64,000 nt of DNA from Glycera tridactyla (lineage: Eukaryota): the NCBI GenBank assembly GCA_965644265.1, contig OZ286461.1, forward strand, positions 36,456,001 to 36,520,000, written 5' to 3'. Of this stretch, positions 1 through 64,000 are shown in pieces. How positions within the stretch are numbered: position 1 is the first letter of the stretch; each line of letters opens with the position of its first letter. The notes beneath the pieces were generated by a model that saw nothing but the letters and a program-made list of their open reading frames with translations, did not search any database and was not told the DNA's origin. The position numbers and the translations under genes were made by a program.

Positions 1-239
1 ATTCATTCTTCATCCCAAATTCCAGTAATCAGCTAATTATCTTGTGTGAATTCCGACATGCCACAGACCTCCGTAAACAAGTATCACTCGAACGCATTCG
101 AACACACCCGTTGTGCTTTTCAGGATTCTATATATTCTAGATGGAAGTGTGTGGGAGAAAGTGAGTTTGAACAGCATGGACATACACGATTCGTTAGACC
201 GAAAGAAAGTCTTTTGAAAATGTGGAGCCATTCCGAGCT

Positions 240-1450
240 ATATGATGAATTGGAAATATCGTTAATTCAAGACAACCAGGATAGAAATGAGTCTCTTACC
301 ACGATCAACTTACAGGGCGTTTGATCCAGTGATTGGATTTCCCTCCTAATAATCCATGTAAGTGTTCAAGATTAAGAATTTGGCTGGCCACTCCCAAAGT
401 GAACTATATTTATATCCAAAATTATTGGAGCAGCACATAGGTTTCATGGGTAATTCATCCATGTCAAGGCCATGGGCTTGACATCGAGTTCATCCCCAGG
501 ATTCCTCTGAGAGACAGAGAGAGGGTCATTGGCGATACGATTCAAAAACATTGCACAAAACATTCGGGCACCTAGCCATTCATGTCAGACTTTGATGTTT
601 TACGCCCAGTTCATTCCTAGAATATGATCAGGCGGACTTCTTGGAAATATTGGGATAGACCAAGGGACTTCGGTGCTTAAATTCAGAGATATTGCTCTTG
701 CATTGTTCTATGCACAGCAAATGCACACTTGTTATATTTTTTTATACACAGTGGTTTTGTGACTTCTCCGGAGGTTTCATGATCTCGAAGATATTCTCCC
801 CAATTGGGAATGTATTGCATGGACGCTGATGTATGATTTCTCGCCCTGTACTTGGTGTCTTGCAGGAACTCCATTATTGGAAAATTGATATATTCACTGT
901 AGTTGTGTGAATCTGCTCTGCCGTTTCAAATCAATACTTTGATGATGCTTTCGGATGAGCCCCTGCGATTCTCTCGAATTAGGTGACCTCAGGAGATTAA
1001 TAGCCAGTTCAGAAGAATAATCCCAATGATTGCAAATGCAGATGTCCCTTGTACTCATGAGCCTGATTTGTACGATCATGTAAACATGTGTTTTTTGTTT
1101 GTCTGGGGCTTACCAGTTTGTATCGACCCAAAGGATTATGTATGTCGTGTGTTCCTTGTCGATGAAATTTACATGCATGAGCCTGAGCGGCTGACAAGTG
1201 CAAACTGACACTGCAGACACACCTGTACCTACCCGATGTGACCAGAATAAATCTAATGATGACATATCAACCTATGTAACTGACTCGGAGATGACAATCA
1301 GCCTGCTAGCGATGCTTTCCTTCCAAGCAAAGCACAGCATTCGAAACAAGGACAAGCCTTAGGTCAGGAAATATTCAAACAATGTGTTCTATTACGAACT
1401 TCTACTTCTACCATCAGGGGTGTCCTCTGCTCATTATACAATGGCATCAT
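240..1450 (-). mobile_element. Decayed piggyBac-like transposase remnant
   Basis: Broken minus-strand frames give, in the expected order, HWDYSSELAINLL (cf. piggyBac DNWYTSxxLAxxLL) and TSGEVTKPLCIKKYNKCAFAVHRTMQ (cf. KPxxIxxYNxxMGGVDxxDQ). The region has many stops and frameshifts, no TIRs were found and the boundaries are approximate. Confidence 0.45.
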
Positions 1451-2340
1451 TCTAGCTATTTGACCAAGTTACGGTCGTGGTAACTCAGAATTGGTGTGCA
1501 TAGGGTCCGCTTCTCTCAGAGTGACAATATCTCCTACAGGCAAATCAGCAGCCACCGACACCTGAAACCATTGATAGAAAATGCCAAAAAAAAAACAGAT
1601 GAAGGCAGAGAACTTTGAAAGTATGTTGACATTCACCCCCCCCCCCTCCCCCACACACAGTCACCAACAACTATTGAGAAAAAGAGACCCTGGACTCACA
1701 CTGTTCATAGACAAACAGACTTGCAATCATACATACGTTGGGAATATACATCATTGTGATTCTCATATCTAGAGCATCATTACATCATTGGCATAGGGAT
1801 GGGTCACTCCTTCAAGCAAATGGAATTTATAACGTTAATGAGAATGCTGTGCCCGATGATACAGACCATCCAATTTAATAATAGGCTCAGCAGCAGTGAA
1901 TAGCGAATTGCATGACATCAATCCTAGCTATACACAATGCTCGTATCTCCACCATGCCTCATCCCCACTGACAAGCATAGTTACTGGTTATTATGGCAGC
2001 TAGACCTTCTTTCCCCACAAAAATGCAAGCAATTCCCTGCGTAGGCTCCACCGAAGAATATCTAGTTGGTATTGTCATGGGTCCATAGAACACGTCTTTC
2101 CAATAAGAATATGACCTGAAGAAAAATTGTGGAACTCAACCATTAGTTCCATCTAGACTGCTGAGTCTATATATCTATAAAATCTATGTGCTTTATATTT
2201 TGGGAGTATTCAAATATTCTACAATACTCCTTTATTGACATTTTTCGCACTATTGGAATGAATTGTAATCTTCACACCAGAATATGACAATCGTCATTGT
2301 ATCACACACTCTCTAAATTCCAATCATTTCCGTCGGGCCT

Positions 2341-2650
2341 GCCTTGGTGGCTCAGTGGCAGCATGCTGGGCTGGCGTGCAATGGGTCTGGGGTTCAATCC
2401 CCGGTCCTACCATGCAGGAATGTTTCACCCTTCATCTTTGCTCCTCCTTGGCAGGTGGTCTGATCCCCAATTTCCCAATCATTTGAATTGTTGTATCAGG
2501 CATACGGGGCGGGCCACCGGAGATCGTTCTGGAAACGTTCCGACCATGTGGCCATTGATCTGTCCACCGATAGGACATAGGTACCCTCGCCCTAGAGACA
2601 AAGGTCTGTTTGAATGTCTCAGCCATATAGAATACATTCGAAAATTAGTT
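2341..2650 (+). mobile_element. tRNA-derived SINE (head clear, 3' boundary uncertain)
   Basis: Pol III A box TGGCTCAGTGG (2348-2358) and B box GGTTCAATCC (2391-2400) at tRNA-like spacing, with a T-stem-like CTGGG/CCCGG. The acceptor stem does not pair, so this is not a functional tRNA. Confidence 0.6.
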
Positions 2651-2806
2651 TCTGTCCATCCCCTTGACTCTAACAAGCTGCAGATGACGAGTTGATGGTT
2701 ACTAGACAACTATCATGAGCAACTCGCCTGACAACCAACCCTCTCTAATTATCGGTAATGGTCGACGAGTGACGCACCGGATCGTGTGTGGATAAATCAG
2801 TCAAAA

Positions 2807-5800
2807 ATGCCGTCTGGAAATCCGTCCAAGACTAAAAGACAGCGCGACCAGCAACATGAAGATGTCAAGAATGCAGAGGATGCACGTACAGTAGGCGATA
2901 GCATAATCGGGCACATGTGGAACCAAGTAAAACAGAAGACTCTGCCGGCAACGGGCGATAATGGAGGAAATGTCCCGGGCAAAGATTCAAACCTCGCAGC
3001 CCTGCCTAAGCCGAGCCAACCAGGTCAGTTACCCCAACCTTCTCATGCTATTCAGCCTGCTAGTCAGCAAGAGAACCTAGTTAGTGAGCCGTCACCGCCA
3101 CGGAGCTGTGACGGTGACAACAAACAGTACCGGCTCTCGTTAGTCAACCACCCGTTGACGCCTCCCCCACCGCCACCGCCGCCGCCAGTGAAGAGCACCA
3201 GCACGGCCGCTCGCGGTGGGTACCCTGACTCGCCTCTAACACCTCTGTCGCGTAAATCTAACCAAATCATCTCTCATGCCATACATGAAACAGTGAACCA
3301 AACCTTCCAATCGTCCCAAGATAACGACCATACTAACCTGACCGAAAATGCTGCAGGTGATCGGACGAAAGACCCTGTCCGAAATCTACTTAGTGAGCTC
3401 GAGCGAGCCTCACCAAAAGGCGCAGACTCAAGGGCCCGCGTTGCCACCACGGCCACCAACGAGACCGCCACTGCCGCCGCCATTGCCGCCGCCAACAAAA
3501 CCATCACTGCCACCGCCGACAAAACCTCAGTCCCTATCACCGCTACCACAGCCCCTGCTACTGCCAAGCTATTAACACCAATGGCCACGGCCAGTCAAGG
3601 CAGCATAATGCTAACGGGAGACATAGCTTTCCAAGTTGACAGCATAATCACAGATCCACAATTAGGCACTCAAGCAACAATAAAGAAAGGAAAAAAACGA
3701 GGCGTCTCTGTATCACCAGACGACCTCGGGCAGGTAGAAAAACCTAGTAGCAGACGTAAGAAGAAACAAAGACAGAGGAGTGACAGTCATAACCCGGGCA
3801 ATAGCTGTGGCAGTAACTCAGACAGCAACTCTGATGATGATGATGATAATGACACTGACATGGAAGAAGACCACCTAGAAGACCAAATGGAAGTGGTGGG
3901 ATCCCAAACAGGCAAGGCACCTGATAACAGAGAGCCATTCAGAGGAATACCAAACAATCTCAACCAACCCTTCGACAGACTCCTGAACGGGATGCCTGAG
4001 AATACGACAACAAGCCCACCTGGACAGCAGCATGTCCCAATCTCACTTGCACAGACTAAATCTGACATACTCGCTGAGCTAAAAACGAACATTGAACTTG
4101 ATATGAAAATGAAACTAGAAGTGGAACTAACCGAAAAAATACGCAAAAAGATAATGCAAGACATCAGCAGCGAATTCCTGAATCTGACAAATCAACTGAG
4201 GAAACTCAACAGAGAAGTGAGCGAAAACTCTCGGACTATAGTCATGCTGAAAAGCAACCTGGAAAAAATATCCGGCAACGGAGCTGCGACAACAAGTGCG
4301 CCCCAGACAGGACCCATACAAGAGGACCTCGGAGCCACCTCCAGTATCCTGAATCGAGTTGAAAATCTAGAACTCTCTGATCGCCTGACCACGGTCATCA
4401 TCGATGGAATTGACGTAAACCACAACATCTCGCTGATAGATAACGTGGGCTACGAGTTACAGGAAGCTTTGGATGTTAATCTGTCACCATCAGATTTCGT
4501 GAAATGTTCCCTGATTGGTAAACGTGACGAAAAGGGACGACGATCCATACTCACAAAACTGAAAGATGCAGAGCTGAAGCGTCACCTCATGAAATGCAAA
4601 GGTCAACTGAGGGGGACCGATATCTACATCAAGGAGTTCCTAACCACCAAGAACAATAAGGTCTATTACGAGGCCTGCCAGGCGAAAAAGAACAAACTCC
4701 TCGACCGAGTCTGGACACATGATGGGCTTGTATGGGCCCAAGAGCAGCCTGACTCCAAACCAGGCGTGCTTTCCGACCCAAGCATTCTCCGATCTATTAA
4801 TGAGGAGCTAGGACGGGGAAAAGGGGGCAGACTAAGCGTATTCGACCATCAACATAAGAGAGATGACGAAGTTCCCCATGAAAGACTGGACGAAGTGGGT
4901 GAGGCACGTAAGAACCCAGACCAAATTCAGCCTGACAACATCAATAGGCGGCAGCAGGGATACCGCCAAGGCAACCGCCATGACCACACCCACTACCACA
5001 AAAATAACAGGAGTAGCGACCTCAGAAATGACCGCCAGAGTCACAATGATAGTCGCGAACACCCACCCAGCAACAATGACTATGGGAGCCACGTAAGCAG
5101 GAGGGATAAAAGTTACAACGATGGTCGTGATCGCCGAAGGCGTGATAATAGTAAGGAGTACCAGCACTCCAACAATCCCCCCAATCAATCAATCAATCAA
5201 TTAGTACAGAGAGGTGGCAGATCAGAATCTCCTAGACGGGGCAGAGACAGAGACTGCGAAAAGCAGTTAGGATATCAGAGCAACTACACTAGTAACGAAC
5301 GTGATAGACGTGATGAGTATCAACGCAGACGACACCGTGACGGAAACTTCTCAGGCCGACAGGCCCACTCGGGAAATCGAGCGCAGAACCAGAGAGGGGC
5401 CGCATTGCCTGAGCAAAGCGTCATGAGCAACCACTCCCGCGGCAACAACAACAACAGGCAATCCTCGTATAGACAGCGCTGCATGAACGCATGGAGGATC
5501 CAAGGAACGAGCGGTGCATGGAAAAATAAAGCTACCATCAAGACAACGAGTGGCTGGACCTATCGCACAATAACTACAATTAATATAATCATGAGCCTAC
5601 AACCCATGTACAAGAGGAGCGTGACTAGGATCTACCCACCGAAAAGGATCATAACCACAGAGGACAGAGTTATACGTGATGAAAGGATTGCCAAATTCAA
5701 ATCAGGCTATCTGGATGCGGCTCGGATCACCGTGAGTAAATTCGGACTCCCCAAAGTCCGGTTAGTGGGTGCCTCCCATGCAACAAAACTAATGAACTAC

Positions 5801-6526
5801 ATCACAGATATGGATGACGACAACATCCTGTCTGGTTTCGTGAACGCCGAGTCAGTGAAATCACTTGCAGTCGGGGGGACCAAATTCTGGACATTTCGCG
5901 ATGATGTCCGAGGCAGGGAAATGTCAGTAACGAAAATGATGCGTTACGGAAACCAGTGGGACTCCCCAGAAATGAAAAAGCTCAGACCTGACATAATATT
6001 GCTACTACTCGGATCCAACGATGCTGATGATGCTAACTCGCACCAAGAACAAATCAGGAAAAACAATACGAAGTACAACTATGCGTGGAAGGGGCCCATA
6101 GAGGCGGAGATTTGGCGAGACCAACTTTACCAGGAACTAGACGAGACCATGACATTCCTGAGATCACGTTACCCGAATGCCCCATGTGGCATAATACCCA
6201 TATTCCCGAGAAAATGGTGGTGTAGTGGAGCACGAAAACTTGCGTGGTCACTAAATAAGCACCTATACCAAGATCTCTGGAAGTCACACCATACACGCCT
6301 ACTCATAACAAGGTCACTCTATTATGAGGAAATACCACCCACTGGAGACAACGACAACATAGTCAGTAGCTTTCTGAGAATAGACAATCTCCACTTAAAT
6401 GATAATGGACACTGGATACTGCTACACGACCTCCTGCCAACCATTATGGACTGGTGGAAAAACAAACAAATGCCAGAACACCCAGAGAGCGGGACAGATA
6501 GTCGCAAAAGAAGAAATCAGCGATGA
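2807..6526 (+). CDS. LINE ORF1-like protein, 1239 aa: disordered N-terminus, coiled coil, L1/Tnp22-type RRM+CTD, R/D/N/H-rich linker, SGNH (GDSL-like) esterase
   Basis: Uninterrupted 3.7-kb frame with first ATG at 2807 (AAAAATGC). Heptad-rich segment ILAELKTNIELDMKMKLEVELTEKIRKK...LEKIS; RRM/CTD-type signature VIIDGI...GRRSILTKL...LRGTDIYIKEFLT...VWTHDG; SGNH blocks VGASH, AVGGT, LLGSND and DNLHLNDNG; basic NLS-like runs RRKKKQRQR and RKRRNQR. Confidence 0.85.
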   Translation: MPSGNPSKTKRQRDQQHEDVKNAEDARTVGDSIIGHMWNQVKQKTLPATGDNGGNVPGKDSNLAALPKPSQPGQLPQPSHAIQPASQQENLVSEPSPPRSCDGDNKQYRLSLVNHPLTPPPPPPPPPVKSTSTAARGGYPDSPLTPLSRKSNQIISHAIHETVNQTFQSSQDNDHTNLTENAAGDRTKDPVRNLLSELERASPKGADSRARVATTATNETATAAAIAAANKTITATADKTSVPITATTAPATAKLLTPMATASQGSIMLTGDIAFQVDSIITDPQLGTQATIKKGKKRGVSVSPDDLGQVEKPSSRRKKKQRQRSDSHNPGNSCGSNSDSNSDDDDDNDTDMEEDHLEDQMEVVGSQTGKAPDNREPFRGIPNNLNQPFDRLLNGMPENTTTSPPGQQHVPISLAQTKSDILAELKTNIELDMKMKLEVELTEKIRKKIMQDISSEFLNLTNQLRKLNREVSENSRTIVMLKSNLEKISGNGAATTSAPQTGPIQEDLGATSSILNRVENLELSDRLTTVIIDGIDVNHNISLIDNVGYELQEALDVNLSPSDFVKCSLIGKRDEKGRRSILTKLKDAELKRHLMKCKGQLRGTDIYIKEFLTTKNNKVYYEACQAKKNKLLDRVWTHDGLVWAQEQPDSKPGVLSDPSILRSINEELGRGKGGRLSVFDHQHKRDDEVPHERLDEVGEARKNPDQIQPDNINRRQQGYRQGNRHDHTHYHKNNRSSDLRNDRQSHNDSREHPPSNNDYGSHVSRRDKSYNDGRDRRRRDNSKEYQHSNNPPNQSINQLVQRGGRSESPRRGRDRDCEKQLGYQSNYTSNERDRRDEYQRRRHRDGNFSGRQAHSGNRAQNQRGAALPEQSVMSNHSRGNNNNRQSSYRQRCMNAWRIQGTSGAWKNKATIKTTSGWTYRTITTINIIMSLQPMYKRSVTRIYPPKRIITTEDRVIRDERIAKFKSGYLDAARITVSKFGLPKVRLVGASHATKLMNYITDMDDDNILSGFVNAESVKSLAVGGTKFWTFRDDVRGREMSVTKMMRYGNQWDSPEMKKLRPDIILLLLGSNDADDANSHQEQIRKNNTKYNYAWKGPIEAEIWRDQLYQELDETMTFLRSRYPNAPCGIIPIFPRKWWCSGARKLAWSLNKHLYQDLWKSHHTRLLITRSLYYEEIPPTGDNDNIVSSFLRIDNLHLNDNGHWILLHDLLPTIMDWWKNKQMPEHPESGTDSRKRRNQR

Positions 6527-6618
6527 TATGAGAGGAGGCTCAAACAACGGCAACACGAAAGAGACGCGACGGTTCGTGCACACCACAACCAAGACTGAGA
6601 CGACGTCGGACATAGTCT

Positions 6619-7486
6619 GCCACAAGTGAAACCAATATAGCGACACCTGGCGGCGACCATAGTCATTAGCGTCTTAATAGTCATCCTGGACCACACCTGG
6701 AGGCACACCTTCAAGCCTGCCACCTAATGAAGCCACCAAACGACTTAATCGCTTGGTAGGTGCTCAAACTGAAACAACGTCGGGCATAGTCTGCTACAGG
6801 GGAAACCTTGATAGTGACACCTGGCGGCGACTAGAGTCAGTAGAGTCCTCATAGTCAACTGAGGAACCGTTACAATAGGAAAGTACGCCAAGGGTGGAAC
6901 CTTCTGGGCTACACCTGGAGGCACACCTGCCACCTGACAACAACAGCATTCGGTAGAGTCTTAACACTGCATCAAACCATGGCCACCACAGGTGAATCCT
7001 TATGGGTGACATCTGGCGGCGGCTAGGAAAGCACCTACCAAACAGCCAGTAGTTTTACCAACTGGTGACCGAGGATGAAACGCGTCAGCCTGCCACAGGT
7101 GAAATCTCATGGACGACACCTGGCGGCGACCAGACGCCACCTGCTACAAGGCATCTCACCGGGAAAACGAGGACCCGTCCAGTAATTACTGTAAATTTGC
7201 CAAAAGTGAAACCTTCTGGGGGACACCTTGTGGCGACTAGACAGTAATCTACCAATGGGCCGTACAGCCCACCATCGACTTAGTATTCAAGCATGCCCAG
7301 ATTGAACTGTACCGAACATCGATTTCTTACAGTCATCAAATATGGACCCGGACCCTGGACTCTGACACACACACGCACGCATAGATATGCAAAGACCACA
7401 CCCCCAACAACATCGAGCAGACAGACACATACACAACGGCAGAAATGTACGCATGAACACAGATGCACAGGCAAGCATGGACACGG

Positions 7487-7530
<44 letters not shown>

Positions 7531-7960
7531 CCGACACACAATCAAGTGTGATGAGAGAAGAATCACAACAACATAAACACACCACCAACACCACCAAACG
7601 GACACACACAGAAACAATGGCCCAGATGCACACACGATTACAGACACACACGCACGCACGAACACACCCACACACACACACATACATATAGGAGAAGAAC
7701 AAAAACACATCGACACGCGCACAAACACATGTCAGTTCTACCAAGTCACGCGCACGCACGCGCACACATGTGCATATACGCTATCGAGCACCACAGACAC
7801 CCGAATGTCAATTCTCCAGTAGTGACTGTAAATCTGCCAAAAGTGAAACCTTCTGGGGACACCTTGTGGCGTCTAGACAGTAATCTACTAATGGGTCGTT
7901 CAGCTCCCCATCGACTAGTATTCGATCACAAGTGATACCTCCTGGGTGATACCTGGTGGT
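6619..7960 (+). repeat. Dispersed array of eight ~39-bp bipartite motifs, consensus GCCACARGTG-N13-GACACCTGGCGGCGAC
   Basis: Copies at 6619, 6793, 6887, 6985, 7092, 7199, 7836 and 7925, all in one orientation. The internal spacer is 13 nt (12 in one copy) while most of the intervening sequence differs. An extra half site CACACCTGGAGGC lies at 6692. Confidence 0.9.
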
Positions 7961-8669
7961 TCCACATCGAGCAACTGCAGCGATGACTACGCCAGCTACA
8001 ATAACATTGCCTCACCACAATCAGTACAACTGAATGCCTAGTGACTCAGCCTACCGTTCAAGCCGCCAGGATCAGGCAGCGCCATGACAACCAGGGGCAT
8101 CCAACCAGAAGAATCATGGCCCCACACCTGCCCAGGCCATGGCCGGCTAATTGAATGGGACCATAGCATGCTCAGACTGAAATGTACCGAACAACGATTT
8201 CTTACATGGACCCGGACCATGGACTCTGACACTCACACGCACGCACAGAAATACAAAGACCACACCCCCAACAACATCAAGCAGACAGACACATACACAA
8301 TGGCAGAAATGTACGCATGAACACAGATGCACAGGCAAGCATGGACACAGTCACACACACACAGACACACACACCCACACACAGCCGACATACGATCAAC
8401 TACGATGAGAGAAGAACTACAACAACATAACCATACCACCAACACCACCAAACAAACACACACAGAAACAATGGCCCAGATGCATACACGATTACAGACA
8501 CAGATGGGTGCATGAACACACCCACACACACACACACATATAGGAAAAGAACAGAATCACATCGACACGCACACAAACACATGTCAGTTCTACCCAGTCA
8601 CGCGCATGCGCGCACACACATGCGCATATGCACTATCGAGCACCACAGACATCCGAATGTCAATTCTCC
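7186..8669. repeat. Nested diverged duplications X-Y-X'-Z-Y'
   Basis: X 7186-7279 matches X' ~7823-7923. The CA-rich block Y 7280-7818 matches Y' 8165-8669; both start GCATGC(C/T)CAG and end CCGAATGTCAATTCTCCA, with scattered substitutions and indels. Confidence 0.9.
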
Positions 8670-8817
8670 ATTTGTCGTGACAGGTATCCATGTGTCCTTA
8701 CATTTTCAATAACTTGGTGCATCAATATTATGCATGAGAAGCAGATCACAGCAGTCCAAGTCCCGTTTTTCGAGGCCGGGCGAGCAATTTGATACAATCA
8801 CATGACCTGATTCTGAC

Positions 8818-8984
8818 CTGAAGTGATTGATCCGATCTATGTCTGAACCACGTATTCTAACTCTAATTTTACACCAAGGTTGAACTGATCTCTGATTGAA
8901 CTGAAGTGATTGATCCGACCTATGTCTGAATCACGCATTCTAACTCTAATTTTTACACCTAGGTTAAACTGATCTCTGATTGAA
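8818..8984. repeat. 83-bp tandem duplication (2 copies)
   Basis: CTGAAGTGATTGATCCGA...GATCTCTGATTGAA at 8818-8900 and 8901-8984. Confidence 0.95.
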
Positions 8985-9386
8985 TTGAGCCAGGTATAGA
9001 TCCTCGACTTTGATCCAAGTTCTAGAAATCTAGAATCCCCGAATCAAATCTCAATCACTCGAACCACTTGAATTGACGGGCGTGATCGAACCTCCGTACT
9101 CTTCATTTGTGGTGTTCTTGATCCCAACACAGGATCAGACCGAAACCTCGGATCACTTGGCTCTGTATTTACGAATTTGGAACTGTGAACTCGAGATTGA
9201 AACTCCTTGGAGTTCTTGGAATTTTTTTTGTAAATTTTGAAGTTGAAAATTGAATCACGAATTTTAAATCTTGAATTCTTGGAATTCCGGAAACTGGATC
9301 AAGTACTCCCGTGCTGGTAGTTTCACACGAAGGCCAGTTCTTCCATGTATGTATAGTGTGTACGGTGTAGCAATCACTCACGCTCC

Positions 9387-9458
9387 TCTTATCCCACCTC
9401 CTATCCCACCTCTTATCCCACCTCCTATCCCACCTCTTATCCAATCTCCTATACCATC
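9387..9458. repeat. 12-bp minisatellite x6 with alternating TCTT/TCCT variants
   Basis: TCTTATCCCACC and TCCTATCCCACC alternate; the last two copies are degenerate. Confidence 0.9.
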
Positions 9459-9575
9459 TTATAGCCCATCCTTTTGCCATCTCACCTCGTACCATGTACC
9501 AATCGATCAAACAAATAGCATTCCCCCTTCTGCCGATTAGAGCAACTGAAGCCATAATATTGCCTGGTTGCATGA

Positions 9576-9806
9576 ATGAGTCTACTCTGTTCCGCTGTTC
9601 CACTGCAAACATTACAGGAAGCAACAGACAGTGACGCACTGACTGACAGAATGGACACAATCAAGTATAATTTATCCACACACACCACATACACGCCACA
9701 CACACACAAGATCTCCACACGTGAACCCGTCTACCCGCCGCGTCAACCATCCTCCAGAGAAGTCGATCGAGTCAGACCCATATCTGAAATTGACCCATTC
9801 GTATGA
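9576..9806 (+). CDS. Putative 76-aa upstream ORF whose stop overlaps the ORF2 start (ATGA)
   Basis: TGA at 9804-9806 overlaps ATG at 9803-9805. No recognisable domain; whether it is translated is unknown. Confidence 0.3.
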   Translation: MSLLCSAVPLQTLQEATDSDALTDRMDTIKYNLSTHTTYTPHTHKISTREPVYPPRQPSSREVDRVRPISEIDPFV

Positions 9807-12232
9807 ACAGACGTAGAAATACACATATATTCCCCTCCGAACATGCGCTTACCGATTTTGAGTATACTACCGCCTCTCTCTCGAACCTACCCGGAATCAG
9901 CTTCGCTGGTCTAAATATACAGAGCGTCACACGGAAAATGGATGACATTGGTCTATTAATTGCGAAGAGTGGAGTTGACTTCCTGGCACTAACCGAGACA
10001 TTCCTGAATGAAAGTATCAGTGACGATGAGCTCCACATTCCTGGCTATAATTTCATCAGGTCAGACCGCACAGCCACGAGTGGAAAGCTCGGAGGTGGTG
10101 GATGTTTAATTTACTTTGGGTCACAGTACGCGGTGACAGAAGTAACTGAAATTCGTACATGTGATCAAAATATTGAATGCGTCTGGTGTCTTCTCCACTT
10201 AAAGAATTGTAGACCTCTTGTTATATGCACAGTCTACCGCCCGCCAGACGGCAATGTTGATGATGCTCTAGCACGCCTTAGCTCTTGTATAAACAACCTA
10301 AATGAAACCCAGCCACGCCACGATATGATAATCCTGGGGGACTTAAACATTGATATGGCATCCAGTAACAATCGTAAAACCAGGAAATACAACTCCTTTC
10401 TCAGACATACCGCTCTCACTCAACTCATAAAAACCCCAACCAGAATAACTACCAACAGCGCAACAATAATCGACCACATACTAGTCTCTAATCCTATCTA
10501 CTATGGTCGGTACGGAGTTGTTGAACCGGCCCTGAGCGACCACGCACTAATTTTTGTATGTAGAAAGCGTCAAAAACTTCCAACCACCAAGGAGGAGATA
10601 AGCTTTCGCAGCTACAGGAAATTTGATGCGAACTTATTTAAAGCCGATTTGAACAATATCAACCTTGAAGATATCCTATCAATTTCTGAAGTAAATTCTG
10701 CCTGTGATCAACTTGAGAAGAAAATCACTGCATGTATGAACAGACATGCCCCGGTAAAGTCACGCAAATTCAGAAAAAACAATCTGCCGTGGGTCGATAA
10801 CAACTTCCTGAGCATGGTTGATCTTTGCGAACATCGCTCGAAAATTTTCGGCAAACGACCTACCGAGTTGAACCTGGAAATGAAAAAGGAGGCAATCAGA
10901 CAGAAAAACTCCCTGAAAAGGGATCTGATCAGAGATTATGTCGCTACGAACGTGGAAAGACATTCCAACAATCCAAAAAAGCTATGGCGAGCACTGAAGG
11001 AAATCTGGCCGCTAAAGAAACCCAAAAATACGACCCCTCTTTTGAAATCTGTAAGTGACATCAAAAAGGCAAACGAGATCAATAATTATTTCTGCAAGAT
11101 TGGGGAAAATCTAGCCAGTCAGATTCCACCGGCTGGGAACCCGTGTGGCCCATCTGTCTATTTACCGCCAGTATTCGAATTAATACCAACTACTCCAAGT
11201 GTGATAGCAAAAATAATAAGCGGAATGAAAAACACACAGTCAGCGGGTACAGACGGGATCAACAGCACCTTTCTCAAGCTCTTCCCTGACAACATTATCA
11301 ATGCAGTGACACACATTTGTAATATTTCTATTAGCTCGCACACATTCCCAAGCAACTGGAAAAGGAGCACAGCAACCATAATACACAAGGGAGGCCATGA
11401 CCACAGCTTCAGCAATTTCAGGCCAATCTCAATACTCCCAGTATTAGGAAAAGTGATGGAGAAGGTCGCACACAGCCAAACACAAGAATACCTCACGAAA
11501 TACAATCTTCTGTCGGATGCCCAATTCGGATTCAGGGAGGGGAGCTCAACTGGGACGTGCCTGGTCGGATTCCTTGATAAAATCTACAGGAATGCTGACC
11601 AGGGGCGCCCCACTGGGGTCCTCTTCCTGGATCTGAAAAAGGCATTTGACACCGTCAATCACTCTAGGCTCTTGGAACGACTACGCGAGATGGGATTCAG
11701 AAACAGCACTGTCCGTTGGTTCGAATCCTACCTCGCAGACCGACGACAGATCTCAAAACACAACAATACCTACTCTGAAGAAAGACCAGTAAGCTGTGGT
11801 GTACCACAAGGGTCCATTTTGGGCCCCTTGTTATTTTCGATTTATGTAAATCAGTTACCGACTATACTCCAACAGTGCTCATCATTTCTATACGCAGACG
11901 ATACGGCCATCTGCTCGAGTGCTGAGAGCGAAGAGTCCCTGCTAGCCAACCTCCAGCATGACCTAGCAATCATCTGTGCTTGGTTTAAATTTATGAAGCT
12001 GTCTTTGAACCTAGACAAATCGTCCCTAATGTTCTTCGGAAATAGGCACCAGACACGAATTATCAATGCACAGTCTCTGTTATACAATTGGAGGGCAATA
12101 CACCGAGTGAGTAAGTACAAATACCTCGGCATTGTCCTTGACAGTAACCTAAATTTTGAAAGCCATGCTAACAACCTAGAATCGTGCACTATTTATATAT
12201 CATTCGCTAATACAGTCGGTTATTTGTTTTAA
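9803..12232 (+). pseudogene. LINE ORF2, APE endonuclease + reverse transcriptase (CR1 group), truncated by a late lesion
   Basis: APE motifs LNIQS, LTETFL, YRPPD, GDLNID, IDHIL and SDH; RT motifs FRPISILP, QFGFR, FLDLKKAFDTVNH, GVPQGSILGPLLF, YADDT and KYLG. The frame drifts into unrelated sequence after SHANNL (~12179) and stops at 12232. Confidence 0.95.
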
Positions 12233-12239
12233 TAATCAC

Positions 12240-12662
12240 ATCTATGCAAGCATGTCAAAGTCTGCCTCGCATAAGCTTCAAATGATGCAGAACCGCTGTC
12301 TGAGAGTCGTGAGAGATTGTCAACCGTCATACTCGGCGACCGAGTGCCACCACTCATTGAAGGTACCATACCTGGAGTCCCTTCGCAATCGCCACTTGCT
12401 CATTGAAACTTACAAGTGGGCGAATCAGATAGGTAATGTACAATTGCGCGACTGCATTAGGAGTAGGTCGGCGATCTCCTCGCGACGCACTCGACAAACT
12501 GTGAAGCGCGATCTGGAAATACCCTTCACCCGCACAAGCTTTGCGCTTGGCAACCCAGTGATACGGGGTATCAATCTTTGGAACTCAACCGAGGCATCTA
12601 TCCGCAACTCAGCCTCACTAGAAACACTGAAACGCCACGCAAAACGTATATACAAATTATGA
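12240..12662 (+). pseudogene. Out-of-frame C-terminal part of the same ORF2
   Basis: IYASMSKSASHKLQMMQNRCLRVV...RGINLWNS...SLETLK matches CR1-group ORF2 C-termini (LQxxQNxAxRxI, WNxL). It is shifted by +1 relative to the 9803 frame. Confidence 0.85.
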
Positions 12663-13065
12663 GAGGCGAAGAGTTTGACATGACATGCACTGATGCAACG
12701 CAGCGTATTATAATGGTTGATGGGTATGTCTTTACTACGTTGTCTGCTGTTTAATACTACCAGGCGTAATATGTCTCACTCAAGCTCCTAGAGAAGGATA
12801 ATAAATGAAAGTAACAGCGACCAGGCCATGTTCGGAGAGGGACACCGATCACGATCACATCCTGAGGCTACCAGAAAACAATCAATTCGTACTGGCGATG
12901 GGACCTGTCACATCAACATTATCTGTATTCAATCACTCACATTTAATGTTCATTTGTATATAATCCACTACTCATTCGTCATCAACCTGTATATATGTTA
13001 TTTGTATTGTGATGCATCGCCCACCAAAGCATTTTATGTGACAACCTTTGTCCATGCTTTTTGTG

Positions 13066-13091
13066 AATAAAGTTATTTCAATCAATCAATC
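13066..13091 (+). other. LINE 3' terminus: AATAAA followed by (CAAT)3 tail
   Basis: AATAAAGTTATTTCAATCAATCAATC. Short tandem tails are typical of CR1/L2-group elements. An earlier AATAAA near 12800 is an alternative end. Confidence 0.6.
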
Positions 13092-15613
13092 TCCTTCTCC
13101 GAAAATTGAAAAGTTTCACCCATATGGATAATAGCCCTGTCCTTGCGATCGATGAGATTGATGCGTTATATGAGCAATTGTGCAGAGGAAATCGAGCAGA
13201 ATTCCCACATTTTTGCCTTCCCCCTCCCGATCTACAAAGAAATTGTCACAAATGTTTCTCCCGAAGACAGATTGCGGCACCTTTCAAATTCTAAAGCTTC
13301 CTGAATTTCAACAACTTCCGGAAAATCTTCATCAATGAACAATGTGGCACACTCCTCACCTGGTGAAATTTATGTCCCGATTCTAAATGGTGTCTCCACA
13401 TTTCTCACCTTTCACCTTAACTTATACCCTGTCGGCTTATCTAATCCACGTAAAAAGTTGCTAAATCATATGTAATGAGGCAATATTGCAGCAAATCTGC
13501 TGGATTTTATTGAGTGATATGGTTAGCCAAGCCTAAATGAAAAGTAAGTCATCAATGAACCGAATCTGTTGGCTTCAACTTTCCCTGATTGTGCATCTCT
13601 ACTCTCCTGTAGGCCGATCATCACATATACAATTATGTGAACATAGAAGCGAAACACAGTATTAGTTATCGTAAAAATATTTTTAATTTTCATCAAAGAA
13701 AACAAGAAACATACACATAGGAAACTCCCCAAGTTCTGTGATTCATTCATACAAGACATATATATTATCTGTTATTGCAGTCAAACTGACAGTAGTACAC
13801 CACAAACCCTACCAAAACCTGTCGAATGATATTGGCATTGGTATTGAAGGACATCTAGTTCAGTCTTACTGATAATCACCATGTACAGAAGTAGAGAATA
13901 GGTGCAGTGCTCGGCAGAACAACATTGCTCGCAATGTGAGCTGGGCCCCTTGCCAGAAGAGGAACCAAACTGGACAGGATTGATCATTCGATACCGAACA
14001 TGTGCCATTACAGATATCAATATGATATTTCCATATCACAAGCAAGGCGCCTATAGGAGGAAGTGACTGAGTGGGACGTATGTACTACATCACTCTACTG
14101 TGGTGTAGTGAATGGTAACTTGGTTAAGAGCAGCGGTGGCGATATAGTGAGATGCCTAATTTATGTTGGATTCTTTTCCAATTTCTGTATAGTGAATACA
14201 CATATGAATTAAGTGGAATCAGTGGTTTAAATTAAATTGAGACCAATAATTGAATTTTGACATTATAATACTCTCAGTCAAGCGGTCCTGAATCGTCATT
14301 CCCCTATTGATGATGGCTTAATGAATATAATTGAAATGGGGAGGGGTTCAGGGACACAATCAGAAACGACAAACAATTACTTATTGGGACACCAATTTCA
14401 GCTCCTCACTTCATTCCCTACTTTGATGAAATACACACATCGCTTGCCACCTTCAGCGCGGAGCATTTCCTGCTACATTTCAGTATTCGCACACAATATA
14501 ATGTCACAATGGTGCAGGATAAGGTCGTGTTTCGAGGGTATCACCACACAATATAGGACAACAAGTCAAGATGAACCATGTCATGCAGTATATGAGTACA
14601 AATGCATCTCAATAAAACAACTTGTAATGTTGATATCACTTCATCATTTACAATCAACAAAGATACATGTCTGAGTTGCATTCGGATATTCATATGCTGG
14701 TCTGCTCATTTTACTGTGAGGAACATACAGCTGCTACCTAGAAATGTTGAAATTCTGGTCTAGAAAATACACAATTGGATGGCATCAGATGATTCTGATT
14801 GCCAAGATATTCATGGCATGTGGCATGTGACATATATTGAGAATAAGCACACTAGTCTCCTACTGCCAAAGATAGAGTGTAATCCCAATGAAGAGGTATG
14901 CCAAAAACAGTGTTGTTCATCCCGCATTTCGGGGAATGTACCTGAAAGACCAGCCGTATACTGTTGATGGTATAGGGTCTGACACAAATTTCAGCCACTT
15001 TTGAGCTCCGATGATTCCATCTTATTCTTCCAATACGGAAGGTCTCGCCATATTCTCACAATAATCCATAAGAGAATTGTTCACAAGCAAGGAACGTAGG
15101 AGTTGATGGATATACTGTATACGGTAGTGTAGCTGTGTGTATTCAGCGTGACTAAAAGATGATTATCACGCCTAGTCAACAGTAGAATGCAATACGGGCA
15201 TTAATATTGATCTGTGTATCACACATGTGCTACACATACGTGTGTGCATAGCATTACTATTCCCAGCTGAGCATAATCGTATGCACTGGCCTCGGAATTT
15301 TCCCTGTTCATGTTTTGAACTGAGACAATCTCAGAAATATACTGAACGGACACAATGTTTATTCCAGTGAATGAAAGCACGTTTGTTAAGCATACCTTAT
15401 ACTCAGTACACCAATTCCAGGCGCATCTCTACTAAAGCCCCAAACAATGTTCAAATTACGTATTTACTTGATTTGTTTGTATATTAAACTTCATATGTGA
15501 CCGAAATATGTGAAAATATATACTATTTGATATATACTCGAAGCAGACATTCTGCAAACCACGAAGAGTTTGTACGGGAATCATAATCATTACAATAAGT
15601 GCGATAATGATTA

Positions 15614-15623
15614 ATACATGTAT

Positions 15624-15665
<42 letters not shown>

Positions 15666-15682
15666 GTATATACATGTATATA
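15614..15682. repeat. (TA)n microsatellite flanked by inverted ATACATGTAT units
   Basis: Near-perfect ~70-bp palindrome read directly from the sequence. Confidence 0.85.
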
Positions 15683-18600
15683 TACTTATTGTCAATGCAG
15701 AGGAATATGGAATATTCCATTCGCTGCGTATGAGGTGACAACACTGTGGGGGTACACAAGTGATGTGATACGAATTGATTTTCTGGCTGGTGAATAGAGC
15801 CTATCAGGGACATTAAGATCATCATGCACGTGCGCTCTTCTCTATAATGTAAGATAGTCAACACAAAGTTCACCCCATTCTACGACAGTACAATTGAGAG
15901 AGAGAGATTCGAATAGCATACTCATTCTGCGTGTCATGAATAAGCATGCTGATGTATGCCAATACATACTCCGAAATGAAGTGCAAATTCTTCCCAAGTA
16001 TTTTAGATTCCTCGCGAGCATCTGACATTAAACTTTAGGCCAGGCTCGAGCATTATTAGGATTTTATCAATTATGTCCGATTTTCTGAGGTCAGAAAATA
16101 TTCTGATTATCGGCGTCACTGCTAACCACAGGTAGACAATGGATTCACGTTTTACTACAATCACCCAAATAATATGATAAAGACACAAATCTCAACATAT
16201 CCGATAATGAGCATCGAGTCACAATATCCAAACAAAACACATCATTGTTCTCATATCCAAACTATTGGATGTCTTCATAATACACATATTGGCCTGGTTA
16301 TCTTGCAATTGAATGCATTCCCTCCCTTGAATGTGGGGCAAAATATCGATCACAATGCCATAATTTCCATAGTCAAGTGAGTTAAATGCCTGAATCTTTG
16401 AGGTGCACTGTTGGCAATAGTCGATGAAATGTGCCAAGGCTGTTTTAGCTTCACATAATTGTGCGCTGATTGTGTGGCAGCTAGTTTCTATAAATCTATA
16501 ATTTAAAGAGACATGACAGGCGGCATGGTTTGATGGATGGATAAGTCGATAAGATTGCATGCCTCCCTCCACCTGACATTCTGACCAATACCATCGATCT
16601 ATAAATAGCTACCGACAGGAAGTGCTAAGTTTGGCTTGATGAGTGAGCATAATGTTCAACCTATTATCGATTACAGATCCCAAAGTTCCATGTTTCACTA
16701 CAATTTAGATATCACCATTCAACTCCAGCAGTGAGGAATGTAGTGAAAACATAGGAAACTAATCCCATATATTCTCAATAATCGGATTCAGAATTTGAAA
16801 CTTCAAACCTGATTTCAGCCACTCATATCTGATTAATCGAATTTAGTCTCACGACATTCATCAACCTAGAGTATTATATATGTATACCATGTAATTCTGA
16901 TATCATCATCATGTCGTGTCTTGGTCAGTTCTATTGTGGCAGATCCTCCAGTAGCACGGGCCAACAAATTTTGATATATGAGAGCGAATAATCAACTCTC
17001 TCCGCCAATACTCTAATTCATAGGAACTATTTTGAAGATCGAGCTCATGAAAATGCCGAGTGGTGTTGGCCAAATCTATGTCGTCAAGCGTTGTGTATTG
17101 AGCTTGGAAGACTGATTCTGGTGGGCTTTTTGACATATATACCACTGACAGTCGGCAATCGTATATTACTGATAATGACCATGTACGGGATTAGCTGCTT
17201 CTCGGTGCAGGGCATTGGGGATTATGCTAGCCAGCTGCAGAATAGAACTGTATCCTCATATCTGATCAAACACTGTTATCATGTCAACAATAAGCTCGGG
17301 ATGATGGAGGAGATGCTCTGCTACATCAAAATATACATCATCGTGACCACCGCGCAGGACTCTGAAGAGAGCAGATCACCTAAACTCAATTCCTACAAAC
17401 AATGCAACTATCTGCTTATTCAGATATGCTACTCATCCGATGCTTTGGACCAGTTCTGACTCTAGTAATGAAACAAATAATATTTAGCATAGCTAAAGGA
17501 TTATTTTTTTGGAAAAAAATATCTTTCTTTCATGAAGGTGGATTCTTCCGATGCCATTTGATCACCTATTCTGGTTTGCTACTTGTATGTCATATTTTGA
17601 TATGACGAACACGATCCTTTGCCATATAGATGGCCCTGCCCTATCTTCGGTGAATTTGCTACTCGTGAATATGCGGAAAGAAGCATACCTGCGGATGGGC
17701 CGAATCGAGAATACAAAGGGCCTAGGGTTATTTCACATTACGAATCATGTTTCCAAATGAAAACGAAGGCATACAAAGGAGTAGTCTAAATCATGCAATT
17801 CTCACTATATCTTTTTGGGGCCTATTCGGTGTTTTCGGTATAGTACGGAATTTTATCTTACGGACAGTCATCCCAAGACTTCTGCATACGCAGCAGTATA
17901 CATATTTCATTGCAATTGATCCATGCACACGCGCCCATTTCATCCCGGACTGTCAGGTCAAATATGACCCTCCTATTCTACATACGCCGCATATGTTTGT
18001 GCTATCCTGATTGGCTTTTGAGTGAAATATATCACCAGTCACAACCAGGAAGAATAGAAAACTATTTCGAAAATGACATGTTTCACCCTATCCTCACTGA
18101 TGGTGTGTATCCGAGATCGACTTATCCTGGCTCTTATGACAGCATAATCTTTCAAAGTTGAATGAAATATGAGAAAAATGTCTATAGGCGGAGCACACTA
18201 TGCTGGTGATATAGTAGAACAACAAGCAATCCGTGACTCAATGTCATACATCCAAATTGGATAATGCCAACGAAATGGGGAAATATCACCGGATATGAGA
18301 TTGAATTTCTCCGGACAATACACGATTTCTTTTTGGAATTGTACGCTCTGGAATGTTCAGCAAGAGTGCAACGGGCTCTATTTTCCATCGATTTTTCATC
18401 CAATTCTGATTTTTTATCAGAGGATTGGCATCCCTAGTTGTAGTAAAAAAAAACAATGTATGGCTCAAGATCAGAAATAGTTATTTCCTGAGTGATCACC
18501 TGTTCTGAAATGGTTCTTGGTGTGCGGTCAAACTGAGGTCATGGCTGATTGAAGGAGAAGTTGATGTCACCTCGAGATAAATCGAGGCAGGTGTACAACA

Positions 18601-18894
18601 TATTGGTGATGTTTAGTGCAGGTCCCATTGTCCAGCGGCGGCGCTGCACTACTGAGCATGCGATAAACATCAGCAACATTATTGAACCACCTGCCTCACT
18701 ACCTATTGTTGACCGATTTAGCTCAGTAGGATCAAAAGATTTTCACGTCCTCTTTGAAGTTGTGCATAATTGGCGTTTGCCGATGTGTGAGACTCAATGA
18801 TCGCCAGACCGATATCTACGTACCCTCCACATGCAGATGATATCTAGGTCCATATACCTCCAATGAGAATAGGTTCCAGACTGTTTCCAAAAAA

Positions 18895-19077
18895 CAGTGA
18901 CGTCAGTGGGATGAAGCTGATATTTCGGAAATATAGGAATATTTTCTTAAACTACCCCATCATATTATCAAAAGTATTTATTTTGAAACATCCAAGCAGA
19001 TCATAACAATTTCGGAAATTATCATTTTTCACCCAATTTTCGGATTTCCGAAAATTTTCGGGAAATTGGCACCACTG
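18895..19077. mobile_element. MITE family A, copy 1 (~183 bp)
   Basis: Colinear with 38504-38687. The right TIR is ATTGGCACCACTG; the left end CAGTGACGTCAGT is degenerate. A lone CAGTGGTGCCAA end also occurs at 20325. Confidence 0.8.
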
Positions 19078-20702
19078 AAAGAAAGATATTACCAGTGCTA
19101 TTGTTGATAATTTGCTGATCAAGTGTTTTAAATATTTGAGCTCATCACAGTAAAATCGTGAATGAAGCCAGTTCTTGAAAGAAACCATCTGGGAGCCCAT
19201 CTTTTATCAAATGGTCAACTTGGCGGCCTATCAGAGGGCCTGGTCTAGCTGCTATTCGACATCTAATGGTGGACCCACTTAGAGACAAAGTGCACGTGAT
19301 CACCAACGATTAGAGGTGTGCACGAATCCATATCTCACATAAAGGCTCGCGTGAGATCTAGAATCGGCCCTAACTTCACTTTTTCGTCCCTCATTTTGTG
19401 CACTTTTGCAAATTACTTAGCACTTCCTGTATAGTGACAAACATGTATTACACGGGTATGGTCTCATATTTTACATGATAATTTGAATTTGGTGTTCACC
19501 ACTATTCGACCTATTTTTTTGTTCACTCTCTCCAAAATATTTCATTGACAGTTTTACCATATTTACCTGCGAATTTTTGTGAACTAGCACAGATATATTT
19601 CAAAGGCATGGTTTCATCTTATAATATTGTTTTGGAGTTTGGCTATTTTGCTATGGATATCTGGATTCAGGTGTCATGGTCCGGGAAAATAAGCCAAGGC
19701 CATTGGTTGCTAATTTTAGAAAGGGCGCCGGCACATGCGCATTGTTAGTAGCCACCCATTATGGCTCGGCGTTTTGAAGATCGAACTTTTCATATTCCAA
19801 TTAATGAATCATGCACGCCTGAATGCACCTGATGAAACCACCCCTCACCCCAGGAAACGGACACGCGCCGCTGGAGTAAGCCTCATGAGAAAGTCACCAG
19901 GTGCTGGGTGTCCGGGACTTATTGTCATTATTTCTCAGACTAGATGCCAGAAATACTTGACGATCCCCCCTCCCCCCCCCCCCAGTGTAATCGAAAAGCC
20001 ATAACTAAAGGAGTTTGTTGGATGATTCCACCTCCACCCGATATCAATAAGTCTAATTTCATGTTCTTACCTGTATGATAATATCTCAAAAAGGCATTGA
20101 AAGATAGATGATCATTTTCTACTTCATAAATTGGTGATGATGTTGACGATTGATAAAATCCATCATTTCAATAGTTTCAAATAGAATTTACACTCATTGA
20201 GTCAGATTCATGAAGGACAACACAAATTATTCCAATTGGCTTATTCGATACCCACGAATCAATTTCAAGAACGTTACATCCCGAACTCCTGTCACAAATC
20301 ATCCGAGATCAGAGCATATATGCCCAGTGGTGCCAACTTGATGACGAAAAGTTGAGTTATTTGATTTGATTCCCCAATGATCTATGCTGTATACAATAGA
20401 ATCCATGATATAGAGGAAGGTATAACTCTAGTGAGCGATATTTCAAGAAGTCTGACTTCACTTTGGACACCCCAGACAGTGTGCCGGATCGCTCACTCAG
20501 TGATTTAAGCTCCCATTGTCGCCGCATTGTGTCTGGAATCAGTCGAGTAAAAGAGCTATTCACATTATGCGTTAGCATCCTATAGTCCCTCGAGGCTGGA
20601 GATAACCCTGCTTAATCCCCTATCATTTAGAGGGTAGACCTCTTTCCAATGATCATCGGAGGGTGAGTTTCATGCATGATTCTAGAAATGTTGTTTTTCT
20701 GA

Positions 20703-20807
20703 AGGATTGAAATTTAGTAATCGTTTCTTGAATTCATAGATTTCTTTCAAGATTAAGGATTGAAATTTAGTAACCGTTTCTTGAATTCATGGATTCTTTT
20801 CAAGATG
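20703..20807. repeat. ~53-bp tandem duplication
   Basis: AAGGATTGAAATTTAGTAA(T/C)CGTTTCTTGAATTCAT...CAAGAT occurs twice. Confidence 0.9.
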
Positions 20808-23496
20808 AATTGTATCCTTATGACAGACAAGTCTCACACCAGGAGAATGAATAAATGACAGATGCGTCCAGATGGAATAACGTTATCATCGTGATGGTGG
20901 TTGTTGACATCTCCAAAGATATGTCCAAAAAAAGACGATTATTTGCGCCAGCTATTTTTAGCCACCCACTGGGGACTGTGACGTCAGAATGGGGTAAATC
21001 ATTCGCGTGAACAATGATAAAAAAACAGGAGATGCGCAGTGATACATCGCACACTTCACGGTGAATGTCTCTAGAGGGGGTAAACCATTTGTAAGGGGCG
21101 GCTGTCAAGTCGTCCTTGTACTTTTCCAAACCACAAAACCTTAACACTCAGCTGACTGGATTTGTATCGCATCAATTGATCTTGCATGTTGTCGCAGTTG
21201 GATATGTGGCCCAGCAAATACATTTCGAGCAAGATACGTCACAGAGTTTCGTCTTAATTCTGTAATCGGGATACCAATGGAGTCGGAGAAGAGAGGGGTT
21301 GCATGTTAAACTTCGGAAAATCCAAATCCAGCCGAGTAAAGGGGCAAACGCTATGATGTATTGACAAACTTTTTCCTTGTCGGAAAGGTCTATTTCTCGC
21401 TGTTTTCACTCAACTTATGATCATTGGATAGTCAGTGAAATTACCCACCTGGCACTGACAGCACACCTGAGGGGCCTTTGTTGCTTCACCCCATGGGGTA
21501 TTGACAACAATACGACTACTAGGTCAATGCCAGAGGGTCATGGTAGAAGCTGTGGTAAAGCCCAAGTATGGAAACACTTATCGCTCTCCACCATTGTAAG
21601 TCATATCTATGCCAACATAGTGTATCTAAAAAAATCTCAATAACCATCTATCGAAATAACTTGTATTCATTCATAAAAGAGAGTGCAACATCATGAACAT
21701 GTTCAATTCCTCAAAACATTATTTTCATTCCCACCCCGCGTTTTCTATGGATACAATCACAGCAATATTTAAGCATCACAAAAGTAAACACTGGAACAAG
21801 ATCAAATAAATAATTTCATGGGGGCGTGGGATAGGTTGTCTCGCATGAGCGATTAATCATTGTCACTGCATAAAAATATAGATTGACAGCTGATCCGAGA
21901 GGTATTTAAAGACATGACTTTCACATGACTGAATTTGGGGAAACCTACATAGTACCTTACACACAGTCATCCTCACAATGAAATCAAAAAGGCTGATAGA
22001 AATGGATAGTGATATATCTTCCTCTCTGAACGTAACCATCGCAAGAGGTACATGTCAAAGATGGTTCATACAACATGGGCAGTGTGACAAAAATCACAAT
22101 GATTGAGGGAACTTCTCTGGAGCTCTTCATGTGTCGTGTTCATTTAATCAACCATGAGAGACTTTGCGAATTTCCTTCATGTTAACGCTACATTTTTATC
22201 AGCCTTTTTATATACTGCAGAACAGATTGATACCATATCACATAACATCAGAAATAATTCAGATTTAGGGTGGGAAATATTTGGTGGCATGTGAATAACG
22301 GATATACTGTTCAAGGCCGGGCATGCTGGGATACTTGCAAGCAAGCAAAATGTCCGACAGTATGTCGGCTGTGTGTGCCTGTTTCCACATGTGCGCCTAT
22401 TCCCATTTCCCTTCTCTAAACCATTCCAAGCTATGGTGACATGGTATCACCCTGTCGAACACCAACACTTACATCATGTCTGATATTTAAGCAACTAACA
22501 AAACAACATTTGCTTACTCCCATTATATATAATATCTATATATTTATAGCAGTTGGAATCACGAGGACTGCTCACCACTGGTCGATCGACAGGCTTGATT
22601 TTGGCGGAACCGGAATTGGGCGGAATATGGGCGATAAAATGACGTGACGAAAACAACGCTAAACTGAAATCAGACCAGTTGCCTTACGTATCAGTTGAAT
22701 CATGTTCGAGGCTGGATCTTCCCAGTGTGGAGTGACTATGGGATACTGCTCAGTCCAATGATCAGATCCGACCTGTTTTCATCATGTACCAGATTTTCGC
22801 CATTCTTCCTAACGATCTATTGTTTTCTTTCGAAGTAACGTGGAATACTTTTCAACCTTACGCTCATGCTGATTCAGTATGAGGAAGTGGCTGACAGGAA
22901 GATGATAGGAATTTCACGGCCATATCCCAAAGTATACGAACAGTTTGATGTTGTAATAATGTGGTGCTTTTACACACTCATATGTACCAAAAAGCCATGA
23001 CTAAAAAGTGGTGAGCAGATTGATTCTGTGCTTTTACCACATGAACTGCCGGTGTGTGAACACATATCATGGAACTCTGGAAGTGTGGGTAAAATATAAA
23101 CAGATTGAGTGCAGTCAAATAAGACCCCTTTCACACATAATATGATGACAGTACAACCATTCACACCTTATAACATTATATTTTCACATCCATTCGCTTT
23201 CATACCACTATAATACAATGTGTAGTCTGTCACACACGAGCACCTCAACGTTTTTTTCATTTATGTACAGTGAGTTTTTTCCCCATTCATGCATGATAAT
23301 ATGAAGATATTTGAGGCTCATTGTTTCAGTATCATTCACACCTCCAAGTATTGGATTAGGTGATCACATGGGAGCACTTTACAATCCTTTCCTCTTAATA
23401 TGTACTTATGCATCAGTGGAACATGTCCTTCTCTCTTCAACTTCTGTCTCGCACTCATTTATTCTATCTCTCCCCCACATACAACACACACACACA

Positions 23497-23545
<49 letters not shown>

Positions 23546-25913
23546 CAAGAACCCTTAATGCACACGCGCGTATCAAGAACTATCAACAACTATCTCACAA
23601 AAAACGCATGTGATCACCAGCAAAGACTGACAAAAAACTGACAAAATCTTGACCATAACGCATAATGCAGGCTAAAATTTCATTCAATCATGTCCCCACA
23701 TGAATGTTAGTGAATCACATCTTGCTGGTGGTGACTGCAACTTCAATGAAGCATATATATTTTGTTGGACAGGAGTTGATATTTCTGATGACAAGGAAAC
23801 AGGTGGGCCGGCCATGACCTTAGCGGACAAACAAAATTGAACAAAAACAACAACAAATCACTGCCTGCATTATTGTGATGAATGGGTAGCAAGTTGGAAG
23901 GGAAATCTAGGCGGATATTGTACGTATTTAGAGCGAGTTAGCCGTGTCGAGGAGCTGGGCTAACAAATGGCTTGCCTGTCACTGGCTAGTGGGCAACTAA
24001 ATTAGCCCGATAATGGCTGCTCTTAGCTGGCGTTGACCATGTGTGGGCGCTCCATCACAAGCTCGCATTCACTAGAACAGGGCAACTGCTCGTGCGCTTT
24101 TACTGCTGACCTCTCGATGGCCAAAGTCTCTCCATAATGAGCAAAGCTGCGACTGATTAAACCAGATTCTGGCGGAAATAGATTTAAATGGCCTTGGACA
24201 ATGATTCTATACTCCATTCTGAGGCCAGGCTCTTGTAGATACAGCAAAAAGAATGCTTTTTTGCTTGTTGATATACCATATATTACTTGTGCATCGATCG
24301 GACAATGCTTATTTAAAACCTAGTTATGGTGATAGAATATAATTCAATACAAAACCAATACAATGGAATAACGATTACAATAGAAGATCTGGTAGCCATG
24401 GCCGACCCCGAGTCACCTTTGACCAAAGAAGGAAAGCCCATGAAGGAAACTCTTATTGGTCTTCAACCATCATTCATGCAGTCATTTTAGAAGTCTATTA
24501 CACACACTGTACATATATTACAATATACTTCAAACCAAATTCTGAACTCTTGTTCATCTCAGGTACATCTGGGACGATCTATTTCACGAAAAAAAATGAA
24601 TTTTCAGGGATAGAGATATTGGGACAGAAGAATTTACGCATCAAGTTCAAGAATCCCACAAGGGAATTGATTTGATCACTTTTTGAAGATATTGCATTAC
24701 ATCTCTGGATTTACCATCAAATCGAATCCAGTGAGAGTAATTCGCAACCTCACAAAAAAGGGTTGGTTACATGAATGTTACAAGCAAGTCCTTTTAATCT
24801 ATTGCGTCCTGAAGTTCTCGGCTTCGACCTGAGGTGAACAAGGATTAAGACAACATCAATGTGTCCCTAACATGATATTGTGAGGAAAACCCATATTTCC
24901 TCGAATATTGATCACATAATTGTTGAATAATTTAACACGTCACAAAGTACCCGTATGGTGCTTCTTACTCCACAATATATACATATATTTTACCTCACCA
25001 TATTTGTACAACGGGTATGAGCAAACACTCCCAGAAACTTTCCCTGGGATTGGTTGCTACGAGAATGACGTCAGCACATCATGTGACCATACGAACCAGT
25101 CATCTGCTCTCACTGTAATTTCACTATCACCAACAAGTATGTTATTCAAGCTATCGCCTCATATTCAACACATACACTCATATAATGTATAATAGACCTG
25201 AATTCATGATAAAATTATCATCAGTTTCCTTTTAAGAGTGGAATTCCTTTCAAATCAGTTTCAAATCAATATCGGAAATAAGCTCAGAAAATTGAGCCAA
25301 GACATGTCTGAATGTATGCAACAGACAAGAGGACTGACCTTCACTCCTATGAATACAAGGTTCGGACTGATGTAGTAGCCCGTATTCAGAGAGCACCCCT
25401 TATGGCATAGGTGGCGAGTCAGTATATACCTGACTCTAATGACAAACACATCCAGACATAAATGATCTAGACTATTTGATGAAGGATGGGTGATGTAGTG
25501 CGCACGATGTGAAGGGAAATTCCATGCCAAAGTCACGAAGGCAGACCGCTGCAGACAAGGAATCATGAAGAGATGAGGGTTGAACTTGTTCAATATTTCC
25601 TGATTTAGGGAACTTTTTCATAGGTAATGACCATGAAGTGAGAACTACGAATAGGGATTGAAATACTACGACCCGGCAATATTTGACAAAGATGGACTTG
25701 CAGCTACACCCAAGCATGAAGGAAGCCACTTCATCGATTTGGGTGTGTCAGCAGGGTCATTATCTGGACGCTTACTCTCAGATATCTGTTTCAAAAATGT
25801 GTTGAACACACATTGCAAGTGAGGAATGATAACCCCCTACAGAAAATGTTCCTTAACAATGCTCAAATCCAGATATCCGTGACTGATGACCAAACATAGG
25901 TCTGTTGCTGATG

Positions 25914-25967
25914 ACGTATACGTCAGTATGCCAACGTGAATACGTATACGTCAGTATGCCAACGTGA
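25914..25967. repeat. 28-bp tandem duplication
   Basis: ACGTATACGTCAGTATGCCAACGTGA at 25914 and 25942. Confidence 0.9.
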
Positions 25968-26236
25968 CTCCGAACAAGAACCAATACCCTCTCCGCATGT
26001 GTATGCCAGATGCTTTACCTAACGTATTGAGGTACCGAGACTATGATGGTGGTTACAGACCGAAGGCGACAATGATTGACGTACAGATGAGTGACAGGTT
26101 ATGAATATGTGCATGGCTGTCGCATTCATTCTGTAAGCACCATCCCAGTAAACATAAGTGGTCGACAGAACAATGTTGAAACATCGCAGATGTTCCACAG
26201 CCTACCCATGGCCATCTTATAATTACTGGGATTAAA

Positions 26237-26242
26237 TTTATT
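26237..26242 (-). terminator. Candidate polyadenylation signal of HS3ST
   Basis: AATAAA on the minus strand about 40 nt after the TGA. Hexamer evidence only. Confidence 0.35.
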
Positions 26243-26279
26243 TAAAAAAGAGAAAGTATACTAGGAGCATCTACCCATG

Positions 26280-26732
26280 TCATGGCCAACCAAAATCTAT
26301 ATTAGTCATCTGATAAAATTTGGCATTAAACGGTCTATAGAAGTCTCTTAATCGCTTTATTACTTTTGGGTCGACATCCGGATGAACTCGACCTTTGGTC
26401 TTCCCTAAACAATGAGGATTACCGCTGCCTTCAGGCTTCTTTAAACAAGGAAACCCTCTGGTGGAGTTGAAATAGAAATGTTTGTCCGATATCACACGTT
26501 TAAGGCCCAGGAAATCCTGTATTTTTTCCAACTCCGACACAGGGTCGCTTATAAGTCTCTCGCCATTGGCGAAATGCATTTGACTTAGAGGGAAATATTT
26601 GAGCCATCGCTCGAGATGTTTGGCGTATACGCCGATTCGGATTGCTCCCCAGGAGGTGTCAACCAAGCCAGCCTGGTTGTCGATGAATGCCATTTCCTCG
26701 AATGGCCGTATGTCAGGCCGCTTCGTACCGGC
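26280..26732 (-). CDS. HS3ST: Heparan sulfate glucosamine 3-O-sulfotransferase (HS3ST2/3/4/6-type, Hs3st-B-like), last coding exon
   Basis: Acceptor TTGCAG|GCC, phase 0. Encodes ...[27 protein letters not shown]...GERLISDP...[28 protein letters not shown]...[12 protein letters not shown]...[23 protein letters not shown], closely matching the human HS3ST3 C-terminus including the disulfide cysteines. Confidence 0.95.
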
Positions 26733-27120
26733 CTGCAACACACAACAATGAGCAGAATTGTAGACATGATTGAAATTAACATGACTTTACAGGATGAGTG
26801 AATGCATTGAGGATATAGATAGATTTGATGGATGGAGATCGATTAGTCGGGTGATGATGATATATAGATGGACGGACGGACACCAGCAACACCATCATCA
26901 AAATGACAATAACAACAACAAAAACTACAATTACTACAACTACTACTACCATCACTAACAATACCACTACTATTACCACTACCACCAGCATTGCTGCTGC
27001 TGCTACTACTATTTTATTACTACTACTACTACTACTACCACTACTGTATTGTTTTTTACTGTTATATTTTGATACTTGATTGTATGATCGAATACGTCTT
27101 CACGTCTTCACTACTACTCC

Positions 27121-27292
27121 NNNNNNNNNNNNNNNNNNNNNNNNNNNNNNNNNNNNNNNNNNNNNNNNNNNNNNNNNNNNNNNNNNNNNNNNNNNNNNNN
27201 NNNNNNNNNNNNNNNNNNNNNNNNNNNNNNNNNNNNNNNNNNNNNNNNNNNNNNNNNNNNNNNNNNNNNNNNNNNNNNNNNNNNNNNNNNNN
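27121..27292. other. Assembly gap (N run) inside the HS3ST intron, flanked by (TAC)n/(CAA)n
   Basis: Run of N. Other gaps are at 47077-47218, 48448-48855, 56178-56360 and 57007-57142, all next to microsatellites. Confidence 1.
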
Positions 27293-27350
27293 CTACCACT
27301 AAACACACAATACATAGAAAACATCTTGAGTATTTACAAAAGAAACCTAC

Positions 27351-27516
27351 CTGTGTATAGTCAGAGATTGCCCTTGTGACAGGATCGCGTACGACGACGA
27401 TTAGCTTGATATCTCTCGACATGTTGAAGACACGACCTGGTACACCCTTTGTCACGAAGTAACATGGCGTCTTCTCGATCGTGATCTGATCATCGAGCGT
27501 CTTCGGCATCTGCTTC
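27351..27516 (-). CDS. HS3ST: HS3ST penultimate coding exon (166 nt)
   Basis: Acceptor TTTGCAG|G (phase 2) and donor CAG|GTAGGT (phase 0). Encodes [21 protein letters not shown]...[18 protein letters not shown], including the 3'-phosphate-binding motif, and joins the last exon in frame. Confidence 0.95.
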
Positions 27517-29088
27517 CTGCAAACACACAGGGAAAACACATCCATGTTAATCTCATATCGTCAGAGTATAAAAAAGGAATGTCGAAAGGGGGTGTTGGTG
27601 CAGAAGTCTGAAAGAAATTATCATTGCTGAGTTTCTCTTGCTGGATGCCAGTTGCTGTATGGTGCGCTACTAATAAGGAGAACGAACACGAGTTCGAGCC
27701 ATCAACACGAACGACCCATTTATCACGAGAATAACAGGGCATCAGTTTGTCTCTAGGCAACAGTGCGAAGGTTTGAAGGACGAATATAGTATTGGTGCCA
27801 ATTGTGAAGATTAGCAGTGCCAGGAAAGGAAATTCATGAAAAGAGGCATCACAGGGGAAACGACAAGAAAGCATGACCATTATGAGCTTTTGTGTGATAT
27901 TTACCCACTTTCTTCGCATTTAATGCTTGCTATCAATGAAAGGATGGCATGGAGGAACTGCAAACCACATCCTGCTTGGTCATTCATAGGACATGCATCT
28001 GTTCATAACATCACGAACGAGACAGGTGTCCTGGGCTGACCATATTCCCCTTACATACAACACAGTGTTCATATTCTATTACTTCCATTTCCTTGGTATA
28101 TATAAGATTGTTCAGCAGCTAGGATGAAGGCGCGCCACCATATCCGGATTTTGATCCATTACTGCATCAATATATGTGGTAAGTGTAGAATATATATATA
28201 TATAATATGAATAGGGCGTATTTCTCATGGACGCCAGTGCTATGTGCTGTATGCTATGTCATAGAAAGGTGGCATACACCCAAGTAATGCATTGTCACGA
28301 TGGTGTGCATCCGGGTCTTATAGTCAGCTCCCAAATTCTGGTTGTTGATATTATATATATATATATGTATATACATCCATCCCATATTTTAAGCCTCATA
28401 TTGGGACCCATTGATGGCCTCATGCAGAAACTAATACCAGCTAACTTTGTATTTTTCAATGCTATGTCTACTTCACGAAATTTTCTGAGAAGACTGATTG
28501 TTCTATCTAATATATTCAGTTTTATTTCAATGCCACTATTGAATCCTGTAATATACACTTCCCAGTACTGCTATAATGACCATTATCGGGTGAGATGCTT
28601 TAAATCAATAGGGTGCAATCCTTTACCTCTGTTTGAGTAGATGGACCCTCCCATCTTGTGATTGCATTTGTATGTATTGCTTGTGGACGAGTCCCCTTAC
28701 TTTAGAGGGAAATGCCCCCCCCCCCTCTACTTTGGAGGGAAATGACCCCCCCCCCCCTTCCATATGCCGATCTGATATGGAACCGGTACCACATTTGGTG
28801 ACTATTCGGAAATGTCAAAGATTATATCACAGATCCGATCCATGAGGTAATATGCCTTCCAATTTCCAAATACGAATCCTCCCCACTGACACCAATGGAA
28901 CACAAATATATGATAATGTGGAACACAAATTGAAATGCATGATCCATCCTAATGAAGTGAAGGCTGAAGAAACAGTTCGAAGAGTTAAATTTGCAGTAGC
29001 AGTGGATGGATCATTGACCATCTCAATGCCATCTCGAATGTTTGGAAATTTTACAAATGATCATAACATGATTCTGGTATTCTTCATC

Positions 29089-29290
29089 GAAAATTACATC
29101 AAATGAGTACAGGACGCATTCGTGTACGGAAAATTACATCAAATGAGTGCAGGACGCATTCACGTACTGAAAAATTACATCGAATGAGTGCAGGACACAT
29201 TCACGTACTTAAAAATCACATCAAATGAGTGCAGGACGCATTCACGTACGGAAAACTACATCAAATAAGTGCGGGACGCATTCAAGTACC
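29089..29290. repeat. ~40-bp minisatellite x5
   Basis: Unit GAAAATTACATCAAATGAGTGCAGGACGCATTCACGTACG. Confidence 0.95.
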
Positions 29291-30262
29291 AAATGAAATT
29301 ATCATTGTGATTGAAGAAACACTTGGTGAGCGGTGGTTTTGAATACTACTGTAAGCTGTGCATCTAAATGTAGGTGATGGTGAGTTAATATGTGTCAGTG
29401 ATGTTTGTGTTGGCTATCTGTTAAGGCGTGCATATATGCTCAGCTAATCTCATATTAAACACACTGAACGCCGTGCTGAGGATGCGCTACACCGATTACC
29501 TTAAGCCAACTGGCAAACAAAACCAGTCACTTCCTGCGTCATAACATTCGAGATCTGCATTACACAACATCACTTTCCATCCAGTGATGGAACTAAACGG
29601 CCATCAAAGTCCACCAACTTGATTGATTTCCCGAAGATACTCCCATATACTACCGAAAGGTGCATATTTGAGTAGTTTGGTGCTAATCCAATATCATTCA
29701 TACCAGTTGGAGCAAAACATCTGATTTCAGGAATTACCTGGAAATTGCATTACTCGTCTGAACTTCTTCAAATGATAAATTACATGTTGATCTATTCGGA
29801 CATTGGCTGATAGACAGGTGAGATGGGCCTTGGAATCATACCAGAAAACATGGGGAAAATGTTGAATAAAACAGTTTTCCACTGTAGACAATATTGCCTC
29901 TTGACAATCTAGAAATCTATATAGTGTCAGTAGTTGTGGAATATCAGTGATTATAAGCGTACTGGGCTAGTGGCCAGAAACAGCCATCATGGGTCAGTGT
30001 AGGTTCGGTCCCTTGCCATCTAATCGGGCAATTTGCGGATCCCCACCAGACAAATCTGGGAGTATGTTATACCCAATAGACAGATCAATCTTTATATGCT
30101 AGCCACTATATATTCTCACTAGCCCACACGACTGCTTGAGGCAAGTAATCCATGCTGGAAATCTCTTGGTGGTATTTTCATTAGGCTGGCCGTGATCTGC
30201 CTAGCAACTAGAGTGGATATCACCAGCCAAATGATGCTATAATCGATGTTGACCGCCTGCCA

Positions 30263-30293
<31 letters not shown>

Positions 30294-33200
30294 AGCAGGA
30301 ATCATTTTATCATGAATGGACAGAATATAGTGTCTGGCGATGACACTGAATTGTTAGCATATAGTAAATATTATCGTGAGGTTGGTTGTGAATTTTCTGG
30401 ACCTGATGCACTTCTTTTTTTCAAGCCCAGCACTCTGTGAAGAATGCATTGCTCTCCGACATGAGCAGGCATTCATCTGGTTGGAAAAACCATCGATTGA
30501 CTCATTCACCTTCGTGCCGACTGTATCCGAAATAACAACATTTTTCTCTTGGAACATTTCTATAGTTCATAGAAGAGAGTGATGTCTGCATGGGACAAAG
30601 TATGCTGTCCAAACAGACCAGGTATACATAATCATCTTGGTGAGGAATAGAACACCAACCAACGAATCGATCAACAATTCAGCCACTTCGCCTCATGGGA
30701 TTTCATCTAGAAATGCCCTATCCCGTCGAACTGGCCAAGGTGATGAAATTCTGAAACAATCCATGTGTGTTTGTGAATGTATAAAATGACATGGTCAATG
30801 TACATTTCGATATGCTTCCCATCTATGAGTTCTTTCGTGATGAAATGCAGATAATATGGGGGGGGGGGGGGGGTGAATTCCAGTTACTTCTGCTGAATAT
30901 CAACTTGATGAACGGCGGAATGGATACCCTCTCTACACCGAAAACATCCCGTATATATATACGCACGGACTGGCGTGCACATTGTAGAGAATTGGTTGGA
31001 AGTAGAGTCCCAGATGGGAATTGAAGCAGTCCGATTTACATTGGCACCGGCGGAGAGAGAAGGAAAGCAATCCAACTAAAAGCAACGACAATGGTCCGAC
31101 ATTTAAAGGCTTTCTGGCAGCGAACCGCGGTGGGAGGATGTGCCCTCTTTATTAGTTTAGTTGGAACCGAGTGCTAGCCTGTACGCCAGGATGTATAAGC
31201 CCCAACAGTCGTAAACCTGACCTTTACTGCCCAATCGTATAGACTAGGCCACTAGCCTTCCCGCCAATCTTTATCAAATTAATAGACGTCCACATATACC
31301 ACAGCGGCATTACCATGGATTTGTGCTTCCATTGGTTTATTGTACTATAAAAGCTCTGGCCTTCTGCCAATGTCCACATGCCTGTCTCATCTCTAGTGTA
31401 CGCTTCCATGTATCAAAATGGCTACCATATATTTCGGATTTATTCCTCAACTCAAGCAGAAATATATAAAGAATGTGGCTAGAGGATCACGAGCAACTGA
31501 GTATATACAGATTTTCTTCATGTCCGTGAATCAACAAGCTGATTCGTCAGACCAATTAATTGCTTTACCAGACAAACAATCAGTGAAATTTACAGATAAT
31601 ATTGGTACAATAGACAGTTTCAGCTATACTACACACAGTTAACAGTACTTTTCGCATCAAGAATACCCAAGTCATATGAAACCTCGGTATTGGTTTGGTT
31701 GAGCCAACTACAATTTCTATGAAATCTAAACTCATATTCGTTACAGCTGGACTAAAACTACTGGTGTCACTAAACTGAGAGAGTGCAAGTTCGAAAATGT
31801 TACAAATTCAACACAGAATCCTAGTATGGTTGACATTCATGTGCACCCCCTCCCGGAAATGGAGTACTTCCATGAATAGCAACACCAAGGAATCAACGAG
31901 AAATATTTTCGTGGCTTCAACAACTGATAATGAGGTCCTTATGGAAGATTGCTGTGTGTCTACAAACCTCAGTAATAGGGCCCATTGTGAAGTCGTCGTC
32001 ATTGAATCGATATTGGTGCCTGATGTGATCAATAAAGTATAACACTCACTTGACGGCCTGTAGTGATTTGCTGACAACACAATAGCAACTAGATTGTATC
32101 TGATGAAGCAAGAGGGCAATTTACTATCAACGACAAGGCAGCCTTGAAGTGGGTGGAATCATCCAAGAAGCCTTGTTTATCCCTGTCAAACCCTGACCCC
32201 CCCCCCTCGATTCCAAAGGCACCGCTTCAAAGGAATTCAGCAGAATATGAATTCGGCATGATGGACTTTCAACACACGATGCGAGAAGTATCACGCTCCT
32301 TTGAAATCCCATGTCATGATGTTTGTTCAGATATCTTTTGTTATTGTTGCTTATTTCCCCAAACACAGGATACAAGCCCACCAAATGCAAATGGTTATTT
32401 CATTCAGAGCTCCAAAAGTCCGAATTCGGTTGCTGCCATCCCTTCAACGTCGTATGGAGGGCCTATGGAATCCTTAAAATCCAATGCGGTGTTCACCACC
32501 TTCAAGTCCTCAATTCTCAGAATGTGGTTCTTCGAGTGACCAGCATCAGTGTTTATTCTAGCTAGATGAATCTGTCCATCAATACTTCTGATCAGACAAA
32601 GATGCGAATGACTCAAATGCTCATGACTATATTGTCCGGTTAGATGCCGCGCATGATGAGGTAATTTTTCATAATTCCATGCAATCAAACAGATCCCGGT
32701 GGTCAGTGTGTTTCATTTCCATGAATGATACAACCAGACTCTTGGCCTATGCTAACCCCTCTTTACTGCATTCATGCATGGACAGACGCATGACGAATGG
32801 GGCTACGTAAATTCATGTCAGACGTTCTGCCAACTGGGTCAAGTGAAACATTAAGCAGGCCAAGAAATGACCGTCATAACGGGGCATAACGGGACATTGT
32901 GATGGATACGTCCACTCTCAAACAATGCTAAATCAGATTCTCTTAAATGAGTTAGCTGCGTCCATAAAGGCGCTGCTAATGAAAGAGGGTTTACCTTAAT
33001 GGCTTGCCCGAGCGGCATTCGTCTAAGGTCAATACAAGGCGCGATCCTAGGGTCAAGCCGGTCCCGCTGGCAATGAGTGCGCGTCCACGAATTCATTGCA
33101 CGCGGCCAGCGTACTCATTGAGCGATAATCGGTGGATTACACACTCGCCGGACGCCAAAACCCTCTCACTTCTAAAATGAAGGCATCCACTATCATTTCC

Positions 33201-33794
33201 TCAAAAAGAATTACCCAGTTAACATGGAACCATAACTCAAAAGTAACTATCGATGCTATGAATCATATTTTCTTATGTTGCTTCAGATTTCTTGAGACTA
33301 GAACACGTACAGGGTGTGATGAGATGAAAATAAGATGAAGTGATGACGAAAGCTGCTTTGAGATTCAGACAAGAAAGTGTCATCAGATTGTCGAGGAACT
33401 CGATTACGGATGGAACAGAGTGATTGTTGAGGACTTGCTCCGGAATCATATAATTGTCATTGACCTTGGAGGCATCTCAATGTCTTGAGTATCGTTTCCG
33501 ATATCTGGGGAGAGCTCACGCATCAAAAGACGTTATCCAGGCAATAGCAACGCACTCCTAACAAATTGAAATGTATGGCGAATGGATTGAATGTTATTTG
33601 TCATGCATTCCAGTGGAACCTTTCAATTTAGTTACAGAAATATGAATACATTGTTTCCTAAGAAAGTATTCAGCATTCATTAGAGAAGAAGGATAATTAC
33701 CGAGATTGTATTTGATTCAGCATGAGTGTATGGCCGAGATGTGTCACCTGGTCCTACTCATCTCATCTTTTTTTGTAAGCGTGTTTGTAGGTCT

Positions 33795-33960
33795 TCCTGC
33801 CTGCTGTCTGCCTGTCTACCTGCCTGCCTGCCTGCCTAGCCGGATGTATGTGAGCCTCTGTCTATCTATCTGTCATTCATTCATTCATTCATACAGTCAG
33901 TCAGTCAGTCAGTCAGCCTGTCTGTCTGTCTGTCGGTCTGTCGGTCGGTCTGTCCGCCTC
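33795..33960. repeat. Compound tetranucleotide microsatellites (CCTG/TCTG/ATTC/CAGT)
   Basis: Read directly. Similar tracts at 23485-23542 (CA), 30264-30290 (AG), 39190-39345 (GATG/GACA), 43000-43135 and 53220-53432 (CAT/CAC), and 56870-57005 (GAT). Confidence 0.9.
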
Positions 33961-34273
33961 CTTGCTTTCCTTATGTCTATCTGTATATTATATCAGGTTC
34001 CCTCACCTCATTTTCCGAATCCCCTCCTCCCTCTCTCTCTCTCTCCCTCTCTCCATCGAAATACAGATATATAAACCAGACCTGGTTTCCGTTCCAACCA
34101 CACTATCTCATCGTTCGCCTATCTGCCTATCAGGCTGACAAGTGTATGTCTGTCTATACGTAGTAAAACTTCCACAAATATGATATGGTTTTTATTTCAA
34201 GCATACATGACGGTTTTCTTGGCAGGTGACATGCGGATTTCGGTGGATCTAAGCGGGATTAGACGATCTTTCC

Positions 34274-34668
34274 CAATAGGCAGTAGGTCATGTGGAGCTT
34301 CACAATATCTATGTCTTCAATATTCTCCTCCACAACACATCAATAGGCAGTAGGTCATGTGAAGCTTCACAATATCTATGTCTTCAATACTCTCCTCCAC
34401 AACACATCAATAGGCAGTAGGTAATGTGAAGCTTCACAATATCTATGTCTTCAATACTCTCCTCCACAACACATCAATAGGCAGTAGGTCATGTGAAGCT
34501 TCACAATATCTATGTCTTCAATACTCTCCTCCACAACACATCAATAGGCAGTAGGTCATGTGAAGCTTCACAATATCTATGTCTTCAATATTCTCCTCCA
34601 CAACACATCAATAGGCAGTAGGTCATGTGAAGCTTCACAATATCTATGTCTTCAATACTCTCCTCCAC
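34274..34668. repeat. 67-bp minisatellite, ~5.9 nearly identical copies
   Basis: Unit CAATAGGCAGTAGGTCATGTGAAGCTTCACAATATCTATGTCTTCAATACTCTCCTCCACAACACAT starting at 34274, 34341, 34408, 34475, 34542 and 34609. Confidence 0.97.
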
Positions 34669-36514
34669 CTTATCATGAAGAATAATCAAATTTCGTACAA
34701 TAGGCTAACGGAGGGTTGGATCGCCCAATAATAACGGTGATGTTCTTCATGAGTACAGACAGTATTTTCCTAGGTACAGTTCAATTGGTGGGGTTGATGG
34801 AAATACAAATTGCACAGTACCTACATCCAGAAGGAAAGTTGAAAGAGATACTGACAATGAAGCATATTCCGATCCACTTAGCATCGGCCAACCGCCTCTG
34901 CATGATGTTAAGCAGTTAGATGATTGAGATAATGCGTATTTTGTCACGCAAAACCTGAATTCACTCGACATGTATGGAGCAGCATTATAGCGAATCGAAT
35001 ACCACATGCATAGCCAAATAAGCTCATAGGACAATTGTGGGGTTCGTCGTGAACGCATGCATTTCTGTCCCTGGTTCTATAGTCACTAATACATAGTCTT
35101 CCGTGGATCCGGCTGAAGTGGTTTGATGTGGCGTTCGCTTTGGTAGAGGGAGATACTTCAAGAGGGTGACTGACAAGTTAAGTGGTTACATTAGTTAGCT
35201 ACTTAATGTTCAGACAATCCTCAGATAAATAAACGAGAGCAGGGTAGACAGGTAGACAACCTTGTTCAAATATGTTCCCCCTCTCTCTGTAAACCCTCAG
35301 CGTGATCTTGTCACATCATTCCCACATTGTCATATCAACAGTGAAACCCAAATACAAATCGTACTCAATAATATTTCATAAGTCTAATTTTGTTATGGTA
35401 AGTCCATTCGCTGGTGTTTTTGACAAGTCAGTCTCCTGGGAATATGTTGCGTGTGTGTGTGTGTGTGTGTGGGGGGGGGGAGTAATGGAGAAGGGGGGGG
35501 GGTTGTTCAGTAGAGATGAGTGTACGTCTATATGGGTTAGTGAGCCTCTACGTGTATATATTTCCCACAAGTACCTACAATGTATATTAGCCATATGCCA
35601 CCCTCGGGTAGCTAATCTCTCACATATATCCAAGCAGATAGAATCTGAGTGTAGAGGTCAGAGAAATCTAGATTTATGGTAATCGGTTGGTGGTGATTGT
35701 CGGAGAATGCTGGTAGTCAGCTGATGGATTGCTCAGCAAGATATGTAGCCCTGTCATGGACCAGTCATGGAATTGATTGAGTGGCCCCATGCCTACTGAC
35801 ACATTTCCCTTGCTGCCAGACCAAACAATCTGCAGGCCAGCTGCTAGGCCAGCCGAGTGCGAGACAAAACTGCTGTAATGCAACACTTTTGTGCGCCGCG
35901 ATTACCCTTCTGTTAGATAGAATATCACACCCGAATTCTACAGATAGCATCATCCATAGAGTTAGATATATGTGTTTGTATATACAAATATACATACAGA
36001 CTCACATACATGCACGTGCATGTGGGAGTATTGGTTGGGCTATACCTTGCAAAGGGAATGCCTGTCACAATCTGAGACTCCTCTATCTAAGGTGGAATGG
36101 GAAAAAACAGACACCCGAAGTAAAATGATTATTGACAGGCACCTGGAATCGTATACAACATAATCTATTATCGAGATGCAAATGAGTTATCCATTCACAT
36201 GAGATGAAGATCAAGTACCAAAACCATCCGAAACGCGCGTTGATCCAAACAGCATTGATGAACGGCATTTCTGTCAATTCGTAACTACATTTCGAATTAT
36301 TTCAGCTTTCACAGTCGGAAGTAATTCACACATTGTTTTGAGTCCACGTGTGCTTAATTTGGTTCTCCCCATTAGCATCACATTCACTATAAAACGATGA
36401 AAGAGAGCACGTGAAGCCAAGAAAGTGTTGAACATTAGGATTCGAGTCAGGTGATAGGGTCATTAGCAGTTTGTAAACACGGGTGATACATGCATTCAGG
36501 AGCTGCCACTATGC

Positions 36515-36660
36515 CCTCACCTGACTATTTGTGCCCGGAAATGTACTCGATGATTACAAGATGGCGGCGACCTCCATGACATCTGAATGTGCGCGTGCGC
36601 GGCGTGATAACTAGGTCATGACGTGTGCTGGCCAATCAGTCATTGTTGCCTGCCAATCAG
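36515..36660 (-). promoter_or_regulatory. Candidate Pol II promoter with short first exon and splice donor
   Basis: Two CCAATCAG boxes 21 bp apart (36632, 36653), GTCATGACGTG, an NRF1-like GCGCGTGCGC, a YY1-type CAAGATGGCGGC (36557-36568), an ETS-like CCGGAAAT, and a minus-strand donor CAG|GTGAGG at 36521/36520. Confidence 0.4.
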
Positions 36661-37199
36661 CAACTAACATCAGCCTCACAGTCTCCCTGCTTACTTTGTA
36701 CATTTCTGACTCTCCGATTGCATGAATGGCAAACTATTCGTGCTTATCGCTACTGGAGGCAATTTGAATGACTATTCGAGTAATGCAAAGGGTCTATTCA
36801 TTCAATGGAATACCATATGAGAACTCCAAAGGGGAAACCGGAATGGACCTTGATGAGGTTGACAAACAAACTTTCATCTGTCAGTATCTCTGACCTTGGG
36901 ACATTCGCACTCCAACCCTATGACCAAGCAAGGAAAAGGATCGATATTCAATATCGCCATCACCTATATCAAGCGAAGCACTCGCATTGTGATTCCAACC
37001 TTGAACAAACAAGTTATGGTACAACTTTCAAAAAGTAACGATGCAGAATTGCACCACTTGTGGAATGGAATGAAAGGACATTGACCTAAAAAGAGGATGC
37101 ATTACTACAGAATCTCTGGTTTTGCATCACCGGTATGAAGAAATACCCCCGTTTGTTGCAACAAGTGGATCCATCAAGTATTAAAAATATTCGGTAAAT

Positions 37200-37500
37200 A
37201 TCGATAACTTTCTGGTCGGCTTGCTGCTGGATCATCTGGATATTGAGAATGACTTCACCGGCAACTCATTGATTGTGAGGAAAGCTTTCTTTAGGTGAAC
37301 ATCCTATTAGTCTGATAACGTATTCACTTATGTACATCAACATGATTTGATGAAGCCTTTATGGAAGCTTTGATGAAGCATTTTTATGAGTGGGAAAACA
37401 GAATCGTTTAGTGAGACGGGCCACAGGTAGTCATAATAGGGGTTTTATGGAGCAGCAGTAGTACCAACAAGCCATTCACACAGCGCTACCAATATTGACA
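37200..37500 (-). mobile_element. Possible highly decayed LINE RT fragment
   Basis: Short minus-strand peptides YLWPVSL (cf. YRPVSL) and VHLKKAFLTIN (cf. DLKKAFDTVN) in the expected order. Weak evidence. Confidence 0.3.
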
Positions 37501-38503
37501 TTGGTTCAATGGCGTCTAGGTGTTGTTCGAGTAAATACCAGCGCCGGCCCGCTTCCCGGCTTAACAATCAGTGTTTATGGTGGCTTTCAGGGGCCAGATT
37601 TACTCTTAATACCTCATCATTGACTGCTCACTTACCCGCAATGTGTTGAACATCAACAACATCAACACACACTCAAATACTAATACCGTTTTGTCGAGTT
37701 TAAATACGAAATCAAAGCAAATTACCTCCTTGGGATAGGCTCTGGTCAAATATATACAGTCGGGATGTCTATAGCTAACCCTATCATACCTTTAGCTGAA
37801 CATTCACCGGAATGTTGATTTTTTTTGGAGAAATTGTCATCAATGATGTTGATTGCTTCACAGAGATTGGCCTGATTTACTGTGTACTGGATTCTTTGTT
37901 TTACTCATTCGATATAGTCCTTCAGCATAGTCATACTAGTACTACAGGGCGGTGCGTATTTGTACTTCCTTTCATTGATGTGTACTTAAACTTTGCTATT
38001 CCTTACGTAAAAAGTTTGTTCACAGGAAAACGGAAGTGTCTGGATGGGTATATAATTCTCTGTGCATAACACCTATTCATAACGAGAGACCGCATGAAAG
38101 AATGGCGGAGGTGATGAAATCTTTATGTCAACACTCTGACAAGCAATGTTTAGTTAGTACACCACAGCGTCTCTATTCGAGGTCTTCCGCTGTTTTGGAG
38201 CAGGTGTTATAACAGGGAAAAAATCTGATAGCGAACATGACATCATCCAAAGCCGAGGTGATTCATATCATAAAAAATTGAGACATGAGCAAACAAGAGA
38301 AGGCATTCAATAATGGCGCACCTATGGTATGTAGGTCTCTAAACCGTCCAGGTTTTTTTATATCACATTTTGAAATGACATCGTCTAACATTTGATGACT
38401 GAGTGATCGAATGAGAGTGGTTGATTGATTGGATAGTTACCCTTTCGACTGACTAATCGATGGTTTGGTTGGTCAGTCAACGTACGTCATCAATGACTGT
38501 ATA

Positions 38504-38687
38504 CAGTGATGCCAATGGGATGAAGCTGAATTTTCGGAAATATGAGAATATTTTCTGAAACTACCCCCATCATATCATCAAAAGTATTTATTTTGAAACT
38601 CCCGAGCAGATTATAGCAATTTCGGAAATTATCATTTTTCATCCAATTTTCGGATTTCCGAAAATTTTAGGAAAATTGGCACCACTG
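38504..38687. mobile_element. MITE family A, copy 2 (184 bp)
   Basis: TIRs CAGTGATGCCAAT / ATTGGCACCACTG, flanked on both sides by TGTATA; colinear with 18895-19077. Confidence 0.85.
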
Positions 38688-39284
38688 TGTATATGCCTTT
38701 CTGATTGTAAGTGTCATTAGACATGGTGAACAGAGCCGCGGGTGAGTTGCGAATGATGGTGAGTCTAAATGGACACTGCAATTACAGTTAAATATAGCCA
38801 CATCCCGTATGACTTATGGTACACACATTCTAATAGACAACGCCGTCAAAAGACATAGGTTGATGAACTCCATCAGTGACATTATTGCGCGACGGATACA
38901 ATTGGCTGCGACACTGGATGGTGCAATTTATCAATTCACGTGTTGGTTTTAGTGTGAATATCTCAGGTAAAATGAGTTATGAGAGTTTCACACGCCATGG
39001 AAGTATTATGCGTGTGTCGATCTTCAAGGAGTCCAAGTTTTCTTTTGATTTCCTGCACTCGACAAGCTACAACCTCCCGTGCCTGGCAGCGATGCTCTCT
39101 TCTGAGGAACAAGACTATCAGAGCACAAAGAGTCGCCTCTTCCAATATAAATCAAACAACGAAAGCACAGACCTAATCGCTACACCACAAATTGATGGAT
39201 GGATGAATGGATGGATAGGTGGATGGGTGGATGAATTGGTTGATGTGGTAAATCGGTGGGCAAAACGGACAGGACGGACTGGTG

Positions 39285-39344
<60 letters not shown>

Positions 39345-40482
39345 GGAACAGAACAATAGAAAGCACATAACTGACAGACTGACACACAGACCGATAGACA
39401 GACGGTCTGTGAGGATGAACCGATCTTGTAATAGTTAGATCTTGATTTCTGACAGTATCTTGGCAGAGGCGATCATGCACTTGACATGACCTTCTCACCT
39501 GTAGGGTGCAGCATCTCATCCATGTCTATCAGCATCTTCCCCATGCCTTCTCCTCCCATCTGCAGCACCCATCCTTCTGTAGATGGAAGCTTATCTCTTG
39601 CTAATCAGGCTTTTCCCACCGGACCAGTTACTACCTCGTACACAATTTACACTTACTTCACATTCAACCGGCACATACATACACGGACCATACACATGCC
39701 TCACATCTCGCATCAACGCGAAAGGTAAACAGCCCCCAAAATGAAGAGAAAGAAAGACAGAAGGTATGGCCGATAGAAATACAGATAGAAAGAAAGAGAT
39801 ACAGAAATGAGAGCATAGATATTGAGGTGATGATGCCTCTGCTGGGGTATACACAGCGAGATAGATAGACACCCACAAGTAGCTAAGGCTGATAAATGAA
39901 TCGAAATTTGAGTAGATGGATGGATGGATTTGTGGACAGTTGGAAGGAGGTATGAATGGGTGGGTAGATTGATAGATAGATGGGTGGCTGCAGGGATGCA
40001 TGGATGAATGTATGGATGGTAGCATGGATGGATGGCGGGATAGATATTTGGTAATACAGATATACATCTACAGCCCGATCTATTGGCTGTCATATTGGGA
40101 TGTCAGACATATCACTTGCATAACACTTTGGAAAATGACTTGCATAACACCTTGGAAATATGTCGGAAGTGAACCCTCTTCCTAATGTATATATGATATA
40201 GTGACTAAATCATCTGCCCCTCAGCATCTTCACAAATCACCTGTTGGTTTTGTCGAACAACGTCGCTTGAAGGTGTCGGTAGACAGGGTCAGTGACCTTG
40301 AACCCACATTACATGACCTCGCTATGATCGGCAGAGGAGTGCAGCCAAAGTAAACTTGTAGGTCTCTTCTAGCCACACAATACATCTCATTGTGCACAAA
40401 GTCAAGTTAGATTGTGGGTTTCTGGCAAGAGACCGTGGGACACAATGTCGAGATCACATGATAACTTGAAATATAGCACATA

Positions 40483-40659
40483 CAGTAAAACCTGCTTGAG
40501 TGAAAACCTGCGCTAGGCGAAATCCTGTCTTAAGCACATACCCCAAGGTCTGCCCGGATGTTTTTTTCTCACTATAATTGTCCTGCGCTAAGCAAAATCC
40601 TCTCTTAAGTGGAAGAAAAATTTGGTCCCGTGACTTTTCACTTAAGACAGGTTTTACTG
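40483..40659. mobile_element. TA-flanked MITE (Tc1/mariner-pogo type), family B
   Basis: TA|CAGTAAAACCTG ... CAGGTTTTACTG|TA. Confidence 0.85.
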
Positions 40660-40706
40660 TATCTCATTCGACAGTGATTGTGCTTAAGGCCAGTCATATA
40701 GAAGTA

Positions 40707-40884
40707 CAGTCGAACCTCCTCTAAAGACCACCTCTCTATAAAGACCACCTCCCTAAAAATACCACCCTGATTTGCGACCGTGGTAGTATTTTCAACAGTG
40801 AATGACCTCCCTATAAAGACTCCCTCCTTATCAAGACCCCGTTTTGATGCGACCGAAGGCGGTCTTTATGGAGAGGTTCGACTG
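40707..40884. mobile_element. TA-flanked MITE (Tc1/mariner-pogo type), family C, copy 1
   Basis: TA|CAGTCGAACCT ... AGGTTCGACTG|TA, with internal AAAGACCACCT repeats. Confidence 0.85.
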
Positions 40885-43329
40885 TATGTGCAAACAAAGG
40901 TTTTCCATTTCATGACATGTAGGTGGAATTGTGTTTGAATATTGACCCACCTCACGTCATTGTGCGATGGATATGTTTGGATTGAATGGGGTTTTCAGCA
41001 GAAATAATCTAGAACTCATGGATGTCTACTGAATATGTCATTCCAACTTTGAAATTGTGATGTGGTTAATGAATTATATATAAGTAAGTGGTAGGTAGCG
41101 AGGCTGGGTAATGACTTCTACGAAATTGTATTCAATCAGCATAGCCCATGGGACGGTGAGTGACTTTCTAGTGTCTGATTTTCTATAGTGATCAGTACTC
41201 ATGGGTAGCGTTTTGCTGTACAGCCATTGTTGTGGATGTTGATGCTCATGCTGGTGGTGATCATCATAATGTGCCAAGTAATTATCAATCCCACTCTTTC
41301 AGGCCAGGAGCAATCACTCAGACACGGGGTGAGCCAGATTTCGAAGCCAGAAATACCATCTGGCTATGTATTACTGGGGACAGCAGAGCCACTGCTGCAA
41401 CAATACATCAAACACTTAAACCGCAGCTAATCTCTATGCACATGGTGTTAATGCCAAGATGATGGGGTGTCCACTAAATCACGTCCTCCTGCATTACGTT
41501 AGGAGTATCTCCATCATTACATCATCTGATCAAGTGGTGTATGAAAGATGCAGGAAGCAGCGCCTTAGGCAGGTTCAGTATATAGCCTGCTCGTGTTGAA
41601 GATGAACAATGGTGTCAAAGATAGTAATGATAGCCGCGAGACATCCTCTCATCCATCAACAGCGACCTAAGTAAGCTTTCCTGAATCACCTCGCAGATAT
41701 AATACTGAACTATCACAAACAGATTGCTTCATTCAATAATATGCTCTATAAAACATGAAATAATCTCCCTCGATCGGGCTTTGATCCATGCGGCATGTGC
41801 AGTTTAGAACAAGTCAGCGAGAAAGAGCCTTTTTCACATTTCTGTTTTGCCCAGGCATGTTATCTTTCCACATAGAGAATTGTTACTAACTTCACTTACA
41901 GATTAGAGAATACATATCCAATACCATTCGTACTGGCGAGACAATTGCTAGACTAATGCTACAACGTAAATGTCTTCGGACAGCGGCCAAGAAAATGGAT
42001 TCTCCGTGATCTCAGCATCACCTCTGCACCATGCAGCGTGCCAGTTGTCAATTTAAAGGTTAGGGTTGTATTAGGCAACCGCTAGTGACACCATGAAAGA
42101 AGTATTGGCCTGGGGCAATGCGTAACCAAAGTATAATGACTTGTTTGATGACCAGTGGCGAGTAGGCGGCACAGGCACAGGTGAGCTGGCTTAAACAATG
42201 ACTCAACAAGATGGATGACCAGATTACAACCGGCCCCGTCTTTCCGATGACCTACTCCATCAAGAACTCATTTACCTCAATTGCTTTTCATGATCCACCA
42301 TCGCTTTGAGAGCCGCCATCTTGAATCGTCACCTGGATAAATGCTAGATATTGCTGGACAGAAACAGTAATGGCTCAAATTTCCATGATCGACATTTCCA
42401 ATAGTTGCGATAGAAACAGCAAACCTTTATGTGACGTTATGTCGTGAAAATATAAGAATGTCGACCCAAATGCGGTGCTGGTAATTTCAATGGCGTGTGG
42501 ATTGATATTTCCAAGAAAGTTTATTCTGTGTTTCAGTAGCAAAGTAATCATTAAACAATTGCTGGGTATTTTCAAGGGCATTTCACCTATTGGTCATTTA
42601 TACGTGGGAAATTATCAATCTACGTGGAAAAATTCAAATTGAATGTTAATGTTTGGAGTACCACCTAGTGGCAGTGGAAAGGTGTATATGATATGATTGT
42701 TGATTGACCACAAATACAGTCACTGTTTGTTAGCTGTAATGAATTCACCTAGAGACCTCTCGTTACTGAGCGCTAATGAAGTGGAAACTTTCTTTGTGGG
42801 CTGTCACACAATCACCTATTCTATACACACAGAAGCTTTCGTTATCTATCTGCCTACTCAACTGTGAATGTACTCAAGTCAATCAATCCGGACCGTCGCT
42901 TTCCACTTCCACATTAGGGAATGAGCTGCTGTATCTGTACTTAGACCGCACTCAAGGGGAACTGTTTAGTTCACATTGCTCTATATTCTCTCATAGCTAT
43001 CTCATCATCATCATTATCACCCTCACCATCACCGTCATCATTTATATCGTCGTCGTCGTCGTCATCGTCGTCGTCAACAAAAACAAAAACAACAATAACA
43101 CCACCATCACCATTACCATCATCATCACCGTCATCAATTTGCCTGCTCCACAGACTACTGCATTGCGAGTCTAACTGGCTACCTGCCTATCTGTCCGTTT
43201 TTCTGTGTGTTCGTCATTATGTCTGAGAGGACATTGGATGAGCAGTGAGTGGTCTCAAGATGGCTGCATTCATAAACTGAGAACATAGAACGTTGAAGAA
43301 TCTTGCACTATGGCCCATCACCACAGGTA

Positions 43330-43790
43330 GGAGAGAATTATTACAGCGGGATGCTAGATCTGATAATCGCAAGTCGACTCTGGGAGTCAAACAGATGGAT
43401 TATCACCCGTAATCCAGCATAGAATGAAAAGAATGCTGTATCATCTAGCAGTTTTCTCTGCTGAATCCATCAGGATGTGCTTGAGCGGGCATGGGAGGCA
43501 GTTACCTGGCAACCGAAAGACAGATGATCTCAGAGTTGCGGTGCCCACCTGTGTGCTCAATTGCTCAGCCGGAGGCTAACATAGCACTCCGATCTCAGAT
43601 AGGCCAGATACATAGGCTTACCAGCAGTATGTGTGTAGTACTGGATGGAGGGGGCTATGATCATCGTTGGCTGGAGTGGAATCTACAGGTGCTGACCTCC
43701 GGCAGAGCTCTACTTTGAAGCCAGTTACGACCAGCCTCCATCTCCAGCAGATGTTGCAGATGAGGGATGCTGGGCGAGCAATATGTTGTC
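43330..43790 (+). mobile_element. Possible decayed DIRS-type RT/RNase H fragment
   Basis: Broken frames NRKSTLGVKQ (cf. NxxKSxLxPxQ), LEWNLQVLTSGRALL (cf. LxWWxxxLxxGxxL) and ADVADEGCWA (cf. TDASxxGWGA) in order. Weak evidence. Confidence 0.3.
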
Positions 43791-44829
43791 AATCATAATC
43801 ATGGTGGGCCTCGACCAGTACCTAGGCAAACCTTTCATTTATCTTTTTATCGCATTGCAGCTTTCGATTGAACTGTGCCATTTCTATTGCTACGTGCTAG
43901 ATTTGGTGAACAGGATGCGGCTGCATGAATATGCACCGCATTGTGCGTGCATGTTTGTGTGTGCCTCTGCGTGTTGGGAGGGTAGTCTGATAGGCTGATT
44001 AGGTGGACCACTGTAGTAATTATTCAAAAATTAAGACTGATGTAAGTAATCATTGTTTAATGGATGTGCATGCGTGTGTGTTTGTGTTTGTGTATTTATG
44101 AGTATGTACGCTTGACCAGGTGAAATTTGCTCGAATCCAAGATGTCAAAACATTGCACACTGATGCATATATAGACTTCCGTACTCATTATTATGAACTT
44201 TCCTGGATAGTAATTCCATGTGTCACACCATGATCATTGATGTCTACAATATTGAAGTAAATCAAGTCAAATGACAAAAAATACTATTCAGTTTGACGAA
44301 AAAGTCAATGGCCGCTGCTCCTCTGTGCAGGTGATACTCTGACCTCTGTAAAATAAAGGTAGATAGGATCGTATGATGGAATTTGCTAATCTAAATCCTG
44401 CAATCTGAGAAGTAGATATCTATCATATCGGTGATGAAACCTACATTTGATTCACTAGATAGATGTTTGGCGGCTGCGAATTTTTATCTTTATCGCTTCA
44501 ATAGCATTCCCATTTCTACAGATGAGCAACACATCCAACACATTGGCAGGTGACCTTTGACATTGACTTCTACCCACCCACTTGCCCCACGCTAGTAGAA
44601 GTCAAACTCCAAGCAATTCATGCGAACTCTATCTTGCTGTAAGTAGAAAGATGATGCAAGTTCCTTTGGAATCATATCCATCGAACCATAACTTCACCAT
44701 TTTCTTGAGAAATCACCAACAAAACATAAGGAAGATACTCATAGACCTGTAGGCAATTGCTGTACCAGCACGTGTGAATGCAAATGTGAATGCTGGTACC
44801 GGTATGTCATTCTCATCGTACGAGAATAT

Positions 44830-44930
44830 AAATTCAAATTCAAATTCAAATTCAAAAGAACTTTATTGTCATCTTATCACAGTAGTGACATCGATACTAT
44901 TTTCAATAAAGTATTACTACAGAACTTAAC
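44830..44930 (-). mobile_element. Short LINE-like 3' tail remnant
   Basis: Minus strand reads AATAAAGTTCTT followed by (TTGAAT)4. Confidence 0.4.
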
Positions 44931-47900
44931 TATCATTGATGTCTACAATATTGAAGCAAATCAAGTTAAATGAAAAAAAATACTATTCAGTTTAATGAAA
45001 AATAGAAATATAGAACTTAGCATGTACACTTTAACACGTTGTAGTATTTCTCAACAGTTATTGCTGTTGTTTGTAGCCGGGACGTAGTAGACATTCTGGT
45101 ATGTCCACTGGAGAATACACGTGTACACACGCGTGCTCAACGGATCCGGCTGTCTGAAACACATATCCGCTTCTGTTTGCTCGTCTATTACCGCTCTGGC
45201 ATCATCTAGGTGTTGCTTCATTGAGATGTGAAGACGGTGAGACACTGCCATGGGTGCATTATCATCACCGTCATCACCACCACGGCCACGGCCACGGCCA
45301 CGGCCACCACCACCACCACCACACCAACCACTGTCCCAGAAGAACCCCTATTTTGATTACACACATGGTATACTCCGCTAAGATATGGATTGTCGGGGTC
45401 ATAGAAACAAGGAAGCCTCTGTCAGAGGAACAGGAAGTCGTGCCCTCGACCAGCACTGATCCCGAACTCTGATAAACTTGGAACATCTACTGAAACCAGT
45501 ACCCAACCGACTGCACTGAATGAGTATACCAATATGACACGGGGAATTATATCGTATTGTGGGGAAGTTCACGATAATCTTTGTTTGCTAAACCCACCCG
45601 CACCACCATTATTATGATCTCCAGAGTGCCAACTACCTCTACCCGCAGCATAATAATTGTCGCTGTGTTTGATATCGTTGTCAGCAGCAAAGTTAGCCAG
45701 CAGCAGCTCTACCATAAACACCACCACTACCATCACCGCCACCATCACCATCACTACAAATGATATTCATACAAGATTATTTCAGTGGTCTAGATGGGGA
45801 AAATCCATCCAAGACTGACGATGGGGAGTATCGTTGAACCAGACCTCTTTGCCAAATAGTGTTTCCAGGGCAGCGTCCGACTGTGTCATAACTTGACGAA
45901 CGTGCACAATTTTATCCAGGTCAAAGGATGAGAGCATGATCCACACCTAGATGGATTGCTCCGTCACCTGAGAACTCATGGTCAAAGAAATGCTGTTCTG
46001 ATAAACAAGCATTGACAGTAAACTGCATATATGACCTTCATGGCATCTATTACCAGAGGCAGGAGCTCAGTTTCATCAGCAAAAAGTTGTCAATGAAAAT
46101 ATGCTCGTATCAGTGTCACAGAAAGAGGAGAAAAATAACGGCGATGAGGTTGTACAAACTGTGTTAGTTTTCCATCCCACCTTTGCTCTGTGCAGGTTCA
46201 TAGATCTACGCGTCAGTGTATTGCTTAATTTACTTTTGCCTCGGGCAGAATCACTGTAGCAAACCTTGTTGGGTACAGACGGGATTCAGGGCAGTATATA
46301 AACCGTGTATAATCTATACTATAAAAGAGGCATGTCACAGAATCAGGGAGTTGATTTTCCGCACCAACGAAGGGGAACAGGACGAGGGGAAGCCACACAA
46401 ACGATATCATGAACCCATTATGGACCCAGTCCCCTGCCTCCCAGATCTGCCAAATTCAAACTACATGAGCAGCGAATTCATGTCCCACTTACTCCGGTTT
46501 CGGAGGCAATTTCACAGAATTCAACAGAGGTAAAAAGAATGCCCTGTCTCATACGAAACTTTATACGGGATTTAATGTTTGTTGGAACTGAAGCAAAACG
46601 TAGACATAAAAACTAAGTGACTTGGTTAATACCTTGAGTCAACAGAACTTGGTACATCCTCCTGCTGCGAGTCGGCGGTCTTTGTGCGCTGCTTTAAACA
46701 AGTTAGCTTTTTTTTATACAGTTAGCTCCTATGATAATAGTTTTGCCACCCCCGACCCACAGAAGGAGTGCACCTGGGGAGTGAAATTGGTTGCGGGTGT
46801 GATAAGTGGTTATTTTTCTCCGGCTTAGTATTCTCGTAGGAATCACCTATAAGTTACCACAAAATACTGGAATATTTGACCTGTCGTATACATGCATTTT
46901 TCTTCATTGCATCAAATTTCAAAGTCTTGTCTGTCCATCTGACTGTCTCTCTGTCTGCCGTTCTTTCTGACTGTCTGTATGTCTGTCTATCGGTCTGTCT
47001 GTATGTCTATTCCTGCTTGCCGGGCAGTCAGTCAGGATGTTTGCCTGCCCGCCTGCCTGTCTGCCTCCCTGTCTGTNNNNNNNNNNNNNNNNNNNNNNNN
47101 NNNNNNNNNNNNNNNNNNNNNNNNNNNNNNNNNNNNNNNNNNNNNNNNNNNNNNNNNNNNNNNNNNNNNNNNNNNNNNNNNNNNNNNNNNNNNNNNNNNN
47201 NNNNNNNNNNNNNNNNNNCATCCTTATCTCCCCTCGTACTCCACCCTTCTCCACTGACACCTGGTTGCCATTCAACGCCATAGACTGCATGGTCGGAATA
47301 ACAAGCTTGACTTGATAAATTACTCTCAGTGTGGGTTCGGGCAGGGAGGCACGTGAAACCTGGGGTAGAGTAGGTAAAGGGTTCAGGATGCAGGAGATGA
47401 AGAGTGTTGGCTGGGATACCCAACGTCAAGGATGAGATAAATCACAGTGTCTAAGTCAGCTACCATGAACATCTAATTATATGCTTCAAAACAAGCTCAG
47501 AAAGTCGAGCGTTAGAAAATGTCCAAGTATGTTACACACAATGTACTCTAGTCCACCAAATTATTAACCCCTGTCTTCCGCGGGACACAAAATGTATATG
47601 ATAGAAGTATTAATGCTATCCAAATCATCTGGATGCTTGTTTCTGCTGAGATGATGATACAACTGCTGTCTTGTTCGAATCATTGAACTAGGGAGTAACT
47701 AACGTGAAACCCATAGCAACACAGTCCGATCAGGAACATAATTAACGATATGTATATTGTTCCGACGAAGGATGATATTCAATGAAGACATGACTTTAAT
47801 CATAGCGACAGATTTCATGATATGCCAGCCGCACCCCGTTACCTTGGATACGAATCGTCATCTCATCTTATCTAATCATTCGAGGTTTGTGTTCAGTGGA

Positions 47901-48907
47901 TGATATGAGAGCTTGTTCGTGTATCCCTGTTCACCGGCGGCAGAGTTACAGCTGGGGATCAAAATACAGGTGAAAGCAGACGCTTGGTCTACGCAGGTGG
48001 TCTCAGATTACGGGGGATTGTGTGCCAGCGTAGAATCTAAGTCATCATGTTACCACTGGACATGCGCGGGAGTGCTCAACTTCCAGCTGTACTGTCACTA
48101 CGTATACACCTATAATAAAAAGGTAGACATGTGATCATTGCCGTCGAAAGCAATTACCACTATTTTACCACAGCGTAAATATTGTCTGCTTTGGGTGTTG
48201 ATTACCTGTCTGCGATTAGAATGAAACTAACTTTAACAATACACAATTGGAATGTGCAATATTCATTCTCATATAACAACCGATTTCTCGTAGATTCGAA
48301 TCAGGATCTTCGATATAGCACCGAATGCCTAACCCGACAAGGCAGGAAAAACTTGGCTTGTGTGCTGAGCTATGTAGGCTGTCTATCTATCTATATGACG
48401 GTCTATCTATATGACGGTCTATCTATATGTCGGTCTATCTATATGTCNNNNNNNNNNNNNNNNNNNNNNNNNNNNNNNNNNNNNNNNNNNNNNNNNNNNN
48501 NNNNNNNNNNNNNNNNNNNNNNNNNNNNNNNNNNNNNNNNNNNNNNNNNNNNNNNNNNNNNNNNNNNNNNNNNNNNNNNNNNNNNNNNNNNNNNNNNNNN
48601 NNNNNNNNNNNNNNNNNNNNNNNNNNNNNNNNNNNNNNNNNNNNNNNNNNNNNNNNNNNNNNNNNNNNNNNNNNNNNNNNNNNNNNNNNNNNNNNNNNNN
48701 NNNNNNNNNNNNNNNNNNNNNNNNNNNNNNNNNNNNNNNNNNNNNNNNNNNNNNNNNNNNNNNNNNNNNNNNNNNNNNNNNNNNNNNNNNNNNNNNNNNN
48801 NNNNNNNNNNNNNNNNNNNNNNNNNNNNNNNNNNNNNNNNNNNNNNNNNNNNNNNCCCCTTTTCAATCTCCGTATTTCCATGTCTCTCTTTCGACGTTGC
48901 CCCAGCC

Positions 48908-48964
<57 letters not shown>

Positions 48965-50857
48965 CAACACAAACACACATGCGCGCATCCCCCATACGCC
49001 CATCAAGGCGTCCCCCGACTCCCCCCTCTCTCTCTCCCCTCCACACCTGCTGTCTTTAATAGCAGTCTAATATCATCTTCATCCCTGCAGCACTCTTTGT
49101 GTCTCATTCTCACCTGATCAGGGGATCGTTTCTCAGAACATTGAAAAGAGCTAACACAGATCCACTCATTTCCTGCGATATATGTTTCAAACAATAGAAA
49201 CTTAGTACACGTATCCCAGCTGGATTTTCACCACCCATCCCTTTGTGAATCTGGCCACAGGTGGCGCCCATGGCAACGGCAACAAAAGGATGCGTTACCT
49301 TTGATAGCAGCAACTACAGGGAATCTGTCGTGATGCATGATCTTTACCATGCCCCACCCCAACCGTTAACATCCCCTGCCAATCATGCATTAACCATTTC
49401 CTTGCATATTATATGCTATTCCCTACCCTTGTCAGATTTGTCGAAATAGAGAGATCAATAAAGTGATGTTCAATGTCTTTTCTATATCATCTTCATCTCT
49501 AAGTCAGGGTGTCAATTTCGGTGACCAGAATAAGTACTGCTGTTATTTTCAACGAGTAATGATGGTACTAATTGAAATGATCATCTAAGGCGGCCATGCC
49601 TTTCTTTGGGATATATTTGGCAAATAAATATTGCCAAAAGGATGATACTCATTACTTCAAAAGCATGAGTAAGAATGATACAGACGATCCTTCAGCTATA
49701 ATAGATTTAATTGGCATGGTTAGACCGTCAAAGCGCTTCTGATTCTGCATATTTAGAAGAGCTCTGTCTTACTGGATGTCAAAATAGGAAGCAGTGATGG
49801 GTATAACAACGTCAAATTTCTGCCTCCATCTGGATTCGATGTTTGAAACTTTTGATCTATTTACGGTACTTTTAAAAATCACACCTTTCATGTGAAAGGA
49901 CGTTGACGTACTACCGGCAGGATTGAGGTGAAAAAAATGTAAATAACCGGGACTAAAGGTTGCGGTGCGCTAAATGTCCGAGTTGCTACTTTCTACATCA
50001 GAAAGATCAGATCGGAAATTGAACGGTGCTGTTGTTCATTCTGGACTCAGTAGAACTCCAGCTGGAATGGACTATAATCGGCCGTCTTTCAACTCTAGAA
50101 GGTGGACCCCTTCGACCCCAACTTATGTAGTCGAATCACCTGTTTTTAAGTATACCCCGGAATATATATTCAGCTAAATGAAATGAATATGACAATTGGA
50201 GTTATATATATATATATTAACGGGCTTGCTATTGCACTTTGCTGTACAGAATTGAACCAGAGATTCAGTTTGTAGATTATTCATTGGGAATTTACAAGCA
50301 AAGGAAGAAGGGTTGAAGCATGAGGGTGCCTGGGGTGTCACCCTGTCGGAATTATTTACCGTCATTTTAATTCAGAACAGACGGCGATTTCGCACGAAGA
50401 GGCACGATGATCGCCGAAGACACGCGAAGTTTGCCGAAGCTCTGATTCAGATTGACAGGAAGGTCACGAGAGCCAGCGAGAGTCGGGGCGAGATCTACCG
50501 TCATGTGGTCGTTAGTGGGCTGCACTAGGGTGCGAGCTTCTACCCTGTTATAATCAGCACTGCAAGTCGTCCTTTCCCCACCTTAGATTAGGAACAGACC
50601 TCGTACATACCAAAGATCATAGCCTTTGGCACAGTCTGTTCGCTTAACCCAGTCTTCCCTTGAATCCAATGTAGATCAGGTCCAATAGAATGAATTTTAC
50701 TGTGTCGATCTCGCTCAAGTCCACGGAAAATGTGGATAGGATCTAAGGTTACTAACCAACATCTTTAAAGTTTTGAAATTTTGATTTTGATTAGTATCAT
50801 AATTTTGGATGTCCGAGTATCACGAGATGAGCTCCAGTATCTTGAACTTGATAAATA

Positions 50858-51034
50858 CAGTCGAACCTGTCAATAAAGACCGCCTTCAGTGGCATCAAAA
50901 AGCGGTCTTAATGGGCAGGTGGTCTTTATAGAGAGGTCATTTACTGTTGAAAATACTACCACGGTCACAGCTCAGGTGGTCCTTATAGAGAGGTGGTCTT
51001 TATAGAGAGGTGGTCTTTGGAACAGGTTTGACTG
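50858..51034. mobile_element. TA-flanked MITE family C, copy 2 (inverted relative to copy 1)
   Basis: TA|CAGTCGAACCTG ... CAGGTTTGACTG|TA; the interior is the reverse complement of 40707-40884. Confidence 0.85.
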
Positions 51035-51668
51035 TAGTCTAATTATCATGTTGAAAAAGAGCATTTCATTTATTCAGATCTTAATCGAACCGAATATTGG
51101 CAGTGACATTTCCAACTGAAACGGGGGAATTGAGGCAATCGGTTAATTGGGTTATCATTGAATACTTCAAAATATATATTCGGTGAGGTACACATATAAA
51201 ACCCATACCAAGCACCTCAAAATCATTCTAGAACTTAGACAAAAGTCCAGGTCAGGCGGGAAGCCGTGCATATAATTCTAGCGCCGACAAAGAACAAAAC
51301 AGAGTTCAGGTTACACCAGGAGCTAACATGGGGTGTGAAAGAGGCGGTGGCACGAATTAAAAAATCAAGCAGATTAATGCAGAAGCACGATCTCCTTTTG
51401 GTGACTAGAGCCGCATTACATGACGGTGAATAAATGAATGCCGACAGGTTTATGTGATGACGCGCGTCTGTATATATGCGTACGTTTGAAATTTCGCGTC
51501 ACGCCGGAGTATAAACAGAGATGGTGGGGGTTTCTGTGGAGTGAACCGTCTATACAGGCATGATACACACAATATGGGGTCAACCTTCCCCCTCTAATAG
51601 GATAATGCAATGTGCAGACTCACAACAATGTTTTCTGGCATGCCGATTTTCCATAAAAAGTGATCATT

Positions 51669-51912
51669 ATCCAAAAATAGTGATGGTGGGCATCATGTAT
51701 TCAAAAATAGTAATGGTGGGCATCATGTATTCGAAAATAGTAATGGTGGGCATCATGTATTCAAAAATAGTAATGGTGGGCATCATGTATCCAAAAATAG
51801 TAATGGTGGGCATCATGTATTCAAAAATAGTAATGGTGGGCATCATGTATTCAAAAATAGTAATGGTGGGCATCATGTATTCAAAAATAGTAATGATGGG
51901 CATCATGTATTC
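51669..51912. repeat. 30-bp minisatellite x8
   Basis: Unit ATTCAAAAATAGTAATGGTGGGCATCATGT; gives spurious IVMVGIMYSK repeat ORFs. Confidence 0.97.
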
Positions 51913-54900
51913 TAATACAACATTCAGATTGGAATTATATCGTTTGCGATTGAGATTCACCTGAAGTTGGCAGTAGCCTGCTGCGAGATAGATCATGCAC
52001 AATGTTGTGTGCCAGCAAGTTTTCCGTGTAGGTATACTGAATAGAGAGTGATGACAGCATGGCATCGCGATGTTACAAAGGATCGCCTATAACCTATTCA
52101 ACTCATCCTGCTGGAAGAGCCATCATGGAGTCTGAAATGGACCAGCACAGGTGTATCAGATAGAGCAAGATGGATTAAGGGTTAGGATGGATTATCTGTG
52201 ATCAAACAGGCCGCTGGGATAGAGTTACCTGTTGGCTAACATAATTTGCATATCGAACTTAATCCACCTAGAACAACACGGATAGAACTGTGCGAACCGA
52301 AAAGCCAACAGACACCTGAAGCAGTTTAGTTCGATTTTGAGGATATATTTCGGTAGGGTGAAGCATGATAATAATAAGTGAGACGAACGGAACTACTTGT
52401 TCATGCTGGCAAATCTTGGCATGGGTACTTCATTTACGAGACCCAAATAGGGGGTGATGATAATGATTTTGATTTAGATTGTCACTTCGGAATGAGTCAA
52501 TTTTTCCCGATTTGTATTATTGTGTCACGTGAGAAAGGTGACCAAGAATGCCTATGTCCAGATATTGACCACAGGTGCCCGAAAATTATATCTACCGGGA
52601 TAATCACTCGAAATGTGATTCCTGTCATTACGTAATGTTTGATTCGAATGAAAGAAAACTTCTGTCACAATCGGTCAATAGGCTTCGTGAACTGCCATAC
52701 TCACGCACTTCGTTCCATGTATTTCTCGAAATTCAAGACTCACCTAAAAAATAAAGATCAGCGTGATGTTAGGACATTTGCCATAGAGAATGAACAGTCA
52801 ATATATCAACAAGAATTTGATACTGTGTCATTTGAGATGCAGGTAATTATTATCTTCATATGCCATCCTTGACAGATTATTGTGGATAGACGGATGGACA
52901 GATGGACGTACAAGGGGGCGGATGAATGGATGGAAGGACAGACAGAAGGATGGATTGATGAACAGATGGATAGACGGGCAGATAGACAGGCGGACGGAGG
53001 AGAGATCAGAGGGGTGGGGTAGAAGAAGATTTAGTGCAGCTCTCATTTGATGTCGGTCTTATTCAAAGGCAGAGGACAGACAGCGAAGCCTTGTTGTTTT
53101 GACAACCACCTCCTGGGCGAGTTATGTCGCAACATGTTCAGACTGGCTGTTCCCTGCTGGTCGCTAAACCTTGCAAGATCTGTGTTCGAGACATTGAAGA
53201 TGTAGGAAAGTGACTGGTGGTATCATCATTATCAAGATCATCATCATGATCATGATGATCATCATCACCATCATCTAATCATCATCACCATCATCATGAT
53301 CATCATCATCATCCTCACGATCACCATCGTCGTCGTCATCTCCATCCTCCTTCGTCCTTGTCGTCGTCATCACTACCACCGCCGCCACCACCACCACCAC
53401 CACCACCACCACCACCACCACCACCACCACCAACCTCCAATGTTAACAATTTGCTAAGTATCTTACAGAATGTTAATACACATATATGCCGGAAGGTGCC
53501 GCTAAAACATCCTTCCTACATAGGATAATATATCACGGATCTCGTGAAGGAAATCGGAAGCTTTATGTTGAGCAGCCCTTGAAGTGCGCACCACAGAGAG
53601 GTTTCCACTTCCTGTGAATCTATAGTAGTACGTGGGAGGACAATACCGGTTCAGCAAGCGGGAGATAGCACCTGAAGTCTCGATAATTCGGAGAAAATAC
53701 TGAACAGCATTAGCTGTATAGGCCGAACTGAAATTCGGCATTTTCAGATTTCAAACCATTGAAGTTCATATGGTGATGCAAAATTTTGGTCTAATCTTCA
53801 GATTGAATCACATTTCACGTGTCACTTTCTGGAACATTCAGACATAGAGCAAGAACACTTCTGAACAATTCATTTCTTTTCTACCCAGTATTCGAAAGAA
53901 TAAAATATATCATTGCAATAATCTGTCCGAACAGTCACATGCTGGAAATATCACAGCAGGCATCGGGCGATACGGAATCGAAATTCCCGAATCACTTCAT
54001 CCCCATTTTACCTGAAACCCTACCAGTGACTCCATCGTGTAATTGCTTCCTGTGAATTACAGATTATACTACTATAGAGAGCGCACACAACTAGCCTTCA
54101 TAGAATATATAGCATTCGAAAATATAATTCTGGAGCTTCAAGGTTCGTCAAGGATTGATGGTCAGCTATCTGATATCATTTTCTGAGAAGGTGTTAATTG
54201 GGTCTCATATATTTGATAGTGTATATGTTGTTCAGGTATTATTCATACTATGCAAGATATTTTGTGTTGCGATATTATCATATTATCATACATGTAGGTG
54301 AGACACTGTGGTTTACAATGTGTGTGGTATCAAATCAGTTCTCTATGGTACTCAGAAGTGGGGATAATCTAGATGTAACGCGGCTGTCTGGCTGTTTCGG
54401 TCATCGACGAAATATTGAAAAGCTTGTATTCCAGCCTGTGATTATGCTTGTGCAGGTGTTTAATCGTCCATTTTTCTAATGCAATTAAACTGGGAGATAA
54501 ATGAATGAGTGGATGACAGATTGGTCATAATTTTTCAGGCATGTGTTGGTGTACTGGATCATTGCAAATGGTATCAAGGGATGATTCGAACACAGTCCTT
54601 CATAATAGCTGCTAACACACTGCATGGAATATAGTTTCATTATATCTGATAGGACATGACAAGTGTGAACTCCGTAATTAATGGAATGTGTGGATCATGT
54701 TGTGTGCACATTTTGGTACACCCATTAAGCTCCAGGATATTCTGGACGACACACTCTGTGGTTGTAATTTCCATTGGTTGAAAAGATGAAAGTGATAGTC
54801 CGATCCTACATGTGGATTACCACCGACTATGTGTCATCTGGCATTCGGCTCCTGCGTAATAACTAACCAAAGACCCTTTTCACTAGTGGTGACACATCAC

Positions 54901-56914
54901 AAAGTGACTCTAATTGGTCTGGATTTATGACTCGCAGTGATCTCACTGAGGACTGAAACTGGCCCTTTAGACATCAGTTAACACCTCATTGCGCCGATGT
55001 TTTAATAGTATTTCATGATCCACTGATCATGAAACCCACAGTTGGTTTACCTCAATATCTGCCTGATCATAACTAAACACATTAATCCCTGCCTTGGAGA
55101 GCTATGGCTGAAAAGGACAGAGTAAAATTATTGTTTATGGTCCGGATACTGAGCGGATTTGTGGCTGATCTATATATCACATTCTGTCTATTCAACGGGA
55201 GTGAGACCTCATCTGACAGCTACCCTGTGTCAGGCGGATGAGAAGCCCCTCCTCCCAGGTCCCAAGTCCCGTTGAATAGACAGTAGGTCGTTTCTACTAA
55301 GTTCCCATGAAATCGATTCCTGTTTTGAACTCGAAATTATACCAGCTTCAAGGGCAAGACACAACAGAATCAATCTCTGAACAAATGCCCTGAATGTATC
55401 ATTGTATACTACCAAACGAGTGAATTTAAGCAGTCAAGAAAAAATCCTGCAATCGCCAGTATTGCTTTCGGGATCAGTGAAGTAATGTCCATGAATGACA
55501 ATATGCACAGAGGCAAATATTCTGAATGATTCATGGCCCCTTTGACACGTGACTTATGAACCCCATCATAAATTCAGACAAGCTATATAGGAACGATCAG
55601 TAGCTCACGGTGCAGGGACTCTGGATTGTTTATTCATACATGTGAGGCGGGCCGTATGCTCACCACATGACGAAGCGCTCACAGAATGCCCTATCATAAT
55701 AAGTATACAAAGTGTGAACAGTGGGCCAACAAGCAGCGTGTTCTAGTCCCTCAGTGTACACGTCTTGAGCACATCTGGTGTTTATCTACACGCCCACTAC
55801 ACACACTGTCTGTATTATCACCCACATATCTCTGCATCTGAAGATTATTTCTCTCCCAGGACCCGTTATTTGCCCACCATGGATGCAGGCTGGTAAAGGC
55901 ACGCCATCATAACAGCTGAATTCTCCCTGATCCTCTCCAGAATTAGCGCACATGGGATATAGGGATCGATATTGTTCAACTCCAGAAACATATGTGGCGC
56001 ATTTCGACTGGGACAGTTCCTAAGTTGAGAACATCAGTTCAAAGTGCAATCTGCATGGAATTGCCAAGAGGCCAGCTGCCTATCCCGTTTTGTGTCTGTC
56101 TACCAGGGTGTCTGCCAGTGTCCGTCTGTTTGCATGTTAGGCTTTGTGTTGGTGTGTCTGTCTGTCTGGCCATCTATNNNNNNNNNNNNNNNNNNNNNNN
56201 NNNNNNNNNNNNNNNNNNNNNNNNNNNNNNNNNNNNNNNNNNNNNNNNNNNNNNNNNNNNNNNNNNNNNNNNNNNNNNNNNNNNNNNNNNNNNNNNNNNN
56301 NNNNNNNNNNNNNNNNNNNNNNNNNNNNNNNNNNNNNNNNNNNNNNNNNNNNNNNNNNNNTTGCCGCGGTACAACGTCCGAGCTATGCCAGTAAATATCC
56401 CCTAAACCTCAGCTATTTTGAGTTCGGTGGACAATCTCATCTCCATCATCTCCTCACCTCACACCCTCCTGCTTGGCATCCTGTCTCCGGTTCCTCAGAT
56501 CAGACGGCTGCCTGTTTGTTATTGGCGATACAAGCGATCCGCTGTTAAAGGGGTTGCGAGAGGGAGAGGCCGATTCGAAACTCATTACTGATGTGAGAGT
56601 AAATAAATAGACATCGGGTGAGTAGGTGCGCGCACAAATAAGTGAGAAATGAAAGCAGCAGCGAACTAAAGTTCATCTTACAAGTGGCTTCATTAACCCT
56701 ATCTGACTGGGAGGAGAAGAATACTGCAGAAAGTATCCGATACTTAGCCGGTACCGAGATAGCATTGACCTGATACCAAATATCCGACGAGGAGGAGGAA
56801 AAAGATGAGGGGAGAAGGAGAAGCAAGAGAAGGAGAGGGGGGATGGAGGGGGTGAAGTAGGGGGAGATGCCGATGACGATGACGACGACGACGACGGCGA
56901 CGACGGCGATGAAA

Positions 56915-56970
<56 letters not shown>

Positions 56971-57649
56971 GCTGATGAAGCTGATGCTGCTGATGACGAT
57001 GATGCTNNNNNNNNNNNNNNNNNNNNNNNNNNNNNNNNNNNNNNNNNNNNNNNNNNNNNNNNNNNNNNNNNNNNNNNNNNNNNNNNNNNNNNNNNNNNNN
57101 NNNNNNNNNNNNNNNNNNNNNNNNNNNNNNNNNNNNNNNNNNGCTAGCGCGACGTTCCCAGGCGGCCTTAACGTCAACGCCCACCTGTTCACGTAGGCTG
57201 ACTCATACACACGTCAGCATGCATGTGCCAGTCAACGCAGAACGTTTCACCGATTCAAGATCAACCCCCTCAGTAGGATTCCCCCCCAAATCTCCATCAG
57301 AGTAGACCATTAACTATGAAGAACTGGCCCCAGGTGAAGAAAGGCTCAGGTAAGAAAGCACAGGTAAGGCGAGACAAGATCGACGGGCAATTAGACCTTA
57401 TTATAACAATAGAGTCACGGTATTACAGTCACTTAATCAGAGAGGCACGCCTCCCGGCCACTGCTCGCCAACACACAGCAACAAATCCGTAATCCACCCA
57501 GAATACAGTAGAGACCACAATTAGATGAAACTCACTTAAATACCTTCATACACAATTACTGACTGTACTCATTACTATTGCTATTGCTATATCTTCTGGA
57601 AAGGGGCCTCAATCATAGTTTGGCAATCATTACTGACGAATGGTCTTCA

Positions 57650-58560
57650 AGGTGAGGTATTGCAAGGATGAAGATTCAGGTATGTCTTCCTGCAGTGCAG
57701 ATGGGGACAATGGAGGCTTTGTATGATGGATCATCTGTCATGGTTGCCCGCTAGAGGCGCTGCAAAATTGAATGAACTGATTTAACCCATTTCTATAACG
57801 ATGGGAGTACGCTGGTTCGAGCATTACTTCCAATGTGACGTTGGATGGCATGGTGTTGGATATTCGAAGACCATGTGGATTATGTAAGTGAAATAGCTGA
57901 GCGATCATTCGTGATTTGCTGATATCTGGAACAGAATATGTATTTTTCTCCAAACTCCTGTGCATCTTTCTGACACTTGTATGCTCCTTATTTTCAGTTC
58001 AGGCATGAACCACTGCAATATGATCATATAGATGCAAATGGGCAGCGCAAATTTCCGAAAGATTCGAGTAACCCTGCACATTTTCGAAAGTCGCATATTT
58101 GTGCAGCAAGTGCCAGATGCATCAGACGTAAACTTCATGAATCAAAAAACATTTCTTGGCGTTCTCGAAAACTAGCATCAATATAAATCCATAGTAAGTC
58201 AGAATATAATGAATCGACATGTTATCATGACAGATGCTTTGTGTGATCAGTTCCGACCGACTCAATGTGCAGCTATCACAAAATGGATACTTTCTTGACA
58301 GATTATCAACGTGCTGTGCTGTCACATAAACGTAGCTCATGTCAAGTAACCACATCTCGCAGTTCTAATCAAAGATCCATTGCGCGAATCAAAAGCAGCC
58401 TTATGACCGAGATTGGCTAACGTGACCTGCATCTGTAAATCATATCTCAGACACCGCGTGAGCAGGCCCAGGTCTTCCCCACTAGCCCCGTAGACTGTTG
58501 CCAATTGCCGCCAATAAGAGAATGCATTCATCACCAGGTCAAGTAGCCAGGCAAACAAGT
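57650..58560 (-). mobile_element. Decayed DIRS/Ngaro-type tyrosine-recombinase retrotransposon remnant
   Basis: Minus-strand order: RT-like PGDECILLL...GP, RNase H-like FTSDASG and ILFQISANH, then a recombinase N-terminal-like segment RYRNGLNQFIQFC and LTLKTIRQ. Many stops and frameshifts. Confidence 0.45.
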
Positions 58561-60002
58561 GCTATATAAAGCCTCGTCCTGGGTTTGTGGCTCCTTCACC
58601 TACGCACTTCTCAAACATGGAAGCTTGATAGAGCACAATCTCGTTACTACTAGAAGGGCTATATTGGGAAGCCCTTTCCATGGACATTACTTTGATTCAT
58701 CATAGTTTCTGGGACCCCAAATGTGCTCTAAATTGTGGATCTTTCCTGTTTCAAAGACGGGAGCAAACCTCGAGAGACAATATACAGCCACTGTGCATCT
58801 TTTAGCTGCATAATTAGACGACCCCTCCTGCACGCTACTCGACCTTTGTTCTCGGGTCATCAGTCCTGGATGTAGAACTTAGTCACCATTCATTGTCACC
58901 TAGGGAAACAACGGGCCGATCCTTCCCCTCTCCCCTAGAATGAAATGATGATATATCGATAGGTGGTGAGAAGCATGTCTCTCCCTCTCATACTCTCAAT
59001 ATCAGATTGGGAAATTGATGCTTATCCGCGGGTCAGTAATAGTGTTATTGTCAGTGGAGTACATAATTTCACATTCCCGATATGCCTTCAAGAATTCATC
59101 AGATGATACCAAATTATATCTCTACTCAGACTTCCAGCCAGCTTGCAATAACTTCTCAATTGCAATATCTCATACAAATTTCGGAAAATCACTTAGTGAA
59201 TGAGAAATACCGTTTTCACGCAATGAATATATTTATCCTTGATCACCAAGTAATATGAAAACTGAAGAGCAGACATGAGCCATACTGGACATGCCTAGAG
59301 ATCCAGGAATGGACGTAGTCATTTCAAATACCTTATCACTCATCATCTTGCTGGCATATGGCCAGACGATGCTTCACGTGTTGTATATATTCGAACACAC
59401 GCCCTGGCTTGCAAGCACGTGCAAGTGGTCAGTACAAATCTGAGCATGGTCCAGCTGTGTTTAGATTCAGGTGGACACGACATCTTTCTATCATATGTGA
59501 TGATGGCGTCGTCTGATAAAATCGCCATCAGCCTCACAAGAACAAATCAACGACAGTGCCATCACAAGCCAAAATGATGACAGCAGTAGCACTATCATAA
59601 TACTATCCCCTCAAATATGTCTCTAATGAAACAATACATTCACCAGTATTCACCACAGAGACCTATTATGTGTCGGGTATACACTCCTATGGAAATAAAG
59701 ATTTTTGAAGCCTTGAAACCTTTGAAGCCTTTTGAGACATCACTGTGAAGTCAGAGGCCAACAACCTATCTAATATATTCATATTGAGCTGTGCGTAGCA
59801 GGTCATCTAGTATAGGTAAAAATGACCACCTGATGACAGGGGTCCTCGAGGATGCTGGCCCTGCTTAAGTGGCTGAAATTGGGTCATTATCACTAATGAC
59901 AAGATTAGCCTTTCGTCCATGATTATAGGCTAGCTAAGGGCGAAATTAGTCAATACAGTTCGCGTTGCACCCGCCTCAGTATGTCTTGAATCAATACTGA
60001 CT

Positions 60003-60133
60003 CAATCCCTCCCACCGAATGTAAAGATCTCTATTAGCTGTTCGGTATATAAAATCGTAGCATCTAATTGTAATATTTCGTTTTAAAATAAAGTTATTTA
60101 CATTTACATTTACATTTACATTAACATTTACAT
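60003..60133 (+). mobile_element. 5'-truncated CR1-group LINE 3' end
   Basis: QSLPPNVKISISCSVYK (cf. WNSLPxxIKxSxSxxxFK), then AATAAA (60087-60092) and a (TTTACA)n tail. Confidence 0.5.
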
Positions 60134-62235
60134 CCATGTGTCTCACTCGGATGTGAACGATTATGTCAGACTGTGCTAGGGACTGGCGAAATGAACATCA
60201 GGCTCTGATTTTATCCACTTGATCTAGGGTCTATTCAATTTGGTGAAGTGACAGAGTCATAGATCTGCAAGAGAGATAATTTGCCATCTCATTCGTGTAA
60301 TTCATTGCAAAGGGGTGGGAGAACTGTTGCTTATCGACCTAGCTGCTCGGGGTCACATGTCTGAAATAATCAGCATAAAAGCCATAGCTCATGCACCCAC
60401 CCCACCCTGTGAGTCTAGCTGACTGTTGCACTCTGCTGTCTCCGCACATGCATGCGGCTCAACCGAGGGCAGAATGGCTCGCCCTAGCAAACCCCAGGGA
60501 GGGCCGGCCGCCTAAACGTGATTAGAAGTGCCGTTCCGAGTGTCATTCCCACATCCAGTTATAGATGGAATACATCAAATGCAAGCACATCAGTGGGCTG
60601 TCACAAAAGATGAGAGAGTCTAATCCATTCAGGGAACGAACTCTAGTGCTTGTTGCCCCATCATCCCTAACAGGGAAATGAGCAGAGGGGGGGGGGGGGG
60701 GGTGCGATTTATGGGACGAAAACCAAATCACGGAATTTCATTCAATCATTTCGTATTTGTATCTGATCAAATCAAAATGGGGGATATTTCAACTATGTGG
60801 ATATCTTTGTGAGTTTGTACAATTCCCAAGTTTCGTTGCGACATAGTGCCATTGCATCAGTTGTTCCCTTTGTGTGAATGACCCGCGGCTACATTTCGCA
60901 TCAGTCGCCTCTCCTTGAGGTCTAGTCCCGCAGGAATACTTGTAGCTATCCCGCTAGTCGCGTCCCCCATACAACGTCCATTTATTCCCAGACTTTAATC
61001 TACTAATAGCCATGGATATGCCAGCCCCCTCCCTCCACAGAGACAAGAGTCGATAATCCATGCCTAATCATCCTCTCTAGCACTTCAAGCATCATCTTCC
61101 GCTCACGTGACCGAGCAAGAGTCATCCTTCTGCTGGCCAATACTAATGACCTCTTGGCATATCCTGCAGAGGCGGACTAATATCACGGGTATTTATGTAA
61201 CGTCGATGAAAACTTAGACATCAAAAATGACCTCATCCTTTTCGCGTTGATGTTCCGGGAATATCAGGCATTCCGAAGATGTCTGTGCTGTGACTTCAAA
61301 AAAGAAAAAGGCCGTTCGTTGTATTTTTAGGAAAAATGTTGTAATATCCAACAGGAACTGACATTCCGAGGTCTAAATGTGTCTATCTGTCGGTAGTTCG
61401 GACATTTAGGCAATGAATGCTTGAATCAATGATTCAGTGCATCAGCCAGTCATTCAATCAGTCCTTCGATCGGTCCGTCCGTCCGTTCATCCTTTCAACC
61501 ATCTGTATTCGTGTACTTGTTTGTCTGTTTGTCTGTGTGTGTATCTGTGTGTCTCCGACCTCAGAGGATAGAGGGCGTCCTCCATGACTAAGAGGCTAAT
61601 AGCCTCCCTCACACAGGCCACTGATGCACTCCTATCGTCGGGCGATCAGGGCCTGCACCAGAGTGTGTGTGCTATGTGTGGTCCCCCCTTCTCTATTCTC
61701 GAGACTGGGAATAGCCACTCACATCACCGCTGGGTGATGCTTGACGCTGGTTGGAGAACTTTGAACTCTCAGGGGGAGTAGTTGACTGCTCCTGAACACC
61801 AGTCAGTCAGTAAACAAACACAAATGCACATGTGCCCGTGTTGGGCTGGGCAGGTTACATGTGATTGCCTATTCACCACTTGTCTAATATCCCATGGTAT
61901 GTTCACTCCAATTGGCTATTATAAAAATTCACATTTTCATGGTTCAACCCCTATTTCCTGAATGTATACAGTGATCTTTCAACTCGAATTAAAATATGTA
62001 CCTATCCACAAAGACCACTAATGGTCACATCAAAAAGTGTACTATGTGGAGAGCTGGAGTTTGTAGAGCGGTCCTTCACTTCATGTATCTACTCTCTGCA
62101 TCGGGCAGGTTTTTTTATTGGTTGGCAGGTCAAATTTCATCTGACCTGCCCATTGTGTCATTCTTATCACACTGTATGGTCAATAACGTTCTCAATCAGA
62201 CAACAGAAAATTGAATTAACCAGTCAACAACCTGC

Positions 62236-62469
62236 TACATTAAAACCTCTCTTGGCAGACCACTCCAAATGCCAATCACAAGCAGTCTTTCATGAGAGGT
62301 GGTCTCTCATTGGAGGCATATTTGACTATGCCAAATAGAAGTGAACCAAGGAAAAGCAGTCTCTCAAAAGAGGGCAGTCTCTCAAATGAAGGATCTCTCA
62401 AACACTAGGTGGCCTTTGTAGGCCGGTGGCCTCTGTGTAGAGTTGGTCTTTCAAGCAAGTTCAACTGTC
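62236..62469. mobile_element. Degenerate MITE related to family C
   Basis: Internal GAGAGGTGGTCT-like repeats and eroded TIR-like ends. A related fragment (CAGAGACCACCTG x2) lies at ~62735-62766. Confidence 0.5.
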
Positions 62470-63163
62470 TTTAGTGACGATGTGGATTGGCCCCTCAAGA
62501 TTTTGTTTTCAGATAAAGATTTTTCGCTGTTAATGTGTTAACATCTATTTCCTGTCTCGTGAACAAGCCCCGGGGAGCCTGAAGATGTACCCCACATGTG
62601 ATGATGTAATCTTTATTAGGGCTAATAAACATATTACGCAGCCCCAATTCATAGTCTTGAACTCATCTTGGCACCTTACCATAAATTCCTATCTAGCTAA
62701 GCATATCTTAGTATGTTGACAGAGGCATCTGCATCAGAGACCACCTGTATTCAGAGACCACCTGCCCACAAAGGCTACTGTTCACCATCCAAGAACCGTT
62801 CCACCACAGAATATGCAATAAGAGCCCCCCTCCCCTCACCACCACATTTTGGAAATCCCTCTATTCATTGACTTGTTCACATTTTCTGATTGGACAGGTG
62901 CATTTTAAATATACCTGCCCATGGGGGATATGTTCTATGTCTTTGCACTCCAGGAGTGGGTCAAAAGGCAGTTGAATTTTTGCCGTGTATTAATGAAAGG
63001 AAGGGTGGGGAGAGATAGTTGTCAAGCTTCTTGAAGCAGGTAGATTTTCCTGGTGGACAGGTTACTTTCAATTATACCCAGCTGTCTGCCGAGCAGGGTA
63101 ATTCAAAATCCACTCTGATTTAAGTCCTTTATAACTTTTTGAGACATGGGAGATGTTCCTATT

Positions 63164-64000
63164 GGGCAGGTAGATTTCAATTTGACCTGCTAGATTGATA
63201 TAATGAAAATGATTCAAAATGATTTACATATGACAATGCAGGTCGAGTTTTGATGAACAGGGCAGTGCAAGAAAACCTCAAAATATCTACCTGTCCAGTG
63301 GGCAGGTGGATTTTAATTTGACCTGCTTGATTGATATACTGAATCGATTAAATATGATTTACATATGACAGTGCAGGTCGAGATTTGATGAATAGGACAG
63401 GGCAAGAAAACCTCAGAATATCTACCTGTCTATTGGGCAGGTGGATTTTAATTTGACCTGCTTGATTGATATATTGGAATTGATTCGAGATGATTCACAT
63501 ATGACACTGCAGATTAAGATTTGATGAATAGGACAGGGCAAGAGAACCTCAAAATATCTACCTGTCCAGTGGGCAGGTAGATTCTAATTCTACCTGCTTG
63601 ACCGATATATTGAAATTGATTCAAGATGATTTACATATGACAGTGCAGGTCGAGATTTGATGAATAGGACAGGGCAAGAAAACCTCAAAATATCTACCTA
63701 TCTAGTGGGCAGGTAGATTCTAATTCTACCTGCTTGATTGATATATTGAAATTGATTCGAGGTGATTTACATATGACACTGCAGATTAAGATTTGATGAA
63801 TAGGACAGGGCAAGAAAACCTCAAAATATCTACCTGTCCAGTGGGCAGGTAGATTCTAATTCTACCTGCTTGACCGATATATTGAAATTGATTCAAGATG
63901 ATTTACATATGACAGTGCAGGTCGAGATTTGATGAATAGGACAGGGCACGAAAACCTCAAAATATCTACCTGTCCAGTGGGCAGGTAGATTCTAATTCTA
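63164..64000. repeat. 136-bp satellite, over 6 copies, running off the window end
   Basis: GGGCAGG anchors at 63164, 63300, 63435, 63571, 63707, 63843 and 63979. Units carry the palindrome ATCTACCTGTCCA-G-TGGGCAGGTAGAT. Confidence 0.97.

Follow-up and report, generated by a model that had tools for sequence, protein, structure and literature searches.

To our knowledge, the cis-acting RNA signals known from LINEs are single structures, located either at the 3′ end of the RNA or at the junction between ORF1 and ORF2. In the "stringent" LINEs of the L2 clade, such as eel UnaL2 and zebrafish ZfL2, stem-loops of the 3′ UTR are recognised by the element's own reverse transcriptase (PMC5135761). 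LINE intergenic regions are given as up to "hundreds of bases" long, and the way in which ORF2 translation is initiated in most non-LTR elements is regarded as an open question (PMC3894237). Within the Jockey superfamily, the CR1 and L2 lineages include ORF1 types with an RRM/CTD module or with an esterase (PMC4120745). Our full-text searches of the literature did not turn up any account of repeated hairpins arrayed between the ORFs of a LINE. Here we describe a LINE whose long inter-ORF spacer carries eight copies of a predicted RNA hairpin, together with a relative that carries eight copies of a different one at the corresponding place.

The element lies in a stretch of 64 kb, the whole of which was analysed and which is called the window below, and it is a near-intact LINE on the + strand. 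According to the ORF list, its translation and Pfam, ORF1 (2807..6526) encodes a protein of 1239 aa, in which a coiled-coil and an RRM/CTD-type module are fused to a C-terminal GDSL/SGNH esterase, with residues 1052-1210 assigned to Pfam Lipase_GDSL_2. ORF2 (9803..12662) encodes APE and RT, as identified by Pfam and by tblastn with P0001, P0002 and P0006. Its frame is open from 9803 to 12232, and after one frameshift near 12180 the other frame carries on to about 12650, where the homology stops; up to that point the frameshift is the only defect of ORF2. We take the ORF2 start at 9803 to be genuine because homologues align from ORF2 residue 5-9. From the ORF coordinates, the two genes are separated by a spacer of 3276 nt (6527..9802), the sense strand of which is A/C-rich as in the ORFs. 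The first-pass annotation, made from the letters alone, had placed the motif in a LINE inter-ORF spacer, and this setting was confirmed by the GDSL-type esterase in the ORF at 2807-6526 and by APE and RT in the frame at 9803-12232. The element appears CR1/L2-like (Jockey superfamily). With an ORF1 uninterrupted across 3.7 kb and only one lesion in ORF2, the copy is young.

Within the spacer, a 39-nt bipartite motif occurs eight times between 6618 and 7961, always on the + strand. When the pattern proposed in the first-pass annotation was searched with up to three mismatches, it matched at 6619, 6793, 6985, 7092 and 7199, with 0.00 matches expected from 100 shuffles. A repeat finder picked up diverged copies at 6888 and 7926 (family D1); a further copy, at 7836, belongs to a 111-bp duplication of 7178-7288 (families D7/D8). 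When the eight copies were used to build a covariance model, it recovered exactly these eight in the 64-kb window, on the + strand and at 52-67 bits, the best match outside the array scoring 9.5 bits. Neither this model nor a blastn self-search found further array copies elsewhere in the window. The array of eight copies in one orientation, as given in the first-pass annotation, is thus confirmed.

The copies, with their scores under the covariance model, run as follows. Copy 1 (6618..6655, 62.7 bits) is followed by a decayed half-copy, the ninth (6686..6710, + strand), which has lost its left arm and keeps only a right arm 92% identical to that of copy 3 (repeat family D10). Copy 2 (6792..6829, 59.9 bits) is a younger duplicate of copy 1, the duplicated segment covering 94 nt including flanks at 82% identity. 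The diverged copy 3 (6886..6923, 52.1 bits) precedes copy 4 (6984..7021, 55.6 bits), whose single fold is the most stable of all (z = -3.3), copy 5 (7091..7128, 66.5 bits) and copy 6 (7198..7235, 67.4 bits). The array is then split by an AC-rich block of 529 bp (7290..7818, + strand), detected by the repeat finder and the blastn self-search, and a second copy of this block (8165..8670, + strand) is 87.5% identical to the first. Beyond the block lies copy 7 (7835..7871, 65.5 bits), in the 111-bp duplicate, which is 90% identical to 7178-7288, and the array ends with copy 8 (7924..7961, 53.6 bits), the most diverged. The inter-ORF spacer is rich in other duplications too. From copy 1 to copy 8 the start-to-start distances are 174, 94, 98, 107, 107, 637 and 89 nt, and the one of 637 nt holds the AC-rich block. 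The gap between the motif halves is as first described, 13 nt in seven of the eight copies and 12 nt in the copy at 7836.

The divergence of the array is uneven. With the two young duplicate pairs (copies 1/2 and 6/7) excluded, the 39-nt cores, which are paralogous repeats of one element, have a mean pairwise identity of 72%, whereas their 40-nt upstream and downstream flanks, compared by optimal global alignment, reach 48% and 51%, respectively, the level of 40-mers drawn at random from this spacer (48 ± 6%). The array is thus of the repeat-spacer type, with conserved cores and linkers at random level, and the earlier statement that the motif is conserved while its flanks have diverged holds for the comparison among paralogous repeats of this one element. 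A simple decayed tandem repeat (minisatellite) was rejected on this uneven divergence; TRF reported no tandem array at the motif region. Protein-coding repeats were rejected as well, since only one of the seven spacings is divisible by three and the spacer ORF has no Pfam match. Given the near-intact ORFs, the deep divergence of repeats and linkers probably dates from a time when the lineage was active, under selection for retrotransposition, rather than from decay that followed the insertion.

The same comparison bears on a neutral origin, in which an old tandem duplication has left functionless repeats whose cores seem conserved through gene conversion or mutational bias. Such an origin would suit the young pairs 1/2 and 6/7, in which the core is kept no better, or only slightly better, than the flanks. 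It would also suit the decayed copy, the abundance of duplications in the spacer and the weak stability of single hairpins reported below. The older cores, standing at 72% between linkers of random level, argue against it.

As had been suggested in the first-pass annotation, the two halves of the motif can be paired as RNA. The proposed unit is a hairpin of about 38 nt with a three-part stem, which we tested on a 51-column alignment of the eight copies. At its base, (U)GCC/GGC(G) pairs columns 6-9 with 40-43, and above this basal stem lies a small purine internal loop, in which an invariant A faces an invariant G and a single variable base. The middle stem of 6 bp, CAGGUG/CACCUG, pairs columns 11-16 with 32-37. 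It is followed by an upper 3 × 3 internal loop, with AAA opposite NGA, and by an apical stem of 3 bp (columns 20-22 with 26-28) closed by a 3-nt loop. A single-stranded UAGR tail is often found 3′ of the hairpin. The unpaired positions A10, G30, A31 and G38 vary little or not at all, as would be expected for a protein-contact surface. Internal loops of the K-turn or loop-E type were considered and dropped by eye, as the GA positions do not fit. Searches of the hairpins against Rfam 15 gave no match; the only Rfam match was one to mir-297 in a CA repeat, at chance level (25.6 bits against a gathering score of 90).

The pairing was then assessed over the 13 pairs in the eight copies (104 cells). 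Standard pairs occupy 89.4% of these cells, compared with 30-52% when the 3′ partners were slid by 1-3 columns. Among these eight paralogous repeats of one element, five pairs have changed on both sides, a number matched by none of 500 shuffles, and the covariation score is 0.30 against 0.19 ± 0.03 in the shuffles. Removal of the recent duplicate, copy 7, left both the pairing and the covariation result unchanged, and RNAalifold, supplied with no structure, returned the same fold except for pair 13-35. The five compensatory events are independent of each other. Two of them are found in the basal stem of copy 8 (U·G to G·U and G-C to A-U), and one each in copies 6/7 (C-G to A-U, at pair 11-37), copy 5 (C-G to U-A) and copy 1 (U·G to A-U). 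When the 701-nt array was folded as a whole, copies 1, 4, 5 and 6 took the modelled form (z = -2.2).

Other features of the fold are less favourable. About eight independent changes break pairs, and pair 13-35 is an A·C mismatch in four copies. Single hairpins are only weakly stable in seven of the eight copies (z from -0.2 to -1.6), copy 4 being the exception, and copy 2 prefers another fold. With eight paralogues and about eight pair-breaking changes, the alignment gives support of moderate strength that the motif halves would form an RNA hairpin maintained by compensatory changes. These changes exceed all 500 shuffles and weigh against a neutral origin, since gene conversion homogenises cores but yields no paired double changes. 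On the antisense strand, 80.8% of the cells are paired over all 13 pairs, and the two strands are about equal once two pairs dominated by G·U are dropped. The pairing alone therefore fits both strands, and we read the sense strand because of the LINE context.

To compare this element with others, we searched for relatives at the protein level. Word-index protein searches with ORF1 and with its esterase part alone gave no match, and the exact pattern of the bipartite motif was not found in metagenome contigs. A search with ORF2 gave best matches only about 40% identical, on short contigs. When the C-terminal 810 aa of ORF1 were searched exhaustively and without a profile, matches to the RRM/CTD part were separate from those to the esterase part. 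The best esterase match, P0091, lies on a contig of 9.7 kb (L004, GCA_029979705.1) that holds a complete relative. In L004, an ORF1 (384-2510) and an esterase ORF (3061-5415) are followed by a spacer of 1.1 kb and by an APE-RT ORF2 (6510-9425). It is the closest retrievable relative, 40% identical to the window element in ORF2 (790 aa), 39% in the RRM/CTD part and 32% in the esterase; the two other retrievable copies of its family, L007 and L014, are more than 99.6% identical to L004.

The spacer between esterase and ORF2 in L004 contains eight copies of a different hairpin of 22 nt, GCC-RA-UUC-loop6-GAA-RM-GGC, followed by YUUAGR. All 48 of its 48 cells are paired (100%), compared with 40-58% in slid controls; five of the six pairs have changed on both sides, a count that none of 500 shuffles attains, and RNAalifold agrees with the fold. 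A model of this hairpin finds those eight copies alone, in the spacer only. Neither model detected the other array when the window hairpin model was run against the L004 array and the reverse. What the window element and L004 thus have in common is a layout, in which a hairpin array follows the esterase, rather than a DNA motif. That L004 independently keeps an array of eight hairpins, perfectly paired and at the same place, argues further against functionless repeats, and we consider a neutral origin quite unlikely. The earlier suggestion of a repeated RNA signal is supported by the pairing and the compensatory changes in the window and, more strongly for the pairing of the halves, in L004; any protein or process that would read the signal is a further step of interpretation.

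Less closely related elements were also inspected. In relatives with about 30% ORF2 identity, L010 from the bivalve Mactra antiquata and L011-L013, ORF1 overlaps or abuts ORF2 and leaves no spacer, and no hairpin array was found in these compact layouts. The 763 nt upstream of ORF2 in L001 hold no array. In L009, only two copies of a possible hairpin repeat are present, downstream of a stand-alone esterase ORF. The upstream context is different, or the layout is compact, in L002 and L003.

The first-pass annotation had put forward another possibility, that the motif is an array of CTCF-like or ZEB-type binding sites and the element carries a mobile insulator. More generally, the array may act as DNA bound by protein, whether as a CTCF-like insulator, as pairs of E-boxes for ZEB, Snail or bHLH proteins, or as an internal promoter or enhancer of ORF2. 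For copies 1, 2 and 4, the claimed match of 13 out of 14 positions was reproduced: the loosened CTCF consensus CCRSYAGRKGGCRS, with one mismatch allowed, hits these three copies and one unrelated site, giving four matches in the window where 0.65 are expected. However, none of the eight copies matches the full CTCF core, and the other five have at least two mismatches. All three near-matches have GTC for GGC, with T replacing the second G of the triplet, and this GGC position is among the best conserved in the CTCF motif. An array of CTCF sites is therefore not supported by the core matches, 0 of 8 in full and 3 of 8 at 13 of 14 positions against the loosened consensus.

The E-boxes gave a similar picture. 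CACCT is present in six of the eight right arms, and the complete CACCTG is intact in copies 1, 2, 3 and 5, but CAGGTG in the left arm is intact in copies 4 and 5 only. Facing E-boxes in the two halves, as described earlier, are thus found in copy 5 and not in the other seven, and a bipartite E-box of the ZEB/zfh1 type is not supported either. The inverted-repeat symmetry of the motif would suit a dimeric DNA binder, and pairing is blind to strand. However, paired compensatory changes between the arms are unexpected for half-sites of one protein, and the L004 array, unrelated in sequence, has no such motif. Given these results, a DNA-level binding array and with it a mobile insulator appears very unlikely, and we infer that the array is read as RNA rather than as DNA.

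The position of the array relative to the two genes differs in its constancy. The array starts about 90 nt after the upstream stop codon in the window and 215 nt after it in L004, while it ends 1841 nt before the ORF2 AUG in the window and 224 nt before it in L004. Because the distance to the stop codon is similar and the distance to the AUG is not, the array appears to track the upstream gene more than the downstream one. This bears on the possibility that the hairpins aid ORF2 translation, by internal ribosome entry, shunting or re-initiation across the 3.3-kb spacer. The whole spacer contains 58 AUGs against 64.5 ± 5.3 in shuffles, and with AUGs not depleted, it is implausible that ribosomes simply scan through or re-initiate after ORF1, so that a special route would be needed. 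Intergenic IRESs are held to be possible in a review, in which an RNA structure of SART1 is described to affect ORF2 initiation (PMC3894237). Against such a role, the distance from the array to the AUG is not kept. Moreover, the last 1.1 kb of the spacer (8671-9802), which is AUG-poor (12 AUGs against 23.7 ± 3.3 in shuffles) and could serve as a leader, is located entirely 3′ of the array. The IRESs known to us are single complex folds, never arrays of one small hairpin, and so differ in form from the array described here. We regard a role of the hairpins in ORF2 translation as rather unlikely. Access to ORF2, whether by ribosomes or through a separate transcript, probably depends on something located 3′ of the array.

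Some features are common to the two hairpin types. Both have a GCC/GGC base with a purine-rich internal loop above it, and a tail of the form "GGC N2-3 UAGR" is present in four of the eight window copies and in seven of the eight L004 copies, window copy 1 having its UAG shifted by 2 nt. In the array region of the window, TAG is enriched (17 against 8.3 ± 2.2). A shared grammar of GCC/GGC base, UAGR tail and TAG excess is suggestive only.

Purine-rich loops and UAG tails are typical of sites for cellular RRM and similar proteins. The conserved purine-rich internal loops and the single-stranded UAG tail would therefore also fit a host RNA-binding factor, which may carry the unspliced LINE RNA out of the nucleus, stabilise it or localise it, much as retroviral transport elements allow, or a role of the array as a decoy or target of host defence; the structural evidence is the same as for binding by the element's own protein. 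However, a conserved host factor should steady its site, and the hairpin sequences are wholly different between the relatives, an argument that is weak because the hosts differ. On these grounds a host factor as the reader of the array is, in our view, unlikely.

Taken together, we propose that the array is a selected, cis-acting set of hairpins in the full-length sense LINE RNA that serves as a multivalent protein-binding platform, and we give this reading a probability of roughly 0.55. The eight hairpins would be carried in the sense LINE transcript, just 3′ of the stop codon of the ORF1-esterase gene, as a family-specific platform on the full-length RNA. The likeliest binder would be the element's own ORF1 protein (ORF1p), with its trimer-forming RRM/CTD module. 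In this scheme ORF1p would leave the ribosomes about 90 nt upstream of the array, and the ORF1p-bound array may seed the assembly of an RNP on the element's own RNA. The hairpins appear family-specific, as neither model detects the other array, and this would fit a binder encoded by the element. We infer ORF1p as the binder, and a role in RNP assembly with it, because the hairpins would be family-specific, lie near the ORF1 stop codon and belong to an element whose ORF1p type is multimeric. Against ORF1p, L1-type ORF1 proteins are generally regarded as sequence-unspecific RNA binders.

A wider form of this proposal concerns an invertebrate LINE lineage, defined by an RRM-type ORF1 with esterase, a kb-long spacer and APE-RT, in which hairpin arrays might serve as a packaging or self-recognition signal read by the element's own ORF1 protein; we put this forward as a tentative and still doubtful generalisation. 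If it were true, such arrays would act as the sequence-specific equivalent of the packaging signals of viruses and would give LINE cis-preference a physical basis, and hairpin and protein would be expected to co-evolve between families.

Two puzzles of LINE biology are touched here, the preference of the proteins for the RNA that encodes them (cis-preference) and the translation of ORF2 from a bicistronic transcript (PMC3894237). A hairpin in full-length LINE RNA that is repeated, covaries and appears family-specific would offer a concrete handle on both. The kb-long "spacers" of LINEs should not be taken as junk, and in annotation such arrays should not be called CTCF sites, CRISPR-like arrays or minisatellites.

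Among the known systems, the stem-loop of stringent LINEs is alike in being a family-specific cis recognition signal for an element protein in a LINE of the CR1/L2 group (PMC5135761), binding in the present case being putative. The stringent signal is single, lies at the extreme 3′ end, is kept in 5′-truncated copies and has been borrowed by SINEs, whereas the window array has eight copies, lies 5-6 kb from the 3′ end and would be carried in full-length RNA only. A 3′ stem-loop of this kind was thus rejected, since the array at 6618-7961 is upstream of ORF2 at 9803-12662. The ORF1/ORF2 junction of SART1 is another inter-ORF RNA structure of a non-LTR element, and it affects ORF2 expression (PMC3894237). 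In SART1, however, stop and start codons overlap and one structure stands beside the AUG, whereas the window array is repeated and at least 1.8 kb from the AUG.

The CTCF sites of SINE B2 and the tandem promoter monomers in the 5′ UTR of mouse L1 resemble the array as repeat units borne by retrotransposons and proposed to bind host DNA-binding proteins. They differ from it in that the CTCF core is unmatched in the window array, and in that the L1 monomers, of about 200 bp, are conserved over their full length and lie upstream of ORF1, whereas the window array is conserved in a 39-nt core only and lies downstream. MS2-type coat-protein hairpins, retroviral psi, RRE and CTE are repeated-hairpin packaging or response elements for a cognate protein. 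The likeness of the array to them, in small hairpins, conserved unpaired purines and a multivalent platform, is one of functional analogy only; those elements are found in viruses, whereas the array belongs to a LINE, has no sequence relation to them and no Rfam match, and would be bound only putatively. Since the LINE signals known to us are single, the array is best placed among the cis-acting structured RNA signals of retroelements, of which it would represent a new, arrayed form.

Between ORF1 and ORF2, the spacer contains an AC-rich block of 529 bp with CA microsatellites, which is present in two copies at positions 7290-7818 and 8165-8670 that share 87.5% identity, and the first of these copies (7290-7818) interrupts the array of hairpins. 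Two further repeats occupy the distal spacer at 8807-8988 and 9385-9456: one is a tandem repeat with an 83-bp unit (2.1 copies, 91%), and the other has a 12/24-bp unit, CCTCYTATCCCA, present six times. When AUG triplets were counted in the last 1.1 kb upstream of the ORF2 AUG (8671-9802), only 12 were found, compared with 23.7 +/- 3.3 in shuffled sequences. Taken over its full length, the spacer shows no such shortage of AUGs. Possible roles for the stretch 8671-9802 are as a leader for an ORF2-specific transcript or as a landing zone for ribosomes.

A 27-nt repeat was observed in two copies at 1490-1640 of L009, a metagenomic locus, where it lies 3' of a stand-alone LINE esterase ORF. The first copy sits within a GCGCGGU...ACCGCGC stem, and the two repeats may represent a small or decayed hairpin array.

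Upstream of ORF1, a tRNA-like stretch at 2335-2410 carries A-box and B-box-like motifs (TGGCTCAGTGG ... GGTTCAATCCCCGG), with the start of ORF1 located about 400 nt downstream. Neither ARAGORN nor Rfam gave a call for this stretch, which could be a SINE head or a piece of the LINE 5' region. Four satellite-like tandem arrays were also observed elsewhere in the window, with units of 41 bp (29089-29289), 67 bp (34274-34668), 30 bp (51663-51912), and 136 bp (63163-64000, extending past the window end).

ORF2 is broken 3' of the RT domain by one frameshift at 12178-12186, past which homology with relatives persists in a different frame as far as about 12650. Either a genuine mutation in the element or a mistake in the assembly could account for the frameshift.

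ORF1 (2807-6526) is a single 1239-aa frame in which the RRM/CTD module is fused to the esterase. The exhaustive protein search, performed with the C-terminal 810 aa of ORF1, returned no protein matching both the RRM/CTD and the esterase parts. In L004, the contig carrying the closest retrievable relative, the ORF encoding the esterase (3061-5415) is 784 aa long; the esterase match is limited to its first ~300 aa, and the remaining ~480 aa have no Pfam family on record. Unlike the fused ORF1 of the window, L004 carries the RRM/CTD module and the esterase on separate ORFs.
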